64,000 bases of DNA, taken from positions 14,484 to 78,483 of the forward strand of contig CAJVYQ010000008.1 in NCBI GenBank assembly GCA_913009825.1, in the 5' to 3' direction. The position numbers were made by a program, and so were the translations under genes. The stretch is from an uncultured Deferribacteres bacterium. GTDB taxonomy: Bacteria; Zhuqueibacterota; JdFR-76; DREG01. A model generated the notes under the pieces. It saw nothing but the letters and a program-made list of their open reading frames with translations. It was not told where the DNA came from and did no database searches. The number at the start of each line of letters is the position of its first letter. Position 1 is the stretch's first letter. Of this stretch, positions 1 to 64,000 are shown one piece after another.

Positions 1-998
1 ACGACATTGTCCGTTTCAACGGCAAATCCCACAAGAAGACGATCTTTTTTCTCCTTGCCCAACTCCGCCAGGATATCGGTATTTCTCTTCAACGTGAGCA
101 AAATTGAGTCGCCCTCTTTTTTAAGTTTCGAAGGACTGTAATCCGCCGGCCTGTAATCGGAAACCGCTGCCGACATGATGACAACATGGGCGGAAGAATA
201 AGCCTGCAACACAGCCCGCTCCATCTCTGCTGCCGTACGGACAAAAATGGTTTCCGCGTCGTCCGGCGGCGTTAGTTCCGTATGCCCGGTGATCAGCATC
301 ACATTCGCACCCCGGCTTAAGGCGGCTTCAGTTAGTGCAAACCCCATTTTCCCGGACGACAAGTTGGTGATGTAACGCACCGGATCCAGAGGTTCTTCTG
401 TTGGACCGGCGGTAATCAAAAAATTCAACCCGGAAAAATCATTATTGCGCAAAAGTTCAATTCTTGCTGTGGAAAGAATTCGCTCAATAGATGCCAGACG
501 ACCGGCACCGATGGTATGACAGGCCAATTCACCGTGACCGGGATCTACAATTTTACTGCCATATTCACGCAACAGGGCTACATTTTTTTGCACCACCGGA
601 TTGTCCCACATTTCCGTGTTCATTGCTGGGCAAAGGATCGTTTTTTCCGGTCCGGCTACCATCACCATGGTTGTCAGGAGATCGTCCGCAATTCCATTGG
701 CCATCTTACCAATAAAATTCGCCGTGGCGGGACAAATCAACACCGCATCCGCATCTCCCGGGATACCGATATGACGGGTGGCAACCATTTCATCAGCCGG
801 AAACATCTCTGACATCACAGGATGATTGGACAATGTCTCAAAAGTAAGCGGAGTAACAAATTGTTGTGCATGTTTTGTCATTGCCACCTGCACATCGATA
901 CCCATTTTCACCAGTCCGCGAATAATTTCAGCAGCTTTATAAACTGCAATTCCACCGGTGATGCCGAACAGAAGTTTTTTATTTTGCAGGGTGTTCAT
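1..998 (-). CDS. coaBC: Bifunctional phosphopantothenoylcysteine decarboxylase / phosphopantothenate-cysteine ligase. It is partial: the C-terminus lies beyond the window start.
   Basis: Reverse-complement translation from the ATG at 998-996 reads MNTLQNKKLLFGITGGIAVYKAAEIIRGLVKMGIDVQVAMTKHAQQFVTPLTFETLS... The flavoprotein domain is followed by the ligase domain (LITAGPTEEPLDPVRYITNLSSGKMG). The ORF is not in the supplied track because it runs off the edge; only antisense plus-strand ORFs are listed there. Its position after gmk-rpoZ is canonical. Confidence 0.85.
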   Translation of the reverse strand, partial: MNTLQNKKLLFGITGGIAVYKAAEIIRGLVKMGIDVQVAMTKHAQQFVTPLTFETLSNHPVMSEMFPADEMVATRHIGIPGDADAVLICPATANFIGKMANGIADDLLTTMVMVAGPEKTILCPAMNTEMWDNPVVQKNVALLREYGSKIVDPGHGELACHTIGAGRLASIERILSTARIELLRNNDFSGLNFLITAGPTEEPLDPVRYITNLSSGKMGFALTEAALSRGANVMLITGHTELTPPDDAETIFVRTAAEMERAVLQAYSSAHVVIMSAAVSDYRPADYSPSKLKKEGDSILLTLKRNTDILAELGKEKKDRLLVGFAVETDNV

Positions 999-1293
999 TG
1001 TTCTTCTGCTTTTCTTTCTTTTCTTTTTCAGGATATTTTATCTCAAGCTTATCTTCCATTAATTCCCGGATACTCTGATGGACAGGTTTCTCCTTTTTTT
1101 CAAACACTTGTGTTCTGGTTTCAAAATTTATCTCTTCAAACAGGTCATCAGTATCATCTAAATTATCATAAAAAGGTATCTGCGCGTTTCGCATGCTGTT
1201 TATTTGTCTTGCGCGCTTTGAAATGGCTTCCACTGCTTCATAAATGGTTGATGTCTTTTTCTTCAATTCTTCCAAAGGTAAAGTTTTGATCAT
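979..1293 (-). CDS. rpoZ: DNA-directed RNA polymerase subunit omega
   Basis: The 104-aa product contains an omega-like core (EAVEAISKRARQINSMRN) and sits between gmk and coaBC, as in many bacteria. It overlaps coaBC by 20 nt. Confidence 0.7.
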   Translation of the reverse strand: MIKTLPLEELKKKTSTIYEAVEAISKRARQINSMRNAQIPFYDNLDDTDDLFEEINFETRTQVFEKKEKPVHQSIRELMEDKLEIKYPEKEKKEKQKNNEHPAK

Positions 1294-1298
1294 TTTTA

Positions 1299-1892
1299 TT
1301 AAGCCTCCAATTTTACTATTGCTTTTTGAATTTCTTCTGCAACACGTTTAACGGTTTTTTTTAAATACCGGTTGACAATTTGAACATCGTATTCTTCTGC
1401 ATACTTCATCTCGAATGGAATTCGCGCCAATCTTTCCTGAATTTGTGCAGGACCTTCTGATTTTCGTCCCTGTAAACGCCTTTGCAACTCTTCTAAAGAA
1501 GGAGGTGCAAGAAAAATGAGCAGTGATTGGTTCGGAAAGGTTTTCCGAACATTTATTCCGCCCACAACATCGAGATCTAGAAGAACCACTTTCCCTGCCG
1601 AAAGCAATTTTTCAACCGGCTTTTTCAAGGTACCGTAGCGAAAGGAATGAACGTTTGCCCATTCAATAAATTCTCCCTTTTCAATATACCGGTCAAATTC
1701 CCGGTCGGTTAAAAAGTAATAATCAACACCGTGGCTTTCTCTGTTCCGCCTTTCCCGTGTCGTTGCGGAAATGGAATATCCGTATTCAGGATGCTGCTGT
1801 CGCACAGCCCGGATCACCGTGGTTTTCCCCCCTCCTGATGGAGAGGAGATGACACACAGCAAGCCGGGTTTGTTTTTATTCCCCTTATTCAT
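1299..1892 (-). CDS. gmk: Guanylate kinase
   Basis: It has the P-loop SPSGGGKTT and the guanylate kinase signature ISATTRERRNRESHGVDYYFLTDREFDRYIEKGEFIEWANVHSFRYGT. Confidence 0.93.
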   Translation of the reverse strand: MNKGNKNKPGLLCVISSPSGGGKTTVIRAVRQQHPEYGYSISATTRERRNRESHGVDYYFLTDREFDRYIEKGEFIEWANVHSFRYGTLKKPVEKLLSAGKVVLLDLDVVGGINVRKTFPNQSLLIFLAPPSLEELQRRLQGRKSEGPAQIQERLARIPFEMKYAEEYDVQIVNRYLKKTVKRVAEEIQKAIVKLEA

Positions 1893-2166
1893 CGTCGAAA
1901 TTGGAATCCTGAATTCTTTGCGTTATGGTATCCACCGTATTTGAGGACAGCACAACGTGATCGCTATCCATTACCACAACGGATTTTGTTTTCTTACCCA
2001 GTGTAGCATCCACCAATTTATTGCCGTTTTTTGCTTCGTTTATCAATATACGAACCGGCCGGGAATGAGGCGAGATAACGGCAACAATCCTGTTTCTGGC
2101 CACCATATTTTTAAACCCCACACTAATCATGGAATAGGATATATTTTGCCGATTCTGCTTATTCAA
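1885..2166 (-). CDS. remA: DUF370/RemA-family small regulatory protein
   Basis: The 93-aa product aligns along its length with B. subtilis RemA/YlzA (IVAVISPHSRPVRILINEAKNGNKLVDATLGKKTKSVVVMDSDHVVLS). It is immediately upstream of gmk, as in Firmicutes. Confidence 0.85.
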   Translation of the reverse strand: MNKQNRQNISYSMISVGFKNMVARNRIVAVISPHSRPVRILINEAKNGNKLVDATLGKKTKSVVVMDSDHVVLSSNTVDTITQRIQDSNFDDE

Positions 2167-3037
2167 TGTTCTGCACCTGCTCTCTTATTTTTTCGATCTC
2201 TTCTTTTACGAACACAACCCGGTGAGAAATCTCCGCATTGTTGGCTTTGGAACCGATAGTATTGGCCTCACGGTTCATCTCCTGAATCAAAAAATTCAGC
2301 CGTCGTCCCACCATTTCCGGGCTATCGACAAAATCCCGGAACAGTTGCACATGACTATGAAACCGGACACATTCCTCGGTAATGTCCAGCCGGTCCGCCA
2401 AAATAGCGATCTCCATCTCCAAACGGTCGGCGTTTACTTCCGGATCCTGCAAAATCTCTTTGATCCGCTCCTTCAGGGATTGAAATTCCACCGGCAGGCG
2501 ATTTTTGGAAATTTCTTTGATTTCCTGCACATATTTTTCGACCTGCACCAGCCGCTGCAACAGATCGACAGCCAGGTTTTCACCTTCCAGAGCGCGCATC
2601 CGGTTCATTTCATCCAGTGCACAATTAATCGCCTCTTCGGCAAAAGGCCAGAATTCATCATCCGGTTCGATCTCTTCGATAGGCGTAAAGATTTCGGAAA
2701 ATTTCAAAATATGTTCTAAGCTAATTTCATCTTGTAAATCCAATTGCTCCTTCATATCGTCGAGCATCTTTTTGTAACCGCGCGCGGCTTCATAATCAAC
2801 TTTGATATCCAGATCGGCCACATCTGCCGCCTGCAAAGATACAAACAGGCTGATTCTCCCCCTTTGCACTTTCCGGCGGATTAGCTCCCGCGTATTATTT
2901 TCATAAGCGGTTAAGAATTTTGGTAATTTAATGGCTACATCCAGATAGCGGTTATTCACCGAACGAACCTCCGCCGTTACATGAATCTTTTGATTGCCAC
3001 TTTCACCGTGGCCGAAACCTGTCATACTAACCAACAT
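2159..3037 (-). CDS. YicC/YloC family stress-induced protein (DUF1732)
   Basis: The N-terminus MLVSMTGFGHGE matches the YicC start motif. The tracked ORF extends to 3118, but the conserved start is the Met at 3037. It is translationally coupled to remA (8-nt overlap). Confidence 0.8.
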   Translation of the reverse strand: MLVSMTGFGHGESGNQKIHVTAEVRSVNNRYLDVAIKLPKFLTAYENNTRELIRRKVQRGRISLFVSLQAADVADLDIKVDYEAARGYKKMLDDMKEQLDLQDEISLEHILKFSEIFTPIEEIEPDDEFWPFAEEAINCALDEMNRMRALEGENLAVDLLQRLVQVEKYVQEIKEISKNRLPVEFQSLKERIKEILQDPEVNADRLEMEIAILADRLDITEECVRFHSHVQLFRDFVDSPEMVGRRLNFLIQEMNREANTIGSKANNAEISHRVVFVKEEIEKIREQVQNIE

Positions 3038-3355
3038 AAACACCCAAATATTTTTTCGATAAACATAAGATATTTTAAAATTTACGTAAGTTAAATTATA
3101 CGAAAAAAAACGCTGCAAAGCAATTCTTTTTTCGTGATTTTTTACTCTGTCGGGTCTGCAATTATAGAAACAGTTTTGGGGGGAACAGCTTAATTATGAA
3201 TATCCGGCCTACTCGGGCAAAACGATTATGGGCAAAAATATTTCAATATCCACCACAATTTAATACACTGAGATAACAAACAGGTCGTAACCAATCACAG
3301 GGATCCATTTGAAGGCTGCAAAAGATCATCTGTCAATCGTAAACATTCTTTCACA

Positions 3356-3422
3356 CACCCCTCTATATCCCCACCTCAAGAGGGGACTAAAATCCCTCCT
3401 TGAGGTGGGACATAGGGGGGTG
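3356..3422. repeat. Long near-perfect palindrome with about 31-nt arms and a 6-nt loop
   Basis: The left arm cacccctctatatccccacctcaagagggga pairs with the right arm tccctccttgaggtgggacataggggggtg. The reverse complement of the right arm matches the left arm with only a few mismatches. Confidence 0.8.
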
Positions 3423-3545
3423 TAAAGAGTCAATTCTACTTAATCCTGTGATCGGGGGTTACAATTTTAATTCTTTGAAAAATTCCACCCCGCAGCAGGG
3501 AGCTTCATCAATTGCTGCACACAGGCATTGTTCTTACGATCTATT

Positions 3546-3720
3546 TCGCCCCTTCAGGGCTAAGAATCTATTTTTAATTCAAATCCCGGCGCTTCGCACC
3601 GGGCTGGTATATTTTACTTTTTCAGAGTGTATTCCCACCCTGAAAGGGTGAGATAACCCAGCCCCGGGAAGAGCCCGGGGTTGATTTATATCCTATTTTT
3701 CCATAGCCCTGAAGGGGCGT
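3546..3720. repeat. TIR-bounded element of about 175 bp carrying three internal hairpins
   Basis: The terminal inverted repeat cgccccttcagggcta (3546-3561) pairs with tagccctgaaggggcg (3705-3720). Internal hairpins are cccggcgcttcgcaccgggc, cccaccctgaaagggtgag and cagccccgggaagagcccggggttg. Confidence 0.7.
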
Positions 3721-4029
3721 AATTATTATTTCCTTTCTCCATTCTTTAGCAAAACCTTTCCTGAGCTTACCGAAGGGGGAGGTTAGGAGTGGTTGAATTC
3801 AATTTTTTCAAAGAATTAAAATGTTACGAAATACCCAATCCTGAATAAGATTTCGTTTGTCTCGTGTAATTAGTGGGCTGAGTAGTTAAAAGGATTTTAT
3901 AAAACTGATCATCGGGTTGAATAGTAAAACTGTAAAGCGAAGAATGGCTAAAAGGTTCTTTAATAATTTTGTTCGTTCAAGTGTAACCATTCAGGTTTCT
4001 ACAGAGGTATACAATACTTCTTTTCGCCG

Positions 4030-5064
4030 TTATGGAACTTGAGCCGGTTTTCTTTTGTATTTATCTTCTTCCAAAGATAGAGTCAGAGAAATTCTGTAGG
4101 TATTGCCCAAATCCTGATGGCTTAAGAAAGCGGCGTCAAAACGGAGACGGGGTAGTTGTATGCCGGCGCCGGCGGCAAAATGGCCGATATCGTAGCCGGC
4201 GCGAAGGAAAATCACATTGCGGTACCCTGCCTCCAGTCCCGCATGCAAATCCATGCTGACAGGGCCGATATTTTGCTGTGCGGCAAATTTCCTGCCCTCA
4301 AACCGGGTATCCACATCAAAGGCAGGCAAAAACTGAAAATCAGATATATGTACCGGCCAGGCAAACCCCCATTTCAAATTAGGGCTGATCAACTCTTTGT
4401 TCCCCGTATCCCAGGCGATGAGCGTGGTCGTTGCATCCTGCAGATTAACGCCCAATCTCAGATCCCGGTAAACCGGCATTAACAGGCCAATATCGAAGCC
4501 AACTCCCCAGGCGCTGTTTACATCCACCGATTTCCGGATCATTTTAATATTACCGCCCAACCAGATATTTGCGCGCCATTTCTTCGCATACGAAAAATAC
4601 CCCACATATTCAATATCGTTGGCATTATGGTCGATGACGGGCACATTGCGTATTTTCTGACCTGTGTTATCTTCAAAAACAGCATTCAGCGGTAAATCCG
4701 GATTTTTCAAAACAGTGAAAGGAATATCATCAATCCCCATGCGCATCAACCCAAAAGAGAGGCTGGATTCCGCTTTAAAAGGGAGCGCAACAACGGCAAA
4801 ATTGTTTTTCACTACACCGGCAAATCTTTCGGCGTACATCAGGTGAATTTCCGGATACTGCAGCCGCGCCAGTCCGGCAGGGTTCCAATAAGAAGCAATA
4901 CTGCCATCCGCTACCGCCACAAATGCACCACCCATACCAAGCGCTCTGGGCCCGGTACCCACACTCATCAACTCACCTGCATATTTAGCAATATGCTGAG
5001 CCTGAACAAAACCGGTGAAAAAAAACAAAGCAGTACAACCAAAAAGGAAGTTTCGTATTTTCAT
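4030..5064 (-). CDS. Outer-membrane beta-barrel protein with signal peptide. Its family is uncertain; it may be PorV/UPF0164-like.
   Basis: The N-terminus MKIRNFLFGCTALFFFTGFVQAQ is a cleavable signal peptide. The body is beta-rich with alternating hydrophobic residues. The motif LGMGGAFVAVADGSIASYWNPAGLA near the N-terminus is typical of a group of diderm OMPs. Confidence 0.6.
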   Translation of the reverse strand: MKIRNFLFGCTALFFFTGFVQAQHIAKYAGELMSVGTGPRALGMGGAFVAVADGSIASYWNPAGLARLQYPEIHLMYAERFAGVVKNNFAVVALPFKAESSLSFGLMRMGIDDIPFTVLKNPDLPLNAVFEDNTGQKIRNVPVIDHNANDIEYVGYFSYAKKWRANIWLGGNIKMIRKSVDVNSAWGVGFDIGLLMPVYRDLRLGVNLQDATTTLIAWDTGNKELISPNLKWGFAWPVHISDFQFLPAFDVDTRFEGRKFAAQQNIGPVSMDLHAGLEAGYRNVIFLRAGYDIGHFAAGAGIQLPRLRFDAAFLSHQDLGNTYRISLTLSLEEDKYKRKPAQVP

Positions 5065-5144
5065 CGTCTATTCCAAAGTTTCAGTCTTTCCAATGTTAAA
5101 CCGGAAATCAGTGAAAAAGATTCCAACTTTCTTCGCTCCGGAAT

Positions 5145-5462
5145 TTATGATTTGATCATGGTCAGTACCATTTTCATTTTCTCCATCGCCTTCAATCCAT
5201 GAGGTTCATCGGCGGGCATAATGATCATATCCTCTTTTTCTAAAATATACGATTCGCCGGAAATGGAGATATCCACTTTGCCATCAAGAACATACACCAT
5301 GGCATCGAAGGGCGACGTATGTTCGCTGAGCGCCTGCCCTTTATCAAAGGCAAACAGAGTAACAATGCCGGTTTTTCTTTCAATCAGTGCTTTACTGACA
5401 ATGGAATCGGTTTGGTAATCAATCATTCCGGATAATTTTTGCGCCGTCATTTTTTCGCTCAT
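5145..5462 (-). CDS. Cupin-domain protein
   Basis: The 105-aa product has the cupin-2 barrel pattern (GQALSEHTSPFDAMVYVLDGKVDISISGESYILEKEDMIIMPADEPHGLKA). Confidence 0.7.
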   Translation of the reverse strand: MSEKMTAQKLSGMIDYQTDSIVSKALIERKTGIVTLFAFDKGQALSEHTSPFDAMVYVLDGKVDISISGESYILEKEDMIIMPADEPHGLKAMEKMKMVLTMIKS

Positions 5463-8116
5463 TATTTTCCTCCGTTTGCCATCTTTTTTAATTCGGCTAA
5501 TTTGGTTAAGGCCTGAAGCGGCGTTAAGTTATTGATATCGATTTCATGCAACTGCTGTTTAAACCGGTTCTCTTCTTTGCGAATGAAAAGATCCAATTGA
5601 GAAGAGCCGTTTTTCTGATTTGTTTTCGAACTGCGCGCCAATCTGGGTTGATGAGAAGGTGTCAGTTCATCATTTTCCAGGTTTGCCAGCACTTCACGGG
5701 CGCGGGCAATGACATGCTCCGGCAACCCCGCCAACCGGGCAACCTGAATTCCATAGCTGTGATCACAGCCGCCCGCCACAATTTTACGCAGGAATACTAT
5801 CTGATCTCCCCATTCCTTGACATCCACATTGTAATTTTTTACCCGGGGCAGAATCAGCGCCAACTCGGTCAATTCGTGATAATGGGTGGCGAACAGTGTT
5901 TTCGCGGCAACTTTTGGGTGATTGTGCAGATATTCCGCAACAGACCAGGCGATGGATAACCCATCAAATGTGGAGGTGCCGCGGCCGATCTCATCCAATA
6001 AAATCAAACTTTCGTGGGTAGCGTTGTTCAAGATATTCGCCATTTCGTTCATCTCCACCAAAAATGTGGATTCGCCGCCGGCCAGGTTGTCCGACGCTCC
6101 CACTCTGGTAAAAATCCGGTCTACTATGCCGATAACGGCGGATTTTGCCGGCACAAAGCTGCCCATCTGCGCCAAAAGTGTGATTAAACCAACCTGACGA
6201 ATATAGGTTGATTTCCCGGCCATATTCGGTCCGGTGATGATCAGCACCTGTTCCTCACCGGTGGATAAAAAGGTGTCGTTGGGAATAAATTGCTCGCCCA
6301 CGGGAAGCAAATTCTCCACTACGGGATGTCGTCCTTCTTTAATCTCGATAGTTTCGCCGTCATTGATAACCGGTTTTACATAATTTTCCGACCCGGCAAC
6401 TTCGGACAGGGAACGAACCACATCAAGTTGCGCAATCAAACGGGCGTTGTTCTGAATTACCGCCGATTGATCGGATATTTTTTGCCGGATATCTTCGAAA
6501 AGTTCATACTCAAGCGCCGCCATTTTTTCTTCTGCAGTCAGAACTTTTTCCTCGTACTCCTTCAGATCGGGCGTAATATACCGCTCCGCATTGACCAGCG
6601 TCTGTTTGCGAATGTAACTCTCCGGAACTTTGGTCAGGTGAGTTTTTGTTACTTCGATATAATAACCGAAAACTTTATTGTAGCCCACTTTAAGCGACGG
6701 AATTCCGGTTTTTTCCCGCTCCATTTCCTGCAGCGTGGCGATCCATTTCTTGCCGGAAAAAGCAATTTTACGATATTCATCCAGATCCCCATTGTAGCCT
6801 TCCCTGATCAATCTGCCTTCAGTAATGGTAATGGGCGGATCGTCCGTCACGGCGCGTTCAATTAAATCGGCCGTGTCTTGCAGGGGTTGTAGATTGCTGC
6901 AGATCCGTTTCACAAAATGCGATTCCATTTTCTGTAAAAGCTGTTTGATTTCCGGCAATTTCAACAAGGAATCCTTCAGCGCATTAAAATCCCGGCCGTT
7001 GCCGCGCCGGGCGGAAATTTTTGAAATCAGCCGCTCCGGATCACCGATGGATTTCAGCATTTTTTGCAGATCAGAGCGAAGATCGACCGAGTGGAATAAT
7101 TCTTCAACGGCATCCAGGCGGGCATTGATCTCCCGGACACTGCGTAATGGGAATTGAATCCAGTTTCGCAGCAAGCGCCCGCCCATTGGTGTGATAGTGC
7201 GGTCGATGATAGAAATCAGACTGCCTTCTTTACGTTCGCCCATCAGGGTAGTCAGAATCTCCAGATTGCGCAAAGTGGCCGGATCCAAAATCATGTATTG
7301 ACCGGGATAAGTTCGGTTCAACTGCCGGATGTGGCTCAATTCCGATTTTTTGTTCTCCTGCAGATAGTGAAACAGTACGCCCGCCGCACTGATTCCCGCA
7401 TCCAAATCTTCACAGCCAAATCCTTTCAACGAGGAAGTTTTAAAATGACGAGTGAGAGTTTCGTAAGCGAAGGTGTAAGAGAATAACCATTCTTCGAGCC
7501 TGGTGATGGTAAAATTGAGAATGTTGCGGACGTTTTTCTTCAAAAAGTCGGATTGTTCCCCGGAAACCAGAACTTCGGAAGGCTGGGAATTGAGCACATA
7601 ATCCTGCACATCTTTCAGCGAAAATTCGGTTACGGAAAATTCACCGGTGGTAAGATCGGCTTTGGCCAGGCCACAAATTTCACCCTTAAAATAAACAGAA
7701 ACCAGAAAATTATTCCGCTTGCTCTCCAGCATATCATCGGAGAAAACCGTGCCCGGCGTAACAACTTCGATCACTTCCCGCTTGACGATGGTTTTGGCTT
7801 TTTTCGGGTCTTCCACCTGCTCACAAATGGCCACCTTGTAGCCGGCTTTCACCATTTTGGCCAGGTAGCCCTGGACGGAGTGATGGGGAAATCCTGCCAG
7901 GGGAACAGCGCCCGAAGTGCCGTGGCCTCGTGAAGTTAGCGTCAAGCCTAAAACTTTCGAGGCGATCTTTGCGTCCTCAAAAAATAACTCGAAAAAATCG
8001 CCCATCCGAAAAAAGAGAATCTGCTCTTTATGTTTATTTTTGATAGACCAATATTGCTCCATCAAAGGGGTGATGTCAGCCATCGAATTCTTTCGTTCGT
8101 TTGTGTTAAAAATCAC
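5462..8116 (-). CDS. mutS: DNA mismatch repair protein MutS
   Basis: The 884-aa product has the mismatch-binding N-terminus (ITPLMEQYWSIKNKHKEQILFFRMGDFFELFFEDA), the Walker A motif GPNMAGKSTYIRQV, and STFLVEMNE followed by DEIGRGTSTFDGLSIA. The true start is probably the MADITPL Met at about 8086. Confidence 0.93.
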   Translation of the reverse strand: MIFNTNERKNSMADITPLMEQYWSIKNKHKEQILFFRMGDFFELFFEDAKIASKVLGLTLTSRGHGTSGAVPLAGFPHHSVQGYLAKMVKAGYKVAICEQVEDPKKAKTIVKREVIEVVTPGTVFSDDMLESKRNNFLVSVYFKGEICGLAKADLTTGEFSVTEFSLKDVQDYVLNSQPSEVLVSGEQSDFLKKNVRNILNFTITRLEEWLFSYTFAYETLTRHFKTSSLKGFGCEDLDAGISAAGVLFHYLQENKKSELSHIRQLNRTYPGQYMILDPATLRNLEILTTLMGERKEGSLISIIDRTITPMGGRLLRNWIQFPLRSVREINARLDAVEELFHSVDLRSDLQKMLKSIGDPERLISKISARRGNGRDFNALKDSLLKLPEIKQLLQKMESHFVKRICSNLQPLQDTADLIERAVTDDPPITITEGRLIREGYNGDLDEYRKIAFSGKKWIATLQEMEREKTGIPSLKVGYNKVFGYYIEVTKTHLTKVPESYIRKQTLVNAERYITPDLKEYEEKVLTAEEKMAALEYELFEDIRQKISDQSAVIQNNARLIAQLDVVRSLSEVAGSENYVKPVINDGETIEIKEGRHPVVENLLPVGEQFIPNDTFLSTGEEQVLIITGPNMAGKSTYIRQVGLITLLAQMGSFVPAKSAVIGIVDRIFTRVGASDNLAGGESTFLVEMNEMANILNNATHESLILLDEIGRGTSTFDGLSIAWSVAEYLHNHPKVAAKTLFATHYHELTELALILPRVKNYNVDVKEWGDQIVFLRKIVAGGCDHSYGIQVARLAGLPEHVIARAREVLANLENDELTPSHQPRLARSSKTNQKNGSSQLDLFIRKEENRFKQQLHEIDINNLTPLQALTKLAELKKMANGGK

Positions 8117-8397
8117 AACTATTCAGGCATGCTCTATATATTACCTAAATTGAGCGATTGTAGGGCGATTCGCTGAATCGCCAACCGGATTTACATTAAA
8201 AATGAAAATCCGTTTAGCCATTTAAAACAAACTCAAAAACAAGAGAATCGCCAATTCAGGTATTAACTATAATAACACTTCGACTAAGTTTATCCTGAAC
8301 TTATCGAAAAAGAAGGCTCGGCATGGTTTTTCTGCCCGGTCTGAGCGAAGCCGAAAGCCTACTGTGCGTTAAATAACCGGCATACCTGAATAGGTAC
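8117..8397. repeat. Family-4 MITE-like element (TIR GTAACTAYTCAGG) interrupted by a nested family-1 MITE
   Basis: The left terminus caactattcaggcatgc (8117-8133) pairs with the right terminus gcatacctgaataggtac (8380-8397). The internal segment cttcgactaagtttatcctgaac matches the copy at 15420-15604. Confidence 0.7.
8143..8261 (-). repeat. Family-1 MITE copy A (119 bp) with 3-bp target-site duplication ATT
   Basis: Its termini are acctaaattgagcgattg and gaatcgccaattcaggt, and it contains the internal perfect hairpin ggcgattcgctgaatcgcc. The flanking trinucleotide att occurs at 8140-8142 and again at 8262-8264. Confidence 0.8.
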
Positions 8398-8731
8398 AAA
8401 AAGTTAGGAAAATGGATGGTTTAAATCAAGAATAATTTGGAGAAGCGAAATAGATTGATGGGTCACCGGAGCAGCGGAATACTGAATTGAACGAATGTAA
8501 CCTTTACATAATTGGAGCGATTTTTTCATTTACAAGGATGCAAATCATTAAGATTCCTGCTTTCGCAGGAATGACACTCATTATTCGCCCCGGCAGGGGT
8601 TGAACTCCTGCCCAAGCATAAGAATTTGTGGAAAAGCCGCATGTTAGCTGCTGTTTCTTAATTCCCTAAAAAATGGATAACCGTAACTTTAAAAACCATC
8701 CGGCCAGATCTCTTTTTCGAGCTAAAGCTCG

Positions 8732-8854
8732 ACCAACTGAATTACTGTTTTTGAGTTTGTTTTAAAGGTCTAACGTGTTTTCATTTTTTCAGGTAAATCC
8801 ATAGAAATCAGGTTGGCGATTCAGCGAATCGCCCTACAATCGCTCAATTTAGGT
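8732..8854 (+). repeat. Family-1 MITE copy B with a decayed left TIR
   Basis: The right half ggttggcgattcagcgaatcgccctacaatcgctcaatttaggt is intact, while the left TIR is reduced to accaactgaatt. It is inverted relative to copy A, so the pair forms roughly 100-bp inverted repeats around a 470-bp repeat-rich core. Confidence 0.7.
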
Positions 8855-8919
8855 ATAATTAAAATTCTACAGATGTTTACAGCAGGCATCTGAATAGCCA
8901 CTCATTTTCAATTATTCAA

Positions 8920-9867
8920 CTAACTTTCCAGAACCAATCTCCCGGATTTGTAGGGTGTTTTTTCACCTTCCAGATACAATTCCAGATTTTCTCCGATCGA
9001 TTTCACTTTGCCCGCCGCTATTTTCTCAGCGGGTTTCTGAATCTCGTCGCGCCACAAGCTGATATTCCTACCGATGACCAGCGATCGGGTCCGATAAATT
9101 TCCAGTAGTCGACGGTAATCTCCCGCCAATAATATTTGATAATTGCGGTACAGAAAAGTAAGTAGCTGCGGAAAAACCATCCCCTGGGTTATCGCGGATT
9201 TTTCGGGAACAAAATCGGCAAGCGCTGCAGCTTCAGGCACAAACGGAGTCGGCTCGATGCCGGGCGAAGCTGCAACATTTACACCTATTCCCAGAACAGC
9301 GCCGGTAACCGAATTTCCCCGGGTGAAAGTATGAGCCAAAACACCGCTCACTTTAGCATCATCGATAAAAATGTCATTCATCCATTTTATCGCCGGTTTG
9401 CCTTGCAGCCAGGGGATTGCATCCAATGTCTGCAGTACCGATACAGCCGCAACAATCATAAAACCGGAAGCGAAATTTTTAATCATTTTATTTGGCGCCA
9501 CATAAGCGGACAGATGAATGTTGCCGGATAAACTGCACCAATTTCTGTTTTGAAAACCATGAAAATTTTTCCCTGCTCCGGCAAGACAGAGAACAGCAGC
9601 GGGAATTTTTCTGTTTTGTCGCACCAAATCGATCAACACATCGTACTGAGAAGCCGGTGCATTTTCAACTAAAAACAGATATCGCCAAAATTCTGATTTT
9701 TGTTCGTTTCGAAAAACAGCTTTCCCATTAAACAGCCGGATTAAGAGGTGTAACAGGTTTTTTTCCATGCCGGAAAAATCGACAGATTTCCACGGTTTTT
9801 CTTCCGGGAAATAATTTGCGGCAAAATCGGTCTGATCGGTAAATACTTTCAATGCAGCAAAAATCAC
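8920..9867 (-). CDS. Biotin--protein ligase family protein (BPL/LplA/LipB fold) without an N-terminal HTH
   Basis: The catalytic-core motifs KWMNDIFIDDAKVSGVLAHT and GAVLGIGVNV match the BirA catalytic domain. An N-terminal extension of about 120 aa has no similarity I recognise. Confidence 0.7.
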   Translation of the reverse strand: MIFAALKVFTDQTDFAANYFPEEKPWKSVDFSGMEKNLLHLLIRLFNGKAVFRNEQKSEFWRYLFLVENAPASQYDVLIDLVRQNRKIPAAVLCLAGAGKNFHGFQNRNWCSLSGNIHLSAYVAPNKMIKNFASGFMIVAAVSVLQTLDAIPWLQGKPAIKWMNDIFIDDAKVSGVLAHTFTRGNSVTGAVLGIGVNVAASPGIEPTPFVPEAAALADFVPEKSAITQGMVFPQLLTFLYRNYQILLAGDYRRLLEIYRTRSLVIGRNISLWRDEIQKPAEKIAAGKVKSIGENLELYLEGEKTPYKSGRLVLES

Positions 9868-10018
9868 CTTTGCTAAAATAGAGTAGGTCGACAGAACCTG
9901 TGCCGACCTACATTTGTTAACAACAACGTATAAACGTTTTTTCTCTCCGGAACCGTTTTTTTTGATTTCCGTTTTAAACCGGTTGTTTTTTATTTAAGAT
10001 GAAGAATGAACAATTGCC

Positions 10019-12271
10019 CTAACCATTGCCCTGTGCATCCATAACAGTGATGGCAGCCATATTCACAATATCATTCACTTCATCACCGCGCTGCAGAACA
10101 TGCACCGGTTTTTGCAATCCCATCAAAATAGGACCGATCGCTTCCGCTTTGCCCAGATGTTCCACCAATTTGTAGGCTGTATTTCCGGATTCCAGATTCG
10201 GGAAAATCAAAACGTTTGCGCCTCCTTTCAGGGTGCTGAACGGATAAGTTTCTTCAATAATACCCGGATCGACAGCGGTGTTGGCCTGCATCTCACCATC
10301 AACCATGAGGTTGGGTCTTTGCTCATGCAATATCTCCACGGCACGCTGCACTTTTCGGCTGGATTGCTGAAGTGTGCTGCCAAAATTGGAAAAAGAAAGC
10401 ATGGCAATTCTGGGTTCCACGCCAAATCGTTCCGCTACTTCTGCGGTACAGATTGCAATTTCTGCCAATTCCTCCGCGGTGGGATCAATAATTACCGTAG
10501 TATCTGCGAAGAAGTAAACTTCATTCTCTGTCAACATGATATATAACCCGGAAACTTTTGAGATACCCGGTTTCATGCTGATAATTTGCAGCGCGGGGCG
10601 AATGGTATCCGGGTAATGACCGGTAAGTCCGGCAACCATTCCGTCCACATCACCAAACTGGACCATCATGGCGCCAAAATAATTAAGATTTTGGATCATT
10701 TTTCTGGCTTCTACTTTGGTTACGCCGTGGCGTTTGCGCAAATCATACAATTCATCGATATAAACTTCCAATTTGGTCGAATTCACCGGGTCGACAATTT
10801 CGACACCTTTCAGCTCGAGATGGAGTCTTTTTTGATTTTCACGAATTAGTTTCGGATTGCCGAGCAAGATCGGTTTGGCAATATTTTCGCTTAAAATAAT
10901 TTGTGCGGCGCGCAAAATTTTATCTTCTTCACCTTCCGGAAAAACAATTTTTTTAGGATCAGATTTAGCCCGGTTGATGATAACCCGCATAATTTCCCTG
11001 GACCGTCCCAGCTTCGCTTCCAACTCTTCTTTGTATTTATCCAGATCAATTGTTTTTCGGGCCACGCCGCTATCCATTGCCGCTTTAGCCACTGCCGGAG
11101 CTTCCCACAAAAGGACGCGCGGGTCTAACGGTTTTGGAATAATATAGTCCGGACCAAATGAGAACTGCACATTTCCATACGCCTTGATCACCGAGTCAGG
11201 GACGTCTTCCTTGGCAAGGTCTGCCAGCGCCCGAGTCGCCGCCAATTTCATCTCTTCGTTGATAAATTTTGCGCCAACATCCAGTGCGCCGCGAAAGATG
11301 AATGGAAAACCCAAAACATTATTAACCTGGTTTGGATAATCCGACCGTCCGGTTGCCATAATTACATCATCACGGGCATCTTTTGCATCCTCGTAGGAAA
11401 TCTCCGGATACGGATTGGCCATAGCCAAAATGATCGGTTTATCTGCCATCGACTTAACCATCTCTTTGGTCACTGCATCTTTTACTGAAAAACCGGCAAA
11501 CACATCGGAGTCTTTCATAGCGTCGGCGAGAGTTCTGGCATTCGTTTCCCGGACGAACTTTTCTTTATACGGATTCATTCCCGCTTCACGGCCTTTGTAG
11601 ATCACTCCTTTGGAATCACAAAGGATTAAATTTTCTTTTTTTACACCAAGTTTAATATAATAGTTTGCACAGGCAATCCCGGCCGCACCGGCGCCATTGC
11701 ATACAACCTTCACATCGCCAATGGATTTGCCGACAATTTCCAGCGCATTTAACAGACCGGCGCCGGAAATGATCGCCGTACCGTGTTGATCATCGTGAAA
11801 AACCGGAATGGACATCTCTTTCTTTAAAGTTTCCTCGATATAAAAACATTCGGGCGCTTTGATATCTTCCAGATTGATGCCGCCAAAAGTGGGTTCCAAC
11901 AGTTTACACAGTTTGATCACATCTTCCGGGTCCTCTGAATTGACTTCGATATCAAATACATCCACATCCGCAAACCGTTTGAAGAGAACCCCTTTGCCCT
12001 CCATAACCGGTTTGCCGGCAAGCGGGCCGATATTGCCAAGCCCGAGAACCGCCGTGCCATTGGAAATGACCGCCACCAAATTTCCTTTGGCAGTGTACTC
12101 AAAAGCGGCATCCGGATCGTCATGAATGACATTACAGGGAATTGCCACACCCGGCGTGTAAGCCAGGGCCAGGTCTCGCTGGGTAATACAGGGTTTTGTC
12201 GCCACTACCTCAATTTTCCCGCGCTTTTTTCCGCTGTGATAGTTCAGCGCATCTTCCTTTGTGATCAGCAT
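10019..12271 (-). CDS. maeB: NADP-dependent malic enzyme with a C-terminal phosphotransacetylase-like domain (MaeB type)
   Basis: The 750-aa product has a malic enzyme N-terminus ([60 protein letters not shown]) and a PTA-like C-terminal half. Confidence 0.9.
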
Positions 12272-12552
12272 GTTTCAATCTCCTTAAAATAAATAAAACA
12301 GATAAATTCCTTTGTTGTAACTCAACAATAAACAATTTTTCCGGTTTCATTTTATCCCCTGCGCTCCGCTCATTCCGAAACATTTTCGCCCCGGCCTTCA
12401 TTGCGGTACCTGTTTGATTATAACAGGTTCGATCTCCAAAATTGCCAGACAAACTTACGATATAACGCAAAAAAAGTCAATACGAAAACGTTGAATAATA
12501 AATCGTGTAAAAAAATATTCAGACAAACAGAAAACACGGTTACAGGCAATAA

Positions 12553-12580
12553 AAACAAAAAGTTGCCGGGTTCTCGGCTG
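12553..12580 (-). terminator. Candidate intrinsic terminator downstream of the CoA-transferase gene
   Basis: A gccgggttctcggc palindrome is followed on the minus strand by a T-rich run (aactttttgtttttatt). Confidence 0.4.
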
Positions 12581-12585
12581 GAAAT

Positions 12586-13881
12586 TCAGAGGATATTTTT
12601 CTCTGCTGCAAAACGCTCCAACTCCCCGCGAAAATTGGGATGGGCAATATTAATCAAAGCTTTCGCCCTTTCGCGCAGGCTTTTACCGTGCAGATAAGCC
12701 ACACCATATTCCGTCACCACATAATGCACATCACCACGACTGGTTACCACTCCCGCGCCTTCTTTGAGATGGGACACAATCCTGGAAAAAACGCCGTTTT
12801 TGGTCACGGAAGGAACGGCAATAATTGGTTTACCGTGTTTAGAACGGGTGGCGCCTCGAATAAAATCAACCTGTCCGCCAAAACCGGAATAGATGCGATA
12901 GCCGATGGAATCCGAACAAACTTGCCCGGACAAGTCCACTTCGATGGCGGAATTGACGGCTACCATTTTATCGTTTTGAGCCACCACGAAGGGGTCGTTG
13001 GTGTAATCGCAGGGTCTGCATTCGATCACCGGATTGTTATCGACAAAATCATACAATTCTTTGCTGCCCAAAATGAAAGTGGCAATCACCTTTCCTTTGT
13101 GCAGGGTTTTTTCAGAACCGGTAATGATTCCGGATTCGATAGCGTCCATAATGCCGTCCGACGCCATCTCCGAATGAATGCCGAGATTCTTTTTATCTTT
13201 CAGGAAAAACAGGGTAGCGTTGGGAATTCCGCCAATCCCCAACTGCAATGTGGCACCGTCTTCGATCAGGTCTGCAATATATTTTCCGATTTTCTTTTCC
13301 ACATCGGTGAATTCACCTAATTTCAACTCCGGTAATTCTTCCGAGACCTCTACAATCCGGTCGACGCGGGAAACATGGACAAAAGAATCGCCGAGGACGC
13401 GGGGCATATTTTCATTTACCTGGGCGATGACAAATTTAGCATTTTCCACCGCGGCTTTGGTGCACAACGTTTCCACACCATAAGAGAGGAAACCGTGTTC
13501 ATCCGGCGGCGACGTATGGATGACAGCCACATCGATTGGCTGTTCGCCGCTGTGAAACAGGTTTGGGATTTCATACAGGAAGATAGGCACATAATCCGCG
13601 CGCCCTTCATTTACCGCCCGGCGATCCGCCGGGCCGACAAAAAGAGAACGATGGCGAAAATGTCCTTCCATCCCGGGGGCAGAGAGCGGATCGCTGCCAA
13701 GGAGCAGTACATGAATCATCTCCACCTCTTCCAATTCATCTTTTCGGGCCGCCAGCGCATTCAGCACCACATAAGCAGTGGCGGCATTGCCGGAAATATA
13801 GACACGATCATGACTTTTGATCTCCAAAGCCGCTTTTCCCGGGGTTACAACTTTGCTCCGATATTGCTCAATCCAGCGCAT
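12586..13881 (-). CDS. Acetyl-CoA hydrolase/transferase family protein (succinyl-CoA:acetate or 4-hydroxybutyrate CoA-transferase-like)
   Basis: The 431-aa product carries family motifs across its length (HDRVYISGNAATAY ... GIGGIPNA ... SGFGGQVDFIRGA). Confidence 0.8.
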   Translation of the reverse strand: MRWIEQYRSKVVTPGKAALEIKSHDRVYISGNAATAYVVLNALAARKDELEEVEMIHVLLLGSDPLSAPGMEGHFRHRSLFVGPADRRAVNEGRADYVPIFLYEIPNLFHSGEQPIDVAVIHTSPPDEHGFLSYGVETLCTKAAVENAKFVIAQVNENMPRVLGDSFVHVSRVDRIVEVSEELPELKLGEFTDVEKKIGKYIADLIEDGATLQLGIGGIPNATLFFLKDKKNLGIHSEMASDGIMDAIESGIITGSEKTLHKGKVIATFILGSKELYDFVDNNPVIECRPCDYTNDPFVVAQNDKMVAVNSAIEVDLSGQVCSDSIGYRIYSGFGGQVDFIRGATRSKHGKPIIAVPSVTKNGVFSRIVSHLKEGAGVVTSRGDVHYVVTEYGVAYLHGKSLRERAKALINIAHPNFRGELERFAAEKNIL

Positions 13882-13896
13882 AGTATAATTTTCCTG

Positions 13897-15018
13897 TTAC
13901 ACTTCCAGAGACGATTCTAACTGCACAAAAGGCAGCCCGAAACCTTCGGCTAAATGAATTTTGGTGCATCCGCCATTATGTGTATAAACTCCCCGGGCAA
14001 GCGTTTTATTCATTTGCAGCGCTTTTTGAATACTCAAATTGGCAATATCACGCAAAAATGGCAGCATCGCGTTGCTCATCGCATAAGTTGCGGTGCGGGC
14101 GACGGCAGAAGGCATATTGGGCAGGCAGTAATGGATCACATTTTCTTCGATGAAAACCGGATCCATGATGGTGGTAGGCCGTGATGTTTCCACACATCCT
14201 CCCTGGTCGATGGCCAGATCGATGATCAAAGACTTGGGACGCATGGATTTGACCATCTGTCGTGTCACCAACGTGGGTGTCCGTTCACCGGGAACCAGCA
14301 CCGCACCAATCAGGACATCGGCAAATTTTACAGCTTTTTCGATATAATATTCATTAGAAACTGCGGTAAAAACCCGTCGCTGCAGATTCTGCCTGATCCG
14401 GCGTAATTTATTGATATTGTGGTCTAAAATGATCACCTGCGCACCGAGACTTGTGGCGGCATAAGCGGCAGATGTGCCGGCCACACCGGCGCCCAAAATA
14501 ACAACAATGCCGGGAGGAACTCCGGGAACACCGCCCAACAGAATACCGCGGCCGCCGCGGTTGGTCTGCAGATACTGGGAAGCAACCTGAATAGCCAATT
14601 GACCGGCAATTTCACTCATGGGAACCACAACAGGCAAACTGCCATTATCTTCCTCGATGATCTCTACACCAATCGCGGTGATCTTTTTTTTCAGTAATAT
14701 TTCCACCCATTTTTTGCGCGCTACCGCCAAATGCAAAGGACTGAAAATGATCTGTTCCGGCTGCATCAACTCATAATCCTGCGCTTTTGGCGGCGCCACT
14801 TTTACAACAAGATTGGCCCGCCCATAAATCTCTTCGTTAGTATAAACGATCCGGGCGCCAACCCTTTGGTAATCTTCATCGCTGAAACGGCTTACATCTC
14901 CGGCACCGGCCTCAATAAAGACGGCATGCCCCGCTTTTAACAAAACTTTGGCATTGGCCGGAGTTATGGCAACCCTGCCCTCAAAAACGTGATTTTCTTT
15001 TACAATTCCAATATTCAT
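13897..15018 (-). CDS. ald: Alanine dehydrogenase
   Basis: The 373-aa product aligns end to end with bacterial Ald (VKENHVFEGRVAITP, GGRGILLGGVPGVPPG, GAGVAGTSAA, PGERTPTLVTRQMVKSMRPKSLIIDLAIDQGGCVETS). A PntA-alpha paralogue is less likely at this length. Confidence 0.85.
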   Translation of the reverse strand: MNIGIVKENHVFEGRVAITPANAKVLLKAGHAVFIEAGAGDVSRFSDEDYQRVGARIVYTNEEIYGRANLVVKVAPPKAQDYELMQPEQIIFSPLHLAVARKKWVEILLKKKITAIGVEIIEEDNGSLPVVVPMSEIAGQLAIQVASQYLQTNRGGRGILLGGVPGVPPGIVVILGAGVAGTSAAYAATSLGAQVIILDHNINKLRRIRQNLQRRVFTAVSNEYYIEKAVKFADVLIGAVLVPGERTPTLVTRQMVKSMRPKSLIIDLAIDQGGCVETSRPTTIMDPVFIEENVIHYCLPNMPSAVARTATYAMSNAMLPFLRDIANLSIQKALQMNKTLARGVYTHNGGCTKIHLAEGFGLPFVQLESSLEV

Positions 15019-15029
15019 AAACAGATACT

Positions 15030-15401
15030 TTATGCAAGCAATTCGTTTATTTTTGATTTTAATTCGCTTACATCGGACGATTTTACAATGTACGCGTCGG
15101 CCAGCCAGGAGCTAAAATCATCTTTGTAATTGGCAAATGCAGTATTGATGATCACTTTCAAATCGCGATTTTTTAATAACATCTCTTCCAATGTTTCCAG
15201 GCCATTCATACCTGTCAGACGGATATCCAGCACAACCAGATCTATTTTTTCATCGTTTAAAACGGTCAAGGCCTCCTCACCGGACTCCACAGTAATCACA
15301 TCGTAATTGGGTTCACTTATTTCCTGTTTGTACAAAATGCGGAGATTTTCTTCGTCCTCAACAATTAATATTTTTTTCATTGTTCTCTCCTTATCAAACA
15401 A
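15030..15401 (-). CDS. Single-domain response regulator (CheY-like receiver)
   Basis: The 123-aa product has the receiver motifs ILIVEDEENL, DLVVLDIRLTGMNGLE and INTAFANYKD. Confidence 0.85.
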   Translation of the reverse strand: MFDKERTMKKILIVEDEENLRILYKQEISEPNYDVITVESGEEALTVLNDEKIDLVVLDIRLTGMNGLETLEEMLLKNRDLKVIINTAFANYKDDFSSWLADAYIVKSSDVSELKSKINELLA

Positions 15402-15419
15402 TCAAATATTTTTTCAAAC

Positions 15420-15604
15420 GTTACTACTCAGGCATGCTTGTTGTTGGATGTACGGGAAGCCTTCGACTGAGTTTATCCTGAGCTTGACGAAGGGCTCAGG
15501 CCGGATTTAATAGCCATGCTAAGCGCCTGCCTGCTGCGGGCAGGGAGTCGAAGCGTGATTGCAGTTAATTTTTTATGCATACCTGAGTAGTTACTTTCAG
15601 ATTT
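15420..15604. repeat. Family-4 MITE-like element (185 bp) lying 19 bp upstream of the response-regulator start codon
   Basis: The TIR gttactactcaggcatgc (15420-15437) pairs with gcatacctgagtagttac (15587-15604). The internal sequence is related to the 8117-8397 copy and contains the hairpin gcctgcctgctgcgggcaggg. Confidence 0.8.
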
Positions 15605-15708
15605 TATTTTTGTTCAATCGGTCAAATTCTGCCGGCCGGGGTTAAAAGACATTTTCACAGCATTTATCTATGCCATTTGTTAGTTTTTAACCAAGCGTTT
15701 TGGGGGGT

Positions 15709-15957
15709 TCAGGCGACAAAAAAGCAGAAAGCCAAACTTGTAGAACAGAAGAAACCTGAACATAAAACCGTATTAAAAAGAATGATCATGGCCATAAAAA
15801 TGAAAATGCCACAGTGATTTATTAACCTTCTGCAGGCTTTCACGATAAAAATATTGCTTAAAAACAGACTCAATCCGCCACATCCCGAACAGATCATCAG
15901 AAATCGCGTCGGCAACGAATCATGGATAAAATTACGATTTGCCCGAGAAAATGTCAA
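15709..15957 (-). CDS. Hypothetical small hydrophobic protein (2-3 predicted TM helices)
   Basis: The 82-aa ORF is very hydrophobic and Cys/Phe-rich. It has no homolog I recognise and could be non-coding. Confidence 0.3.
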   Translation of the reverse strand: MTFSRANRNFIHDSLPTRFLMICSGCGGLSLFLSNIFIVKACRRLINHCGIFIFMAMIILFNTVLCSGFFCSTSLAFCFFVA

Positions 15958-15992
15958 GTTAAATTCAAAATATTGCAGTAACTTAAAAATTT

Positions 15993-16028
15993 AAAAAAAA
16001 ACTCCCCGGCCCGGTAAACGGAGGGGAG
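15993..16028 (-). terminator. Intrinsic terminator downstream of the acyl-CoA dehydrogenase gene
   Basis: The stem ctcccc...ggggag (16002-16028) is followed on the minus strand by eight T residues (aaaaaaaa on the plus strand at 15993-16000). Confidence 0.6.
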
Positions 16029-16052
16029 TTTAAAAAAGGAAAGCGTGCAGTT

Positions 16053-17207
16053 CTAAATATATGCACCTTTTTTGATCAGATGACGGCCGATTACCAATCG
16101 TTGAATCTGATTGGTACCTTCGTAAATCTGTGTAATCTTTGCATCCCGGAAATATTTTTCGATGGGATAATCTCGCATATAACCGTAGCCGCCGAAAAGC
16201 TGCAAGGCATCGGTAGTCACCCTCATAGCCGTATCGGCCGCGAACAGCTTACACATGGCCGATTCCCGTGCCACATCTTTGACGCCGGAATCGATCATTC
16301 TGGCAGCCTGATAAACCAATGCGCGGGCAGCTTCCACCTGGGTGGCCATGTCGGCCAACATGAATTGTATCGCTTCCATGGAGGCGATGGTCTGTCCGAA
16401 CTGTTCGCGCTCTTTGGTGTAATCCAATGCCAGCTCCAACGCACCCTGGGCAATACCCAGCGCCTGCGCAGCAACACCGGGACGTGATTTATCCAAAGTT
16501 TGCATGGCAACTTTAAATCCCAGCCCTTCCCGGCTAAGTATCTGATCTTTATGAACACGGCAATCTTCAAAAATTACTTCGCTGGTTGCAGAAGCCCGAA
16601 TGCCTAATTTATCCTCTTTTTTTCCGTATTTTAAGCCGGGCATTCCATCCTCTACGATGAAGCCGGTTTGACCGCGCACACTTCTTGCCGGATCTGTCGT
16701 TGCAAAAACGGTGTACAATTTTGCCACACCACCATTGGTAATAAAATGCTTCACACCGTTCAAGACATAATAATCACCGTCACGAATGGCTTTGGTTTTC
16801 AAACTTGCCGCATCGGATCCGGCGGCAGGTTCAGTCAAACAAAAACCGGCTAAGTATTTTCCGTCCGCCAAATCGGGCAGATATTTCTGTTTCTGCGCTT
16901 CATTGCCACTCAACAAAATAGGAAATGTGGCCAGAGCGGTTGCAGCCAGAGAGAGAGAAATACCGCCGCATGCCCGGGACAGTTCCTCAACGGCAACGAC
17001 CAGGTCCATCACATCACCGCCCAAACCGCCGTATTTTTCGGGGATGTAAATCCTGAAAAAATCCAGATCGGCAAACATTTTTACGATATCCCAGGGAAAT
17101 TTGTCGCCTTTGTCATATTCGGCGGCAACAGGTCTAATTTTTTCTTCAGCAATTTTGTGCGCTAACTCTTTTAACATCTGTTGTTGTTCAGTCAGAAAAT
17201 ACTCCAT
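16053..17207 (-). CDS. Acyl-CoA dehydrogenase (short/medium-chain, butyryl-CoA dehydrogenase-like)
   Basis: The 384-aa product has the ACAD signatures (GFCLTEPAAGSDAASLKTKA ... YEGTNQIQRLVIGRHLIK). Confidence 0.9.
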   Translation of the reverse strand: MEYFLTEQQQMLKELAHKIAEEKIRPVAAEYDKGDKFPWDIVKMFADLDFFRIYIPEKYGGLGGDVMDLVVAVEELSRACGGISLSLAATALATFPILLSGNEAQKQKYLPDLADGKYLAGFCLTEPAAGSDAASLKTKAIRDGDYYVLNGVKHFITNGGVAKLYTVFATTDPARSVRGQTGFIVEDGMPGLKYGKKEDKLGIRASATSEVIFEDCRVHKDQILSREGLGFKVAMQTLDKSRPGVAAQALGIAQGALELALDYTKEREQFGQTIASMEAIQFMLADMATQVEAARALVYQAARMIDSGVKDVARESAMCKLFAADTAMRVTTDALQLFGGYGYMRDYPIEKYFRDAKITQIYEGTNQIQRLVIGRHLIKKGAYI

Positions 17208-17307
17208 AATTCCTCCACCTTAACTTATCATTTTTTTTCTTGAACCGTTTCCTTAATTATTGTTTCGTATTTATTATCTGATCTTGATCAGAAACAGAAT
17301 CCTGAAT

Positions 17308-18069
17308 CTAATGATCTTTTTGCTCTCCGTTCATGTTTTCCAACGCGTCATGAGCGGCATTTTGTTCTGCCATTTTTTTATTCTTTCCCCTGCCAATGCC
17401 CACTATTTTGCCGTGGACGCGGACAGCTACTTCAAATACTTTTCTGTGTTCAGGCCCGGTTTCGGTTTTCACCTCGTAAGACGGAAGTCCCAGACCATGC
17501 GCCTGCGTTGATTCCAACAATTGACTTTTATAATTTTTATCCAGCTCCCGCAGCAAGATTCCTTTAAACTGACCGAGAAGAAGTTTATGGATCACCGCTT
17601 TCGCAGCGATATATCCACCGTCCAGATAAACAGCGCCCAACACTGCCTCGAAAGCGTTGGATATAATGGAATGGCGCCTGCGTCCGCCGGAACGATCTTC
17701 ACCCGGTCCTAAAAACAGATATTTACCAAGATCGATCTTTCTGCCAATCTTTCCCAACGTTTTCCGGCTGACCAAAATGGATTTATACTCGGTTAGCACA
17801 CCTTCCGATTTTTCCGGAAACAGTTTGAACAAATATTCCGTTACCACCAAACCCAGGGCCGCATCACCAAGGAATTCCAATCTTTCATTTGTCCGGATGC
17901 GATCTTCCCCGGTAACGGAAAGATAAGAGCAATGCACCAGAGAAAGTTCCAGATAGCCGGGATCTTTGAACCGGTATCCCAGCTTCTTTTCCAATTCCGG
18001 TAATCTTTTGTCGTCTTGTCCCCGGTGAACAGAAAAGATTTTCCTGATCGATTGCCAGCTTATTCTCAT
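17308..18069 (-). CDS. rnc: Ribonuclease III
   Basis: It has the RNase III signature ERLEFLGDAALGLVVTEYLF and a C-terminal dsRBD (GPEHRKVFEVAVRVHGKIVGIGRGKNKKMAEQNAAHDALE). Confidence 0.93.
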   Translation of the reverse strand: MRISWQSIRKIFSVHRGQDDKRLPELEKKLGYRFKDPGYLELSLVHCSYLSVTGEDRIRTNERLEFLGDAALGLVVTEYLFKLFPEKSEGVLTEYKSILVSRKTLGKIGRKIDLGKYLFLGPGEDRSGGRRRHSIISNAFEAVLGAVYLDGGYIAAKAVIHKLLLGQFKGILLRELDKNYKSQLLESTQAHGLGLPSYEVKTETGPEHRKVFEVAVRVHGKIVGIGRGKNKKMAEQNAAHDALENMNGEQKDH

Positions 18070-18089
18070 TTAAAATGCAATCATTTTCC

Positions 18090-19331
18090 CTATTCTCTGA
18101 ACCGCTCGATAATCAAACTTGCATTATGACCGCCAAACCCGAAAGAATTGGAGATCGTTGCATTAATCTCTTTCTCCACGGCAACATTGGGGGTTACGTT
18201 CAAATCACATTCGGGATCTGGAGTTTCATAATTAATTGTAGGCGGAATAACATTATGTTGAATTGCCAGGGTGCAAACAATGCTCTCCACGGCGCCTGCT
18301 GCACCCAACAGGTGGCCTGTCATGGATTTGGTGGAACTGATAGCTATATTGTTCAGTTCATCGCCAAATACGCGTTTGATCGCCATGCTCTCAATTTTAT
18401 CATTGAAATGAGTTGAAGTGCCGTGTGCGTTAATATAATCGATATCAGCCGGTTGCAATCCGGCATCCCGCAAGGCAAGCTTCATCACGTTGGTAGCGCC
18501 ATCGCCTTTTTCATCCGGTGATGTAATATGATAAGCATCTGCAGTATACCCAAGGCCGGTGGCTTCCGCATAAATTTTTGCGCCGCGTTTTCTGGCGTGC
18601 TCCAACTCTTCCAGAACCAAAATACCGCCGCCTTCACCCATTACAAATCCGTCTCTATCGGCATCAAAGGGACGACTGGCTTTTTCAGGTTCGCTGTTTC
18701 GTTCCGAAAGGGCTTTCATGTTGTTAAAACCGGCCAGTCCCATGGGCGTAACCGGGGCTTCACTACCTCCGGCGATCATAATATCGGCGTCGCCATATTG
18801 GATGGAACGAACCGAATTACCAATGGAATGTGCACTGGTGGCACACGCAGAAGTAGTCGCATAGTTAGGACCTTTCAGACCGTAGATGATTGAAATGTAG
18901 CCCGGGGCAATATCGGAAATCATCATGGGAATGAAAAACGGGCTTACCCGCGATGGCCCTTTGCGGAAATACTTGCCAAACTCACGCTCGAACGTCACCA
19001 TCCCGCCAATTCCGGAGCCGACAATTACACCGATTCTGGTGCGGTCTTCCCGGTCAAAATCCAACCCGGAATCCTCGATGGCTAATTGGGCAGCCGCAAC
19101 GGCATATTGTGTAAAATCACACATCCGCCGCACCTGTTTTTTTTCGATATAATTCACCGGATCAAAATTTTTCAATTCACCGGCCATTTTGGATACATGG
19201 TCTCTGGTATCGAACCGGGTAATCGGAAAAATTCCGTTTTTTCCGTTTTTAAGAGAATCCCAAATATCATCTATGGTCAGGCCGATCGGGGTTACTGCTC
19301 CCATGCCAGTAATCACAACTCGACGTTTCAT
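18090..19331 (-). CDS. fabF: 3-oxoacyl-ACP synthase II
   Basis: The KAS II active-site regions are present (ATTSACATSAHSIG, HGTSTHFND, GHLLGAAGAVE). The probable start is MKRRVVITGMG at 19331; the track extends to 19361. Confidence 0.93.
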   Translation of the reverse strand: MKRRVVITGMGAVTPIGLTIDDIWDSLKNGKNGIFPITRFDTRDHVSKMAGELKNFDPVNYIEKKQVRRMCDFTQYAVAAAQLAIEDSGLDFDREDRTRIGVIVGSGIGGMVTFEREFGKYFRKGPSRVSPFFIPMMISDIAPGYISIIYGLKGPNYATTSACATSAHSIGNSVRSIQYGDADIMIAGGSEAPVTPMGLAGFNNMKALSERNSEPEKASRPFDADRDGFVMGEGGGILVLEELEHARKRGAKIYAEATGLGYTADAYHITSPDEKGDGATNVMKLALRDAGLQPADIDYINAHGTSTHFNDKIESMAIKRVFGDELNNIAISSTKSMTGHLLGAAGAVESIVCTLAIQHNVIPPTINYETPDPECDLNVTPNVAVEKEINATISNSFGFGGHNASLIIERFRE

Positions 19332-20046
19332 CATAAAACTCCTATCTTGTCCATAATACACAATAAAATAAAGTTAAAATCTCCCATCGATAAACCGGTG
19401 GGTGACTGTAACAATTTTATTACCTCCTGAAGTAAGCGATTGCAGTCTCATTCGCCGAATCGACATACCGGCTAAGAAGCAGCGACTTACAAAACCTTCG
19501 GCTCATAAACCGAAGACAGGACTTGCGAAATACATTTGCCGGTTCTAATATCGCTGCCTTAAAACCAAACGAATCAACACAGAGATATGAATAACGCTAA
19601 ATTCAACGGTGTGATGAATCCCAAAGGAAAAATCAAACTATTTGACCCGAGATTTCTCCATTCTCTCTCCTCAATCCGGAATGACATCGATGAAAATTTT
19701 TGAAGGGAGAATAGTTACGGTTTTAGTCTTTTCGCAACATCCGCTATGTTGATGTAGCCCTGAAATAAATTTGGCAATTTCGGGTAAATTTCCCGGTGAG
19801 TAACAAATAGAATCATGCCTATAATTGACACCAAATGATTAGAATAAGTAATCAAAAACCTCTGGGAATATTTGCATTTCCTATGCGGTTTTGTTTTAGC
19901 TTTGCAGCCACGTGTGCATTTCTTCACCGGCCATTAACGGGATTGAACAAAAGTTAAGCACAAAACGAAACCCGGGAAAACCGGTATATTCCCTGCTAAT
20001 TTTTACAACCACATTTATATACAACAATTTCCAAGAAGTACCCGAT

Positions 20047-20154
20047 AATTAGCGTCTGACCGAAAACTCTGAAAAACAGTAAAAAACGTCATTCCTGCTG
20101 TGCCCGAGGCAGGCGGGAATGACGGAAAAGTGGGGTTTTCGTTCAGGCACTATT
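20047..20154. repeat. Family-3 MITE-like element (AATTAGYGTCTGA termini with an internal GTCATTCC...GGAATGAC hairpin)
   Basis: The left terminus aattagcgtctgaccgaaaactc and the hairpin gtcattcctgctgtgcccgaggcaggcgggaatgac are present, with a degenerate right terminus gttcaggcactatt. A paralogous copy lies at 54993-55100. Confidence 0.65.
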
Positions 20155-20162
20155 TACAGCAA

Positions 20163-20232
20163 ACCCCAACCACCTCAAAAAAAAGGAGAAATCACATTTT
20201 TATTTTGAGATGTTTGGGGTTCAGTACCGAAG
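20163..20232 (-). terminator. Long imperfect hairpin downstream of acpP, a candidate terminator or structured 3' UTR
   Basis: On the minus strand, aaccccaaacatctcaaaa pairs with ttttgaggtggttggggtt immediately after the acpP stop codon. Confidence 0.4.
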
Positions 20233-20237
20233 CAAAG

Positions 20238-20477
20238 TTATTTTTCGGCAAGTTTCGCTTCTAAATATTCGATAGCGCTTTTAACAGTGGCAATTTTTTC
20301 GGCATCGTCATCCGGAATTTCAACATCAAATTCTTCTTCGAATGCCATTACCAATTCAACCGTGTCGAGTGAATCTGCACCAAGATCATCAATGAAATGA
20401 GCTTCGGGCGTTACCTGATTCGGGTCAACACCCAACTGCTCAACAATAATCTCTTTCACTTTGTCTGCTGTTGCCAT
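20238..20477 (-). CDS. acpP: Acyl carrier protein
   Basis: The 79-aa product carries the phosphopantetheine attachment motif [20 protein letters not shown]. Confidence 0.95.
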
Positions 20478-20553
20478 TCGATGTAACCTCCTTTTTAGTT
20501 ATTTATCTATGCAACTGAATAATCTGCCATGAAGACAGAACAAATTAAATTGT

Positions 20554-21297
20554 TTACATGCGCATACCACCGTCGACGCGGATCACTTCTCCGGTGATAT
20601 ATTTTGCATTTTCTGAAGCAAGAAACAGAACCGTATTGGCAACATCCTGCGGAGCGCCGAAGCAATTGAGGGGAATTACCTTTTTATAGGTTTCTTTCAC
20701 CTGTTCCGAAAGTTTTTGTGTCATTTCCGTTTCGATGAAACCGGGAGCCACCGCGTTTACCGTAATACCGCGAGGCGCCAATTCTTTGGCGGCTGACTTT
20801 GTCAGTCCGATTAAGCCCGCTTTGGAGGCGGAATAGTTGGCCTGTCCCAGGTTACCCATCAAACCGACGACCGAAGAAATATTAACGATGCTGCCGGTGC
20901 GTTTTTTCATCATCTCTTTTGCCGCGGCGCGGGTGCAGTAAAAGGCGCCTTTCAGATTGATGTTCAATACTTTTTCCCAATCTTCGTCTTTCATGCGGAT
21001 CATCAAAGTATCCCGCGTTATGCCGGCATTATTCACCAAAACATCGATCTTGCCAAATTTGTCCACTGTTTTTGCAATCATCCCATTCACATCTTGCGAG
21101 TCGGACACATCGCACTGAACGAAAATGCTTTGATTACCAAGTTCTCTGATCTCCCGCGCTGTTTTTTCACCTTCTTCCGCCAGCACATCCGAAACAACCA
21201 CCGCCGCCCCCGCATCGGCAAAACTCATCGCAATCACTTTGCCTATTCCCCGTGACGATCCGGTAACGAGAACAACTTTTTCCTTAAACCGAGACAT
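20554..21297 (-). CDS. fabG: 3-oxoacyl-ACP reductase
   Basis: The SDR motifs are present (TGSSRGIGK, NNAG, the catalytic YSASKAG) and it sits in the fab cluster. Confidence 0.92.
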   Translation of the reverse strand: MSRFKEKVVLVTGSSRGIGKVIAMSFADAGAAVVVSDVLAEEGEKTAREIRELGNQSIFVQCDVSDSQDVNGMIAKTVDKFGKIDVLVNNAGITRDTLMIRMKDEDWEKVLNINLKGAFYCTRAAAKEMMKKRTGSIVNISSVVGLMGNLGQANYSASKAGLIGLTKSAAKELAPRGITVNAVAPGFIETEMTQKLSEQVKETYKKVIPLNCFGAPQDVANTVLFLASENAKYITGEVIRVDGGMRM

Positions 21298-21321
21298 TTA
21301 TCTTCCTCCGGAATAAACCAT

Positions 21322-22236
21322 TCAAAAAGAATCTATCTCCTCTTTTTTTCCGATGGGAACACACGGTACACTGCGATCGATCCTCTTCAGTAAGCCGGTT
21401 AAAACTTTTCCCGGGCCAAGCTCATAAAATTGTGTCACACCGTTTTTGATGATGGTTTCCATCGTTTCTACCCAACGGACAGGATGGATCAATTGGCTGA
21501 TTAAATTCTGACGAATCTCTTCGGGATTTTGTGTCGCTGCCGCAGTTACATTTGCCACAATGGGACAAACAGGTTCATGAATCTCCGTTTCATTCAATGC
21601 CTTTTCCATCTTTTCCATAGCGCTTGCCATAAGAGGAGAATGAAAAGCGCCGCTTACCATCAATTCAATCGTTTTTCCGGCGCCGGCTTCCCTGGCTAAT
21701 TGCATCGCTTTTTTTACTCCATCGATGGAACCGGAAATAACAAGCTGGCCGGGCGAATTAAAATTAGCGGGTACTACTACATTATCCGTATTGGCTACTT
21801 CGCAGATTTCCGTGATTTTTTCTCCGGATAATCCGACGATGGCTGCCATGGTTCCCGGATTTTCCCTTCCGGCATTCTGCATCGATCCGCCCCGCAGTTT
21901 AATTAGTTCCAATCCCTTCTCAAATGAAAAAGCGCCGCAGGAAACCAGAGCAGAATATTCGCCCAGACTATGACCGGCGACAAAATCGGGAACAAATCCC
22001 TTTTCACGCAGCAAAGAATATACGGCATAACTATGGGTAAAAATAGCAGGTTGGGTAATGTAGGTTTGTTTCAACTCCTCTTCCGGACCGGAAAAAGAAA
22101 GTTTTTTCAAATTAAAATCTACTATTTCATTGGCAGTTTCATAAATTTTTTGCACGGCGGGAAACGCATCATACAAATCTTGTCCCATACCAATATATTG
22201 CGAGGCTTGTCCCGGAAATATAAAAGCTAGTCCCAT
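21322..22236 (-). CDS. fabD: Malonyl CoA-ACP transacylase
   Basis: It has the active-site motif GHSLGEYSALV and the N-terminus FIFPGQASQYIGMG. Confidence 0.93.
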   Translation of the reverse strand: MGLAFIFPGQASQYIGMGQDLYDAFPAVQKIYETANEIVDFNLKKLSFSGPEEELKQTYITQPAIFTHSYAVYSLLREKGFVPDFVAGHSLGEYSALVSCGAFSFEKGLELIKLRGGSMQNAGRENPGTMAAIVGLSGEKITEICEVANTDNVVVPANFNSPGQLVISGSIDGVKKAMQLAREAGAGKTIELMVSGAFHSPLMASAMEKMEKALNETEIHEPVCPIVANVTAAATQNPEEIRQNLISQLIHPVRWVETMETIIKNGVTQFYELGPGKVLTGLLKRIDRSVPCVPIGKKEEIDSF

Positions 22237-22256
22237 TTATAGCAACTCCCCAATTC

Positions 22257-23249
22257 TTAAAACCTAACTAAGGCTGATCCCCAGGTGAAACCACCGCCAA
22301 ATGCAACCAACAGGACCAGATCATTTTCTTTGAATTTGCCCAAATGGTAAGCCTCATGCAATGCAATCGGAATGGAGGCAGAGGAGGTATTGCCAAATCT
22401 ATCCAAATTTACATAGACACGGTCATCCGGCATGTGTAAGCGTTTGGCAATTGCCTCGATGATCCGAATATTGGCTTGATGCGGAATAAACAGATTTACA
22501 TCATCCCCGTTAAAGCCGTTCCCTTGAAGCACTCTTGTTGCCGCATCCCCCATTAAAGTAACCGCATGACGAAAAACTTCTCTGCCTTCCATTTTCAGAA
22601 AATATTTTTCCGGGTTTTCTTTTGCTTCCGACGGAGGATATATTGAACCGCCGCCCGGCATATTTAACAGGTGATTCAACCGGCCGTCACTTTTAACAAA
22701 GGTGCCGACGATGCCTCTTTTGCCATCGGAGGGCTGCATCACGGCACAGCCGGCCCCATCGCCAAAAAGGACACACGTCCCGCGGTCATTCCAGTTTATA
22801 ATCCTGCTTAGTATCTCCGCGCCGACCACCAAAATATTTTTATATTTTCCTGAGGAAATCATACCGTCGGCCAGGTTGAGACCGTAAATAAAACCGGTAC
22901 ATGCGGCACTGATATCGTAAGCAGCTGCGTTGACTGCACCGATTTTTTCTTGTAGAAAACAAGCCGCCGATGGAAAATACATATCCGGCGTTACAGTAGC
23001 AAAAATGATTATATCCAATTCTTCGGCCGGAAGGTTTGCCTGTTTCAGGGCAATTTCCGCCGCTTTGGCCGCATAGAAAGAAGTTCCTTTTCCGGATTCG
23101 GCAATACGCCTTTCACGGATTCCGGTTCTGGTGCGAATCCATTCATCGGAAGTATCCACCATTTCAGCCAGATCGTGATTGGTTAAAATTTTGTCGGGAA
23201 CAAATGCCCCCAAACCTGTGATCATCGAGAATATTTTTCTATTTTCCAA
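22257..23249 (-). CDS. fabH: 3-oxoacyl-ACP synthase III
   Basis: The KAS III signatures are present (AACTGFIYGL, HQANIRII, GNTSSASIPIAL). Confidence 0.93.
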   Translation of the reverse strand: MENRKIFSMITGLGAFVPDKILTNHDLAEMVDTSDEWIRTRTGIRERRIAESGKGTSFYAAKAAEIALKQANLPAEELDIIIFATVTPDMYFPSAACFLQEKIGAVNAAAYDISAACTGFIYGLNLADGMISSGKYKNILVVGAEILSRIINWNDRGTCVLFGDGAGCAVMQPSDGKRGIVGTFVKSDGRLNHLLNMPGGGSIYPPSEAKENPEKYFLKMEGREVFRHAVTLMGDAATRVLQGNGFNGDDVNLFIPHQANIRIIEAIAKRLHMPDDRVYVNLDRFGNTSSASIPIALHEAYHLGKFKENDLVLLVAFGGGFTWGSALVRF

Positions 23250-23251
23250 AC

Positions 23252-24265
23252 TTATGCTCCCTGATTACGCGCAATCTCTAACATTAACTTATGGTTCAAA
23301 TCCTGCTCCATCATCTTTCGGGCCTCGCGAATCGCATTTCGAATTGCTTTTGGCGAGGAACGGCCGTGGCTGACCACACAAACTTTATTCAACCCTAACA
23401 GAGGAACGCCGCCATATTCCTGATAATCCATTATTTTCTTCAATTTTCTGAAAGCGGGTTTCATCAAAAGAGCGCCAACATTTGCCGGAATATTGTGTCC
23501 AACATTCTTTTTCAACGTCCGCGTAAACATCCCCACCACACTTTCGGCAAATTTCAAAACGATATTTCCGACAAACCCGTCGCAAACAACCACTTCCGCC
23601 AAGCCGCCAAAAATATCCCGTCCCTCCACATTACCGATAAAATTCAGGGTACTCTCTTTGAGCAGCTTGTGGGACTCACGCACCAACTCATTGCCTTTGG
23701 ATTCCTCCTCACCAATATTCAGCAAACCAACCTTAGGCCGGCTGATATCGAAAATATGCTCTACATAGACCGATCCCATCACGGCAAATTGCAGCAGATT
23801 GAGCGGCTTGCAATCCGAATTTGCCCCAACGTCGATCAGCACACAGAGCCCTTTTTCAGTCGGAATGAATGAACCGAGACCAGGCCGGTTCACTTTTGGC
23901 AAACGTCCCAGAGTCAGCAGAGATGAAGCCATAAACGCACCGGTATTTCCGGCGCTAACCACAGCATCAGCCAGGTCTTTTTTTAAAAGCTGAGAACTAA
24001 CAACAATGGAAGAATCTTTCTTGCTGCGCAACGCATGGGTTGGCGATTCCTCCATCCCAATCACTTCCGAGGCGTGATAAATTTGAATCGGCAAGTTTTT
24101 AATAGAATATTTTGCAATCTCCCGCCGAATTAAATTTTCATCACCGACTAAAATAATTTCATATCTCCCCCTGGCCACCCTGGCTGCCTGAATAGCACCA
24201 TCAACGGGAGACTCGGGGGCAAAATCGCCTCCCATCGCATCAACGGCAATTCTCATTGGTTTCAT
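23252..24265 (-). CDS. plsX: Phosphate acyltransferase PlsX
   Basis: The N-terminus MRIAVDAMGGDFAPE matches the PlsX motif, and the gene is at the canonical rpmF-plsX-fabH position. Confidence 0.92.
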   Translation of the reverse strand: MKPMRIAVDAMGGDFAPESPVDGAIQAARVARGRYEIILVGDENLIRREIAKYSIKNLPIQIYHASEVIGMEESPTHALRSKKDSSIVVSSQLLKKDLADAVVSAGNTGAFMASSLLTLGRLPKVNRPGLGSFIPTEKGLCVLIDVGANSDCKPLNLLQFAVMGSVYVEHIFDISRPKVGLLNIGEEESKGNELVRESHKLLKESTLNFIGNVEGRDIFGGLAEVVVCDGFVGNIVLKFAESVVGMFTRTLKKNVGHNIPANVGALLMKPAFRKLKKIMDYQEYGGVPLLGLNKVCVVSHGRSSPKAIRNAIREARKMMEQDLNHKLMLEIARNQGA

Positions 24266-24364
24266 TGTTGTTTAGTCACACTGATTGTTTTTGAACTAAA
24301 AAAGAAAAACGGCGTCATCAAAGATAAGCACCTGTTCCCGGAAATTTAATGGCCGATTAAACTA

Positions 24365-24544
24365 TTTATTCCTTTGGCTGGTAGACCATCTGACCATTAT
24401 AATAGCCGCAATGAGGACAAATCCGGTGTGGCAGTTTGGGTTGATGACATTGCGGGCACTCGGATAAATTAGCAGCCGATAATTTCCAATGAGTACGGCG
24501 TTTATCTCGACGAGATTTTGAAGTTTTCCTTTTGGGATTAGCCA
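24365..24544 (-). CDS. rpmF: 50S ribosomal protein L32
   Basis: This gene is not in the ORF track. The 59-aa product is below the track cutoff, and the listed 24362..24568 ORF is in the wrong frame. Manual translation gives [59 protein letters not shown], a classic L32 with CxxC...CxxC. Confidence 0.9.
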
Positions 24545-24582
24545 TAACGTCTTTAATTTCCTTCTCAATTTATTACGCTTGT

Positions 24583-25122
24583 TTATTTCTCTTCCATTTC
24601 ATGCAGTAAATCCAGCAATCCTTCCCAGCGCGAATCATTCGTTTTCTGCGAACATGTGCATTTTTCAACATTTAAATCCCTGCCGCACCCCGGGCAGATT
24701 CCCTTGCAGTCCGGTGAACAGACCGTTTTCATCGGCACCATTAACAGCAGTGTATCCAGAACATCCCGGGAAAGATCGATCTCCTTTTCATGGGAGTAGT
24801 AGATCCGAATGGAATCATCCTGAGTCTGCCGGTCTTCATCGATCAAATGGCTCCGGCCACCGGTCCCCAAAATTTCAAAATATAACCGGTATTTTCCGGT
24901 TAGAGATTGATCAAACTCTTTCAGGCAACGGTCACAAGTAAAATGAGCTTCCGTTTGGAGCGCCGCCTTAATATAAATATGCGTTTCAGTCTTATCTATT
25001 TCCAAATGGCTGACAATCGGATTAGGAAACATCACCGAATCTTCCACTTGCAACTGCCCGGCTGATTCCTCAAAATCCAGTTTCTGAAAACCGTCCGCCA
25101 AACTGTTTACGACAATTTTCAA
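24583..25122 (-). CDS. yceD: YceD/DUF177 family protein (large-ribosomal-subunit biogenesis-associated)
   Basis: The 179-aa product has two Cys pairs (CDRC, CPGCGRDLN) and the conserved position upstream of rpmF. Confidence 0.85.
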   Translation of the reverse strand: MKIVVNSLADGFQKLDFEESAGQLQVEDSVMFPNPIVSHLEIDKTETHIYIKAALQTEAHFTCDRCLKEFDQSLTGKYRLYFEILGTGGRSHLIDEDRQTQDDSIRIYYSHEKEIDLSRDVLDTLLLMVPMKTVCSPDCKGICPGCGRDLNVEKCTCSQKTNDSRWEGLLDLLHEMEEK

Positions 25123-25290
25123 AGCTAATACCGCCTAAAATGTTACAAAAAAGGCATATTCCCCGCTTCAAAATGGTTTAAAATATAGATAAAAAAAATT
25201 TATTAGTCAAGTTTTTATTTTACCGGATTCTACCAATCAGGAGCGCAAATAGCGCGAAATAAGTATAAAATTCCAGTCGTTTACCATGGG

Positions 25291-25318
25291 TTGCAAAAGC
25301 AGGCAGTTTGCATAATAT
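25291..25318 (+). promoter_or_regulatory. Sigma70-like promoter (-35 TTGCAA, 16-nt spacer, -10 TAATAT)
   Basis: TTGCAA is at 25291-25296 and TAATAT at 25313-25318. It is oriented toward the small ORF at 25394. Confidence 0.45.
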
Positions 25319-25393
25319 TAAAGGTGAATCACCGGTCGAATATCCGTTAACGTGATTTACCGGAAAATTACCGGCAAGAAGAGGAGATAATTT

Positions 25394-25474
25394 AATGCGT
25401 CTCTTGCGAGTTTTCTGCTGTTTTTTGTTGCCGTGTTTTCTGTTTAAAATCGATGCTTCCGCAACGCGAATCTG
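25394..25474 (+). CDS. Candidate small ORF (26 aa, hydrophobic, Cys-rich) with a strong Shine-Dalgarno
   Basis: AGAGGAG lies 8 nt upstream of the ATG. The peptide is MRLLRVFCCFLLPCFLFKIDASATRI. It is the only plus-strand coding candidate in this region. Confidence 0.3.
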
Positions 25475-25565
25475 ACCTTTTTCACCGGTTATTATTATCA
25501 AAAAAAATTCTTCTCAGGGTGAACTGATTGAATGATTAACAGATATAAGACCATTCTTCCTTTTA

Positions 25566-25630
25566 GCCACAGAAATGAAATGCCGCAGATTTTATTAATT
25601 TTTTATTTCTGCGGCATTTCATTTCTGTGG
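25566..25630. repeat. Family-6 palindromic element (23-bp perfect arms GCCACAGAAATGAAATGCCGCAG) that may act as a bidirectional terminator
   Basis: The arm gccacagaaatgaaatgccgcag is followed by a 19-nt AT-rich loop and then ctgcggcatttcatttctgtggc. A related copy lies at 61927-61984. Confidence 0.8.
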
Positions 25631-25705
25631 CTAAAATTTGTTTTATAATTTGATGAGGCGGTTCAATGTTCCGCCAGTCTTTTTAAATGGATACACGCAC
25701 ACCTT

Positions 25706-26770
25706 TCACTCGCCGAACTTCTCCCGCAATTTCGCTCTTCTGTCGGCAAAAAATGGTTCCGCATCTTTGCGGGTGTACGTTCTACCGGCAAAATCACGTG
25801 TGAACAGGTTGGCCAGGAACCGGTTTTCAAAATCGGCAATGCGTTTGCCGTAAATGTGGAAAGAATCCGATTCATCTAGGTAGCGTCCGATTTTCACCTC
25901 CCGACCAATCCGTTTACTAACTTCGGCGGCAACATATTCCATGATATGGATGAAGGCAAAACAGTTCATAAAAGAGGCATCGTAAGCGTCACGGCTGCGA
26001 AAACGGATATTCATATTTAAGGTTGGGTTACCTTTTTCATCGTTCAGGATTCGGAACCACATACTCTGCAGACAAGCAGGATCGTAGATATCCGTATCCA
26101 TGTACGGCTGCCAGGTGATCGCCTGAGCCTGGCGGGTGAAGGGCTGCGCAGCAAGTTTTTCGATGATATATTCAATCTGATCGATCCGGACAAAAGTTTG
26201 TTTTTTCCCGTTAACTTCTGTTTCAACCGTTTTTACATAATTGTGGTCGAAGAGAAAATGGGCCGTTTCCCGTTCATGGAATCTTTTCTTTTCCAGATCC
26301 GGTAAGCTGCATAAGAATCGATCGAATTCACTTAAAGGAACCTGGTAGGCAAAAAGTCTTTCATGGTAAGTGTATTGCCACCGGGTGTCTTCGGGATCCA
26401 ACGGATTCCGAACCCAATGATCTTTGATTCCGTCCCGGACTTCCTGCACATACTCCTCCAGGTCTTCAAAACCGCCGGGGATCCCGCCCATGTGGATCAT
26501 CGGTTCCGCTGCCGCATTTTCAATGGAAATCAAAATTGAACAATCTTTACTGGGGGGATCAAGGTAGTTTCCATTTTTATCTTTGGCATCGTACTGGGTT
26601 CGAATCCCGCAGCCGTAGGCATAAAGTCCCAGCATGGCATTCTCCCAGGCCTCAGCCAGGGAAACTCCCGAAACGGCAACCACAGGAATGTTTCCGTTTT
26701 CAGCCGGACTGATAAGATGAATTTTGGCCTTTTTCTGCCGGAGTATTTCATGCAAAAATTTGGTTTCCAT
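25706..26770 (-). CDS. Divergent thymidylate-synthase-fold protein (ThyA / pyrimidine hydroxymethylase family), 354 aa
   Basis: The C-terminal half aligns with the ThyA catalytic core. QAITWQP corresponds to ThyA RIIVSAWN, and PAC provides the nucleophile Cys as in the ThyA PCH motif. NIRFRSRDAYDASFMNCFAF corresponds to [20 protein letters not shown], and DSFHIYG corresponds to DTHLYSNH. The N-terminal region of about 150 aa has no counterpart I recognise, and only one Arg of the RR phosphate-binding pair is retained. Confidence 0.6.
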   Translation of the reverse strand: METKFLHEILRQKKAKIHLISPAENGNIPVVAVSGVSLAEAWENAMLGLYAYGCGIRTQYDAKDKNGNYLDPPSKDCSILISIENAAAEPMIHMGGIPGGFEDLEEYVQEVRDGIKDHWVRNPLDPEDTRWQYTYHERLFAYQVPLSEFDRFLCSLPDLEKKRFHERETAHFLFDHNYVKTVETEVNGKKQTFVRIDQIEYIIEKLAAQPFTRQAQAITWQPYMDTDIYDPACLQSMWFRILNDEKGNPTLNMNIRFRSRDAYDASFMNCFAFIHIMEYVAAEVSKRIGREVKIGRYLDESDSFHIYGKRIADFENRFLANLFTRDFAGRTYTRKDAEPFFADRRAKLREKFGE

Positions 26771-26847
26771 CGATCCTCCCTTTGCGTCTATTTCATCTGT
26801 TTGGCGAGCGGAATTTTACCAATTCAATCTAAATTCCGAACGAGATG

Positions 26848-28236
26848 TCAGCTTAAATATTCATGAATTGCGCCGGCGGCTTGCCGGCCATTGCCCATGG
26901 CCAAAATGACGGTAGCTCCGCCTGAAACAATATCTCCGCCGGCAAACACACCTTCTTTTGAAGTAGCCCCGGTCACCGGATCCGCCCGGATGAACCCGCG
27001 GCGATTTAATTCCAACCCGGGAGTAGTATTCAGAAGAATAGGATTGGGACCCTGGCCGACGGCCATGATTACCGTATCGATGGGGAAACTGTATTCGGAA
27101 CCCTCGATAGCAACAGGCCGCCTTCTGCCGGAAGCATCAGGCTCACCCAATTGCATTTTTTGTAATTCAATTTCCCTTACCCAACCATCTTTATCACCTT
27201 TTATTTCAACGGGAGATTCAAGCAATCTAAAGATAATTCCTTCTTGTTTAGCGTGATGTATTTCTTCGTTCCTTGCCGGCATTTCAACTTCGGAACGGCG
27301 GTAAATTAAGTAAGCTTTCTCCGCGCCTAACCGTTTGGCCGTTCGCACGGAATCCATGGCCGTATTACCGCCACCAATAACAGCAACATTTTTACCGACG
27401 TGAATGGGAGTATCCACTTGCGGGAAGAGATAGGATTTCATCAGGTTTGCCCGGGTCAGGAACTCATTTGCCGAGTACACACCATTCAGGTTCTCTCCCG
27501 GAATATTCATAAAATAGGGCAATCCGGCGCCGGTACCTACAAAAACGGCATCGTATTCCGCCCGTAATTCGTCAATCATTTCCGTAATGCCGATCACATA
27601 GTTGGTGCGAACATCAACGCCCAATTGGGTCAGCACATTCACTTCTTTTGCCAGGATCGCTTTAGGTAAGCGAAATTCCGGAATACCGTAACCGAGCACA
27701 CCGCCGGTCATGTGCAGAGCTTCAAACATCGTCACATTGTATCCCCTCTGAGCCAGATCTCCTGCCACAGTGATTCCGGCCGGCCCGGAGCCGACCACAG
27801 CCACTTTTTTTGCAATGCGGCGTTCCCGTTCCGGAATTAGCATTTTATCCATTTCACGGGCGTAATCCGCCACAAACCGTTCTAATCTGCCGATCGCGAT
27901 CGGTTCGTGTTTGATCCCCATTATACAAGGCGCCTGGCACTGTTCTTCCTGGGGACAAACCCGGCCACAAATAGACGGGAGCACATTTTTTTCCATCACT
28001 TTATAGTAAGCTTCAATAAATTTCCCTTCGGCAGTCAATTTAATAAATTCCGGTATATCGATTCCCACCGGGCACCCCGAAATGCAAACCGGTTTTTTAC
28101 ATTGCACACAACGGGATGCTTCCCCGATTGCCATTTCCGGCGTATAACCTAAAGGAACCTCTTTAAAATTATATATTCTTTCTTGCGGATCCTGTTCGGG
28201 CATCGCCATCGCTTCATGTACTATTTTCTTGGCCAT
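26848..28236 (-). CDS. nfnB: NADH-dependent reduced-ferredoxin:NADP oxidoreductase large subunit (GltD-like)
   Basis: The 462-aa product has two [4Fe-4S] Cys motifs at the N-terminus (CVQCKKPVCISGCP, CGRVCPQEEQCQAPC) followed by FAD/NAD(P) Rossmann folds (VAVVGSGPAG ... VAVIGGGNTAMD). Confidence 0.85.
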   Translation of the reverse strand: MAKKIVHEAMAMPEQDPQERIYNFKEVPLGYTPEMAIGEASRCVQCKKPVCISGCPVGIDIPEFIKLTAEGKFIEAYYKVMEKNVLPSICGRVCPQEEQCQAPCIMGIKHEPIAIGRLERFVADYAREMDKMLIPERERRIAKKVAVVGSGPAGITVAGDLAQRGYNVTMFEALHMTGGVLGYGIPEFRLPKAILAKEVNVLTQLGVDVRTNYVIGITEMIDELRAEYDAVFVGTGAGLPYFMNIPGENLNGVYSANEFLTRANLMKSYLFPQVDTPIHVGKNVAVIGGGNTAMDSVRTAKRLGAEKAYLIYRRSEVEMPARNEEIHHAKQEGIIFRLLESPVEIKGDKDGWVREIELQKMQLGEPDASGRRRPVAIEGSEYSFPIDTVIMAVGQGPNPILLNTTPGLELNRRGFIRADPVTGATSKEGVFAGGDIVSGGATVILAMGNGRQAAGAIHEYLS

Positions 28237-28261
28237 TACTTCCTCATCTTAATAATTTTCT

Positions 28262-29107
28262 TCATGAGATACGATTTTCATGGATTCCTTTCCATTTTTC
28301 CCATGAAAGTTTTTCCTGTTTGTGGTACATCCGCTGGCGCTGCACCAGCAGATCGAAATCAACCAGGTGTGCATCAAAATCCGGACCGTCCACACAGGCA
28401 AATTTGGTTTCACCGCCAACCTTCACACGACAGGCGCCGCACATGCCGGTCCCGTCAACCATGATCGGGTTAAGACTCACGATCGTGGGAATTCCGGCGG
28501 TTTTGGTTGTATTGGCCACGGCGCGCATCATGGGCACGGGTCCGATACAGAAAACACGATCTACCTTTTTATTGACATCGGCAATCAGGTCATTAAGCGG
28601 ACCGGTTACCAACCCCTGAAAACCGTAACTGCCGTCGTCGGTAGTTACATAGAGTTTGTGACTGGCCTGCTTCATGTGTGATTCCAAAATAACCAGAGAA
28701 TGGGTTCTTGCTCCGATAATGGAGATCACTTCATTGCCGGCCTGTTTCATGGCCAAGGCCACAGGGTAGATTTCCGCGACACCTACACCACCGCCCATGC
28801 AAACAACACGGCCGTAATTTTCCACTTCCGTCGCCTTACCTAACGGGCCAACCACATCTAAAATAGCGTCGCCTTCTGCCAATGTACCGAGTTGAAAAGT
28901 GGATTTGCCAACTTCCTGAAAAATGATGGTGATGGTCCCAGCTCCCACATCTGTATCAGCAATAGTTAAAGGGAATCTTTCTCCGTTTAGATCTATTCTC
29001 AAAATTACAAATTGGCCCGGTTTGCGTTTCCCGGCAATGGCCGAGGCCTGCAAAACAAATTGTTTAACATTTGGTCCTAATATTTTTTTACTTAAAATGG
29101 GAAACAT
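28262..29107 (-). CDS. nfnA: NfnA small subunit (PyrK-like, FAD plus [2Fe-2S])
   Basis: The 281-aa product has a ferredoxin-NADP reductase-like fold and the C-terminal Cys cluster CGACRVKVGGETKFACVDGPDF. It is paired with the GltD-like gene as in nfnAB and sudAB loci. Confidence 0.8.
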   Translation of the reverse strand: MFPILSKKILGPNVKQFVLQASAIAGKRKPGQFVILRIDLNGERFPLTIADTDVGAGTITIIFQEVGKSTFQLGTLAEGDAILDVVGPLGKATEVENYGRVVCMGGGVGVAEIYPVALAMKQAGNEVISIIGARTHSLVILESHMKQASHKLYVTTDDGSYGFQGLVTGPLNDLIADVNKKVDRVFCIGPVPMMRAVANTTKTAGIPTIVSLNPIMVDGTGMCGACRVKVGGETKFACVDGPDFDAHLVDFDLLVQRQRMYHKQEKLSWEKWKGIHENRIS

Positions 29108-29120
29108 TCTCAGTCCTCTC

Positions 29121-29549
29121 TTAGTTTTTATTCTGAATCAATTCGGCTTCCGAAAAGAAAAATGCTGCCTCTAGTTTAGCATTTTCCGGAGAATCCGAAC
29201 CGTGAACAATATTGTTTTGTTTACTGGAAGCAAATTCTTTGCGAATGGTCCCTTCGGCAGCTTCTGCCGGATCCGTAGCCCCGATAAGTTTGCGAAAATC
29301 TTCCACGGCATTCTCTTTTTCCAACACCATGGGAACACATCGACCGGATGACATAAATTCCACTAATTCACCATAAAAATGGCGTTCTTTGTGCACAGCA
29401 TAAAATGCACCGGCGGTTTTTACATCCATTTTGGTTAACTTCATAGCAACCAGCTCAAAGCCGGCCTGTAAAATTCTATCTAAAACTTTACCGGCGAAAC
29501 CTGCTTTTATACAATCAGGTTTAAGTATTGCTAATGTTCTTTCTTTCAA
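29121..29549 (-). CDS. ndk: Nucleoside diphosphate kinase
   Basis: The NDK motifs are present ([10 protein letters not shown] ... NIVHGSD). Confidence 0.93.
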
Positions 29550-29568
29550 TTCAGCCTCCGTCAGTTTA

Positions 29569-29885
29569 CTCAGCCCGCCTGATAGTGAACCATCAGGCTA
29601 AGAAAAGGCAGCGCTATAAATAGCGCTGCCGGGCAGGATGCTTTAGCATCCTTTTTACTCTCAGCCCCGTGGTTCTCCACGGGGCGCCATGGCATAGATT
29701 GAGTGCTTTCTTTTTAACCCGACTGAATCAGCTCAGCCCGCCTGATAGTGAACCATCAGGCTAAGAAAAGGAAGCGCTATAAATAGCGCTGCCGGGCAGG
29801 ATGCTTTAGCATCCTTTTTACTCTCAGCCCCGTGGTTCACCACGGGGCGCCATGGCTTAGCCAGGCAGCCCGCTCGAAAGTCGGG
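29569..29885. repeat. Tandem duplication of two roughly 163-bp units of a multi-hairpin element (family 5)
   Basis: Unit 1 is about 29569-29731 and unit 2 about 29732-29885, and they are about 97% identical. Each unit carries four hairpins: cctgatagtgaaccatcagg, cagcgctataaatagcgctg, ggatgctttagcatcc and ccccgtggttctccacgggg. A related single unit sits inside 39205-39363. Confidence 0.85.
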
Positions 29886-29889
29886 AATG

Positions 29890-30495
29890 CTACTGAATTT
29901 CTATCTTTTCTTTTTGAGCAAATTCATCGGCAAAATTAAATCCGATATCCAGCGCTCTCAGATTCATCTCCTGGGTTCCCTTGGGGGCGCGGCGTTTAAC
30001 CGAAGCAGTGAGCGCCTCTTTGGAAACCACATCAATTAATCCTACCACAATCCCCAGCGCGATTACATTGGAATAGATGGTTCGTCCCATTTCCCGAAGC
30101 GCCAGATCGATAATAGGCAATTGAATTAATTTATGAGGAGGATTATTCAAATTGGGCACCAAGTTGGAATCGACCAGCACCAGCGCATCATCGGCTAAAT
30201 CCCGGAAAAACCGGTTATCTGGATTGTTCCCGCCGTAAAACCGGTCGTATGATCTTTGTGCCAACGACATAAAAAAATTGATCTCTCTGGTTTGCGGATA
30301 AGTAATCACATCGGAACTTATCACCACATCTACCTTGGTTGCTCCGCCGCGAACCTGCGCTGTGTAAGTGGGACTTTGCAGTGCGTATTTTTGATCGAAT
30401 AAAACAGCAGCCTCAGCAAAAATGGCACCGGCAAGAATAACGCCCTGACCTCCCACACCGCTAAAGCGTAAATCTATTCTTTTCTTTTCCATCAT
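29890..30495 (-). CDS. 2-oxoacid:ferredoxin oxidoreductase gamma subunit
   Basis: The 201-aa product belongs to the POR/KOR gamma family (GVGGQGVILAG). Confidence 0.85.
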   Translation of the reverse strand: MMEKKRIDLRFSGVGGQGVILAGAIFAEAAVLFDQKYALQSPTYTAQVRGGATKVDVVISSDVITYPQTREINFFMSLAQRSYDRFYGGNNPDNRFFRDLADDALVLVDSNLVPNLNNPPHKLIQLPIIDLALREMGRTIYSNVIALGIVVGLIDVVSKEALTASVKRRAPKGTQEMNLRALDIGFNFADEFAQKEKIEIQ

Positions 30496-31319
30496 TTATT
30501 CTCCTTCTGCTGAACTTTTTCAATTAACATACGGGTACGTTCAGTGTATTCCAGTTTAGAGTCATCCTTAATAAATTCGCCCATGACATATTTCCCTGCC
30601 AATTTTTCTTCACTCATCTTTTCGGCTTTTCTCATCGCAACCCCGCGTTCCTTTATCCAATGCAGCATATCAACGGGATCGCCTAACCTGTTACGACGGC
30701 CAAACTGCACCGGACAAGTAGATTCGGCAACGACCAAACTGGCGCCTTTATGCGCAAATGAAGCTTTGATATACTTTTCCAGAATCAAACCCTGGGCAAC
30801 GGTACCACGGGCTACATAAGTAGCGCCGGCGCCGATAGCCAATTTAGCAATATCAAAATTAGGCTCGACATGTCCGTAAGGAGAAGTGCTGGCATAACTT
30901 CCCGGCGGCGTGGTGGGTGAATATTGTCCGCCGGTCATGCCGTAAATGTTGTTATCATTGATGATCATATTGATATCGATGTTACGGCGGCAAAAATGGA
31001 TGAAATGATTGCCGCCGATAGCGGTGGAATCACCATCCCCGGCAACAACGATGACATGCTTATCCGGCCGGGCCATTTTCAGGCCGGTTGCAAATGCCAG
31101 GGCGCGGCCATGTGTTGTGTGAACCGTATTGAAATCAACATAACCCGGCATTCTGCTGGTACAGCCAATTCCCGAAACAAGAACAATATCATCATTTTTC
31201 CATCCCATGGCATCAACCGAACGTAAGATGGCCTTCAATAAGATGCCGATACCGCAACCGGGACACCACATGTGTGGAATATATTGATTGCGAAGATACT
31301 TGCTATAGTCAAAAGTCAT
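30492..31319 (-). CDS. 2-oxoacid:ferredoxin oxidoreductase beta subunit (TPP-binding)
   Basis: It has the TPP-binding motifs (WCPGCGIG ... GDGDSTAIGGNHFIH) and a 4-nt overlap with the gamma subunit. Confidence 0.88.
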   Translation of the reverse strand: MTFDYSKYLRNQYIPHMWCPGCGIGILLKAILRSVDAMGWKNDDIVLVSGIGCTSRMPGYVDFNTVHTTHGRALAFATGLKMARPDKHVIVVAGDGDSTAIGGNHFIHFCRRNIDINMIINDNNIYGMTGGQYSPTTPPGSYASTSPYGHVEPNFDIAKLAIGAGATYVARGTVAQGLILEKYIKASFAHKGASLVVAESTCPVQFGRRNRLGDPVDMLHWIKERGVAMRKAEKMSEEKLAGKYVMGEFIKDDSKLEYTERTRMLIEKVQQKENK

Positions 31320-31320
31320 T

Positions 31321-32454
31321 TTATATTACCTCCTGCAATTTGGCCAATATTTCTCGGGGACGAATCAATTGTCCGCCTACCTCCTGAACGCCGACAATGT
31401 CTGCATTTCCATTTGCCGCACGCTGAACCTCTAAAATCAATTGTCCCAAACTCATTTCCGGCACAATAATTTTTTTTACCTGTTTCGCTATTTCCAAAAC
31501 CCGTTTCTCCGGAAAAGGCCAGATTGTTAGAGGACGCAGCAAACCGACTTTTATACCCTGTTTGCGAGCTTCATCGATGGCATCGATGGCGGAACGGCCA
31601 ACCGACCCAAAGGCAACAACGGCGATCTCAGCATCATCCAGATGATATTCATGATTACTCAAAATTTGATCCGTATTGCCTATGATTTTCCGTTGTCTTC
31701 TCATTTGAATGGCATCGACTTCCTCCACATCAGTGGTGGGAAAACCGGACTTGCCATGACTCAATCCGGTGATATGAAACCGGTAACCTTCGAAAAAGTT
31801 TGCCATCGGCGGTACATCACCAAAGCGATCATCGAACGGGAGATATTCTTCGGGCGGCACCGTCGGTTTGGTTCTGTCGACGATTTCAAGCGAACCGGGA
31901 TCCGGAAGCTGTACACCTTCGTGCAAATGCCCCAGAATTTCATCTAACAAAATGATCACAGGAATACGAAATTTTTCCGATAGATTGAAGGCACGAATCG
32001 TTTCACTGTAGATCTCATCCATGAAAGCAGGAGTTACGGCAATAATTTCATGATCGCCATGAGTTCCCCAGCGCACCTGCATCAGATCAGATTGGGAAGG
32101 CGCCGTGGGAAGACCGGTGCTTGGCCCGCCGCGCATCACATCGACAATAACACAGGGAGTTTCAGAAATACACGCATAGCCCAGATTTTCCTGTTTCAGT
32201 GAAAAACCGGGACCGCTTGTTGCCGTCATTGCTTTTTCCCCGGCAAGCGAAGCACCGATGATTGCACCCATGCTGGCAATCTCATCTTCCATCTGCATAA
32301 AAATCCCCCCGACTTTTGGTAATTTTCTTGCCAGCTGCTCAGCAATTTCCGAAGACGGTGTGATCGGATAACCGGCAAAAAAACGACAACCGGCGTCAAT
32401 GGCTGCCTGGGCAATAAGATCGTTTCCGCCCCATAATTCAAGTTTATTACTCAC
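31321..32454 (-). CDS. 2-oxoacid:ferredoxin oxidoreductase alpha subunit
   Basis: The 377-aa product belongs to the POR/KOR alpha family. Its position upstream of sucCD suggests a 2-oxoglutarate specificity, but this cannot be decided from sequence. Confidence 0.85.
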   Translation of the reverse strand: MSNKLELWGGNDLIAQAAIDAGCRFFAGYPITPSSEIAEQLARKLPKVGGIFMQMEDEIASMGAIIGASLAGEKAMTATSGPGFSLKQENLGYACISETPCVIVDVMRGGPSTGLPTAPSQSDLMQVRWGTHGDHEIIAVTPAFMDEIYSETIRAFNLSEKFRIPVIILLDEILGHLHEGVQLPDPGSLEIVDRTKPTVPPEEYLPFDDRFGDVPPMANFFEGYRFHITGLSHGKSGFPTTDVEEVDAIQMRRQRKIIGNTDQILSNHEYHLDDAEIAVVAFGSVGRSAIDAIDEARKQGIKVGLLRPLTIWPFPEKRVLEIAKQVKKIIVPEMSLGQLILEVQRAANGNADIVGVQEVGGQLIRPREILAKLQEVI

Positions 32455-32537
32455 GATTACCTCCGCTTTCAGGTTTTTTGTGTGGATTTCAAAATATTAA
32501 GTTTAAACTGCTTAAAATTTGAAGTCACTAAAATTAG

Positions 32538-32693
32538 ACCTAAATTGAACGATTCTTAGCCTGAAACAACCACCCAAAGAGTTTTGTCATTCTGCCTGCC
32601 CGACGAACCGCAGGCGGGAAAGAATCTTGTTAGTTCTGTGCGCTAAACCAACAAGATTCCTACGGAATGACATTAGAATCGCTCAATTCAGGT
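32538..32693. repeat. Family-2 MITE (same 18-bp TIR as family 1, with a different core) flanked by TSD TAG
   Basis: The termini are acctaaattgaacgattc and gaatcgctcaattcaggt. The flanks read tag at 32535-32537 and tag at 32694-32696. The core contains gtcattctgcctgcccgacgaaccgcaggcgggaaagaatc and gtcattccgtaggaatc. Confidence 0.8.
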
Positions 32694-32737
32694 TAGAATA
32701 AAGTACCTCTCTGTTTCATTTTAGTTACTGTAAAATT

Positions 32738-32992
32738 TCATGATATTTCAATGGCAAAATCGGGACATTCTATCTCGCAAAGCATACATTTTGTACACTT
32801 TTCCAGATCGATGACTTCCACCACATAGCCCTCCCACTTGGCCGGGTCTTTGCGCATTGCCAATACATTTTGCGGACAAACATCCACACAAATGTCGCAT
32901 GCCTTACAATTCTCATTGATAATTTCAATTTTTGCAGGAGATTTATCTTTCTTTTTTGCCGCCTTTGGAGCAGCAACAGCTGCATCTGCCAT
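32738..32992 (-). CDS. 2-oxoacid:ferredoxin oxidoreductase delta subunit (2x[4Fe-4S] ferredoxin)
   Basis: The 84-aa product has two CxxCxxCxxxCP motifs (CKACDICVDVCP, CTKCMLCEIECP). Confidence 0.85.
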   Translation of the reverse strand: MADAAVAAPKAAKKKDKSPAKIEIINENCKACDICVDVCPQNVLAMRKDPAKWEGYVVEVIDLEKCTKCMLCEIECPDFAIEIS

Positions 32993-33037
32993 AATCTAAC
33001 TCCTTTTAATGATAAAATCATTTTAGTTCGACAACAG

Positions 33038-33313
33038 TTAATCCAACTTTTTTAAATGTTCGATTATATTTTTTTTTGTAATCTCATCAAAATCATTTCC
33101 GTACATTCTCAAAAACAACAATTCCCGAAATTCTTTCCCGGACAGCTTTGGCGGAAACGAGGAAATTGTTATTTCTCTGGCCATATCATACATTGAAATC
33201 CCCATCATAAACCGCTCTTCATTCGATCGGTTCATGATCATTTCTCTGAATCTCTTTTTTATATGCTCCGGTGTATCATTCATGACAACATTCCAAGTAC
33301 AAGTCATAAACAC
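33038..33313 (-). CDS. Hypothetical 91-aa protein, partner of the nucleotidyltransferase (possible TA or defence pair component)
   Basis: It overlaps the upstream NTase gene by 38 nt and is AT-rich. I recognise no conserved domain. Confidence 0.4.
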   Translation of the reverse strand: MFMTCTWNVVMNDTPEHIKKRFREMIMNRSNEERFMMGISMYDMAREITISSFPPKLSGKEFRELLFLRMYGNDFDEITKKNIIEHLKKLD

Positions 33314-33818
33314 TTAAATTCTTGGCCCATTTTTGCACATAGTTTAAATCATATTTCCCGGACAAAAGATTTTTAATATCATTCATTTGCATTTCAGAAT
33401 GAGAATCCATGGCCCATAGTAATTTAGATAAAATCAAATCTTCTAAACTGACATAAAACGTTTCAAAATCGCTAATTTTTTTCTTTTTCCTTCGTTTAAA
33501 CTCATTACGGTGAAACTCATCATCTTTTCGAATTATGCAATCAATTTTTATAACACTCTGATTGTTTATCATATTAAACATCGAATAATACTTAATTGAA
33601 TCTTTTAATGCATCTTCAGAAATATAATAGTCATCTTTAAACAGATCAAAAAATCTTGATGCTTCTGCTAAAGATAACTCAATTACAATATCAATATCAC
33701 GTGTCATCCTTGGTAAAACATAATAATTCATTGCAACTGATCCGGTGATCATAAAAGGGATGCCTGCATTTATTAACTTTTCAGACACATCCTGAATTAT
33801 TTTAAGTTCATAATTCAT
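33276..33818 (-). CDS. Minimal nucleotidyltransferase-fold protein (MNT/AbiEii-like)
   Basis: It has the GS...DxD motif [24 protein letters not shown]. The 180-aa product is markedly AT-rich relative to its neighbours and is inserted between korD and sucD. Confidence 0.55.
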
Positions 33819-34692
33819 AAACTTTCATCGCCTTTTGAACCGTAACCCCAATTTCCGCGGGACTTTCCACAACATGGATACCCGCCGCTTTCAACGCTTT
33901 CATTTTATCGGCTGCGCTTCCTTTACCGCCGGAAATGATGGCGCCGGCATGCCCCATTCTACGCCCCGGAGGTGCCGTACGGCCGGCAACAAAACCGACC
34001 ACCGGTTTGTCCACATTTTTTTTAACAAATTCCGCGGCTTCCTCTTCGGCGGTACCGCCGATTTCACCAATCAGCACAACCGCTTTTGTATCGTTATCTT
34101 TTTGATAATAGGCCAATGCATCGACAAAAGTGGTACCGATTACCGGATCGCCGCCAATACCGATACAAGTAGACTGGCCGATTCCCAATCCGGCAAGTTG
34201 ATGAACCGCTTCGTAGGTCAAAGTTCCGCTGCGGGAAATAACGCCAACCGGCCCGGGTATATGAATAAAACCCGGCATAATGCCGACTTTACATTTTCCC
34301 GGAGAAATGATTCCCGGGCAATTCGGACCAATTAAACGAGCAATGCGGGAAAGCAGGTAATTTTTTACATTCACCATGTCCACGGTGGGAATCCCTTCCG
34401 TGATGCACACAACCAATTTCACGCCAGCGTCGGCAGCTTCCATAATGGCATCGGCAGCAAAAGGCGGCGGCACAAAAATAACCGATGTGTTCGCACCTTC
34501 TTCCTCCACCGCTTCCGCAACTGTGTTGAAAATAGGAACTTTATCATCAAATTTCCGGCCTCCCTTTCCGGGAGTAACACCGGCGACAACCTGAGTACCG
34601 TATTCTATCATCTGTTTAGTATGAAAAGAACCTTCTCCACCGGTAATTCCTTGTACCACCAATCGAATCGATTCGTCAATGAGAATGCTCAA
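33808..34692 (-). CDS. sucD: Succinyl-CoA synthetase alpha subunit
   Basis: It has the CoA-binding and phospho-His regions ([10 protein letters not shown] ... [14 protein letters not shown]). Confidence 0.93.
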
Positions 34693-34735
34693 TTTTTCCT
34701 CCTAAATTTATTATTTTTATTTTCGTCTTTTTTCA

Positions 34736-35896
34736 TCATTTATGAATTGTTGCAACTACTTTCTCCGCGCCGTCTTTAAGGGTGGTAGCTACAGTAAATT
34801 CCAGGTCGGAATTATTCAGAATTTCAGCCGCTTCTTCCGCGTTCGTTCCTTGCAATCTGATGACAACCGGAACATTGATATTCACTTTGGAAACGGCATC
34901 GATCACGCCTGTGGCAACGCGGTCACAGCGAACAATGCCGCCAAAAATATTTATAAGCACTGCTTTCACGTTTTTGTCCCCCAGCAAAATTTTAAAACCG
35001 TTCTCCACAGTTTCCGCGCTGGCGGATCCGCCCACATCCAGAAAGTTGGCCGGTTCCGATCCGGCTAATTTGATAATGTCCATTGTAGCCATTGCCAGGC
35101 CGGCGCCATTCACCATGCAGCCCACTTCGCCATCCAGTTTGATGTAGTTCAGATTGTATTTGGAGGCTTCCACCTCTAACGGTTCTTCTTCGTTCAGGTC
35201 ACGGTATTCAACCAGATCTTTGTGACGAAACATGGCATTGTCATCTAAATTGATTTTTGCGTCCAGGGCAAGAACACGGCCGTCTTTAGTAACCACAAGC
35301 GGATTAATTTCCGCCAGGGATGCGTCAACGGCCACAAAAGCTTTATACAGGGCCATCAGGAACTTAACCCCGTTTTTAAACTGATCTCCGCTTAATCCCA
35401 AACCGAATGCCAGTTTTCCGGCCTGGAAGGGCAGCAATCCGGCAGCCGGATCGATATACTCTTTCAAAATCTTTTCCGGAGTTTCCGCGGCAACTTTTTC
35501 GATTTCTACGCCGCCCTCTGTGCTTGCCATGAAGACCAATTGGGATTTTGCCCGGTCTAACACCACACCGACATACAGTTCCCGCGCAATATCCATGGTC
35601 TCTTCAATCAGCACCTTATGAACCTGTTTTCCTTCCGAACCGGTTTGATGTGTAACCAGCGTCATGCCGATCATTTCGGCGGCCAGTTTTTCCGCTTCTG
35701 CAACGCTGCCGGCTAATTTCACACCGCCGCCTTTGCCGCGGCCGCCGGCATGAATTTGCGCCTTTACCACTACCTTACCGTGCAACTCTTCGGCCACCTC
35801 CCGGGCTTCACCGGGTGTAAATGCAACTTTGCCCTGCGGTACGGCTACACCGAAGCGTTTCAAAATTTCTTTTGCCTGATATTCATGAATTTTCAA
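34736..35896 (-). CDS. sucC: Succinyl-CoA synthetase beta subunit
   Basis: It has an ATP-grasp domain ([12 protein letters not shown] ... [17 protein letters not shown]). Confidence 0.93.
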
Positions 35897-35989
35897 AAGA
35901 ACCTCCGCTTAAATTTGAATTTAAAGATTGATGAATTATCAACAAAAACAACATTGTTTCACATATAACCGGTATTCACTTATTTAGAT

Positions 35990-36094
35990 CCTGAATTGAG
36001 CGATTCTAATGTCATTCCGTAGGAATCTTGTTAATTTATTGCTAATATTTAAAAAGATTCCTCCTGAATGACATGAGAATTGCTCAATTTAGGT
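35990..36094. repeat. Family-2 MITE copy (about 105 bp) abutting and providing the 3' end of the hepT remnant
   Basis: Its first 43 nt (cctgaattgagcgattctaatgtcattccgtaggaatcttgtt) are identical to the right end of the 32538-32693 copy. The right terminus gaatgacatgagaattgctcaatttaggt overlaps the hepT stop codon at 36089-36091. Confidence 0.75.
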
Positions 36095-36409
36095 ATCACA
36101 TACTTCGAAAATCACCTCTGCATTAATTTCAAAATAGTGATGACTAATAATATCATGCATCACCCTGGCTCCTTTCCAATTGATATCAGCATACAGGGAA
36201 AGAAGTTTTCCGTTGGTAATTTTATCAAAATTTTTCAGACTCTCTCCGACAGCAATTAATTGCATACAAATTGAATCTAATTTTTCCATACCGGCAGGAG
36301 AATTTGTAAAATCGGCAACATTATTTAGCGGTATAAATCTATCTCATATAATGTCCAATGACTTGAGAATTTGAGAAAGAATTTCAGAGACAAGTTCTCT
36401 ATCATACAT
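36089..36409 (-). pseudogene. hepT: HepT (DUF86, HEPN RNase) toxin gene interrupted by an in-frame TGA and with its C-terminus running into a MITE terminus
   Basis: The ATG at 36409-36407 overlaps the mntA stop. It reads MYDRELVSEILSQILKSLDII, then TGA at 36346-36344, and the same frame continues DRFIPLNNVADFTNSPAGMEKLDSIC...INWKGARVMHDIISHHYFEINAEVIFEVCDT with the HEPN Rx4-6H motif. Other genes in the window terminate on TGA, so recoding is unlikely. Confidence 0.65.
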
Positions 36410-36704
36410 CAATAACATCCCGTTCGATTCTTTTTTTCAATTGAATATTCATTCCATCACGCAATCGGATAGTATCCACTTTAACACCAAAATAGTCTTC
36501 CAGATCAACTTTAATACTACCCAGAAGAAATAAGTCCGGCTTTTTCTGTTCAACAATAATATCGATATCACTTTGTTGATCAAATGTTCCTCTCGCCACC
36601 GATCCAAAAACACCAATTTTCACAAACTGATATTTTCCTTGATATTTGTTTTTATATGGCTTTATTTTTCTTAAAATTTCAGATTGATTCATTGACAAAC
36701 TCAT
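36402..36704 (-). CDS. mntA: MntA-type minimal nucleotidyltransferase antitoxin
   Basis: The 100-aa product has the motif GVFGSVARGTFDQQSDIDIIVE (GS...DxD) and is immediately upstream of, and overlapping, the DUF86 gene. Confidence 0.8.
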   Translation of the reverse strand: MSLSMNQSEILRKIKPYKNKYQGKYQFVKIGVFGSVARGTFDQQSDIDIIVEQKKPDLFLLGSIKVDLEDYFGVKVDTIRLRDGMNIQLKKRIERDVIDV

Positions 36705-36755
36705 TATGTTGTGAAAAACCCATTTTTTTTAACTATAAGTTTCACAAATAAAAAA

Positions 36756-37718
36756 TCACAGCATGTGCACAATTCTTGTCCCGGTTAATCCTTTCATTGC
36801 ATCCACATGTTTTTCTATAGATGTGATCATTACTATTTCGCCACCCGATTCCAAAAACCGAATAGCCGCTTCTATTTTCGGCCCCATACTTCCGGCCGGA
36901 AATTGACCTGCGGCCAGGTATTTCTTTGCTTCGGCAACGGTAATTCGATCCAAAGCTTTCTGATTTGGTTTTGCATAATTGAGATAAACTTTCTCAACGG
37001 CGGTTAAAATGTAAAGTTCCCTGGCGCCGATCTCCGTGGCCAGAACAGCCGAAGCCAGGTCTTTATCGATAACACCGTCGACACCTTCATACGTGCTGTC
37101 CTTTTCGATGTAGATCGGGATACCACCGCCGCCGACGGTAATGACAATCACTCCTTCATCAAATAAACGCCGGATGGTATTTTTTTCCACAATCCGGATC
37201 GGTTTCGGGGATGGAACCACACGCCGCCAACCCCGGCCCGGGTCTTCCCTGATAGTCCATCCTCTTTCCTTTTTGAATTTTTCCACATCCTCTTTGCGGA
37301 AAAAAGGACCGACAAATTTTGTGGGATTCCGGATTGAAGGATCATCACGGTCAACGATGACCTGGGCGAGGAGGGTAACGATTTCCCGGTCTATATTTTC
37401 CCTGATCAGTTTATTTTGCAGCGATTGTCCGATCATGTAGCCCATACCGCCACATAAATCGGCTACCAATACGCCAAGAGGTACCGGCGGCACCTGGTCG
37501 CGGGCAATCTCTACACGGATGAGAGCATTGCCTATTTGAGGGCCATTGCCATGACTAACTGCCAGCAAATAACCCCGATCAATCATTTCCCGCACACCAA
37601 GCAAACTACGCCTTGTATTGGCAAATTGCTGGTAAATGTTTCCTTCCTCGAATTCACGAGTTATAGCATTTCCCCCTAAGGCGACAACAGCTCGCTTATT
37701 CGCATCTATATTTCTCAT
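36756..37718 (-). CDS. arcC: Carbamate kinase
   Basis: The 320-aa product aligns end to end with enterococcal carbamate kinase (VVALGGNAI, VSHGNGPQIGN, NPTKFVGPFF, GRGWRRVVPSPKPIRIVE, GGGGIPI, GVDGVIDKDLAS, PGSMGPKIEAAIRFLESGG). Confidence 0.9.
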   Translation of the reverse strand: MRNIDANKRAVVALGGNAITREFEEGNIYQQFANTRRSLLGVREMIDRGYLLAVSHGNGPQIGNALIRVEIARDQVPPVPLGVLVADLCGGMGYMIGQSLQNKLIRENIDREIVTLLAQVIVDRDDPSIRNPTKFVGPFFRKEDVEKFKKERGWTIREDPGRGWRRVVPSPKPIRIVEKNTIRRLFDEGVIVITVGGGGIPIYIEKDSTYEGVDGVIDKDLASAVLATEIGARELYILTAVEKVYLNYAKPNQKALDRITVAEAKKYLAAGQFPAGSMGPKIEAAIRFLESGGEIVMITSIEKHVDAMKGLTGTRIVHML

Positions 37719-39037
37719 TGTTTTGCTAAAAAGTCATTGACAATTTTTCTTAAATCAGGTTCACCGATCACCTGCAGATCATAGCGCACACGGGTTGCCG
37801 GCTTGTCAATTTTAACCACTTTCCGCAAATCGATAGGCGTAGCTACCACAACGGTGTCACACTCCACCCGGTTGATGGTTTTTTCCAGATCAGCAACCTG
37901 TTTATCGCCGTACCCCATGGCCGGCAGTAAAGTCCCGATGTAAGGATATTTTTTAAAGGTCGCGGCAATAGATTCAACCAGATAGGGCCGCGGATCGACA
38001 ATTTCTGCAGCGCCCAGTTTTTTTGCCGCCACAATGCCGGCGCCATATTTCATTTCACCGTGAGTAAGCGTTGGGCCGTCTTCGACAACCAAAACTTTTT
38101 TACCGCGGATCAGAGAAGGATCATCTACCGAAATAGGAGAAGCTGCATCTACAACCAAAGCTCCGGGATTCACCTTTTGAATCGATTCCCGCACTTTCTG
38201 GATATTTTCCCAGTCAGCAGATTCTTCTTTATTGATGATAACAACATCCGCCATCCTCAGGTTGGTTTCTCCGGGAAAATAGGTTAGTTCGTGCCCCGGA
38301 CGATGGGGATCGACAATTGTTATGAACAGATCCGGTTTGTAAAAGGGCAAATCATTGTTGCCGCCGTCCCAGAGAATAACATCCGCTTCTTTTTCTGCTT
38401 CCGCCAAAATATCACCGAAATCCACACCGGCGTAAACCACATTACCGGCAGCGATATGAGGTTCATATTCTTCCATCTCTTCGATGGTACATTTATTCTT
38501 AATCATATCATCATAATCGGCAAAACGCTGCACCCTTTGCGCATTCAGATCTCCGTAGGGCATGGGATGACGAATGGCCACTACTTTCTTACCGGCATCT
38601 TTCAATATTTTGCTGACATACCTGGTAGTTTGACTTTTCCCGCATCCGGTGCGCACAGCGCAAATGGCAATCACCGGCTTTTTGCTCTTAAGCATTGTTT
38701 GTTCACCGCCCATCACCATAAAATTGGCGCCGGCTGCCATCACTTCCGAAGCTTTGTGCATCACATATTCATGACGGACATCACTGTAAGAAAATACGAC
38801 CAGTTCCACCTCTGATTTTTTGATTAAATCCGTTAACTCCGCTTCCGGATAAATAGGAATTCCATTGGGATACTCATTTCCGGCTAATTCCGTCGGATAT
38901 TTTCTCCCTTCTATATTGGGAATTTGTGTTGCCGTAAACGCGACAACATCATATTCATCGTTCCCGCGAAAATAGGTGTTGAAATTATGAAAATCCCGGC
39001 CTGCCGCACCCATGATGATCACTTTTTTCTTAGCCAT
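37715..39037 (-). CDS. P-loop NTPase of the COG2403 / cyclic-2,3-diphosphoglycerate-synthetase-like family (tentative)
   Basis: The 440-aa product has an N-terminal Rossmann-like segment (KVIIMGAAGRDFHNF), a Walker A motif AVRTGCGKSQTT, a Walker B / G3-like motif ILWDGGNND and a G4-like motif INKEES. Its stop overlaps the arcC start by 4 nt (ATGA coupling). Confidence 0.5.
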   Translation of the reverse strand: MAKKKVIIMGAAGRDFHNFNTYFRGNDEYDVVAFTATQIPNIEGRKYPTELAGNEYPNGIPIYPEAELTDLIKKSEVELVVFSYSDVRHEYVMHKASEVMAAGANFMVMGGEQTMLKSKKPVIAICAVRTGCGKSQTTRYVSKILKDAGKKVVAIRHPMPYGDLNAQRVQRFADYDDMIKNKCTIEEMEEYEPHIAAGNVVYAGVDFGDILAEAEKEADVILWDGGNNDLPFYKPDLFITIVDPHRPGHELTYFPGETNLRMADVVIINKEESADWENIQKVRESIQKVNPGALVVDAASPISVDDPSLIRGKKVLVVEDGPTLTHGEMKYGAGIVAAKKLGAAEIVDPRPYLVESIAATFKKYPYIGTLLPAMGYGDKQVADLEKTINRVECDTVVVATPIDLRKVVKIDKPATRVRYDLQVIGEPDLRKIVNDFLAKQ

Positions 39038-39204
39038 TTTTTACTCCATTTCTTTATAGGGTTTAAGAAATTTTTACCCACACTACTTCAAAAAAAATAG
39101 CACCCATTTCCGGAATGGATGCCAAAATACAAACGACCGACAAACCCTGTCATAACGTGCCAAACTTTTTAATGTCGTTACACTTGCGTTAACATACAAA
39201 TAAT

Positions 39205-39363
39205 GTAACTATTCAGGTGTTTTCTTTCAATCTTTTCACCTTGCCGTGAACGACAAGGCTAAGAAATGAAATGGCGCTAAAGCGTCCTATTTACGATAGC
39301 ATCCTTCAGGATGCTTTCATGTCTTAGCCTGAGGGTTCACTCTCAGGCGACCTGAATAGTTAC
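39205..39363. repeat. Family-4 TIR element (159 bp) carrying a family-5-type hairpin core
   Basis: The TIR gtaactattcaggtg (39205-39219) pairs with cgacctgaatagttac (39348-39363). The core (ggctaagaaatgaaatggcgctaaagcg...ggatgctttcat...cctgagggttcactctcagg) parallels the unit of the 29569-29885 tandem. Confidence 0.75.
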
Positions 39364-39543
39364 CAAATAATAAACACTTATTTACAAAATAACGATGAAA
39401 TTTAACATATTTTTATTTATATATCAACCCTTTTGTCACAAAATCGTGGATATAACAAAATATTTACATCAATATCTGAGATGACAAAATTCAATCCGAA
39501 TTGCCGGCTTTTAGACCGGAAAGGTTGATTAGTTACAGGCGGG

Positions 39544-40560
39544 TCAAACCGTACTGCTTCTATCAGCAAGAACAGGAAAGGTTTCCCCTTTATCTTGATC
39601 AATCGAGTAATATTGCACCAACAGATTGTCGATTTCTTCCCCCGTTTCCAACAGATGAACGGAGCTGCGGATTCTGCTTGCCCCCGGTTTTCCTTTAAGA
39701 TAAAACGCTAAAAATTTCCGTATCTCTTTTAGGGCGCGTTTTTCTCCCCGGTATTGAATCGCTAAATACAAATGTTCCCGGATTAATTGTAAAAATTCAA
39801 AATTTGTCGGAGAAAAAGGTTCCCGGCCGCTTAACAACTCCTGAATCTGACGGAAAATCCAGGGATTACGAAGAGCTCCCCGGGCAACCATAACAAAGTC
39901 ACAACCTGTTTCCTTCATCATCCGGATTGCATCCTCAGCCTGCCAAATATCGCCGTTGCCAATGATGGGAATTGTCAGATTTTGCTTCACTTCCTTAATC
40001 AAATTCCAGTCTGCCGCACCGGAATATCCCATAGATCTGGTACGCGGGTGAACCGTGACCGCCTGAATCCCGGCAGCTTCCAGTCTCCTCGCTGCTTCTG
40101 TAACTACAATCGTGTTTCTGTCCCAGCCGGAGCGAATTTTAGCCGTGACGGGGAGTGATACGGCACCGGCCACCGCAGCAGCAATTTTTTCCAAACGCGG
40201 TAAATCTTTCAACAGGGCTGCACCGGCCCCTTTTTTAACGACTTTTGGTACCGGACAGCCGAAATTGAGATCAATCAGATCGGGGCTGTAATTTTCCACA
40301 ATTTGGGCTGCGTTGGCCATAATTTCCGGCTCGCTGCCAAACAACTGAATACCGAAAGGCCTTTCATTCTTTTCAAATTCCAACAATTCCAGTGACTTTT
40401 CATTTTCCCGGACCAGGCCATCTGCGCTGACAAATTCACCAAAAAGAAGCGAGGCGCCGGTTTTTTTTAAAATTCGCCGAAATGCTTTGTCCGTATAGCC
40501 TGCCATTGGCGCCATCAATGCCGGAGAAGAAAATTTTATTTGCGAAAATTTTAGTACCAT
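39544..40560 (-). CDS. dusB: tRNA-dihydrouridine synthase
   Basis: The 338-aa product has the Dus signature (LMAPMAGYTDKAFRRI ... DLNFGCP ... the catalytic region around GNGDI). Confidence 0.88.
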   Translation of the reverse strand: MVLKFSQIKFSSPALMAPMAGYTDKAFRRILKKTGASLLFGEFVSADGLVRENEKSLELLEFEKNERPFGIQLFGSEPEIMANAAQIVENYSPDLIDLNFGCPVPKVVKKGAGAALLKDLPRLEKIAAAVAGAVSLPVTAKIRSGWDRNTIVVTEAARRLEAAGIQAVTVHPRTRSMGYSGAADWNLIKEVKQNLTIPIIGNGDIWQAEDAIRMMKETGCDFVMVARGALRNPWIFRQIQELLSGREPFSPTNFEFLQLIREHLYLAIQYRGEKRALKEIRKFLAFYLKGKPGASRIRSSVHLLETGEEIDNLLVQYYSIDQDKGETFPVLADRSSTV

Positions 40561-40995
40561 TTCTTTCGCACCATTCCGTTTTAGCTCTTTCGTCCCTGCT
40601 ATTCGATCCGGGCACTCTCTAATATAGAAGAATTTATCTCATTCCGCAAGAAATGAGGTGAAGGTTGCAGAATAATTAGGAGACTTACTGGATGTAAGTC
40701 GAATCGGTGATTCGACCTGCAAACACTCCCTGATATTTCAGCTCTTTGAAAAAATGACCGGTTTGTTAATAGGGCAAAATTTAAGCGGAATGACGACTTG
40801 GTGTGTCATGTCGGTTTATTGAAATGAGTGAAATTGGGCTAAAGTCGTCGCCATAAGTATTGTAACCAAATATCAACACGATCTAAAGATCGTGGTGATG
40901 AATGAATTTTTCAGGCTAACGAGACTGTGGAGCAATTATAAAAATAATTATGCCGCCCGGGGAGAGGATACATTCCATATTTTAATAATCTTTAC

Positions 40996-41024
40996 TTGAC
41001 ATTTCTTCATGTATTTCTTATCTT
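40996..41024 (+). promoter_or_regulatory. Candidate sigma70-type promoter for rpmB (-35 TTGACA, 17-nt spacer, -10 TATCTT)
   Basis: TTGACA is at 40996-41001 and TATCTT at 41019-41024. A GAGGG Shine-Dalgarno lies 9 nt before the rpmB ATG. Confidence 0.4.
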
Positions 41025-41062
41025 TAAAACCGTTTAAAAATAATGAAAGCGAGGGAATAAAG

Positions 41063-41254
41063 ATGGCTAAGCGTTGTGATATTTGCGGTAAAGGCCCCAT
41101 GGTTGGGAATAATGTCAGTCATGCACACAATTTGAGTAAACGCCGTTGGCTGCCAAACCTGCAGAAAGTGCGGGTAACCATCGATGGCAAAACAAAACGC
41201 ATGACGGTTTGTACAGAATGTATACGCTCCGGTAAGGTGCAAAAGGCAGCCTGA
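41063..41254 (+). CDS. rpmB: 50S ribosomal protein L28
   Basis: The product is [63 protein letters not shown]. The tracked ORF starts 18 codons upstream, but the true start is the Met of MAKRC. Confidence 0.92.
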
Positions 41255-41287
41255 GTATTTTTTAACATGGTTGCAAACGAAAATAAA

Positions 41288-41314
41288 AGAGCGGTTCCAA
41301 CCGCTTTTTTTATT
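41288..41314. terminator. Bidirectional intrinsic terminator between rpmB and the convergent 156-aa gene
   Basis: The stem gagcgg/ccgctt with loop ttccaa is followed by tttttttat on the plus strand and by an A/T-run on the opposite strand. Confidence 0.7.
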
Positions 41315-41785
41315 TCAATTCAACTCTGTGGCCAAAGCATAGCTTGATCCGGCATTAATCCAGCCAACAACCCTTTTTCTGATGCGATCAACTCTCCCCC
41401 CTACTAATTTCCACCGGTTCTCATTTTGATCGAATTTATAGATTCTGATTCGACTTTCATCGATGCCGTTTAAATTGGCATCCTTATAGGAGAGCCTTAC
41501 TTTAACCGGATCCGTTACTTCGGTCGAAAACTCAATTTTCCCCATCAGCAGGCCATGGGTTTTCCAGCAAAATCTTACATCCGTATTCTCGGCAACTGTG
41601 TCGGGAAGAATCACCACATCACTAATTCCACGGAACGGGTCTCCGACCCAAACATTTCCGCCCATTTGGGGCTTAATCTGCTTCACCCGGACAAACCGGG
41701 CGAAAGGTATATTATCATCGGTTTTCAGAATGTGGGGATTTTTCCTCTGTTTGCTGTACAAAACAAAACTTTTCATCATCATCAC
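41315..41785 (-). CDS. Hypothetical protein (156 aa)
   Basis: The ORF is complete, with an MMMMKSF start and no family I recognise. It is preceded by a long repeat-containing leader. Confidence 0.45.
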   Translation of the reverse strand: MMMMKSFVLYSKQRKNPHILKTDDNIPFARFVRVKQIKPQMGGNVWVGDPFRGISDVVILPDTVAENTDVRFCWKTHGLLMGKIEFSTEVTDPVKVRLSYKDANLNGIDESRIRIYKFDQNENRWKLVGGRVDRIRKRVVGWINAGSSYALATELN

Positions 41786-42184
41786 CTGTCCTCATCATTG
41801 TATAATCATCATTTCATTCACTGGTTATTCACTCACATAAAGTTCAAATTTTGTACCAAAGCCACTAACACATTAATTGATAATATGTTACAACATGTTT
41901 TATGTTGTTTAGGAAATGAAAAGGAAAAATAAATGGCTGAAATCAGCCAATTTTCGGCTCATTTCAGCCAATTGGTTCATCTCAGCCGTTTTTTAGAATA
42001 CGGGAGGAATGGGAATTTAACGAATAAAAACTTTTGCAACATTTTAGTCTTTTGATAAAATGTGCCTTTTTAATAGTTGATGAATTTTTACGATGTCATT
42101 CCGAATCCCCGCTCTTTTGGGTGAGGAATCTCATACCTTTCTATTTATGAGTCCACTCTAAAAAGACCCGGCAGGTTTAATCTC

Positions 42185-42303
42185 ACCTGAATTGAGCGAT
42201 TCTCTTGTTTTTGACCTTGTTTTTTTTACTAAACGGATTTTCATTTTTAATACAAATACGGCTGGCGATTCAGCGAATCGCCCTACAATCGCTCAATTCA
42301 GGT
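42185..42303 (+). repeat. Family-1 MITE copy C (119 bp) with TSD CTC, nested inside a second palindromic element
   Basis: The termini are acctgaattgagcgattc and gaatcgccctacaatcgctcaattcaggt (the last 18 nt are the TIR), with the internal hairpin ggcgattcagcgaatcgcc. The flanks read ctc at 42182-42184 and ctc at 42304-42306. The outer inverted repeats are ctctaaaaagacccggcaggttt (42158-42180) and aaacctgccgggtctaaaac...tttttagagt (42353-42396). Confidence 0.85.
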
Positions 42304-42498
42304 CTCAATTATATTTGGGGAAATTTAATATTTATCATCAACAACTTAGCTAAAACCTGCCGGGTCTAAAACGGGATAATTATGGTTTTTAGAGTCGTTT
42401 CATGGATATTTCAAAAAATTAAATTGACAAAAACAGATCGATAATTTACGGCGCACCGTAATGATGCGCCGCAAAGTATCTTTGGGAGCATGAGCAAT

Positions 42499-43731
42499 CT
42501 ATGATTCATTAACCTGCCTGTTTCTGATAAAGGCAGGAATATCATACACATCTTCCCCATCGCCTTTACTGCCTGAAGAATCGCTGAACTCTTTCTGTTC
42601 CTTGCGTTTGAAAGTGGGAATGTCCAATACACGCCGCCTGGAACCGATGATATCAAAGAAAGGATTCCGGGTTTCCAGAACATTACTGTTCGATTCGCCA
42701 TCCAAACCTGTGGCGATTACCGTAACCCGGATCTCTTCTTTGATGTTTTCGTCCAAAATAGCGCCGAAAATAATGTTGGCGTCACTGCCCACAGAATCGT
42801 ACACAACGGATGTGGCATTTTTCACATCATCCAGCGTAAGATCGTATCCGCCGGAAATGTTAATCAAAATACCTTTGGCGCCTTCGATGGAGATTTCTTC
42901 CAATAAAGGACTGGAGATCGCCATTTTGGCCGCCTCCATCGCCCGGTCCTGACCATCGGCAATGCCGGTGCCCATCAGCGCATTGCCCATTTCAGCCATA
43001 ATTGCTTTTATATCGGCAAAATCCAGATTGATCAAACCGGGAACGGTAATCAAATCCGAAATGCCCTGTGTGGCATGGAGCAGGATATCGTCGGCAATGC
43101 CAAATGCTTTCAGCAGCGGCGTCCCTTTGGGCACAATGGAAAACAGTCTTTGATTGGGAATGGTAATCAGCGTGTCCACTTTTTCACGAAGCAACTGAAT
43201 TCCTTCCAAAGCACGTTTGGTGCGCTTCATTCCTTCAAACTGAAACGGTTTGGTAACAATGGCCACGGTCAAAGCGCCCTCGCTTTTAGCAATTTCCGCT
43301 ATGATGGGAGCCGCACCTGTGCCGGTACCTCCTCCCATGCCTGCCGTGATGAACACCATATCCGTGTCCGACAGGGCTCTTTTCACTACTTCGCGGTCTT
43401 CTTCAATCGCTTCTTTGCCGATTTCAGGATCAGCGCCGGCGCCGAGTCCTTTGGTTAATTTTTTGCCGATTTGAATTTTTTGTTTCGCCTTGTTTACATT
43501 AAGCGCCTGTTGATCCGTGTTGATCACAATGAAATCAACACCCTGGAGACCGGCTTCAATCATCCGGTTAAGTGCATTGCCTCCGGCGCCGCCAATGCCT
43601 ACTACTTTCATTCTGGCATTGGATTCGCCCTCTTTGTCAAGTTCAATTGTCAGGGACATAGCCCCCTCCTTCCTGTTTGGTTCAAAGATAAGATTATTTT
43701 CTTCTTCCCAGTCAAATTGTAATTGATCCAT
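42499..43731 (-). CDS. ftsZ: Cell division protein FtsZ
   Basis: It has the tubulin signature GGGTGTG and the N-terminal region [15 protein letters not shown]. Confidence 0.95.
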
Positions 43732-43740
43732 GATTCACCT

Positions 43741-45126
43741 CTAAAAATTTTTACTCCAGGAATAAAATTTAGTCCCGATCGATTTCATCCAGTTCATAAT
43801 GGAATCGAACATGTGTGCTTCGTCCGTTTCTTCTTCACTGAAATCATTTTCTTTTTCATTAATTCCATACTGAATCAGCCCAATCCCGGTAGCATGAATG
43901 GGTGATCCGGCCAATCCGACCAGTCCACCGAAACCATGGGGCACACCCATTTTAACCGGCATATCAAAAATCTGTTCGCCTAACTCAATAATTCCTTCCA
44001 ACATGGAGCCGCCGCCGGTTAGAACAAACCCGGCGCTGAGGAAATCAGCATAATCGGAACGGTACACTTCCCGTTTTGCCAGCGTCAAAATTTCTTCGAT
44101 TCTCGGCCGGATTATTTCGGTGAGAAAAGATTTTGGCACCAGCGAAGAAGGCCTGCCGCCCACACCGGGTACTTCAATCATTTCAGTTTGATCCTCTCTC
44201 CGCCCCAGTGTGCAACCGTATTTCAGTTTTATTTTTTCCGCCTGGTCCAGGGGCGTCCGTAATCCCTGGGCAATGTCATTGGTAACATTCCTGCCGCCCA
44301 AACCGATCACCGCCGTGTGCCGGATACTGCCTTCGTAAAAAAGTGCAATATCGGTGGTGCCGCCGCCAAGATCGATCAGCCCAACGCCAATCTCCTTTTC
44401 GTCATCCCCTAAAACGGAATAACTGGAAGCCAACGGTTCCAGCACCAGATTTTTTACTTTCAAACCGGCGCGTTGAACACAACGGTAAATATTTTGTGCG
44501 GAAGTAACGGCGCCGGTAACAATGTGCACTTCGGCTTCCAGGCGTACTCCCGAAAATCCGATAGGCGTCTTAATGCTGCCCTGATCATCCACGATGTATT
44601 CCTGGGGAATAACATGAATAATTTCCCGGTCAATGGGCAGCGAAACAGCTTTTGCCGCTTCGGTCACCCGCCGGATATCGTCCGCTTTAATTTCATGATC
44701 CGGCCCGGAAACAGCCACCACACCGCGGCTGTTGATGCTGCGGATGTGATCGCCGGCGATACCCACATAAACCGAATCAACCTCGACACCGGCCATCAAT
44801 TCCACCTCTTTCACTGCCCGGGTAATGGATTGCACGGTTTTTTCAAGATTGACGACAACACCGCGGCGCAAACCGTCGGACGGCGCCATACCGACACCGA
44901 TCACATTCAGCATTTCGTGCTCATCTACCTCGGCAATGATAACGGCAATTTTATTCGTACCGATATCCAAACCGCTGTAAATCCGGTTTACAGCATACTG
45001 TTTTCTTCCCGTTTTCTCCGGCGCCGGCACCGGTTTTGGTTCCACAAGCGGTTTCCGTTTATGGTTGTTCCTCTCCAAAACGGTAAACAGGTCCGGCGTA
45101 TCACCAAAATATGCTCTTTTGCTCAT
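43741..45126 (-). CDS. ftsA: Cell division protein FtsA
   Basis: The 461-aa product has an actin-like ATPase fold (LDIGTNKIAVIIAEV ... DLGGGTTDIALF). Confidence 0.92.
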   Translation of the reverse strand: MSKRAYFGDTPDLFTVLERNNHKRKPLVEPKPVPAPEKTGRKQYAVNRIYSGLDIGTNKIAVIIAEVDEHEMLNVIGVGMAPSDGLRRGVVVNLEKTVQSITRAVKEVELMAGVEVDSVYVGIAGDHIRSINSRGVVAVSGPDHEIKADDIRRVTEAAKAVSLPIDREIIHVIPQEYIVDDQGSIKTPIGFSGVRLEAEVHIVTGAVTSAQNIYRCVQRAGLKVKNLVLEPLASSYSVLGDDEKEIGVGLIDLGGGTTDIALFYEGSIRHTAVIGLGGRNVTNDIAQGLRTPLDQAEKIKLKYGCTLGRREDQTEMIEVPGVGGRPSSLVPKSFLTEIIRPRIEEILTLAKREVYRSDYADFLSAGFVLTGGGSMLEGIIELGEQIFDMPVKMGVPHGFGGLVGLAGSPIHATGIGLIQYGINEKENDFSEEETDEAHMFDSIMNWMKSIGTKFYSWSKNF

Positions 45127-45201
45127 AAGCTCCCTCTCTCTAAAACTTTCTGGAGTTTTGTCTATCTTGGATTCGAAATAACGATGACAATTTTTTTTCG
45201 T

Positions 45202-45942
45202 TTAAAACTTTGCCACCACTTGTTCGCGAAATCGTAAATCAACATATTTTAAAGAACCGTATCTTTTTTCTTCTTTCACGCGCGCAAAAAATGCCTGCAA
45301 TTTCCGGGCTTTTTCATAAAAACCGCCAAAACCGAAATAGGCCGGAAAACGGGCATCATTAAAATTAACCAAAAATCCCTTCCGGTTATCGTAATGAACT
45401 TCAGACAAATTTTGGTACAGGCCGGAATCGACACTTCGGATCAGATTAAACAGGTTAATCGCCTGGATAACCCGATCCGATTCCACCATTGCCCCGGGAT
45501 TTTCCCGAAAATTATCGATGCCGGTGATGATAGGCAAACCATGCAACGCAACCGATTTCAACCTGGGCAGCAGGAAACCGGTTTCATCCACAGCAAACAG
45601 ATGTGTACCGTTCAAAAAAGCGACCGGTACCCTTTCCACAATGTCGATGCGCAAAGTCGATGGAAAACGCCGGGAAATCAATGCCGTTTCAATGTAAGGA
45701 TGAACCTCGATTGCCTTTTGAATATCCAACAGATCAATGCCGGTGATATTTTGTCCCTTCCTGACCGGAGCGAGTTTCAAAATTTCATCCGTGGTCACCA
45801 GACGATTTCCTTCCACATCCACATCGCTTAATCGCAGCGTGGTGCTGTGGTTCATCCATTCCACCAGCTTATTGCCGAGAAGAAACAACCCCGCGGCGAT
45901 TGTTAGAATAACTATACTTTTTGTGATTTTCTTCACAAGCAT
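45202..45942 (-). CDS. ftsQ: Cell division protein FtsQ/DivIB (POTRA)
   Basis: It has an N-terminal TM helix followed by the POTRA segment (LRLSDVDVEGNRLVTTDEI). Confidence 0.8.
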   Translation of the reverse strand: MLVKKITKSIVILTIAAGLFLLGNKLVEWMNHSTTLRLSDVDVEGNRLVTTDEILKLAPVRKGQNITGIDLLDIQKAIEVHPYIETALISRRFPSTLRIDIVERVPVAFLNGTHLFAVDETGFLLPRLKSVALHGLPIITGIDNFRENPGAMVESDRVIQAINLFNLIRSVDSGLYQNLSEVHYDNRKGFLVNFNDARFPAYFGFGGFYEKARKLQAFFARVKEEKRYGSLKYVDLRFREQVVAKF

Positions 45943-45962
45943 TTTGATCTTTCTTTGCCTTG

Positions 45963-46082
45963 ACCTAAATTGAGCGATTTTCTTGTTTTTAAGCTTAATG
46001 CTGAAACCAAAAAGGTTTTCATTTCTAATAGTAATCTCTGCTGGCGATTCAGCGAATCGCCTTACAATCGCTCAATTTAGGT
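45963..46082 (+). repeat. Family-1 MITE copy D (120 bp) with TSD TTG
   Basis: The termini are acctaaattgagcgatt and aatcgctcaatttaggt, with the internal hairpin ggcgattcagcgaatcgcc. The flanks read ttg at 45960-45962 and ttg at 46083-46085. Confidence 0.85.
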
Positions 46083-46255
46083 TTGAATAAACTTTTTATA
46101 AATACCACTACCAAAAGTAGTGGTTTTTTGAATTAATAAACTGCCGCGACATCTACTGCACTATACAGCAAAAATGTCCGGTTTATAATTTTCTCTGCCT
46201 GCCAATCAACTTTACAAGCCCGGCATCACTACTTTTGATCCGTTACTAAACTTCT

Positions 46256-47362
46256 TCAATCAACCAGGATAAGCTTACATAAATCAGAAACAATATCATG
46301 AGCTGCATTTGGTTTCGCCATGCCTTTCATTTTTTTCTTCATTTGTGCTAATCGGCTATCATCATCTATCAGAGCCTTAATTGTTGTCAGTAAAATATCA
46401 CCGGTGGTTTCGCTTTCCGGCAAATATTTGGCTGCTCCCGTTTTTTCCAATTCCATTGCGTTGTACTTTTGGTGATCGCCCGTCGCAAACGGAAAGGGGA
46501 TCAATATAGCGGGAATCCCCAAATAGGTTAATTCCGCAATGGTAGTCGCCCCGGCACGACACAAAGTCAGATCACAAGCAGTATAAGCAGTGTACATGTC
46601 TTCGATGAAAGCAAAAAGATGCAACCCTTCCAAATCACCCGATTCCCGGGCGATTTTATCAAAATGATTCGGCCCGGTCGCCCAGACAATTTGAATACGG
46701 TCATCTGCAAGTAATTGGCGTGTAATGCCAAGAAGAAGCTTGTTAAGACCCAAACCACCCTGACTGCCGCCGAAGACAAGCAAGGTTTTTTTATCTGCTG
46801 CCAACCCAAATTTTTTTGCTGCCGATTCCCGGTCCAAATCAACTTTCATCTGACGTACCGGATTGCCGAAAACTTCTATTTTCCCCTGATTTTTGAAATA
46901 TTGCCGGGACGAATCATAAGTTAAATACACCCGTTTTGCCACACGGGACAACAACCGGGTTGTCACACCGGGGTAGCTGTTCTGTTCCTGAACCGCGGTG
47001 CTGATTCCGGCCACCCGGGCGGCAAAAACCACCGGGGCGCTCACATAGCCGCCGGTGCCGATGACCAGATTGGAACGATTAAACAGAAAATGGAAAATGA
47101 GAAAGAGCAGGCTGCCCGGCAGTTCAACGGGAATCAAAAAATTTGACAGAGCAAAAGATCGACGAAAACCCCGGATTTTAATGGTGCTCAACTGAAATCC
47201 CAACTGGTGCCGCAGACGGTATTCAACGCCTCTCTTTGTGCCCCAGAAACGGATTTCGCAGGACGGGAATCTTCGTTTAAACTCCTGCGCTAAAGACAGC
47301 GCCGGGAAAAGGTGTCCGGCTGTGCCGCCGCCGGCAAAATCAATCCGTTTCAATTCCTGCAA
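46256..47362 (-). CDS. murG: UDP-N-acetylglucosamine--N-acetylmuramyl-(pentapeptide) pyrophosphoryl-undecaprenol N-acetylglucosamine transferase
   Basis: It has the GGTAGHLFPAL N-terminal motif and a C-terminal donor-binding domain. Confidence 0.92.
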   Translation of the reverse strand: MQELKRIDFAGGGTAGHLFPALSLAQEFKRRFPSCEIRFWGTKRGVEYRLRHQLGFQLSTIKIRGFRRSFALSNFLIPVELPGSLLFLIFHFLFNRSNLVIGTGGYVSAPVVFAARVAGISTAVQEQNSYPGVTTRLLSRVAKRVYLTYDSSRQYFKNQGKIEVFGNPVRQMKVDLDRESAAKKFGLAADKKTLLVFGGSQGGLGLNKLLLGITRQLLADDRIQIVWATGPNHFDKIARESGDLEGLHLFAFIEDMYTAYTACDLTLCRAGATTIAELTYLGIPAILIPFPFATGDHQKYNAMELEKTGAAKYLPESETTGDILLTTIKALIDDDSRLAQMKKKMKGMAKPNAAHDIVSDLCKLILVD

Positions 47363-47401
47363 AACTCTTACTCCCTCAAATGGGCCACTGATGCACCCTG
47401 T

Positions 47402-48538
47402 CTATCGCCGTTCCGATCTTCTTCTTTTTTTTCCTGCCAACCGGAATTCGTTGTGTTGGGAAATATTCAGCAAGATACCGATTCCGGCCAGAGAAGAGAT
47501 CATGAATGATCCGCCGTAACTGATCAACGGCATGGGCAGCCCTTTTGTCGGAAACAGGTTGCAAACCACGCCGGCATTTAAAAAAGCATACAGCGCCAGG
47601 CTTGTTGTAATTCCGGTAGCTAAAATGGCACCGCCCTCATCCCGGCATTTGTAGGCGATCCGGTATCCTTCCATCACAATAAGAAGAAAAAGGGTTAACA
47701 AAATCAGGGCGCCCAAAAAGCCAAATTCCTCGCCTACGATAGCAAAGATAAAATCCGTGAACGGTTCAGGTAAAAATTCCAGTTTCTGTGTGCTGTTGTC
47801 CAATCCCTGCCCTATTAAACCGCCGTTGCCCAAACTGATCAACGATTGCTGCACCTGGTAGCTCAACGGCAGATCATGAAAAATGGAATCGAAATAGTTT
47901 TTTATACGGATCCACTGATATTGCTTCAAAAAAAATGGCGCCGCAACCACTCCAAGCGTAAGGATGGTGCCGATGTGAAGAAACGGCACTCCAGCCGTCA
48001 AAAAAATCACCGTACCGATGGTGAACAAGATAACCACCGAACCCATGTCCGGTTGTTTCAACAGCAGCACAGAAACGAGGCCAAGAACAATAAATTGCGG
48101 CAGGATTCCCACTTTCCAGTCATCCAGATACTCTTGTTTGCGCACCATGGCGTCGGTGAGGTAAAAAATGATCGCCAGGCGGACAAAATCCACCGGCTGA
48201 AATTGAAAACCGTAAATTTTGATCCACCGTGTGGCCGTACCGTGCGATTCACCAAAAATCAGCACCGCTGCCAAAAGCCCAATGCCAAGCAGGAGCCAAA
48301 ATTTAGCCGTGCTGAGCCACATTTTGTAGGGGATCAAAGCGGTAATTGCCATAACAATCAATCCGGCAAGGACACGGTAAAAGTGTTTGCGAAAGAACAA
48401 AGAACCGTCTTCGTATTTTTTCAGCGCCACATGATGGCTGGCGCTGTAAACCATAACCAGCCCGATGCAAAGCAGCAAGATGACAATGCCGAACAGGAAA
48501 TAGTTGTAGCGATTTTCTTCAAAATTCCGTTTTATCAT
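47402..48538 (-). CDS. ftsW: SEDS-family peptidoglycan glycosyltransferase FtsW
   Basis: The 378-aa polytopic membrane protein belongs to the FtsW/RodA/SpoVE family and sits in the dcw cluster between mraY and murG. Confidence 0.88.
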   Translation of the reverse strand: MIKRNFEENRYNYFLFGIVILLLCIGLVMVYSASHHVALKKYEDGSLFFRKHFYRVLAGLIVMAITALIPYKMWLSTAKFWLLLGIGLLAAVLIFGESHGTATRWIKIYGFQFQPVDFVRLAIIFYLTDAMVRKQEYLDDWKVGILPQFIVLGLVSVLLLKQPDMGSVVILFTIGTVIFLTAGVPFLHIGTILTLGVVAAPFFLKQYQWIRIKNYFDSIFHDLPLSYQVQQSLISLGNGGLIGQGLDNSTQKLEFLPEPFTDFIFAIVGEEFGFLGALILLTLFLLIVMEGYRIAYKCRDEGGAILATGITTSLALYAFLNAGVVCNLFPTKGLPMPLISYGGSFMISSLAGIGILLNISQHNEFRLAGKKRRRSERR

Positions 48539-49623
48539 CGTATTTTAAACAGACTCAGGCTAAATAATAACAACAGGATTCCGACAATCCAGAAGCGGAC
48601 AACAATTTTTTGCTCCGGAATTCCCTTCAATTCGTAATGGTGGTGCAACGGAGCCATGAGGAAAATTCTTTTCCCTCCCCGGTAGCGGAACGAAAGCACC
48701 TGCAAAATCACCGAAAGAGATTCCACAACAAAAACACCGCCGATGACCAACAGCATCAACTCTTTCTTGGTTAAAATTGCCAGGGTTCCTAAAGCACCGC
48801 CCAAGGTTAAACTGCCCACATCACCCATAAAAATTTCCGCCGGCGAAGAGTTGAACCAAAGGAAACCGATAGCAGCACCCAACATAGCTGCACAATAAAC
48901 GGTTAATTCCCCTGCATCTTTGAGATACATCACATTGAGATACTCACTAAAGTCCACACGTCCGCTGATATAACTGATAAAGGCCCAGGCCAGCGCGGAG
49001 ATGCCAACCAGTCCAACCGCCAGGCCATCCAAACCATCGGTCAAATTTACCGAGTTGGATGTAGCCGTGACCACCAAAATAGCCACCGGAATGATAAAAA
49101 TGCCCAAATCGATGACATAATTCTTAAAGAAGGGGATGAACGTTTGCGAATGGATCCCCTCGTAAACAGGAGAAAACCAGACCACCAAACCGATGAAAAG
49201 TCCCAGCGAAATCTGGCCGGCCAATTTATATCTGCCAATCAACCCTTTCGGATATTTTTTTATCACCTTCAGGTAGTCATCCACAAAACCGATGAAAGCC
49301 ATAAAAACGGTTGCTGCTAAAATGACCCAGGTGAATATGGTATCCAGTCTGGCAAAGAGAACCGTGGGCACAACAATGGCAGTAAGAATGATGATGCCGC
49401 CGAATGTTGGTGTGCCGGATTTTTTCTTGTGGCTCTCCGGTCCGTCGGCATCAATCTCTTCACCGATCTGTTTGTGGCGCATGTAACGGATCACAATCGG
49501 CCCGATGTAAAAACTGATGAACAGCGCTAAAATCGCTGCCGCTGCGGACCGGAATGTAATATAGCGAAATACATTAAAACCAAAAAAGTGATCCCGCAGC
49601 GGATATAGCAGATGATATAACAT
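48535..49623 (-). CDS. mraY: Phospho-N-acetylmuramoyl-pentapeptide transferase
   Basis: MraY motifs are present and the protein is polytopic, with a 4-nt overlap with ftsW. Confidence 0.93.
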   Translation of the reverse strand: MLYHLLYPLRDHFFGFNVFRYITFRSAAAAILALFISFYIGPIVIRYMRHKQIGEEIDADGPESHKKKSGTPTFGGIIILTAIVVPTVLFARLDTIFTWVILAATVFMAFIGFVDDYLKVIKKYPKGLIGRYKLAGQISLGLFIGLVVWFSPVYEGIHSQTFIPFFKNYVIDLGIFIIPVAILVVTATSNSVNLTDGLDGLAVGLVGISALAWAFISYISGRVDFSEYLNVMYLKDAGELTVYCAAMLGAAIGFLWFNSSPAEIFMGDVGSLTLGGALGTLAILTKKELMLLVIGGVFVVESLSVILQVLSFRYRGGKRIFLMAPLHHHYELKGIPEQKIVVRFWIVGILLLLFSLSLFKIR

Positions 49624-49646
49624 GCTTTTTCCTCAGATCAGCAAAA

Positions 49647-51038
49647 TTATTGACGAGTCACGGTTTGCAGTTCCTGCCAAATGGTCTCCATTGCCATTCC
49701 TCTCGAACCTTTAATCAACACTACATCTCCGTTTTGCAGCAATGTTTGCAGATCCCCGGCCAACGTGGATTTATCGGAATAGACGCGAACCTGTTTTCCG
49801 CCGGCCCGGGTAAACCCTCGTTCGAACGCTGCGGCAAAATCCCCGTACAACAGCAGCAGGGTCACACCCGCTTCCGCCGCCTCTTGGCCGGCTTTTTCAT
49901 GGGCCGCTTCACTGACTTCCCCCAATTCCAGCATATCTCCCAAAACAGCAACAGCCCGGCCTTGCCGGGTGCGAATCAGATGAGAGAGCGTTGCCAGCGC
50001 CGCCCGCAAAGAATCCGGGTTGGAATTATAGGCATCTAATAGAATAGCAGCGCCATGCCATTCATGTTTTTCCATTCGTTTGGAAAAACTGCGGTGATTT
50101 TCCAATGCCGTTGCAATATCGTTTAGCGGAATGTGCCAATAAATACCAACTGCTGCCGCTGCCAACGCATTGCTGATTTGATGTTCCCCCGGCACCTGCA
50201 ATTGGACTTCCACCTGATTTTGCAGGCGAAAACCGGCGCAGCCTTCCGGATTCAAACTTAAAAATTCGCCGCGCACTTCCGCATCATGATGCAGGCTGTA
50301 GCGAATCTGTTGCCGCACTATCTTTGCCGCAGCCATAATCCGGGAATCATCCGCATTAACAAAAGCCAGCCCATCTTCAGGCAGGCTTTTAAATAACTCG
50401 GCCTTTGCTCCGGCCACATCATCAACCGAACCGAAAAACTCCAGATGGCCGGCGCCGATATTGGTGATTAGCCCATGATCCGGACGGGCAATTTCGCATA
50501 AACGCTCGATCTCTCCGAAATGATTTGTCCCCATCTCAATCACTGCAATTTCAGTGTCGTCCTCTATCTGCAGCAATGATAACGGCAAGCCGATATGATT
50601 GTTCAAATTCCCCGGCGTTTTGACGATTTTGTATTTTTGTGCCAAAACTGAGGCAATCATCTCTTTTGTGGTGGTTTTACCGTTCGTGCCGGTTATTGCC
50701 AGTACGGGAACGGCAAACATGGCACGGTAATTTCCGGCAAGCTGCTGCAATGAGAACAGCGGATCATCAACGCCAATGATCGAACCCTGTCGACCGGATA
50801 AAAATTCGCCCTGCCTGTCTTTCCGCACCACACAAGCTAATGCGCCCTTTGCCATTGCCTGCGGGATAAATGTATGTCCGTCGAACAGTTCGCCGCGCAA
50901 AGCAAAATAAACCGCTCCGGCTTTCAGAGTCCGGGTATCGATGGAAATCGAACCGACAATTTTATCCCGAAACGGAGCGCCGGGGTTTATTTTTTCGCCA
51001 GTCAGGCGGATAAATTTTTTTAATGGCAACGATTTCAC
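49647..51038 (-). CDS. murF: UDP-N-acetylmuramoyl-tripeptide--D-alanyl-D-alanine ligase
   Basis: It has the MurF-specific motif block LAITGTNGKTTTKEM ... GNLNNHIGLPLSLL ... IEMGTNHFGEIE ... GAGHLEFFGS, which is colinear with E. coli MurF. This distinguishes it from MurE. Confidence 0.9.
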   Translation of the reverse strand: MKSLPLKKFIRLTGEKINPGAPFRDKIVGSISIDTRTLKAGAVYFALRGELFDGHTFIPQAMAKGALACVVRKDRQGEFLSGRQGSIIGVDDPLFSLQQLAGNYRAMFAVPVLAITGTNGKTTTKEMIASVLAQKYKIVKTPGNLNNHIGLPLSLLQIEDDTEIAVIEMGTNHFGEIERLCEIARPDHGLITNIGAGHLEFFGSVDDVAGAKAELFKSLPEDGLAFVNADDSRIMAAAKIVRQQIRYSLHHDAEVRGEFLSLNPEGCAGFRLQNQVEVQLQVPGEHQISNALAAAAVGIYWHIPLNDIATALENHRSFSKRMEKHEWHGAAILLDAYNSNPDSLRAALATLSHLIRTRQGRAVAVLGDMLELGEVSEAAHEKAGQEAAEAGVTLLLLYGDFAAAFERGFTRAGGKQVRVYSDKSTLAGDLQTLLQNGDVVLIKGSRGMAMETIWQELQTVTRQ

Positions 51039-51044
51039 AATTTT

Positions 51045-53123
51045 TTATCCCGACATGGGCTGACAAACTATTTTACATTTAAAATCCTTCGCCCGGCTGT
51101 TGGCTTTCGGCTGCTGCTTTATCACATACCCGCTGCCGGACAAAACCGGATCGTACCCGGCCTGGGTTAAAATTTGAATCGCATCGCGAATACTTTTTCC
51201 CACCACGTTGGGTACTTTTTCCCGTCTGGTGTTTTTGGCAATTTCCCCGCTCAGGTTGAGCATGATCACTTCATCCGAATCCAGCAAATTTCCCGGCTTC
51301 GGATTTTGAGAAACCACATACCCGCCGCTACCTTCCGAGCGAACCTGAAAAGCAAGATTGGTCAATATTTCCTTTGCCTGATAGTAATTTAACTCCGTTA
51401 CGTCCGGCACCCGTATTTTCCGGTGATTTTTTACATAAGATGGCCGAGTCTGTCGCGGTTCGACCCCTGTATCTAAAACCCGGCGGATAATATTACGGAA
51501 AATGGGAGCCGCCGATTGAGAGCCGTATTTATAGCGGCTCTGCGGTTCATCTACCATTACCAGACACACCAATTTGGGTTTGTTCACCGGAGTAAACCCA
51601 ACAAAAGAAGCAATGTATTTTCGCTTTGAATACCGTTTTAAAACAGAATCGTATTTCTTGGTTGTGCCGGTTTTTCCCGCGATGGCAACTCCTTCAATCC
51701 CGGCAGGTTTTCCGGTTCCCGATTCTACAACAGCTTGCAGAATATTTTTCAATTGGTGCACCGTCTTCGGATAAAGTACACGCCGGATAGTGTCTGGCCT
51801 GGTTTTAGAAAGGGTATTTTTGTAAACATCCGAAAAGACGTCATGCAAAATCCGGGGTTTTAACAGATAACCGCCATTGGCCACAACAGCATACGCATTG
51901 GCTAACTGTAAACCTGTCACCAAAACACCGTAACCGATAGGAAAACGCGCCAGATCACTTTTGCTCCATTTCATATAATTGGTAAATTTTCCTCTGTCCT
52001 CTCCTAACAGATCAATACCACTGGGCATACCGAAACCAAAAGCACGGCCATAATTGTAGATTCTTTGCTTCCCGATTTTAATGGCCATTTTTGCTACACC
52101 GATATTGCTGGAATGAACAAAGACCCCTTTTACCGTCAATGTTCCGTACGGTTTATGATCCGTGATATAACCACCGGAAAACATTTTTTTTCCGTTCTCG
52201 CAAAATATTTTGTCCGTCGGTTTAAAAATCCCTTCCTGCAAAGCCGCCGCAGCCGTTACCAGTTTGAAAGTGGAACCGGGTTCGTACGGATCAACCAGCG
52301 CCCGGTTGCGTCTCTCCGCTCTACTATAGCTACTGTAATTATTGGGATTGAAAGACGGGTAAGAAACCATAGCCAACACTTCCGCAGTGGAGGGGTCTAA
52401 CATCACTACCATACCGCTTTTGGCGCCATATTTTTCAATCCCCTTGCGCAATTCTTCTTCTGCGATCAACTGATAGTCGATATTCAGGGTTAAAACAAGA
52501 CTTTTGCCACTAACAGGCGCTTTTTCCGGTTCACCGATGGTTGGCACTAATTTTCGTCGCGCATCGATAAAAACCTTTTTGAACCCTTGCTTTCCTTCCA
52601 GCAGATGGTTGTATTTTTTTTCGATCCCTGCCAGACCGGCATTGTCGATATTTGTGAAACCGAGAATATGTGCGGCCGCCCTGTCGTAGGGATAAAATCG
52701 TCCCGTTTCTTTTATTTTCGCTACCGGATTTCCTTTAGCGAACTGAATTTTTTTGCTGGTTTGCAGATCCACACCGCGGGCCAGCCAGACAAACCGTTTC
52801 TTTTTCAGCAGGTTCAAATAGTAAGAAATATTGTTACCGGTAACACGGGCAAACTGCCGGGCGATTTTCCGCTTTTCCACCAACTGTGTAGGATTGACGC
52901 CGAAGGAAAACCGGGCGATATCAAAAGCGAGTTGGTTAAAATTGCGATCGTAAATCCCTCCCCGTTCCGAATACAACTTCACAATGGTTTGTGATTGGTG
53001 ATGGGCGATCACTCCATTCGCTTCACCGTTAATAATCTGAATAAAAAACAGACGTACGAGCAAACCCAAATAGAAAATGATGGCGATTGCCGCCCAGAGA
53101 TTTTGCGTCCAGCGACGATACAT
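51045..53123 (-). CDS. ftsI: Division-specific class B penicillin-binding protein (FtsI-like) with two C-terminal PASTA domains
   Basis: It has an N-terminal TM helix, a dimerisation domain, the transpeptidase motif SxxK (YEPGSTFKLV), and two PASTA repeats in the last roughly 130 aa (VPDVTELNYYQAKEIL... and VPNVVGKSIRDAIQIL...). Confidence 0.9.
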   Translation of the reverse strand: MYRRWTQNLWAAIAIIFYLGLLVRLFFIQIINGEANGVIAHHQSQTIVKLYSERGGIYDRNFNQLAFDIARFSFGVNPTQLVEKRKIARQFARVTGNNISYYLNLLKKKRFVWLARGVDLQTSKKIQFAKGNPVAKIKETGRFYPYDRAAAHILGFTNIDNAGLAGIEKKYNHLLEGKQGFKKVFIDARRKLVPTIGEPEKAPVSGKSLVLTLNIDYQLIAEEELRKGIEKYGAKSGMVVMLDPSTAEVLAMVSYPSFNPNNYSSYSRAERRNRALVDPYEPGSTFKLVTAAAALQEGIFKPTDKIFCENGKKMFSGGYITDHKPYGTLTVKGVFVHSSNIGVAKMAIKIGKQRIYNYGRAFGFGMPSGIDLLGEDRGKFTNYMKWSKSDLARFPIGYGVLVTGLQLANAYAVVANGGYLLKPRILHDVFSDVYKNTLSKTRPDTIRRVLYPKTVHQLKNILQAVVESGTGKPAGIEGVAIAGKTGTTKKYDSVLKRYSKRKYIASFVGFTPVNKPKLVCLVMVDEPQSRYKYGSQSAAPIFRNIIRRVLDTGVEPRQTRPSYVKNHRKIRVPDVTELNYYQAKEILTNLAFQVRSEGSGGYVVSQNPKPGNLLDSDEVIMLNLSGEIAKNTRREKVPNVVGKSIRDAIQILTQAGYDPVLSGSGYVIKQQPKANSRAKDFKCKIVCQPMSG

Positions 53124-53127
53124 CGAA

Positions 53128-53544
53128 CTATTCTCCCAGAGAATGAATCAACGTATTCGGATTCTGATAAGCTAAATTGTCCAACTGAAGCAAGTCGGTC
53201 AGCATCTCAACAGACGAAACGGTGGAATCATCGTCGTAATAAACTACATTCGCCTTCCGGTTACGATCGATCATGTGCAAACGTGTTTCGGCAATTTTTC
53301 GGATTCGGTCGTTGGCCGATAATTCAAACATTTTTGCCTGTAGCAATTTGTTTTCTTCCACAAGTTCATCCACCCGGGTTTGCATGTTGGCAATACCGAA
53401 CAACATTTCCTTGATGTAGTTACGTTGAATCAAATGCGCCAGAGCAAACAGAGTTATAAAAACAACGATCAAAATAAAATTGCGGGAGAAAAACGGTTGA
53501 TTAACTACTGCAACCGGCCTTTTTGGTCTCACATATCTACTCAT
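53128..53544 (-). CDS. ftsL: Cell division protein FtsL-like
   Basis: The 138-aa product has a single TM helix (FILIVVFITLFALAHLI) followed by a coiled-coil segment, and sits between rsmH and ftsI. Confidence 0.7.
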   Translation of the reverse strand: MSRYVRPKRPVAVVNQPFFSRNFILIVVFITLFALAHLIQRNYIKEMLFGIANMQTRVDELVEENKLLQAKMFELSANDRIRKIAETRLHMIDRNRKANVVYYDDDSTVSSVEMLTDLLQLDNLAYQNPNTLIHSLGE

Positions 53545-53719
53545 ACAAATACCTGATATTTTAGTGGTTCGATTTAAATATTCAGGTAAAATACAACAAA
53601 GTTGAAAGTTTTTTACACCCCTTGCAACCCTCTTGAGGGGGTACGGGGAGTGTTCCTCTATCTACCTGAACGGTTTCAGTTTATTCAAACATGAACTCAA
53701 CATAAACCGGCATACAAAG

Positions 53720-54670
53720 TTATAAACGTTCGGCAACCCGCAGTTTAGCGCTGCGGGCACGGGGATTTTTCCGCACTTCTGCCTCCCCTGCGGTAACAGG
53801 GTGCCTGGTCAGAATTTTTAATATACCCTTCTGTCCGCAGATGCACTGGGGAAATTCCGGCGGACAAGTGCATCGTTTCTCATTCTCACGGAAGAACCGT
53901 TTTACCAGACGATCCTCCAAAGAGTGGTAGCTGAATACCGCCATCCGGCCACCCGGATCGAGATGATCTATCCCCGCCTGCAAAGCAAGTCGCAGATTCT
54001 CCAATTCCCAATTCACTTCGATACGCAGACTTTGGAACACCCGCGCCAGCGATTTATTGAGATGTCCGCGATGAACCACTTTTGCCACAACTGCCGCCAG
54101 TGCCGCGGTTGAATCTATTTTCCTCCGCCCCCTTGTCCGGACAATAGCTTTAGCGATGGCTCCCGCCCGGCGTTCTTCGCCGTACTCCCAAATCACGTGA
54201 CGCAATTCCGATTCCGAATAGGTGTTCACCACGTGATAGGCGCCCTGTTTTTGCCGGCGATCCATCCGCATATCCAGAGGGCCTTCATTTATAAAACTAA
54301 AACCGCGGTACCCCACGTTTAGTTGATGGGAAGACACACCTAGATCCAATAAAATTCCGTTTACTTTCTCAACCTTTTCCTCGGCTAAAAAATCGGCCAG
54401 ATATTTGAAATTTGCATGTTTCAGCACAACCTGATTTTTCCAGGGCCGTAAATTTTCCGCACAGGCAGTCAACGCCTCGTCATCCTGATCCATGCCCAGC
54501 AATTTCCCATACCGAGAAAACCGCTGCAACAGGGCGCGGGCATGGCCGCCGCCGCCAACGGTCAGGTCCAGATACACGCCGTTCCGATTGGTCGACAACC
54601 AGCTTAAAACTTCATCCACCATCACAGGTTGATGAAAAGATAGTTCCTGTTGCTTTTTTTGTTGACTCAA
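53720..54670 (-). CDS. rsmH: 16S rRNA (cytosine1402-N4)-methyltransferase
   Basis: The conserved block begins HQPVMVDEVLSWL and includes DLTVGGGGHARALL. The tracked ORF runs to 54907, but the 79 upstream codons have no RsmH counterpart. The probable start is TTG at 54670, giving about 317 aa. Confidence 0.85.
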   Translation of the reverse strand: MSQQKKQQELSFHQPVMVDEVLSWLSTNRNGVYLDLTVGGGGHARALLQRFSRYGKLLGMDQDDEALTACAENLRPWKNQVVLKHANFKYLADFLAEEKVEKVNGILLDLGVSSHQLNVGYRGFSFINEGPLDMRMDRRQKQGAYHVVNTYSESELRHVIWEYGEERRAGAIAKAIVRTRGRRKIDSTAALAAVVAKVVHRGHLNKSLARVFQSLRIEVNWELENLRLALQAGIDHLDPGGRMAVFSYHSLEDRLVKRFFRENEKRCTCPPEFPQCICGQKGILKILTRHPVTAGEAEVRKNPRARSAKLRVAERL

Positions 54671-54992
54671 TTGATAATACCCTATTCCAAATACAGCTCC
54701 TCCGGTAGATACGGGAAATAACATGCCAACGCCAATTTCCTGCGCATCTCCAAACGTAATCTGCTGATCGGTCAAAAATAGTTCTGAAGATGAAAGCAAA
54801 AGTAAACTTTCATCCTGAACCGTTTGATACCAATCTCTACCATGAGAAACTGCCATAGGATTCTTCAAGTAAATGGAACGATTCAACCCACGAAATACAC
54901 GAAGCACACAAAAGGTTCTGCAAAATGAAAAAGCTCTGAATTCTGATGTCTTTCATTTATTTTGCGGGCATTCCGACTAGTTACCATTAAAT

Positions 54993-55100
54993 AATTAGTG
55001 TCTGACCGAAAACTCCTTTTTTCTGTCATTCCCGCCGTGCCTGAAGCAGACAGGCGAAAGCGGGAATCCATAACATCTTGTTTTCATTCAGACACTAATT
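54993..55100. repeat. Family-3 MITE (108 bp, 21-bp TIR AATTAGTGTCTGAMYGAAAAC) between mraZ and rsmH
   Basis: The left terminus aattagtgtctgaccgaaaac pairs with the right terminus gttttcattcagacactaatt. The internal hairpin is gtcattcccgccgtgcctgaagcagacaggcgaaagcgggaatc. Confidence 0.8.
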
Positions 55101-55118
55101 AAAAAGGAATTGATAAAA

Positions 55119-55607
55119 CTATTTGGCTGCGTATTTCTGAATTTGCTCTTCCAACACATCTGTTGGCCAGATTTCAATTCGGGTACGCATCCCAAGTAAA
55201 GTTACTTCTTTGTCTATTCCGGCTTTTTCTTTGAGGTTATTGGGGAGGTAAAACCGGCCAAGCCTGTCGACTTTAACAGGCAGCATTTTTTGCTGCAATC
55301 CACGTATTTTCCACAGCTTCCCGGAATTTTCTTCAAAATTCTCGTCCGCCAATCTATCCAGTCTCTCATCCCACCGGGAACGCGGATAAACCAAAATGCA
55401 GGAACCTGTCTCCATAGTTAGCAAAAGTTCATTGCGCTCATCTTCATCGATGGCTTTAAAAAAGTGTTTGGGCAGGCTCAACCGGTTGTTCGCTTCCAGC
55501 TTCGCTTTTTTATTTCCGTTAAAAGTCGCCACGCCTTTTCCTGTCTGCTCCCTTTTAGCTCCTTTTTTTCCCTTTGTAATTATAACACATTGAGTTTCAA
55601 TTGTCAA
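55119..55607 (-). CDS. mraZ: Transcriptional regulator MraZ
   Basis: Two MraZ half-domains are present (NRLSLPKHF and DRLGRFYLPNNL). The true start may be internal at about 55532, since the first roughly 25 codons are not MraZ-like. Confidence 0.8.
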   Translation of the reverse strand: MTIETQCVIITKGKKGAKREQTGKGVATFNGNKKAKLEANNRLSLPKHFFKAIDEDERNELLLTMETGSCILVYPRSRWDERLDRLADENFEENSGKLWKIRGLQQKMLPVKVDRLGRFYLPNNLKEKAGIDKEVTLLGMRTRIEIWPTDVLEEQIQKYAAK

Positions 55608-55893
55608 GAGAAATATTATTTTTTTAAAAATAAATATTTTCCGATCTGATCCTGTATTCCGGATAGTCGGAAATATTGCACATTATTATTTATTATTTAA
55701 TAAGTTACAAGCATATAAAAATAAATTAGAGTTATGATATTTATTGGAAATATAAAAAACAGGGGGAAATAGGAATTTTTTCTACAAGACAAGGGGAATT
55801 CGTAACACCTTGGTTTTTCGAAAAATAGTAAGTAATATTCAGACTGTCGTTCCCGCATGCTTTTAGCGGGAATCCATTGCTGCCCTCAAGTAG

Positions 55894-56133
55894 ATTCCCC
55901 GTCTGCAACAGGCAGGCAGCTTAAAGATTGTATGTCTGAACCATTACAATTGGAAAATTAAAGAAACAGCAGAGACGTTGGAAATCGATCGCTCCAATCT
56001 GTATAAAAAATATAACAACCTGGAATTGAAAAACCGCAGATTAAACAAACCAGACAGTAGTTTCTGGTTAGTTAGATTGTTACATCTCTGCAACTTGCGA
56101 GATCGTACCGTGACAAACTACGGGGCAACCTGA
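55894..56133 (+). pseudogene. C-terminal remnant of a sigma-54-dependent transcriptional activator (Fis-type HTH only)
   Basis: The stop-to-stop frame reads ...LKIVCLNHYNWKIKETAETLEIDRSNLYKKYNNLELKNRR..., which matches the NtrC-family C-terminal HTH_8 (compare ALEYTNWNKTKAAELLGISRTTLYRKLKKYGI). It has no start codon, no AAA+ domain upstream, and ends inside a family-4 TIR (cctgaatagtaac at 56129-56141). Confidence 0.55.
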
Positions 56134-56188
56134 ATAGTAACTTTAACTCGAATGATTCAGACTACCGGAGAAGGAAAGAAAAAAAGAA

Positions 56189-56467
56189 TCAGGGCTGAAT
56201 CAGAAAAGGTTTTATCTGATCGAAACGGGTAATATTGTGCTTTGTTAGAATGGAAATGAGATGGGGAAACATTCGTGCCGGCGTGCGGGCATCTTCCTTT
56301 GCGATATGATGTGTATTCAATGGAATGTTAAAATAGTAAGCCAAATCGGGCAATTTTTGCGTATCCGTTCCCCTGATAAATTCCCGTCTGATCTTCAGCG
56401 TATCGATGGTGCGGTTCACTAACTTTTTGGCTCTCAACTGTTTCAATTCTTTATTGATCACGCGCAA
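56189..56467 (-). pseudogene. C-terminal fragment of a DEDDh (DnaQ/epsilon-like) 3'-5' exonuclease; the upstream part is degraded
   Basis: The 92-aa fragment has the Exo III motif HHIAKEDARTPARMF. The upstream segment 56468-56800 carries pieces (LVAHKPISF, possibly Exo II-like) in other frames, separated by stops. Confidence 0.5.
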
Positions 56468-56809
56468 AACGAAATGGGCTTATGAGCAACCAAAACTTTA
56501 TCACCCAAAAACTAAAACAGAGCCGGAAGGAATTGTTCGAAAGAAAGTGCGTTTTGCAACGGTTCCGAATCGATGTGAATACCGGTTTCGCCACCGGAAA
56601 CTTTTTTGAACCGTACATCCTGTCGTAGGATAATTTGTCTTATTTTTTCCGCAAGAGAGGCGGGAATATTTTTAATAGGGACGACCGCATCGGCAATCTC
56701 CGGCGCGAAGAGGGGCTTTCATTGTTCCGTCAAAAACCGGTGAATTGTGTTGGACAGAAAAGAATCGTTGATGATATTTGCGGTTCCGGTGGCCACAGTC
56801 TATCTGTGA

Positions 56810-59602
56810 TTACGCATCGACCGGCAAGGCCGGGAGGTGAACGCTCAAATAGTCCTCTTTACTTAAATTGTTTGTACACCAATCCAGAATAAACGGTTCC
56901 TTGGTAAACAGAAGCACCTGGTTTTGTTTACTTAAACTTACCAAAAAGTGCATCATGTTTGCCATGCGTGTATGATCAAAATGAACAAACGGATCATCCA
57001 AAATCAACGGCAGCGATTCCATGGTTTGGCTCAGTAAACGAGTCAGTGCGACGCGCAGCAACAAGTAGAGCTGTTCCTGTGTGCCAAAACTTAAAAAGTC
57101 GGAGGATCCGTACGATCCTTTTTCCGGCAGCACCAAATTCAGACTCAGTCCATCGGGGTTCACTTTCACATCGGAATAGCGTTTATCGGTAATCTTATCT
57201 ATCGCCTTGCTGAGGAAAGAGTTGAGAAACGGAACCACGCTGCGGTGATAATTAAGCGCTACTTCCGAAAGCACTTCTTTGGCAAGTTTCAGTTGGGTGC
57301 GCATCTCCAGCAGCCTGTCTGTTTCCGCCTGTGTCTGCGCTAATTCTTCCTCAACTTCAGCCCGGGGCCGGAACTGTCCCAACATGGTATCGATTCTTGC
57401 CTGCATCGCCTGCACTTGTTTTTCATGCTCCTGACGCGCCTGATCGATTTCTAAAAATGTATTCTCAAGTCGACCGATGGCTTTACTGCTACGTTTTCCC
57501 TGTACTTGCGGATATTTGACCAAGAGCTGTTCTCGCCGGCGCATGAGAGTTTCCAGATCTTTCAAAATTTCCTCCTCCGATTGCAAAGACAGGATGCCCC
57601 GAATCTCCGACTGTAACTTTTCCCGGTTTTGTCTGATATTATTCAGCGCTTCTCTTTTCTGTAAAAGTTCGCTAAATTCCGTTTCTGCTGCACTCAAATC
57701 AGCCGTGTCGATATTTATCCGTTCGAACTGCTCCCGCAGTATTTTTTCACTCTCCGCAATTTTTTCGTGGAGGGCGGTGATGCTCTTCTCCGACTGTTCC
57801 TTTTCTTGTTTCAACGAGACGATTTTACTATAAATCAGACTGAAATGGTGGTATTCTTCATCCACACGCTCCAGGGTTTCACCATCTATCTTTTTCACAT
57901 TCACCGATTGTAAATATTTCAGTAATTGAAAATCCACCCGGTCCCGTTCCTTAAAAGCGCTGTCCCGTTCATGAATAAGACGCAGATAATGTTCATTCTG
58001 CAAGCGGCGGGCTAACAATTTATTCAGGGAATCTATGCCGAACCGGCGAAAATTTTTCATCAAATCGAAATAGATCGCTTCATATTCCCGGCGGTTTTCC
58101 AGCAATTTTTTCTGCAATTCATTTGCCTGCAGGGAAATCCGTTCTCTTGCTTTGCGATAAAACAGAAAAACAATGAAACCGATGAGAAAAAAACCGGCGG
58201 AAACAGGATAACCAAAATCAAACCGAAAAAAATAGGAAAACAGCAGCATAAACAGGGTGATGAGCGCCGTACCGCCGATGATCCATTTTCTGTTCTTTGC
58301 CGTCGCCCAGGTTTGTGATTCCAGCAGATCCAGCCGTCCCTGAAACTCCTGACCGGTTCCTTCCACTCTTTTCAGCGCTTCTTCCTGCCGGTTGAATTTA
58401 TCGAAATCGGAAGGCTTCAGATCATTTAATTTCTGCAACGATTTTGGCTCAACACCATCCTGCAGCAAAGCCAGTTCCTGCTGATCGACTTCCTGCTGCG
58501 CCCGGACAAAAGTTTTGTTTCTGTGCCGCCATTCTTCACTTAAGTTGAGAAAATATGTATAAGGCATGAGGGAGTAAATCGATTCATACTTCCGCATCGA
58601 GCCGATCTCTTTGTCAATTTCTGCAATCCGGGCGTTTATTTCCTTAATATTTTTCTTTTTCTCATCAATCTGTTCCCGGTAATTCTTCCGGTACTGCTGC
58701 CGTCTGACAACCGTGCTCCAAACTTCGTCCGGAATGCTTTCCACCACAGAAAATTCTTCAGTATCGGTACCAAGCGCTGCTGTGCCTTGTTTCGCTGTTT
58801 TCAGGTGATTGAGTTGCTTCTCCCGCCGTTCTATCTCTTTTGTTGTAATGTGATAGTTCAACTCGATTCTGCGAATATTCTCCCTCTCAATCTGCTGCTC
58901 CAGCCTGTTTTTTTCGATGATGGTCTGCTTCAACTCCTCCCGCGCCAGGAGTTGCGCCTCGTACTCCTCTTTGATGCGATGCAATCGCAATCGTGCCTGC
59001 GGCAGCTTCCGCTTTTGTGCCCGATCCGTGCCGATCCGGGCGATCTCATTTTGCAGATGGGCGATGGTCTGTGCAGCGGATTTTTCCCTTGCACCGCTGT
59101 CCAGTACCCCAATAATCTCATTCACAAGCTGCACCGACCCGGCAATGGCTTTCACTTCCGCCTGCCGGACAAAAACAGTAGATTCGAAAACTTCTTCGGC
59201 CATGCCCAACTGTTCTTTCAAAAAGGGAATATTTCCGTGTCTTTTTATATTGAACCGGTTAGTCACATCCTCGCCGGTCAGTGAATCAAACAGATGGGTG
59301 GGGATATCCGAATCGGTAAAATTTCTGTCCACCTGATACCTGCGGCCATCCGCTAAAACGTACCACAACCGGCCGCCATATTTTTCACTCTGCCAGGGCT
59401 GAAATCGCTCCCACAACGCATTTTCCTGGGGCGTTGCCCGCCGGGAATGGTAAAATCCGTACAGCAGATGCAGAATAACCTGCTGCAAAGTCGACTTTCC
59501 GGCTTCATTGGGTCCGAATACCAGGTTGAATTGCGGATGCAAATCGAGCGAAAAATCCGTCAATTTGCCAAAACCATCGATGTGTATTTTTTCCAGTTTC
59601 AT
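56810..59602 (-). CDS. YhaN/SbcC-like AAA ATPase with coiled coils and two central TM helices
   Basis: It has the Walker A motif FGPNEAGKST, long heptad-rich segments, a TM pair WIIGGTALITLFMLLFSYFF...FFLIGFIVFLFY near the middle, and a C-terminal Walker B / D-loop LILDDPFVHFD. No CxxC zinc hook is seen, which fits YhaN better than canonical SbcC. Confidence 0.75.
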   Translation of the reverse strand: MKLEKIHIDGFGKLTDFSLDLHPQFNLVFGPNEAGKSTLQQVILHLLYGFYHSRRATPQENALWERFQPWQSEKYGGRLWYVLADGRRYQVDRNFTDSDIPTHLFDSLTGEDVTNRFNIKRHGNIPFLKEQLGMAEEVFESTVFVRQAEVKAIAGSVQLVNEIIGVLDSGAREKSAAQTIAHLQNEIARIGTDRAQKRKLPQARLRLHRIKEEYEAQLLAREELKQTIIEKNRLEQQIERENIRRIELNYHITTKEIERREKQLNHLKTAKQGTAALGTDTEEFSVVESIPDEVWSTVVRRQQYRKNYREQIDEKKKNIKEINARIAEIDKEIGSMRKYESIYSLMPYTYFLNLSEEWRHRNKTFVRAQQEVDQQELALLQDGVEPKSLQKLNDLKPSDFDKFNRQEEALKRVEGTGQEFQGRLDLLESQTWATAKNRKWIIGGTALITLFMLLFSYFFRFDFGYPVSAGFFLIGFIVFLFYRKARERISLQANELQKKLLENRREYEAIYFDLMKNFRRFGIDSLNKLLARRLQNEHYLRLIHERDSAFKERDRVDFQLLKYLQSVNVKKIDGETLERVDEEYHHFSLIYSKIVSLKQEKEQSEKSITALHEKIAESEKILREQFERINIDTADLSAAETEFSELLQKREALNNIRQNREKLQSEIRGILSLQSEEEILKDLETLMRRREQLLVKYPQVQGKRSSKAIGRLENTFLEIDQARQEHEKQVQAMQARIDTMLGQFRPRAEVEEELAQTQAETDRLLEMRTQLKLAKEVLSEVALNYHRSVVPFLNSFLSKAIDKITDKRYSDVKVNPDGLSLNLVLPEKGSYGSSDFLSFGTQEQLYLLLRVALTRLLSQTMESLPLILDDPFVHFDHTRMANMMHFLVSLSKQNQVLLFTKEPFILDWCTNNLSKEDYLSVHLPALPVDA

Positions 59603-59745
59603 GTATTCGGTGTCTCCGGCTTCAAATTTATTGACCGAAATCAGTTGAATGTCAATCGGTTTGCCAATTCAAAGAAAAAGGTTTTAACCCAAAATGTTTC
59701 TTTTGCTGTATTTTCGTGTTTCATACCCGTCGTTAAAAAGCGATA

Positions 59746-60354
59746 TTAAAAAATGATTTTCATGCCGAGACGTAAAGAATACGGAAGTGAATCTGACGAA
59801 TATGACTGGTTCCTAAAAAATATTCCGGGAACAATAAAGTAAGCACGATACAACCTTACAGATTTGGACAATCCCAATAAATAATAAAAATGTAATCTGG
59901 ACTCAGAATTGACCAATATGTATTGAAATTGATTGAATCGGTCCCGTTCAATTACTTGATCAGTTGATTGTACATACACACCTAAACCAAGAGAAAAGAG
60001 TTTAAAAACAGTTGAACTCAAATATATTGCATAATCCTTTCTGTCCCCGGATTTTAATGGAATGCGCGACATACTATCGCCAAAGTTATATTGATGATAA
60101 GTATACTCAAAAAATGCATGAACAGAGATTTTCAAGAAATCATATCCATAACCAAACCTGCAAACAAAATGTGGTTCAAAGTCACCACTATAAGAGACAC
60201 GAAAAGGATAAGCGCCCATATCCAGAATAATGCTTTTGTTGATATGGTTGGTACTATCCACATCAGTCAGAGAAAAGGAGATTTTTTTTGAATATAAATT
60301 GCTTGTTCCAGACAGGATAAATAACAGAATAAAACAGCTTTTTATTATTCTCAT
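59746..60354 (-). CDS. Small outer-membrane beta-barrel protein (about 180-aa mature, probably 8 strands), low-GC
   Basis: It has the signal peptide MRIIKSCFILLFILSGTSNLYS, alternating hydrophobic beta-strand periodicity, a C-terminal ...LRLGMKIIF ending in Phe, and a markedly AT-rich ORF and upstream region. Confidence 0.6.
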   Translation of the reverse strand: MRIIKSCFILLFILSGTSNLYSKKISFSLTDVDSTNHINKSIILDMGAYPFRVSYSGDFEPHFVCRFGYGYDFLKISVHAFFEYTYHQYNFGDSMSRIPLKSGDRKDYAIYLSSTVFKLFSLGLGVYVQSTDQVIERDRFNQFQYILVNSESRLHFYYLLGLSKSVRLYRAYFIVPGIFFRNQSYSSDSLPYSLRLGMKIIF

Positions 60355-60696
60355 CTTAATTTCACCATTTAAGATTTACTGATCAATAGTAATAAAAGGT
60401 TTCATATCAAAAATTTATTTTGTTTCATTCCATTTTTTTGCATCACACTAACTACCAAACAATTGCCAGGTTCGATGATCTTGCAATAATTTTTTTGTAA
60501 AAAAATATCATCTTTCAGTAATAGATCGCGAAGTGATGACTCTCCCGTTAAAAATCCTTATGTTTACAACAAATATAGCCCATTATTTATATCTGATTAC
60601 ACGATTACTTTGATCCCGGGGTAACCATACCGGTCAACCACCCAATCTAAATTCGGATTCCTATTCTCATTTTTAACAGCAAATACCGGTTATTCA

Positions 60697-61833
60697 TTAT
60701 TCTTCATCCTGCACAATTCCCTTCCCCGCAAACGCCATCAAGCCGTACGTAAGCGCCTTTGTTAAATGTTGTTTTTCCGATTCTTCAGCCGCTTCAATCC
60801 GGGCGAGAAAATTCTTTACAAATTCACCCCGAACCGTTTTCTCTGCGGCCAGACCGGCAAAATCGAAACCGGGAAGGGTTTCGTCCGTCAGCAGACAGAA
60901 TGCACAAAATGACTGTATCTGTTCCTGCAAAATTTCTAAGTCTGTTTCAATTTCCGGCGCCGGGCTGCCGGTTAGTTTTATTTTTGTGTAGGTGGTTTCG
61001 TCCACATTTTCCCGCAGCCATTTTTCAACAGATTCTTTAACATCTTCACGACTGTTTGCCGCAGACACATCCACATTCCCTATTTTGAAGTTCCAGCGAT
61101 TCACCGGAATGATTTCCGTTTCAATCTGATCATCGGTTGCGGTAATCAAACCGACACTATGTCCGTTCTCTTCTCCGAACCCAAGCGGTTCCGGACTGCC
61201 GGGATAGAAATACTCGCCGCTGTCCTGCCGGTGCAGTTTTCCCCGGTGGTAGTGGCCAAGCAACGCCAAATCCGCTCCGCTGTTTTGCAATTCCGCGGGC
61301 AGAAAAGGCGCGTGGGTCTTTTTCCCCTCCGGCACGCCGGACATATCCGAACCGTGAAACAGCAGAATATGTTTCCCCGCTCCGGCGACTTTGAAATTCT
61401 CCAGCGGCTTCTTCCGAACAGAAGGCGACTGATGCGCCAGCCCCCAGAGCATTACCCCCTGCGTCAATTGAACCGGCGTAAATTCCCCGGCTTGAAAAAT
61501 GGTTACATTGGCAGGCCAGTGGAGAAAGCGGTAGAGAGAATCCGCCACAAACGGATCGTGATTTCCCGGTGCGATGAAAATCTTCACCGGCGCGATGCGG
61601 CGAAACTGACTGATAAGAAATCCGCCGGTATCCCGCGTGAAACGTTCTTGCTCGAACAGATCGCCGGCGATGGTGACGGCGTTCACTTTCTTTGCCGCTG
61701 TCATATCTAAAATTCTTTTCAGCGCTTCCCGTAAATGCTCTCTGTGTTTTCTTGCTTCCAGACCGGTCAAACCGGTACCGGCAAATGAAGCGTCCAGATG
61801 CAAATCGGCAAAATGCAGGATTTTGTAATTCAT
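60697..61833 (-). CDS. YhaO/SbcD-like calcineurin-type metallophosphoesterase (Mre11 family nuclease)
   Basis: The phosphoesterase motifs are present (ILHFADLHLD, TIAGDLFE, APGNHD, LLGHYHRG). Confidence 0.8.
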   Translation of the reverse strand: MNYKILHFADLHLDASFAGTGLTGLEARKHREHLREALKRILDMTAAKKVNAVTIAGDLFEQERFTRDTGGFLISQFRRIAPVKIFIAPGNHDPFVADSLYRFLHWPANVTIFQAGEFTPVQLTQGVMLWGLAHQSPSVRKKPLENFKVAGAGKHILLFHGSDMSGVPEGKKTHAPFLPAELQNSGADLALLGHYHRGKLHRQDSGEYFYPGSPEPLGFGEENGHSVGLITATDDQIETEIIPVNRWNFKIGNVDVSAANSREDVKESVEKWLRENVDETTYTKIKLTGSPAPEIETDLEILQEQIQSFCAFCLLTDETLPGFDFAGLAAEKTVRGEFVKNFLARIEAAEESEKQHLTKALTYGLMAFAGKGIVQDEE

Positions 61834-61926
61834 CGGGATAAGCCTTTGTTAAGAAAGAAGATCGTACAATTATATCCGATTATTTATGTTAGTACACAGA
61901 AAACTGTTGAAGATACCTGTTTTTAA

Positions 61927-61984
61927 CTACAGAAATGAGACATCACAAAAAAAAATCATTTCTGCGGCATCTCATTTCTGCGGC
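61927..61984. repeat. Family-6 palindromic element, second copy
   Basis: cagaaatgagacatc ... an A9 loop ... tcatttctgcggcatctcatttctgcggc shares the GCCGCAGAAATGA core with 25566-25630. Confidence 0.7.
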
Positions 61985-62247
61985 TAAAAGTAATCGATTT
62001 TCATTCCCGGATCCATTACGATTAAACTTATTCAATCTTCAAAGGATGAAGCAGCTACCGAATTTCCAGTCTCTACTCTCTCCCTTTTCCCGGAATAGAT
62101 ATTGCCTTGCGGGCATATTCACCGGCAAGAATTTTTCGGATGCCCGGCAGCGAGAAATCGGCTAACTGCAATTTAAACCGGTGCAAAATCTTTTGCAAGA
62201 TATTTTTTATTCGCGGTTCGAAACATTGCCATTTGGCATGCGGCATC

Positions 62248-64000
62248 TCAACCTTTTGCGGCGGGACAAATATTGGCAAAAGCGCAGTAGTGACAGGACA
62301 TGTATCCCGGTGTGGCTTCATAATTTCGCCGCCGGATCCCCTGTGCGGCCTTCATAATTTTATCGTAAGCTTTGTCAATCATTTTGGGTTGAACCTCTAC
62401 GGAACCGGTCAAACCGGATTCAAGGAAGTGTAGTTTTACTCTGCTCGGATATTCATGATAGTTATCATGGTAAGCGATAGCATAGATACGTAACTGCAGG
62501 CTCTCTTTGGCGCGCTTATCCGCTTTCTCCTGCTCCCGCACATTGGAAGATTTGTAATCCAGTATTTCTACTCCGGCATCGGTTTTGTCAATTCGGTCCC
62601 AGCGGCCGACAATGCGGTTGTGTTCCCAGATAAAGCTGAACTCTTTTTCGATGAACGTGGGCAGCCGGGTTTCTTTCTGCTGATTATTGTAAAACTGAGT
62701 CAATGTTTCCTGTCCGGCCAAAAATCGCAGCCGTTCATGCTCCCGGGAGATGAACCCTTCCGAAATCCAACTGTCTTTGAAAACCCGGATCATCTCATCC
62801 GGCGACATGGGCAGCGAGCGAATTTTGCGGCGCAGATACTCCTCCACCGCTTCGTGCAGCGCTTTGCCGTAAATCACCGAATGATGCGGCAGAATGGGCA
62901 CACGCAGCACATGGACATATTTGTATTTCAGCGGGCAGGTCAGGTAGTCGTCAATCTGATAAAAACTGAGCGAGATCAGCTCATCATCGGGAATGGGAGC
63001 AAACAGATCCGTATGCTTGATATTTACCGGCGCGTTGCGGGCGATCTGCTCCATGGCTGAAGCGCGCACGTAATCTTCATCGGCAACAGGCCGGTCCAGC
63101 GCCTCCGTCACAAATTGACTCACTTTCCGGGGACGTACGCCGCCGTAATCCCTGCCGCTGGTTAAGTACAGTTCCTTTTGCGCCCGGGTCATGGCTACGT
63201 AAAACAACCGCCGTTCCTCCTGCAAATGGGAGTTGGCCTCCGGCGCCGCTTCCCTGACCAGTTCATCGGGGAGACTCAAGCGCTCCGCGCGGCGATTGTG
63301 GGGAAATTTTTGCTGCACCAGTCCCACCAGAAAAGTAACCGGGAATTCCAATCCTTTTGCTTTATGAACCGTGAGTACATGCACGGCATCCGTGTCGATA
63401 TCTGCATCGGCGGTGGCGGGATTATCGCCGGCTTCAATCAGCATATCCAGGTAATTGACAAAATTCTGCACCCGGTCAACCTGGGCAACGTAACCGAAGC
63501 CGCGGACAATATCAAAAAACTTAGCGATGTTTTGCACTTTCAGATCATTTTCCGGTTTCTGAAAATTGGCCAGTTTTTTCAGATAGGTGGTATTGTCCAG
63601 ATATTCGTACAACACAACGCCTGTGGATTTGTCGCGGCTCATCTGTAAAAAATAATCGATATCCCGCAAAATTTTGCGGATGGTAGCTATAGATTCGGTA
63701 GAAATTTTTCCCGCCGGTTCGGACTCGCCAAGATTTTCGAAAACGGCGTACAGAGTCAGGTTTTGTTTTTTGGCCAGGCGGCTGCATCGCTGCAAGTCAA
63801 CCATTTTCAGCATGTAAATTTCCGAGCTGGCCAGATGAAACAAGCTCACAGAATCTTCAATATCTCCGATCACACGCAGAAAAGAGAGCAGCAGTTGGAT
63901 CTCCGGCTGCTGATACAGACCTCTGTTCCCGGAAAACCGGTACGGAATGCTGCGCATATTCAGCGAGCGCAGGAACGGATCGGCATCGTTGTTGGTGCGT
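62248..64000 (-). CDS. UvrD-family helicase with a C-terminal RecB-type PD-(D/E)xK nuclease carrying a Cas4/AddB/AdnB-type Fe-S Cys cluster; the N-terminus lies beyond the window end
   Basis: It has helicase motif VI TVHKAKGLEFPVTFLVGL and MTRAQKELYLT. The nuclease motifs are GRWDRIDK...VEILDYKSS. The Cys pattern is Cys (CPLKYKY) ... CHYCAFANIC (Cx2Cx5C). The reading frame is open upstream of the Met at 63957 through to position 64000. Confidence 0.8.
   Translation of the reverse strand, partial: RTNNDADPFLRSLNMRSIPYRFSGNRGLYQQPEIQLLLSFLRVIGDIEDSVSLFHLASSEIYMLKMVDLQRCSRLAKKQNLTLYAVFENLGESEPAGKISTESIATIRKILRDIDYFLQMSRDKSTGVVLYEYLDNTTYLKKLANFQKPENDLKVQNIAKFFDIVRGFGYVAQVDRVQNFVNYLDMLIEAGDNPATADADIDTDAVHVLTVHKAKGLEFPVTFLVGLVQQKFPHNRRAERLSLPDELVREAAPEANSHLQEERRLFYVAMTRAQKELYLTSGRDYGGVRPRKVSQFVTEALDRPVADEDYVRASAMEQIARNAPVNIKHTDLFAPIPDDELISLSFYQIDDYLTCPLKYKYVHVLRVPILPHHSVIYGKALHEAVEEYLRRKIRSLPMSPDEMIRVFKDSWISEGFISREHERLRFLAGQETLTQFYNNQQKETRLPTFIEKEFSFIWEHNRIVGRWDRIDKTDAGVEILDYKSSNVREQEKADKRAKESLQLRIYAIAYHDNYHEYPSRVKLHFLESGLTGSVEVQPKMIDKAYDKIMKAAQGIRRRNYEATPGYMSCHYCAFANICPAAKG

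What the first reader, a model, noticed from the sequence alone, without database searches (positions are those of the whole stretch)
8117..8919. Nested and composite repeat architecture in the mutS-birA spacer
A family-1 MITE (8143-8261, TSD ATT) sits inside a family-4 TIR element (8117-8397). A second family-1 copy with a decayed left TIR sits 470 bp away in inverted orientation. The whole 800-bp spacer is therefore bracketed by roughly 100-bp inverted repeats. The core also contains GTCATTCC...GGAATGAC hairpins like those in families 2 and 3. MITE-into-MITE insertion records successive waves of mobilisation. The inverted pair could behave as a composite unit.
Basis: seen in the sequence. 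Interest (0 to 1): 0.55.

Follow-up and report, generated by a model that had tools for sequence, protein, structure and literature searches.

The report
Nested mobile repeats upstream of mutS
The DNA between a biotin-ligase gene and the mismatch-repair gene mutS holds small non-coding transposon relics inserted one inside another, which is ordinary bacterial genome wear, though here they sit between mutS and its likely promoter.

Summary
The repeats are real. A 119-bp family-1 MITE (8143-8261, 3-bp duplication ATT) sits inside a family-4 element (8119-8393). A second family-1 copy lies inverted at 8746-8854. Independent assemblies reproduce the arrangement, so it is not an assembly artefact.

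A relative with 95% MutS identity carries family 4 at the same site without family 1, which is a clean empty site. That relative lacks family 4 at the window's second family-4 locus (15424-15590). Both families are therefore insertions, not a conserved RNA, and Rfam finds nothing.

- Copy B's "decayed TIR" is a deletion junction. The deletion removed its inner end and about 100 codons of a 123-aa ORF that is intact in the relative.
- The "composite unit" is unsupported. It has no flanking duplication, and the relative lacks both copies.

New findings:
- Families 1-3 share their 17-bp terminus with full-length IS1380-family elements. They belong to a cross-phylum group of short elements that make 3-bp duplications; the family is described as making 4-5 bp.
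- Family 4 with its nested family 1 lies 7 nt downstream of a conserved promoter-like motif for mutS. This stretches the leader from about 39 to about 320 nt.

Verdict: ordinary MITE biology, new members of a known kind, modest interest.

The parts
5462..8083 (-). mutS coding sequence; the ATG at 8083 is the conserved start
   Evidence: Pfam MutS domains I-V. The N-terminus MADxTPLMEQYW aligns with the relatives' starts.
8084..8118 (-). Residual native mutS leader, between the family-4 left terminus and the ATG
   Evidence: Colinear with relative L001, except for a 7-nt patch next to the terminus.
8119..8393 (+). Family-4 non-autonomous element. Its termini are CTATTCAGGCATGC and GCATACCTGAATAG, and it is 153 bp without the nested insert.
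   Evidence: Inverted termini. A second copy lies at 15424-15590. It is present at this site in L001, absent in L002/L004/L110, and absent at locus 2 in L116.
8143..8261 (+). Family-1 MITE copy A (IS1380-type termini), nested in family 4. Its 3-bp duplication ATT lies at 8140-8142 and 8262-8264.
   Evidence: Alignment with the other copies. Empty site in L001: the 122-bp indel equals 119 bp plus 3 bp.
8157..8184 (-). Outward-facing promoter-like hexamers inside family 1 (TTGGCG-16-TACAAT), pointing at mutS
   Evidence: Consensus scan. The count of such sites is not above chance. The same -10 hexamer is reported for the outward promoter of ISEcp1 (PMC9330008).
8401..8429 (-). Conserved promoter-like motif for mutS: -35 TTGATT (8429-8424), a 17-nt spacer, then -10 TAACTT (8406-8401). 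It ends 7 nt from the family-4 terminus.
   Evidence: Found upstream of mutS in L002, L004 and L110, at 56, 108 and 27 nt from the start codon. The hexamers are conserved, while the spacer between them has diverged in L110.
8483..8751 (-). Ancestral intergenic sequence, orthologous to the relative's region downstream of BPL/ORF123
   Evidence: 71% identity over 269 nt to L116/L117.
8553..8572 (.).
   Evidence: Read from the sequence. The relative has orthologous sequence GTCCTGCGAAAGCCGGAAT.
8692..8760 (-). Pseudogene remnant: the last 23 codons of a 123-aa ORF that is intact in the relative, here with an in-frame stop
   Evidence: tblastn 16/23 identical, E=2e-6.
8746..8854 (-). Family-1 copy B, inverted relative to copy A and truncated. 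The outer terminus is intact, the inner terminus is deleted, and it carries a 10-nt internal insertion.
   Evidence: Alignment. Junction ...CTCAAAAACA|GTAATTCAG versus the relative's GCCAAAACA|GTCATTCAA.
8855..8919 (.). About 64 nt of unexplained sequence between the BPL stop and copy B. It contains CTATTCAGATGCC, which resembles the family-4 terminus.
   Evidence: No similarity to the relative beyond that of shuffled sequence, and no repeat elsewhere in the window.
8920..9852 (-). Biotin-protein ligase (BPL/BirA-like) coding sequence
   Evidence: Pfam BPL_LplA_LipB. The source protein P0121 is 310 aa.

Best explanation
The BPL-mutS interval is a layered record of insertions by non-autonomous DNA transposons, plus one deletion.

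1. A roughly 153-bp family-4 element inserted 7 nt downstream of the -10 hexamer of the ancestral mutS promoter. This happened before the window lineage split from a relative with 95% MutS identity.
2. After that split, a 119-bp family-1 MITE inserted 24 nt inside family 4 and made a 3-bp duplication (ATT). It would have been mobilised in trans by an IS1380-family transposase, whose terminal repeats it shares.
3. A second family-1 copy landed downstream of BPL in the opposite orientation. A microhomology-mediated deletion then removed its inner terminus and most of the neighbouring 123-aa ORF.

Shown: the element boundaries, the duplications, the empty sites, the order of events, and the IS1380 affiliation of the family-1 terminus.

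Inferred:
- mutS is still transcribed from the conserved promoter-like motif, so its leader now carries about 280 nt of nested hairpin-forming repeat.
- Alternatively, mutS is driven by the outward TTGGCG-16-TACAAT inside family 1.
- The transposase is supplied from elsewhere in the genome.
For: - Family 1 has 4 copies against 0 expected, with defined ends and 3-bp duplications.
- L001 is colinear with the window only after 8143-8264 is removed.
- Family 4 at locus 2 is absent from L116, and both flanks are colinear.
- Family 4 is absent upstream of mutS in L002, L004 and L110, which keep the promoter motif 27-108 nt from the start codon. In the window the distance is 320 nt.
- The ORF123 remnant and the deletion junction are documented.
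- The same terminus bounds a 1,906-bp element in L058, with a 478-aa ORF and a TCG/TCG duplication, and an ORF in L039. Both ORFs score above the NCBIfam IS1380 cut-off: 250 and 221 bits against 180.
- 27 of 41 paired elements have exactly 3-bp flank repeats.
- The locus is reproduced in independent assemblies.
- The leader folds as nested stems, with z = -5.7.
Against: - No IS1380 transposase lies in the 64-kb window, and the rest of the source genome could not be read. An autonomous partner in this organism is therefore unproven.
- The 3-bp duplication departs from the 4-5 bp stated for IS1380 (PMC12116815).
- Family 4 has only two full copies plus one partial copy. Its target duplication is unresolved: TAA at locus 2, perhaps GTAC at the mutS site. 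It has no identified transposase, and its conserved core is a hairpin module shared with unrelated repeats.
- L001 shows only 38 nt of family 4 before the contig ends.
- L001 and L116 come from the same sample, but it is not proven that they come from one genome.
- The promoter is inferred from conservation only. The scan for promoter-like sites is not above chance.
Confidence: 0.85

Rival explanations
1. The two inverted family-1 copies and the DNA between them act as one composite transposon.
For: Both outer termini are intact, and the outer 51 nt match at 50 of 51 positions. In principle a transposase could use these two ends.
Against: - The outer ends share no flank duplication (ATT vs ATA), whereas 27 of 41 genuine elements have one.
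- Copy A has its own ATT/ATT duplication and a precise empty site in the relative.
- The relative lacks both copies, yet keeps the intervening sequence in place.
- No second copy of the interior exists in the window or in the fetched loci.
Confidence: 0.03
2. The repeats are conserved structured RNAs or regulatory leaders rather than insertions.
For: Both family-4 copies lie 34-44 nt upstream of a start codon in the same orientation. The leader folds well, with z = -5.7. The family-4 core is a widespread hairpin module.
Against: - Rfam gives no match, even at E <= 1.
- Both families differ in presence or absence between close relatives, with exact boundaries.
- The strong fold is the trivial result of terminal inverted repeats.
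- Two copies are too few to infer a positional rule.
Confidence: 0.04
3. The inverted family-1 pair serves as substrate for homologous recombination that inverts the segment of about 600 bp carrying the mutS promoter. That would make an on/off switch for mismatch repair.
For: - The arms are roughly 100 nt and inverted, with a 51-nt stretch that is nearly identical.
- The promoter-like motif lies between them.
- Between two assemblies of the same species, 5 differences cluster in 6 nt of copy A, and L113's version there matches the 42-kb family-1 copy. This suggests ectopic gene conversion among family-1 copies.
Against: All three assemblies of the locus have the same orientation. Only about 51 nt of high identity is available. 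Family 1 has no site-specific recombinase nearby. No read-level evidence exists.
Confidence: 0.04

Closest known systems
MITEs derived from bacterial insertion sequences, such as Correia elements of Neisseria or RUP of Streptococcus pneumoniae (recalled from general knowledge)
   Same: They are short (about 100-270 bp), have no ORF, carry terminal inverted repeats identical to those of a full-length IS, have fixed-length target duplications, occur in many copies, sit between genes often next to promoters, and differ in presence or absence between close relatives.
   Different: The termini match IS1380-family elements. No paper describing IS1380-derived MITEs turned up in the library. The group spans several phyla of anaerobic sediment bacteria and has very diverse interiors.
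IS1380 family (ISEcp1, ISPme1)
   Same: Full-length elements with the same 17-bp terminus encode a transposase above the NCBIfam IS1380 equivalog cut-off. Family 1 carries an outward-facing promoter-like site whose -10 hexamer, TACAAT, matches that reported for ISEcp1 (PMC9330008).
   Different: The duplication is 3 bp here, against the 4-5 bp stated for the family (PMC12116815). The window elements are non-autonomous. No one-ended gene capture of the ISEcp1 kind is seen.
Nested transposon insertions, which are common in plant genomes
   Same: The younger element interrupts the older one with its own target duplication, and this gives a relative chronology.
   Different: Here the chronology is also confirmed independently, by an empty site in a sister lineage.
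Mobile-element control of mismatch repair, such as the SpyCIM1 island in the S. pyogenes mutS-mutL operon, and the polymorphic mutS-rpoS region of enterics (recalled from general knowledge)
   Same: Mobile DNA sits at a variable junction next to mutS and could change its expression.
   Different: This locus shows no sign of reversible excision or of any expression effect. The elements are passive relics in the leader.

Membership tests
MITE (non-autonomous DNA transposon) - family 1 | Short, with no coding capacity | tested here: met
   119-120 bp; no ORF.
MITE (non-autonomous DNA transposon) - family 1 | Terminal inverted repeats shared with an autonomous IS | tested here: met
   The 17-bp terminus is identical to the ends of the 1,906-bp element in L058, which carries a transposase ORF.
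MITE (non-autonomous DNA transposon) - family 1 | Target-site duplication of fixed length | tested here: met
   3 bp at three of the four window copies (the fourth, copy B, is truncated) and at 27 of 41 paired elements.
MITE (non-autonomous DNA transposon) - family 1 | Presence/absence polymorphism with a precise empty site | tested here: met
   In L001, the 122-bp indel equals the element plus one duplication.
MITE (non-autonomous DNA transposon) - family 1 | Autonomous partner in the same genome | not testable with these tools
   None in the window. The rest of the source genome could not be retrieved.
IS1380 family | DDE transposase matching the family model | tested here: met
   NF033539 scores 250 and 221 bits against a cut-off of 180, for the L058 and L039 ORFs bounded by the same terminus. 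Pfam DDE_Tnp_1_4 also matches.
IS1380 family | 4-5 bp direct repeats (PMC12116815) | tested here: not met
   3 bp in 27 of 41 elements, including the full-length L058 copy.
IS1380 family | Outward-directed promoter at one end, as in ISEcp1 and ISPme1 (PMC9330008) | tested here: inconclusive
   TTGGCG-16-TACAAT lies next to the terminus, but this is a consensus match only.
MITE - family 4 | Terminal inverted repeats and multiple copies | tested here: met
   14-nt termini; two full copies plus a partial copy in L001.
MITE - family 4 | Presence/absence polymorphism | tested here: met
   Absent at locus 2 in L116. Absent upstream of mutS in L002, L004 and L110.
MITE - family 4 | Consistent target-site duplication | tested here: inconclusive
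   TAA/TAA at locus 2. The mutS site has no clean repeat in the window, though GTAC is possible using the L001 flank.
MITE - family 4 | Identified autonomous partner | tested here: not met
   No further copies with these termini. Core matches lie in unrelated repeats.
Composite transposon | One target duplication flanking the whole unit | tested here: not met
   ATT vs ATA.
Composite transposon | The unit is found as a block at other sites | tested here: not met
   The interior is unique in the window and the fetched loci. In the relative the interior is orthologous and lacks the flanking copies.
Known structured RNA (Rfam) | Match to a covariance model | tested here: not met
   No hit at the gathering score across the window, and no hit at E <= 1 in 7900-9200.

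The most novel reading that the evidence does not exclude
The two inverted family-1 copies flank the mutS promoter-like motif. They could mediate RecA-dependent inversion of that segment of about 600 bp, giving a heritable but reversible switch of mismatch-repair expression: a phase-variable mutator built from MITEs. A weaker version is that the nested MITEs in the leader simply retune mutS expression in this lineage.
Probability: 0.04. Interest if true: 0.75.

Novelty: new member of a known kind. Interest (0 to 1): 0.3.

Why it matters
The case shows a dated, layered history of MITE activity in an uncultured sediment bacterium of the FCB/KSB1 group, confirmed by empty sites in a sister lineage.

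It also ties a previously unclassified set of short repeats, found across several phyla, to IS1380-type transposases that make 3-bp rather than 4-5-bp duplications.

Biologically, the insertions sit between mutS and its conserved promoter-like motif. They could therefore affect the expression of mismatch repair and hence the mutation rate. That effect is untested, and the phenomenon itself is ordinary.

Tried and rejected
- Exact-protein look-ups of the window's MutS and malic enzyme, and of P0001, found nothing. The source contig beyond the window was never obtained.
- tblastn of the genes that relatives carry at this junction (OAD alpha and beta, PEPCK) found no remnants in the spacer.
- The metagenome scan for family 4 by terminus-gap-terminus gave 0 hits.
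- The scan by family-4 core gave 14 stretches, but all lie in unrelated repeats without family-4 termini.
- The 64 nt next to the BPL stop could not be matched to anything.
- A possible third family-4 copy at about 3744-3885 was inspected and judged unconvincing.
- The promoter/terminator scan gave no excess of promoter-like sites and no terminator.
- The literature search found no description of IS1380-derived MITEs, but the library is incomplete.
- The resemblance of copy B's inner end (TAATTCAGTTGGT) to the family-1 terminus was rejected as coincidental. That stretch is orthologous coding sequence in the relative.

Full report
**Setting.** The interval 8084-8919 lies between two genes on the minus strand.
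- Downstream is mutS (5462-8083), with Pfam MutS domains I-V.
- Upstream is a biotin-protein ligase gene (8920-9852).
- MutS homologues place the organism among uncultured KSB1/Calditrichota-like bacteria.
- The source protein is deposited as a 'Bacteroidetes bacterium' MAG.

- The repeat finder and a blastn self-comparison show inverted arms at 8142-8192/8805-8855 (51 nt, 98%) and 8187-8241/8746-8800 (55 nt, 80%).
- A 41-nt family-1 probe hits four sites in the window, where shuffles expect none.
- The four copies align with sharp ends, ACCTRAATTGAGCGATT...AATCGCTCAATTYAGGT. Their 3-bp flank duplications are ATT at 8143-8261, GAG at 42185-42303 and CAA at 45963-46082.
- Family-4 termini occur as two inverted pairs, 8119/8393 and 15424/15590.
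- Deleting the family-1 copy plus one ATT restores the 23-nt distance from the terminus to the CTTCGAC core, as in the other family-4 copy.
- The same 1 kb is 100% identical in an NCBI assembly (L114) and 99.5% identical in an ENA assembly from a different run (L113). A Logan contig (L115) breaks inside copy B, as expected for a repeat. This rules out an assembly artefact.

**Comparison with related genomes.**
- The closest relative (MutS 95% identical, Logan sample ERR15087787) gave two contigs.
- L001 begins 74 nt upstream of mutS. It contains the family-4 terminus at the same position, followed by family-4 interior that runs straight across the family-1 insertion point.
- L001 aligns with the window only after 8143-8264 is removed, that is 119 bp plus a 3-bp duplication. 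This is a textbook empty site.
- More distant relatives (L002 at 79%, L004 at 77%, L110 at 73%) have neither family upstream of mutS.
- L116, from the same sample as L001, reaches the window's second family-4 locus and lacks the element there. Both flanks are colinear up to CTACTCAGG...CCTGAGTAG.
- Both families are therefore insertions. Family 4 at mutS is older and family 1 is younger.
- Rfam gives no hit across the window at the gathering score, and none in the spacer at E <= 1.

**Copy B is truncated, not decayed.**
- In L116 and L117 the BPL gene is followed by an intact 123-aa ORF with no convincing Pfam match.
- The window keeps only its last 23 codons (8760-8692): 16 of 23 residues identical, an in-frame stop, E=2e-6. 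It also keeps about 200 nt of orthologous downstream sequence; the shared block runs to 8483 at 71% identity.
- Copy B follows the family-1 consensus to ...CTCAAAAACA and then continues as ORF123 sequence. Compare ...CTCAAAAACA|GTAATTCAG with the relative's GCCAAAACA|GTCATTCAA.
- A deletion with AAAACA microhomology therefore removed the inner terminus of copy B and roughly 100 codons of ORF123.
- The apparent 'decayed TIR' is coding-sequence residue.
- About 64 nt next to the BPL stop (8855-8919) match nothing and remain unexplained.

**The composite-unit idea.**
- The outer ends at 8143 and 8854 are intact, but they are flanked by ATT and ATA.
- By contrast, 27 of 41 genuine paired elements have an exact 3-bp repeat.
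- Copy A has its own duplication and its own empty site.
- The relative keeps the interior without either copy.
- Nothing suggests that the pair ever moved as a unit.

**What mobilises family 1?**
I estimate about 70 matches by chance for a pattern of this specificity.
- Hits are concentrated in Desulfobacterales MAGs, with many per genome. They also occur in Chlorobium, Fibrobacterota, Bacteroidales, Calditrichaceae, Phycisphaerae, Thermotogae and MAGs binned as Bathyarchaeia.
- Most are paired elements of 100-270 bp with unrelated interiors.
- L058 contains a 1,906-bp element with both termini, a TCG/TCG duplication and a 478-aa ORF. L039 has a 454-aa ORF next to the terminus.
- Both ORFs exceed the NCBIfam IS1380 equivalog cut-off: 250 and 221 bits against 180. 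Both also match Pfam DDE_Tnp_1_4.
- Families 1-3 in the window, including 32538-32693 and 35989-36094, share this terminus.
- They are therefore IS1380-type MITEs.
- The 3-bp duplication differs from the 4-5 bp stated for the family (PMC12116815).
- No IS1380 transposase lies in the window.

**Family 4.**
- This family is less well characterised.
- A terminus-gap-terminus scan of metagenomes found nothing.
- Its conserved core (CCTTCGACTRAGTTTATCCTGAGCTTGNCGAAGGGCTCAGG) is a hairpin module that also occurs inside unrelated repeats with other termini, and in tandem arrays.
- Its target duplication is TAA at locus 2. It is unclear at the mutS site, where the 7 nt next to the terminus differ at 5 positions between the window and L001.

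**Position relative to mutS.**
- Relatives share a promoter-like motif upstream of mutS: TTGATT, 17 nt, then TAACTT, TAATTT or TACATT.
- The hexamers are conserved, while the spacer between them has fully diverged in L110. The motif lies 27-108 nt from the start codon.
- In the window the motif is at 8429-8401. The family-4 terminus begins 7 nt downstream of the -10 hexamer, and the start codon is 320 nt away, or about 39 nt without the insertions.
- By inference, the mutS transcript starts at the edge of family 4 and carries both elements in its leader.
- As RNA, that leader folds into nested stems: -101 kcal/mol, z = -5.7. This is an expected result of the inverted termini.
- Family 1 also carries an outward TTGGCG-16-TACAAT aimed at mutS. 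IS1380 members such as ISEcp1 are known for outward promoters (TTGAAA-18-TACAAT; PMC9330008).
- The scan is not above chance. The other three family-1 copies point antisense to their neighbouring genes.
- Any effect on mutS is untested.

**Verdict.**
- The successive-waves interpretation is supported and can now be dated.
- The 'decayed TIR' and 'composite unit' readings are rejected.
- This is ordinary MITE biology with new family members. Two points stand out modestly: an IS1380-type clade with 3-bp duplications spread across phyla, and nested insertions within the mutS leader.

Noticed in passing
They carry sub-terminal GTCATTCC...GGAATC hairpins. The first has a TAG/TAG duplication.
   Followed up: partly
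window 8218-8223 vs L113: Across 6.9 kb, the window and an independent assembly of the same species differ at 8 mismatches and one gap. Five of these differences cluster in 6 nt of family-1 copy A. L113's version there equals the 42-kb copy (TAGTAAAAAAAAC), which suggests ectopic gene conversion among family-1 copies.
   Followed up: partly
window 8112-8118 vs L001 40-46: The 7 nt directly next to the family-4 terminus differ at 5 positions between the window (TTGTGAT) and the 95% relative (GTACAAC). The surrounding leader is otherwise largely conserved. This may be a footprint, an independent insertion or a small inversion.
   Followed up: no
window 8855-8919: About 64 nt between the BPL stop and copy B have no counterpart in the relative. 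They contain CTATTCAGATGCC, which resembles the family-4 terminus, so this may be a solo end of another element.
   Followed up: partly
L002, L004, L110, L111, L116 vs window 8920-13881: The gene upstream of mutS differs in every relative: OAD beta, PEPCK, acetyl-CoA hydrolase, deformylase, or BPL/ORF123. Enzymes of the PEP-pyruvate-oxaloacetate node (malic enzyme, PEPCK, oxaloacetate decarboxylase) swap in and out next to the biotin ligase. This is a hotspot of gene-order change.
   Followed up: partly
L118-L131 (metagenome contigs): The hairpin module CCTTCGACTRAGTTTATCCTGAGCTTGNCGAAGGGCTCAGG recurs in unrelated short repeats. These include a family bounded by GGYTGTCTCAAAA termini (L119, L120, L124, L125, L131) and tandem arrays (L121, L123/L126). 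It is sometimes adjacent to a GTCATTCCCG...CGGGAATC hairpin (L118).
   Followed up: no
window 15424-15590 flanks vs L116: Besides the TAA/TAA repeat, the window has 13 extra nt relative to the relative's empty site. They form an imperfect longer direct repeat (ATCTGAAAGTAAC / GTTTGAAAAAATA) around family 4.
   Followed up: partly
window 29569-29697 and 29732-29860: Two 129-nt direct repeats, 98% identical, lie 163 nt apart start to start.
   Followed up: no
window 25561-25636 and 61958-61989: A perfect 29-nt inverted repeat (TTTTAGCCACAGAAATGAAATGCCGCAGA) has an 18-nt loop. A 94% identical copy of one arm lies 36 kb away.
   Followed up: no
window 20112-20156 and 54992-55036; GGAATGAC sites: A further repeat family of 45 nt (84% identical, inverted) contains GGGAATGAC. 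GGAATGAC occurs 10 times in the window against 2.6 expected.
   Followed up: no
L023, L039 (MAGs labelled Bathyarchaeia), L080 (Thermotogae): The same bacterial IS1380-type terminus, and in L039 the transposase too, appears in contigs binned as archaeal or as distant phyla. The cause is either cross-domain transfer or binning contamination.
   Followed up: no
window 3744-3885: A weak family-4-like core (68%) at 3744-3774 and CTGAGTAGTTA at 3878-3888 may be a degenerate third family-4 copy. No left terminus was found.
   Followed up: partly

Follow-up and report, generated by a model that had tools for sequence, protein, structure and literature searches.

A probable MenT1-like toxin–antitoxin cassette with inverted gene order, inserted in a suc-kor operon

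Within the stretch of DNA analyzed here (64,000 nt in full length, hereafter the window), two small AT-rich genes separate sucD from korD in a suc-kor operon. They most likely represent a widespread, uncharacterized MenT1-like variant of toxin–antitoxin (TA) system. We consider it probable that the insert is a horizontally acquired, promoter-less TA cassette whose nucleotidyltransferase (NTase) belongs to the MenT/AbiEii class, whose nearest characterized relative is MenAT1 and whose gene order is inverted. The NTase shares fold and profile homology with MenT1 as well as the identity of its catalytic residues, its pairing with a small co-evolving partner is invariable, the reading frames overlap, the composition of the pair is anomalous, and syntenic loci lack it. 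Features generic to type II-like TA pairs are all present, in that the genes are small, adjacent, co-directional, linked and overlapping, and are both patchy in distribution and compositionally foreign.

Organization and composition of the locus

Among the ORFs of the window, every gene of the region from sucC to korG lies on the minus strand (Table 1). The products of sucC and sucD and the alpha subunit of the oxidoreductase score above their NCBIfam cut-offs; the best NCBIfam models for the delta, beta and gamma subunits are those of 2-oxoglutarate or 2-oxoacid oxidoreductases, with scores below cut-off, and the best match of korD is OorD/OGOR_delta, likewise below its cut-off. The sequence-only reading of this DNA had placed a 180-aa NTase with a GS-DxD motif and a 91-aa ORF between korD and sucD; both ORFs are present as placed, on the minus strand, and the identities of the flanking genes are supported by NCBIfam and Pfam. 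In the NTase, G26-S27 is followed by 13 residues and then by D41-I-D43. SucD residues 1-290 match positions 1-289 of an NCBIfam profile 291 positions long, and the final Y-E-L-stop of sucD is supplied by the cassette.

Table 1. Coordinates of the cassette and of the neighboring suc-kor genes in the window.
Feature	Position	Strand	Evidence or remark
sucC	35896-34736	-	Above NCBIfam cut-off
sucD, upstream host gene	33808-34692	-	NCBIfam NF004230, 455.7 bits vs cut-off 336
NTase start/sucD end overlap, 11 nt	33808-33818	-	Sequence; last codons and stop of sucD
180-aa MenT1-like NTase, putative toxin	33276-33818	-	ORF; G26-S27, T39, D41, D43, K132, D147
ATGAATGA, NTase stop/partner start overlap, 8 nt	33276-33283	-	Sequence; read as translational coupling
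Maximal 91-aa ORF (GTG start)	33313-33038	-	38-nt overlap with NTase ORF; start probably unused
81-aa small partner (MNDTPEH...), predicted four-helix protein, putative antitoxin	33038-33283	-	Start called on identical contigs
Spacer, 45 nt, partner stop to korD ATG	32993-33037	-	AAAGGAG, likely korD ribosome-binding site
korD/oorD-type 2x[4Fe-4S] delta subunit, downstream host gene	32738-32992	-	Pfam Fer4 families; OorD/OGOR_delta
korA, korB, korG	32454-29890	-	2-oxoacid oxidoreductase genes

The pair had also been called conspicuously low in GC, and the measured composition agrees. The cassette region (781 nt) has a GC content of 30.3% against a window mean of 44.9% (sd 4.1; z = -3.6), lies within the lowest 0.03% of same-size windows and is the lowest-GC stretch in the 64 kb. 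GC at third codon positions is 0.27 in the NTase gene, compared with 0.44-0.51 in sucC, sucD, korA, korB and korG and 0.38 in korD. Among ORFs of at least 60 aa, values below 36% GC are found in the NTase pair, in an MntA/HepT-like pair (36.1-36.7 kb), at 979-1293, at 59746-60354 and in overlapping short ORFs.

No terminator is detectable at the cassette junctions within the suc-kor operon, and there is no room for a promoter belonging to the cassette itself because the NTase ATG overlaps the sucD stop and the spacer before korD measures 45 nt. A sigma-70-like site is located at 33090-33063 and may serve korD. The start of the small gene is most likely ATG 33283, which yields an 81-aa product overlapping the NTase by 8 nt, and not the GTG of the 91-aa ORF, since the former start is the one used by gene callers on identical contigs and is conserved among homologs. 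The 38-nt overlap previously given for the two genes arose from the use of the maximal ORF and is to be replaced by 8 nt.

The nucleotidyltransferase is a remote MenT1 homolog

Searched alone against Pfam, the NTase matches AbiEii (PF08843) at 18.7 bits (E 1.7e-3), below the cut-off of 22.5; MenT1 itself scores 38.7 bits against this model, and pre-computed PF08843 matches are present on some members of the NTase family. An NCBIfam search with the 180-aa protein returned no family at E <= 1, and a single-sequence search of the PDB returned nothing, MenT1 being reached only by the family profile (8an4, E 4.5e-7). A PDB profile search with the C-terminal half alone gave no MenT1 match. Direct alignment of the NTase family with Rv0078A (MenT1) in hhalign, for which the sequences of Rv0078A and Rv0078B were taken from an M. 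tuberculosis contig, gave a probability of 94.9% and an E-value of 4.8e-8 over 149 columns.

The AF2 model, built on an alignment of 32 family members, has a pLDDT of 90.8 and consists of six strands of at least 3 residues followed by four C-terminal helices (residues 125-179). It has the bi-lobed fold described for MenT1 (PMC10435456), with a pol-beta-type NTase sheet and a C-terminal four-helix bundle. The best PDB matches of the model in Foldseek are MenT1/MenAT1 chains (8an5_A and 8an4; E 6e-8 to 3e-7, probability 1.0, TM 0.71/0.67), and these are followed in the ranking by ANT(2''), LnuA and TM1012.

Overall identity between the window NTase and MenT1 is only ~17%. T39, D41 and D43 carry the same numbers in both proteins, and the aligned counterparts of K132 and D147 are MenT1 K137 and D152, which are likewise 15 residues apart. 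All five of these residues are invariant in 81/82 homologs, the exception being one D41Y substitution (locus L076), and T39 is kept in 82/82. Toxicity of MenT1 requires D41, K137 and D152, with T39 being dispensable (Xu et al. 2023, PMC10435456); T39 is instead the residue on which the antitoxin induces auto-phosphorylation (Arrowsmith et al. 2024, PMC11375011). K137 and D152 fall within motifs III and IV, the C-terminal motifs which mark the DUF1814 family (PMC10435456). As judged from sequence profiles and the predicted structure, the NTase is a remote homolog of MenT1 and a member of the MenT/AbiEii fold class. The term "undescribed", which had been applied to the pair, is therefore too strong, since the nearest solved relative is a characterized toxin.

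The large and highly conserved family to which the NTase belongs (~180 aa) comprises 3,285 clusters at 90% identity, to the best 120 of which the window protein is ~50-58% identical, and is found at no fewer than 577 loci in species-representative genomes. The loci listed come mostly from Verrucomicrobiota, Acidobacteriota, Proteobacteria, Ignavibacteria and Nitrospirae. Faint pre-computed matches to DUF6036 (PF19502) and DUF2204 (PF09970) are attached to several members of the family; the window NTase itself matches neither model at E <= 1. A search of one literature library for DUF6036, PF19502 and PF18993 (the MenA1 family, discussed below) found no publication.

An invariably linked and co-evolving small partner

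A profile of the partner, applied to 85 NTase loci, detected a homolog 3' of the NTase in 84/84 informative loci; at the remaining locus, which is uninformative, the contig ends 24 nt past the NTase stop. The partner nearly always lies directly downstream, with an exception at L061 where ~850 nt intervene. Over the 76 partners with a recognizable MxDT start, the overlap between partner start and NTase stop measures 8 nt in 36 and 4 nt in another 36 (72/76 together). Distance matrices of NTase and partner are strongly correlated (Mantel r = 0.86; maximum of 0.32 in 999 permutations). The sequence-only reading had suggested a possible TA-like or defense pair and had made this turn on whether the small ORF is conserved with NTase homologs. 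The partner stands beside every NTase homolog examined, and the hallmarks of a TA pair are upheld.

The partner family contains 1,364 representatives at 50% identity. Near-invariant positions are the N-terminal motif M-N/T-D-T-S/P-P-E and residues T4, R24, S42, R59 and Y61. The AF2 model (pLDDT 89.8) predicts helices at 5-17, 21-41, 49-64 and 67-79. A Foldseek search of the PDB with this model found no significant neighbor and did not retrieve the MenA1 chain of 8an5. The partner alignment contains no PF01934/HEPN match, no Rx4-6H motif and no conserved His.

A link between the partner and the MenA1 family PF18993 is suggested, although not established, by profile matches. PF18993 matches 8/39 partners at E < 0.1, all below threshold (best 20.8 bits against a cut-off of 27.1), and does not match the window partner itself. 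The register of these matches is constant, with partner residues ~17-58 lying on profile positions 1-42, and it sets L12, L14 and V19 of MenA1 on the hydrophobic residues M27, I29 and M34 of the window partner. In MenA1, L12, L14 and V19 are residues which contact MenT1 (PMC10435456). An hhalign comparison of the partner family with MenA1 was insignificant, and one with the orphan PF18993 protein in locus L001 reached a probability of 26% only.

Evidence for a foreign origin of the cassette

A metagenome scan with KorD recovered 80 kor loci, in which KorD is at most 57% identical to that of the window. A complete sucD lies directly 5' of korD in 49 of the 80, with a median gap of 264 nt. Neither cassette gene is present in any of the 80 loci, the 49 sucD-korD syntenic ones included. 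Since these 49 loci are without the pair, the suc-kor arrangement is old and widespread and the pair lineage-specific. The closest kor locus (L088) shows 63-64% identity in SucC, SucD and KorA, and a look-up of the exact KorD and SucD sequences yielded no contigs but strain-identical ones, all of which carry the cassette.

Elsewhere, the pair adjoins unrelated genes in Verrucomicrobiota, Acidobacteriota, Proteobacteria, Ignavibacteria, Nitrospirae and other groups. This occurrence, together with the absence from kor loci and the deviating composition, argues for horizontal insertion. The evidence from sequence comparison supports a horizontal insertion into the suc-kor operon, with all compared relatives at 64% identity or below. 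The sequence-only reading had likewise taken the pair for a foreign insert, on which the low GC and the absence from 80 kor loci (of relatives at <=64% identity) bear it out. It had named as a point against this the occurrence of the same genes in the kor-suc loci of relatives, and none of the 49 syntenic loci, all from distant relatives, carries them.

No homolog of the cassette was found in 50,697 phage records and 2.9 million viral contigs. On plasmids, six distant homologs (26-35% identity) are the only matches; the two of these neighborhoods that were inspected contain other neighbors, with no annotated small gene downstream.

Proposed mode of action

We infer a mode of action in which the 180-aa NTase would be the toxin and, by analogy with MenT1, may add nucleotides to the 3' acceptor ends of tRNA, thereby blocking aminoacylation and translation. 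The 81-aa helical protein would be the antitoxin, made by coupled re-initiation at the ATGAATGA junction, and would neutralize the NTase through direct binding. The binding may possibly act by triggering auto-phosphorylation at T39, an invariant residue, in the way known for MenA1 and MenT1. Transcription of the cassette is presumably provided by the sucCD-korDABG transcript.

Decay patterns in three cases point to the NTase as the toxic component. The sole catalytic substitution in the family alignment (D41Y, L076) coincides with a partner lacking its N-terminal start. In two fusion proteins, P0256 and P0317, the partner is intact and the NTase part is shortened after the K132 region with loss of D147; the residue at position 132 is E in one fusion and deleted in the other.

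Docking pattern and flanking repeats at related loci

At 45/81 related loci, the NTase starts -4 to +50 nt from the stop of a co-directional upstream ORF. The upstream genes are often conserved housekeeping genes, among them ilvD, pheS (Pfam-confirmed), and thiC-like, typA-like and moxR-like genes, and docking of the cassette on their ends mirrors its docking on sucD in the window. Direct repeats bracket the cassette in 15 of 77 testable loci, with scores higher than those of all 150 control segment pairs; at 9 of these 15, each repeat is no more than 60 nt from its end of the cassette. The host gene contributes the upstream repeat, namely its final 44-363 nt as far as the stop codon, and the downstream repeat is a second copy of this 3' end, starting -1 to +14 nt past the partner stop. 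Identity between the two copies is 83-96%, and the mismatches are often concentrated near the 3' end of the repeat. At the window cassette, a search for direct repeats of the sucD 3' end gave none above shuffle level. No recombinase gene was seen, the cassette ends of 80 loci showed no conserved non-coding motif, and a literature search for TA cassettes with duplicated gene ends returned nothing relevant.

Single-crossover integration of a circular molecule containing the cassette and one repeat would yield the observed repeat structure. We tentatively raise the possibility, doubtful as it is at present, of an undescribed mobile TA element, promoter-less and recombinase-less, which docks at the stop codons of conserved housekeeping genes or a few nucleotides from them and whose insertion places a copy of 44-363 nt of the target 3' end on either flank, so that the host gene and the downstream start region stay intact and their transcription is borrowed. 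Were this so, the repeats could permit the element to leave as a circle and to recombine homologously into the corresponding gene of other genomes.

Alternative functions of the pair

The same biochemistry could primarily serve an AbiE-like abortive-infection or phage-defense role rather than that of a selfish addiction module, which we consider unlikely. The NTase does share its fold class with AbiEii and MenT and matches AbiEii weakly in both Pfam and PADLOC, and a second AT-rich, defense-type pair (MntA/HepT-like, PADLOC PDC-S09) lies 2.3 kb from the cassette; AbiE is a known abortive-infection system (PMC10435456). However, the cassette stands alone inside housekeeping operons, here and in most related loci, with no defense island around it, and PADLOC offers no convincing model for it (E 0.015). 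Its absence from phage records and viral contigs is neutral evidence on a defense role. More improbable is a reversal of roles as in the type VII system MntA/HepT, with the NTase as an antitoxin which modifies (e.g. nucleotidylates) a small toxin. A shared gene order, NTase first and overlapping small partner second (compare 36704-36089 in the window), speaks for such a reversal, and the near-invariant partner residues could include an acceptor, a role played in HepT by a Tyr. The NTase, however, matches none of the MntA-type models PF01909, PF18765 and NF047752 and has a toxin, MenT1, as its nearest relative; its partner lacks any HEPN match, Rx4-6H motif or recognizable enzymatic fold; and, were the partner toxic, its intact presence beside a catalytically broken NTase in P0256 and P0317 should be lethal.

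We attach very little probability to the NTase being a small-molecule enzyme (of aminoglycoside or lincosamide resistance, or of the TM1012 type) next to an unrelated accessory ORF. The Foldseek matches to ANT(2'')-Ia, LnuA and TM1012, which are similar in size (E 8e-5 to 8e-4, TM ~0.55-0.64), fall short of the matches to MenT1/MenAT1 (four chains, from 8an4 and 8an5) by a factor of at least ~1,000, and no NCBIfam resistance model is matched even at E = 1. Moreover, K132 and D147 are the counterparts of the catalytic MenT1 residues in DUF1814 motifs III and IV, and an invariably coupled, co-evolving small partner is not a feature of resistance NTases. Least credible of all is that the two proteins serve the succinyl-CoA synthetase/2-oxoglutarate:ferredoxin oxidoreductase operon as native accessory subunits or regulators, as their embedding in it (overlapping or short junctions, no detectable terminator, no promoter room) might suggest. 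Absence of the pair from every syntenic locus, and indeed from all 80 kor loci, effectively excludes this; the pair also recurs after ilvD, pheS, thiC-like, typA-like and many other genes, and its composition is far from that of the operon. A MenT1-like TA cassette, with the NTase as toxin, is the reading we retain.

Significance

Toxins of the MenT/AbiEii class have been studied mainly in M. tuberculosis and Streptococcus. The present locus indicates a MenT1-like branch of very large size that is unannotated and extends across many phyla, with >3,000 clusters of the NTase at 90% identity, ~1,400 of the partner at 50% and no fewer than 577 loci in species-representative genomes. Its distinguishing traits are a minimal putative toxin of 180 aa, a small partner of another kind and an operon in inverted order. 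This branch offers a natural comparison for the generality of antitoxin-induced T39 auto-phosphorylation, and its toxin-first, translationally coupled layout would allow control of the toxin-to-antitoxin ratio to be tested. Cassettes residing within essential operons, accompanied by duplicated host 3' ends, could reveal how TA systems spread without a visible mobility gene, and the interest of the locus would grow if the pattern of docking and duplication reflects a new route of mobility.

Comparison with known systems

In size, the cassette NTase resembles the uncharacterized NTases of DUF6036 (PF19502) and DUF2204 (PF09970), at ~180 aa. In layout it resembles the type VII system MntA/HepT, in which the NTase gene likewise comes first and an overlapping small partner second. 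A pair of this kind is present in the same window at 36704-36089, with a 100-aa MntA-type protein (36704-36402) that matches MntA-type models. The cassette differs from MntA/HepT in that its NTase belongs to another clade, its partner is not a HEPN protein and the roles are probably opposite. The sequence-only reading had described the gene order as the reverse of both AbiEi/AbiEii and MntA/HepT; this holds for AbiEi/AbiEii, and for MenA1/MenT1 as well, but not for MntA/HepT, as the MntA-like gene precedes the HepT-like one here.

AbiEi/AbiEii and MenAT3/MenAT4 (DUF1814, PF08843; type IV/VII TA and abortive infection) belong to the same NTase superfamily and share motifs I-IV. Their toxins are larger, at ~290 aa (MenT3/TglT, 6j7q, has 290 residues) against 180 aa for the cassette NTase. 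Genes for AbiEi/MenA3-type antitoxins lie upstream of the toxin gene. These antitoxins contain a winged-helix DNA-binding domain and a C-terminal kinase-like domain of the COG5340 family (PMC10435456), whereas the cassette partner has 81 aa, is encoded downstream and is without a winged-helix domain.

The closest comparison is with MenAT1 of M. tuberculosis (Rv0078B-Rv0078A; PDB 8AN4, 8AN5 and 8RR5). The two NTases share the bi-lobed fold, composed of a beta-sheet lobe and a four-helix bundle, and T39, D41, D43 and the K and D equivalents are common to both toxins. Both systems encode a very small helical partner (68 aa in MenAT1, 81 aa in the cassette) without a DNA-binding domain, and in both the two genes overlap. 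In MenAT1 the bound antitoxin and toxin form a 2:1 heterotrimer. The order is opposite, with the MenA1 gene (157-363 in locus L168) preceding the MenT1 gene (from 360) and the NTase gene first in all 84 informative cassette loci; the upstream position of the MenA1 gene was recorded in 15 of 21 (PMC10435456). MenA1 has two helices, and the cassette partner is longer, with four predicted helices and the conserved M-N/T-D-T-S/P-P-E start; its matches to the MenA1 family PF18993 stay below threshold. MenAT1 belongs to Actinobacteria, and the cassette to environmental Verrucomicrobiota, Acidobacteriota, Bacteroidota-like lineages and others. Although the gene order differs and a common antitoxin family is not demonstrable, the cassette would appear to work most like MenAT1.

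Genomic context of the cassette

The toxin-antitoxin-like cassette, in which a MenT1-like nucleotidyltransferase (NTase) gene is paired with a small partner gene, is flanked on either side in a number of related genomes by imperfect direct repeats 44-363 nt long and 83-96% identical (see table). What is duplicated on the two sides is the 3' end of the housekeeping gene that lies upstream (ilvD, pheS, moxR-like, thiC-like and other genes), and the repeat scores exceed those of all 150 controls in 15 of 77 loci. In one such locus (L001), where the repeat derives from ilvD, an orphan gene of the Rv0078B antitoxin family (PF18993) is found just 3' of both cassette and repeat; the gene that follows this orphan encodes a PEP-CTERM protein rather than an NTase. 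In the window, a two-copy direct repeat lies downstream of korG, with 98% identity between copies, a spacing of 163 nt and terminator-like hairpins in each copy.

In distant relatives, the sucD-korD junction is occupied by other inserted genes, which encode OmpA-like, membrane/coiled-coil or CxxC metal-binding-like proteins, and is often AT-poorer than the remainder of the locus. The junction seems, from these comparisons, to be permissive for insertions. Within the cassette itself, the top sigma-70-like match among 7.5 kb scanned (TTGATG-16-TATAAT, 10/12) raises the possibility that the insertion could drive expression of korDABG, the match being one to consensus only and within AT-rich DNA; should the host be of Bacteroidota type, this match may be irrelevant.

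Disrupted cassettes and a neighboring MntA/HepT-like island

The representative search returned two proteins, P0256 (234 aa) and P0317 (219 aa), each encoded by a single ORF in which a shortened NTase is fused to a full-length partner. The NTase portion of both ends after the K132 region and lacks D147, while the K132 position is occupied by E in one fusion and deleted in the other. Both look like toxin-inactivating deletions that retain the putative antitoxin. Among 82 NTases, the sole catalytic substitution is D41Y in L076, a locus in which a frame disruption has also removed the conserved M-x-D-T start of the partner. NTase and partner are non-adjacent only in L061, where a short-period repeat encoding LGTGYWVLGTG-like units separates them.

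A second AT-rich island (31-33% GC) is present in the window on the minus strand at 36089-36704. It carries an MntA-like NTase gene and, in ATGA overlap with it, a HepT-like gene in which codon 22 is an in-frame TGA, breaking the reading frame. Because of this stop codon, the pair appears to combine a degenerate type VII toxin gene (HepT-like) with an intact antitoxin gene (MntA-like).

Features at the cassette, at the sucD-korD junction and elsewhere in the window
Feature	Locus	Position	Strand	Remarks
Repeat-bracketed cassette	L001, L006-L008, L016, L017, L029-L031, L034, L040, L055, L077
Orphan PF18993 gene, 80 aa	L001	5001-5243		37 bits
NTase gene with D41Y	L076	5001-5552
Short-period repeat, ~850 nt	L061	about 5510-6359
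OmpA-like protein, ~351 aa	L141, L149	between sucD and korD
Membrane/coiled-coil protein, ~225 aa	L145, L158, L160	between sucD and korD
CxxC metal-binding-like protein, ~92 aa	L099, L100, L102, L122, L123, L132, L134, L167	between sucD and korD
Direct repeat, 129 nt, 2 copies	window	29569-29697 and 29732-29860		between korG and downstream ndk-like gene
Sigma-70-like match	window	33063-33090	-	inside 3' end of small partner gene, ~70 nt 5' of korD
MntA-like NTase, 100 aa	window	within 36089-36704	-	PF01909/PF18765; PADLOC PDC-S09, E 2e-20
HepT-like gene	window	within 36089-36704	-	3' of MntA-like NTase gene

What the first reader, a model, noticed from the sequence alone, without database searches (positions are those of the whole stretch)
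36089..36704. MntA/HepT toxin-antitoxin locus in which the HEPN toxin is disabled twice
The mntA gene is intact, but the hepT frame contains an in-frame TGA 21 codons in (36346-36344). The same frame then continues through a recognisable DUF86 core (Rx4-6H motif). In addition, the last residues and the stop codon of hepT are encoded by the terminus of a family-2 MITE (35990-36094). This suggests the insertion replaced the native C-terminus. Other genes here end on TGA (for example mntA itself), so recoding is unlikely. This looks like a toxin gene caught in the act of decay next to a retained antitoxin-like nucleotidyltransferase.
Basis: partly seen in the sequence, partly recalled or inferred. 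Interest (0 to 1): 0.6.

Follow-up and report, generated by a model that had tools for sequence, protein, structure and literature searches.

The report
Decaying MntA/HepT toxin-antitoxin cassette
A small, recently acquired toxin-antitoxin gene pair in an uncultured sediment bacterium has a dead toxin gene (early stop codon, mutated catalytic arginine, end cut off beside a small mobile element) next to a still-readable antitoxin gene; this is a clear but ordinary case of gene decay.

Summary
mntA is intact. It most likely starts at 36692 (96 aa), not 36704. The hepT frame (36409-36089, minus strand) has one in-frame TGA at 36346-36344. Its last sense codon and TAA stop lie in the terminus of a 106-bp MITE (35989-36094).

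The "recognisable Rx4-6H motif" is broken: the catalytic Arg, present in 120/120 protein homologs and all readable metagenomic relatives, is His here (CAT, 36157-36155). So the toxin carries three lesions. The missing C-terminal helix (16-23 codons) is absent, not displaced. This MITE copy alone has no trace of the family's 3-bp target duplication. Only about 12-29 nt separate it from ancestral DNA.

The TGA is not an assembly error. Contigs from a MAG, DRR093004 and SRR7786999 carry the same sequence.

The 783-790 nt block (mntA, hepT remnant, MITE) is a lineage-specific insertion between arcC and sucC. A sister strain and 39 KSB1-type relatives lack it.

Of 80 metagenomic relatives, 79 have intact hepT of 118-137 aa.

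There is no evidence that mntA is under stronger constraint than hepT. This is a genuine but ordinary pseudogenised type VII TA toxin.

The parts
36402..36692 (-). mntA, a minimal nucleotidyltransferase antitoxin. It is 96 aa plus a TGA stop; an alternative upstream ATG at 36704 would give 100 aa. The ORF is intact and the GSX10DXD motif is intact (GSVARGTFDQQSDID).
   Evidence: ORF list. Pfam PF01909 at 40.6 bits and PF18765 at 37.2 bits. NCBIfam MntA_antitoxin at 37.7 bits, below the equivalog cut-off of 60. Homologs are 94-97 aa and start at this Met.
36089..36409 (-). hepT pseudogene (HEPN/DUF86 RNase toxin). It has 105 sense codons in one frame, interrupted by one TGA and ending on a MITE-derived TAA. 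Its start overlaps the mntA stop (ATGTATGA).
   Evidence: Translation. Pfam PF01934 at 37.4 bits. It is 72-74% identical to intact homologs of 122-127 aa. A family HMM aligns positions 1-111 in a single frame at 190 bits.
36344..36346 (-). Premature TGA at codon 22, inside helix 1.
   Evidence: At the aligned codon, 57 of 80 relatives encode Leu and TTA is the commonest codon (28 of 80). TTA>TGA is a single transversion. Helix 1 spans residues 4-25 in the model of an intact homolog.
36155..36157 (-). CAT (His85) in place of the catalytic Arg of the RX4HXY motif.
   Evidence: Arg at this position in 120/120 protein homologs and in all 79 metagenomic relatives long enough to show the motif. CGT is used by 11 of those 79, so CGT>CAT is one transition. 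The residue aligns with the motif Arg (RNIAVH) of SO_3166, PDB 5YEP_B. R97G abolishes SO_3166 toxicity (PMC4621449).
36134..36136 (-). Tyr92 codon, the Y of RX4HXY. This is the residue that MntA AMPylates in characterised systems. It is retained here.
   Evidence: Alignment. Motif definition and Y104 polyadenylylation in PMC7641770.
35989..36094 (.). 106-bp MITE of hairpin type, with terminal inverted repeats ACCTRAATTGAGCGATT. Its terminus supplies the last sense codon (ACC) and the TAA stop of the hepT remnant. The sucC-proximal terminal base is mutated and the copy has no target-site duplication.
   Evidence: The other copies at 32538-32693, 42185-42303 and 45963-46082 have perfect 3-bp duplications (TAG, CTC, TTG), and 8143-8854 has an imperfect one (ATT/ATA). 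This copy has AGA versus ATC.
35969..35988 (-). Short spacer between the MITE and the right-hand direct repeat. It is too short to hold the missing 16-23 hepT codons, and no remnant is detectable.
   Evidence: The family HMM gives only negative scores on all three frames of the sequence after the MITE. BLAST homology with the sister strain resumes at 35959, and by alignment probably at about 35976.
35956..35968 (.). Right copy of a 13-nt imperfect direct repeat (GTTTCACATATAA) at the sucC-side breakpoint of the inserted block.
   Evidence: family D6. Breakpoints. A chance match of 12/13 or better between the two junction windows occurs about 0.3-0.5% of the time.
36739..36751 (.). Left copy of the 13-nt direct repeat (GTTTCACAAATAA) at the arcC-side breakpoint.
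36756..37718 (-). arcC (carbamate kinase), the upstream neighbour. It is an ancestral gene that ends on TGA.
34736..35896 (-). sucC (succinate-CoA ligase beta subunit), the downstream neighbour. It is an ancestral gene that lies directly next to arcC in relatives.

Best explanation
The locus is a horizontally acquired minimal MntA/HepT (MNT/HEPN, type VII) toxin-antitoxin cassette. It was inserted between the ancestrally adjacent arcC and sucC genes of an uncultured KSB1/Zhuqueibacterota-like bacterium, and it is now decaying.

In an intact module, HepT is an RNase whose active site is the RX4H motif. MntA neutralises it by AMPylating the Tyr of RX4HXY through its GSX10DXD centre. This mechanism is established for SO_3165/SO_3166 and is inferred here.

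In this window hepT is a pseudogene with three independent lesions:
(1) TTA>TGA at codon 22.
(2) The catalytic Arg85 is replaced by His.
(3) The C-terminal helix (16-23 codons) is lost at the border of a 106-bp MITE, whose terminus now supplies Thr-stop. This MITE copy lacks the family's 3-bp target duplication and has a mutated terminal base on the side where hepT sequence is missing. The loss is therefore best explained by a MITE insertion followed by an adjacent deletion or rearrangement (inferred).

mntA remains an intact, motif-complete ORF. That is the order of decay to be expected, because losing the antitoxin first would be lethal while the toxin is still active. Nothing shows that mntA is still selected. 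I consider it most likely a leftover that has not yet been hit.
For: Shown:
- Domain identities come from Pfam and from close homologs.
- The TGA lies in frame, and no frameshift occurs in the hepT frame.
- His replaces an Arg found in 120/120 homologs and in all 79 metagenomic relatives that show the motif.
- Homologs are 16-23 aa longer at the C-terminus. That tail is a confidently modelled helix, residues 108-121, pLDDT 92, in a HEPN-toxin fold; the best PDB matches are 7AE8/7AE9 at TM 0.74-0.75.
- The MITE family has 5 copies with 3-bp target duplications, absent only at this copy.
- No C-terminal remnant is detectable.
- Identical sequence occurs in three other assemblies.
- A sister strain (arcC 91% nt identity) has arcC and sucC separated by 174 nt, with no TA genes and no MITE.
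- None of 39 KSB1-type relatives has the cassette at this site; in the closest ones that carry sucC, arcC and sucC are 34-90 nt apart.
- Of 80 metagenomic relatives, 79 keep hepT intact, and 77 have mntA directly upstream with overlapping start and stop.

From the literature:
- R97G or H102A abolishes HepT toxicity (PMC4621449).
- The RX4HXY and GSX10DXD motifs and Tyr polyadenylylation are described in PMC7641770.
Against: - The order of the three lesions is unknown.
- R>H specifically has not been tested in any HepT.
- A deletion next to the MITE is inferred from the missing target duplication and the lack of space. Alternatively, the block could have arrived already truncated.
- hepT is not significantly more diverged than mntA relative to 64 paired relatives: residual -0.021, 8th percentile. 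Long neutral drift is therefore not demonstrated, and this only fits a recent inactivation.
- The three other assemblies may sample one clonal population, so they exclude an assembly error but say nothing about fixation across the species.
Confidence: 0.85

Rival explanations
1. mntA is kept by selection as an orphan antitoxin. In this reading the adenylyltransferase still works and neutralises HepT toxins encoded elsewhere in the genome or on incoming mobile elements (an anti-addiction role), or it has taken on another substrate.
For: The mntA ORF and its GSX10DXD motif are intact while the adjacent toxin carries three lesions. MntA matches models of a PADLOC candidate defence system, PDC-S09, at E = 1.7e-20.
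Against: MntA has private substitutions at 2 of 25 highly conserved columns (I74T and Y95D, the latter where 15/15 homologs have Tyr). That is the same rate as in the dead hepT, 4 of 47. MntA is among the most divergent of its family, at the 9th percentile. No HepT or MntA paralog of this subfamily is present in the 64 kb. A 291-nt ORF staying open for a short time needs no selection.
Confidence: 0.12
2. The TGA is a sequencing or assembly artefact, and hepT is really an open gene.
For: The source is a metagenome-assembled genome, and raw reads could not be inspected.
Against: The same TGA appears in contigs from GCA_011040895.1, DRR093004 and SRR7786999, which are 99.97-100% identical over 3-6 kb. 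The DRR093004 contig also carries the His codon and the MITE junction. Even without the TGA, the gene lacks its catalytic Arg and its last helix.
Confidence: 0.02
3. The TGA is decoded (as selenocysteine, by readthrough or by stop-codon reassignment), and a functional HepT variant that is naturally short is produced.
For: None beyond the fact that the frame stays open after the TGA.
Against: - TGA ends 27 of 71 long ORFs, including mntA and arcC.
- Homologs have Leu, Ile or other ordinary residues at this position, never Cys.
- The catalytic Arg is His.
- No intact homolog among 120 proteins and 79 loci is shorter than 118 aa.
- No Rfam element, including SECIS, is found in the window.
Confidence: 0.01
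4. The block was imported already damaged. The MITE and an already truncated hepT arrived together as one 783-790 nt segment, for example by microhomology-mediated insertion, and no deletion happened at this site.
For: A 13-nt imperfect direct repeat (12/13) brackets the whole block exactly at the two breakpoints of homology with the sister strain. The chance of this is about 0.3-0.5%. Only 20 nt lie between the MITE and the right repeat copy.
Against: The same MITE family is resident in this genome, with four other copies in the window, so local insertion is simpler. The repeat is short, AT-rich and was found after the fact; nine other repeats of 10-28 nt occur in the same 911 bp. No donor sequence is known.
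Confidence: 0.2

Closest known systems
Shewanella oneidensis MntA/HepT (SO_3165/SO_3166), a type VII toxin-antitoxin system (PDB 5YEP, 7AER, 6M6U, 6M6V)
   Same: - Two-gene operon with the MNT gene upstream of the HEPN gene.
- The GSX10DXD motif is present in MntA.
- The H and Y of RX4HXY are conserved, and the motif aligns with RNIAVHDY of SO_3166.
   Different: - Sequence similarity to the solved protein is marginal (E = 0.08).
- NCBIfam equivalog cut-offs are not reached: 37.7 and 15.8 bits against 60.
- MntA here is 96 aa, and intact HepT relatives are about 122 aa against 133-139 aa.
- In the window the motif Arg is His, an internal stop is present and the last helix is missing.
Aphanizomenon flos-aquae HEPN/MNT (PDB 7AE8, 7AE9)
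   Same: This is the best structural match for the model of an intact close homolog, P0004: TM 0.74-0.75, probability 1.0. The structures are a HEPN toxin and its AMPylated complex with the MNT antitoxin.
   Different: Only 16-17% sequence identity. The comparison was made with a homolog, not with the window's broken gene.
Degenerate toxin-antitoxin loci with an inactivated toxin beside a surviving antitoxin (orphan antitoxins); this comparison rests on general knowledge
   Same: The toxin is inactivated first and the antitoxin ORF survives. A mobile-element insertion is one of the inactivating events.
   Different: Nothing here differs in kind. The locus is simply an unusually well-resolved example: three separate lesions, a cassette-free sister strain and a large set of intact relatives.
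Bacterial MITEs (short non-autonomous elements with terminal inverted repeats and target-site duplications)
   Same: - Size of 106-156 bp.
- Long terminal inverted repeats that fold into a hairpin.
- 3-bp target duplications.
- Five copies in 64 kb.
- No coding capacity.
   Different: No autonomous partner or transposase was identified. There is no match in Rfam or in the plasmid collection. The hepT copy lacks its target duplication.

Membership tests
Type VII MntA/HepT (MNT/HEPN) toxin-antitoxin system | The toxin belongs to the HepT-like/DUF86 HEPN family. | tested here: met
   PF01934 at 37.4 bits against a gathering score of 23.5. The sequence is 72-74% identical to 1395 DUF86 homologs. 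The model of homolog P0004 best matches HEPN toxin structures 7AE8/7AE9.
Type VII MntA/HepT (MNT/HEPN) toxin-antitoxin system | HepT carries the RX4HXY signature (RNase active site plus the AMPylated Tyr). | tested here: not met
   The window reads H85-DIIS-H90-H-Y92. Arg is present in 120/120 homologs and in all 79 loci that show the motif. The motif definition comes from PMC7641770. The failure is a derived mutation in a pseudogene, not evidence for a different family.
Type VII MntA/HepT (MNT/HEPN) toxin-antitoxin system | The toxin ORF is complete (about 118-137 aa in this subfamily). | tested here: not met
   There is an internal TGA at codon 22, and the frame ends after residue 105 on a MITE-derived stop.
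Type VII MntA/HepT (MNT/HEPN) toxin-antitoxin system | The antitoxin is a minimal nucleotidyltransferase with the GSX10DXD motif. | tested here: met
   The sequence GS-VARGTFDQQS-DID is present. PF01909 scores 40.6 bits against a cut-off of 21. The motif definition comes from PMC7641770.
Type VII MntA/HepT (MNT/HEPN) toxin-antitoxin system | Operon layout: mntA lies directly upstream of hepT and is translationally coupled to it. | tested here: met
   There is an 8-nt overlap, ATGTATGA. The same layout is found in 77 of 80 related loci.
Type VII MntA/HepT (MNT/HEPN) toxin-antitoxin system | Equivalog-level match to NCBIfam MntA_antitoxin and HepT_toxin. | tested here: not met
   MntA scores 37.7 bits and HepT 15.8 bits against cut-offs of 60. 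The intact homolog P0006 also reaches only 31.4 bits. This is therefore a distinct subfamily of the broader MNT/HEPN group.
Type VII MntA/HepT (MNT/HEPN) toxin-antitoxin system | HepT is toxic, and MntA neutralises it by AMPylation. | not testable with these tools
   This requires expression and biochemistry.
MITE (miniature inverted-repeat transposable element) | Short, non-coding, with terminal inverted repeats, and present in several copies. | tested here: met
   There are ten TIR matches, making five elements, against 0.01 expected by chance. The arms are 45 nt and 87% complementary. Inside the 712-bp member the longest ORF is 41 aa.
MITE (miniature inverted-repeat transposable element) | A target-site duplication flanks each copy. 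| tested here: inconclusive
   Three copies have perfect 3-bp duplications (TAG, CTC, TTG). The 8143-8854 copy matches at 2 of 3 positions. The hepT copy has none (AGA versus ATC).
MITE (miniature inverted-repeat transposable element) | A cognate autonomous element or transposase with the same termini exists. | not tested
   None is present in the 64-kb window. The wider collections were not scanned for the TIR.

The most novel reading that the evidence does not exclude
MntA survives because it is useful on its own. In this reading it is an orphan adenylyltransferase that AMPylates and disarms HepT RNases encoded elsewhere or brought in by mobile elements or phages (anti-addiction or immunity). 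The inert HepT remnant would then be tolerated or used as a decoy. A related, weaker idea is that the paired private changes K82R and R85H represent a shifted catalytic arginine rather than plain loss.
Probability: 0.08. Interest if true: 0.45.

Novelty: new member of a known kind. Interest (0 to 1): 0.2.

Why it matters
The locus matters mainly as a clean, well-dated example of how toxin-antitoxin cassettes die. The toxin is hit repeatedly: a nonsense codon, an active-site change, and a truncation associated with a mobile element. The antitoxin ORF is still open. A cassette-free sister strain shows that the acquisition is recent. It is useful for annotation, since hepT should be called a pseudogene and the NCBI 'Bacteroidetes bacterium' label looks wrong. 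It also shows that a resident MITE family reshapes intergenic regions in a KSB1-type genome. It does not open a new biological question.

Tried and rejected
- **C-terminal remnant.** I looked for the missing HepT C-terminus downstream of the MITE. By eye, 'LNK*IPVICETML' resembled the homolog tail 'NKIPTLRQTIMDML'. A family HMM gave only negative scores in all three frames, and the sister-strain alignment leaves too little room. Rejected.
- **Solved structures by sequence.** The profile search found nothing at E <= 0.01. Only marginal hits to SO_3166 appeared at E <= 10.
- **Source genome and closer relatives.** The genome-contig scan with arcC found no match closer than 79% identity. The metagenome scan with HepT found no allele from the same lineage; the best was 73%. 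No intact allele from this lineage is therefore available.
- **Paralogs in the window.** There are no HepT or MntA paralogs of this subfamily.
- **Promoter and terminator scan.** The result was not above the shuffled background, and no terminators were found.
- **Rfam and plasmids.** Rfam found nothing in the window. The MITE has no match in the plasmid collection.
- **Relative-rate test.** The test for extra drift in hepT relative to mntA was not significant.
- **dN/dS.** Not attempted. The nearest homologs are 65-74% identical at the protein level, so synonymous sites would be saturated.

Full report
**1. What is in the sequence**

All features below are on the minus strand.

- An intact ORF runs from 36704 or 36692 to 36402. 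It is a minimal nucleotidyltransferase: Pfam NTP_transf_2 at 40.6 bits and Polbeta at 37.2 bits.
- Its 17 closest relatives are 94-97 aa and all start at the Met corresponding to 36692. The gene is therefore probably 96 aa, not 100.
- The nucleotidyltransferase signature GSX10DXD is intact (GSVARGTFDQQSDID).
- The mntA stop overlaps the start of the next frame (ATGTATGA). That frame reads MYDRELVSEILSQILKSLDII, then TGA at 36346-36344, and continues in the same frame to TAA at 36091-36089.
- With the stop masked, the product matches Pfam HepT-like at 37.4 bits against a cut-off of 23.5.
- It is 72-74% identical to a large family of DUF86 proteins: 1395 hits, and the 120 listed are 122-130 aa.
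- A profile of those homologs aligns positions 1-111 to a single frame at 190 bits. There is therefore no frameshift.

**2.

The TGA falls where relatives encode Leu in 57 of 80 loci. TTA is the commonest codon there (28 of 80), so a single T>G change explains it.

TGA is a normal stop in this genome. It ends 27 of 71 long ORFs, including mntA and arcC. Homologs never have Cys at this position, and Rfam finds no element in the window. Recoding is excluded for practical purposes.

At the 3' end, the last sense codon and the stop (ACC TAA) are the first six bases of the terminal inverted repeat ACCTAAATTGAGC. That repeat occurs ten times in the window, forming five elements, against 0.01 matches expected by chance. 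The five elements are:
- 8143-8854
- 32538-32693
- 35989-36094
- 42185-42303
- 45963-46082

The hepT copy is 106 bp. Its 45-nt arms are 87% complementary, and its hairpin folds at -46.8 kcal/mol, z = -9.8.

**3.

The alignment shows otherwise. Homologs read GAKAMRDIISHHYF and the window reads GARVMHDIISHHYF.

- The Arg is present in 120 of 120 protein homologs. It is also present in all 79 metagenomic relatives long enough to show the motif.
- The window has CAT (His) at 36157-36155. This is one transition from CGT, a codon used by 11 of the 79 relatives.
- The only other Arg nearby, R82, is itself a private K>R change. It gives Rx2H or Rx7H spacing, not Rx4-6H.
- A profile search of solved structures gives only marginal hits (E = 0.08). 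Both hits are the Shewanella oneidensis HepT, and they align RdiisHhY with RniavHdY.
- In that protein, R97G or H102A completely abolishes toxicity (PMC4621449). The signature of MNT-associated HEPN toxins is RX4HXY, with the Tyr polyadenylylated by MntA (PMC7641770).
- The window keeps the His and the Tyr but not the Arg.

**4. The C-terminus is gone, not merely interrupted**

- Intact relatives continue for 16-23 residues after ...EVC (consensus NKIKxLRDTIxKML...).
- None of the 79 intact metagenomic relatives is shorter than 118 aa.
- In an AlphaFold model of the intact homolog P0004 (pLDDT 92.1), this tail is the last helix, residues 108-121. The TGA lies in helix 1 (residues 4-25), and residue 85 lies at the end of the helix spanning 78-87.
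- The model's best PDB matches are HEPN toxin structures 7AE8 and 7AE9, at TM 0.74-0.75.
- Downstream of the MITE, the family profile scores negatively in all three frames.
- The MITE family makes 3-bp target duplications: TAG, CTC and TTG at three copies, and ATT/ATA at a fourth. The hepT copy has AGA versus ATC, and its terminal base on the sucC side is mutated.

Taken together, these points indicate a deletion or rearrangement at that border of the element. This step is inferred, not shown.

**5. It is not an assembly error**

The exact MntA protein is encoded on contigs from three other assemblies:
- NCBI MAG GCA_011040895.1
- ENA ERZ909563, from run DRR093004
- Logan SRR7786999

These contigs are 100%, 99.97% and 100% identical to the window over 6.3, 3.3 and 3.0 kb. 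All three carry the TGA. The DRR093004 contig also carries the His codon and the hepT-MITE junction. They may all sample one clonal population, so fixation across the species remains untested.

**6. History of the locus**

NCBI labels the MAG 'Bacteroidetes bacterium'. All 39 arcC relatives recovered from species-representative genomes are instead KSB1/Zhuqueibacterota-type MAGs, at 61-79% identity.

- None of the 39 has mntA or hepT in the fetched locus. In the closest ones that carry sucC, it follows arcC after 34-90 nt.
- A sister strain (ENA ERZ27262661, arcC 91% nt identity) has arcC, then 174 nt, then sucC. It has no TA genes and no MITE.
- BLAST homology with that strain breaks at window 36750 and resumes at 35959. 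By eye it probably resumes at about 35976.
- The block of 783-790 nt (upstream region, mntA, hepT remnant, MITE and about 20 nt) is therefore a lineage-specific insertion.
- The block is bracketed by a 13-nt imperfect direct repeat, GTTTCACA[T/A]ATAA, at 35956-35968 and 36739-36751. Such a match between the two junction windows arises by chance about 0.3-0.5% of the time. I found it after the fact, in AT-rich DNA that holds nine other short repeats, so I treat it as suggestive only.

**7. Is the antitoxin 'retained'?**

The ORF and the catalytic motif are intact, but that is all that can be said.

- At columns where at least 95% of homologs agree, HepT has 4 private changes in 47 columns: P74A, K82R, R85H and D96N. 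MntA has 2 in 25: I74T and Y95D, the latter at a Tyr found in 15 of 15 homologs. The rates are the same.
- Against 64 relatives for which both genes could be read, the window's HepT averages 62.2% identity (3rd percentile) and its MntA 46.7% (9th percentile).
- HepT is only slightly more diverged than its MntA predicts: residual -0.021, 8th percentile. This is not significant.

This fits a recent inactivation of hepT. It gives no support for stronger constraint on mntA. No paralog of this subfamily is present in the 64 kb, and the rest of the genome was not available.

**8. Mechanism and comparison with known systems**

The cassette belongs to the MNT/HEPN (MntA/HepT, type VII) kind. The evidence is the domain families, the gene order with translational coupling (also seen in 77 of 80 relatives), the GSX10DXD motif in MntA, and the H and Y of RX4HXY in HepT.

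It is a distinct and smaller subfamily. The NCBIfam equivalog cut-offs are not reached by the window's proteins or by an intact homolog. MntA also matches the PADLOC candidate system PDC-S09.

In an intact relative, HepT would cleave RNA and MntA would silence it by AMPylating the motif Tyr. This is established for SO_3165/SO_3166 and is inferred for this subfamily. In the window the toxin cannot work. Translation stops after 21 residues. Any restart product would lack helix 1, the catalytic Arg and the last helix.

A dead toxin beside an open antitoxin is the expected intermediate in TA decay, because the reverse order would kill the cell.

**9. Verdict**

There are three lesions, not two. 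The 3' end is truly missing. The acquisition is recent, and selection on mntA is unproven. This is a well-documented but ordinary pseudogene in a known kind of system.

Noticed in passing
window 35956-35968 and 36739-36751: A 13-nt imperfect direct repeat, GTTTCACA[T/A]ATAA, lies exactly at the two breakpoints of homology with the cassette-free sister strain. It brackets the whole block of mntA, hepT remnant and MITE. It could be a target duplication or a microhomology used during insertion. The chance of such a match is about 0.3-0.5%.
   Followed up: partly
window 8143-8854, 32538-32693, 35989-36094, 42185-42303, 45963-46082: A MITE family shares the 17-nt termini ACCTRAATTGAGCGATT and makes 3-bp target duplications. 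It has two internal subfamilies and a 712-bp member with no ORF longer than 41 aa inside it. No autonomous element is present in the window, and there is no match in Rfam or in the plasmid collection.
   Followed up: partly
window 36164-36166 (HepT codon 82) and 36155-36157 (codon 85): Two private substitutions lie three residues apart in the active-site helix: K82R (118 of 120 homologs have Lys) and R85H. This could be coincidence, or an arginine shifted by one helical turn.
   Followed up: no
window 36408-36410 (MntA residue 95) and 36471-36473 (residue 74): MntA carries Y95D and I74T at positions invariant in 15-16 homologs. This hints that the antitoxin may also be drifting.
   Followed up: partly
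window 29569-29697, 29732-29860, 39246-39358: Two 129-nt copies, 98% identical, lie 163 nt apart. Related inverted copies lie near 39.3 kb. This is a separate repeat family.
   Followed up: no
window 25561-25636 and 61921-61989: A perfect 29-nt inverted repeat forms a hairpin at 25.6 kb. A 94% similar arm lies at 61.96 kb. This is another dispersed palindromic element.
   Followed up: no
window 20112-20156 and 54992-55036: A 45-nt inverted pair, 84% complementary, lies 35 kb apart (GGCGGGAATGACGGAAAAG...). It may be a further repeat family.
   Followed up: no
L002 1-325, against window upstream of 39367: The DRR093004 contig is 99.97% identical to the window up to 39367 and then stops matching. 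This suggests structural variation between populations, next to the 39.3-kb repeats.
   Followed up: no
whole window; GCA_011040895.1: NCBI labels the MAG 'Bacteroidetes/Bacteroidota bacterium'. All recovered arcC relatives (61-79% identity), with the same arcC and sucC neighbourhood, are KSB1/Zhuqueibacterota-type MAGs. The label is probably wrong.
   Followed up: partly
L115 714 onwards (metagenome contig AMWB02154158.1): This is the only one of 80 related loci in which hepT is also cut short, at 71 aa, next to mntA. The background rate of broken hepT in this subfamily is therefore about 1%.
   Followed up: no
window 36402-36692 (MntA): MntA matches six models of the PADLOC candidate defence system PDC-S09 (best E = 1.7e-20). 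The intact HepT homolog P0006 matches no PADLOC model.
   Followed up: no
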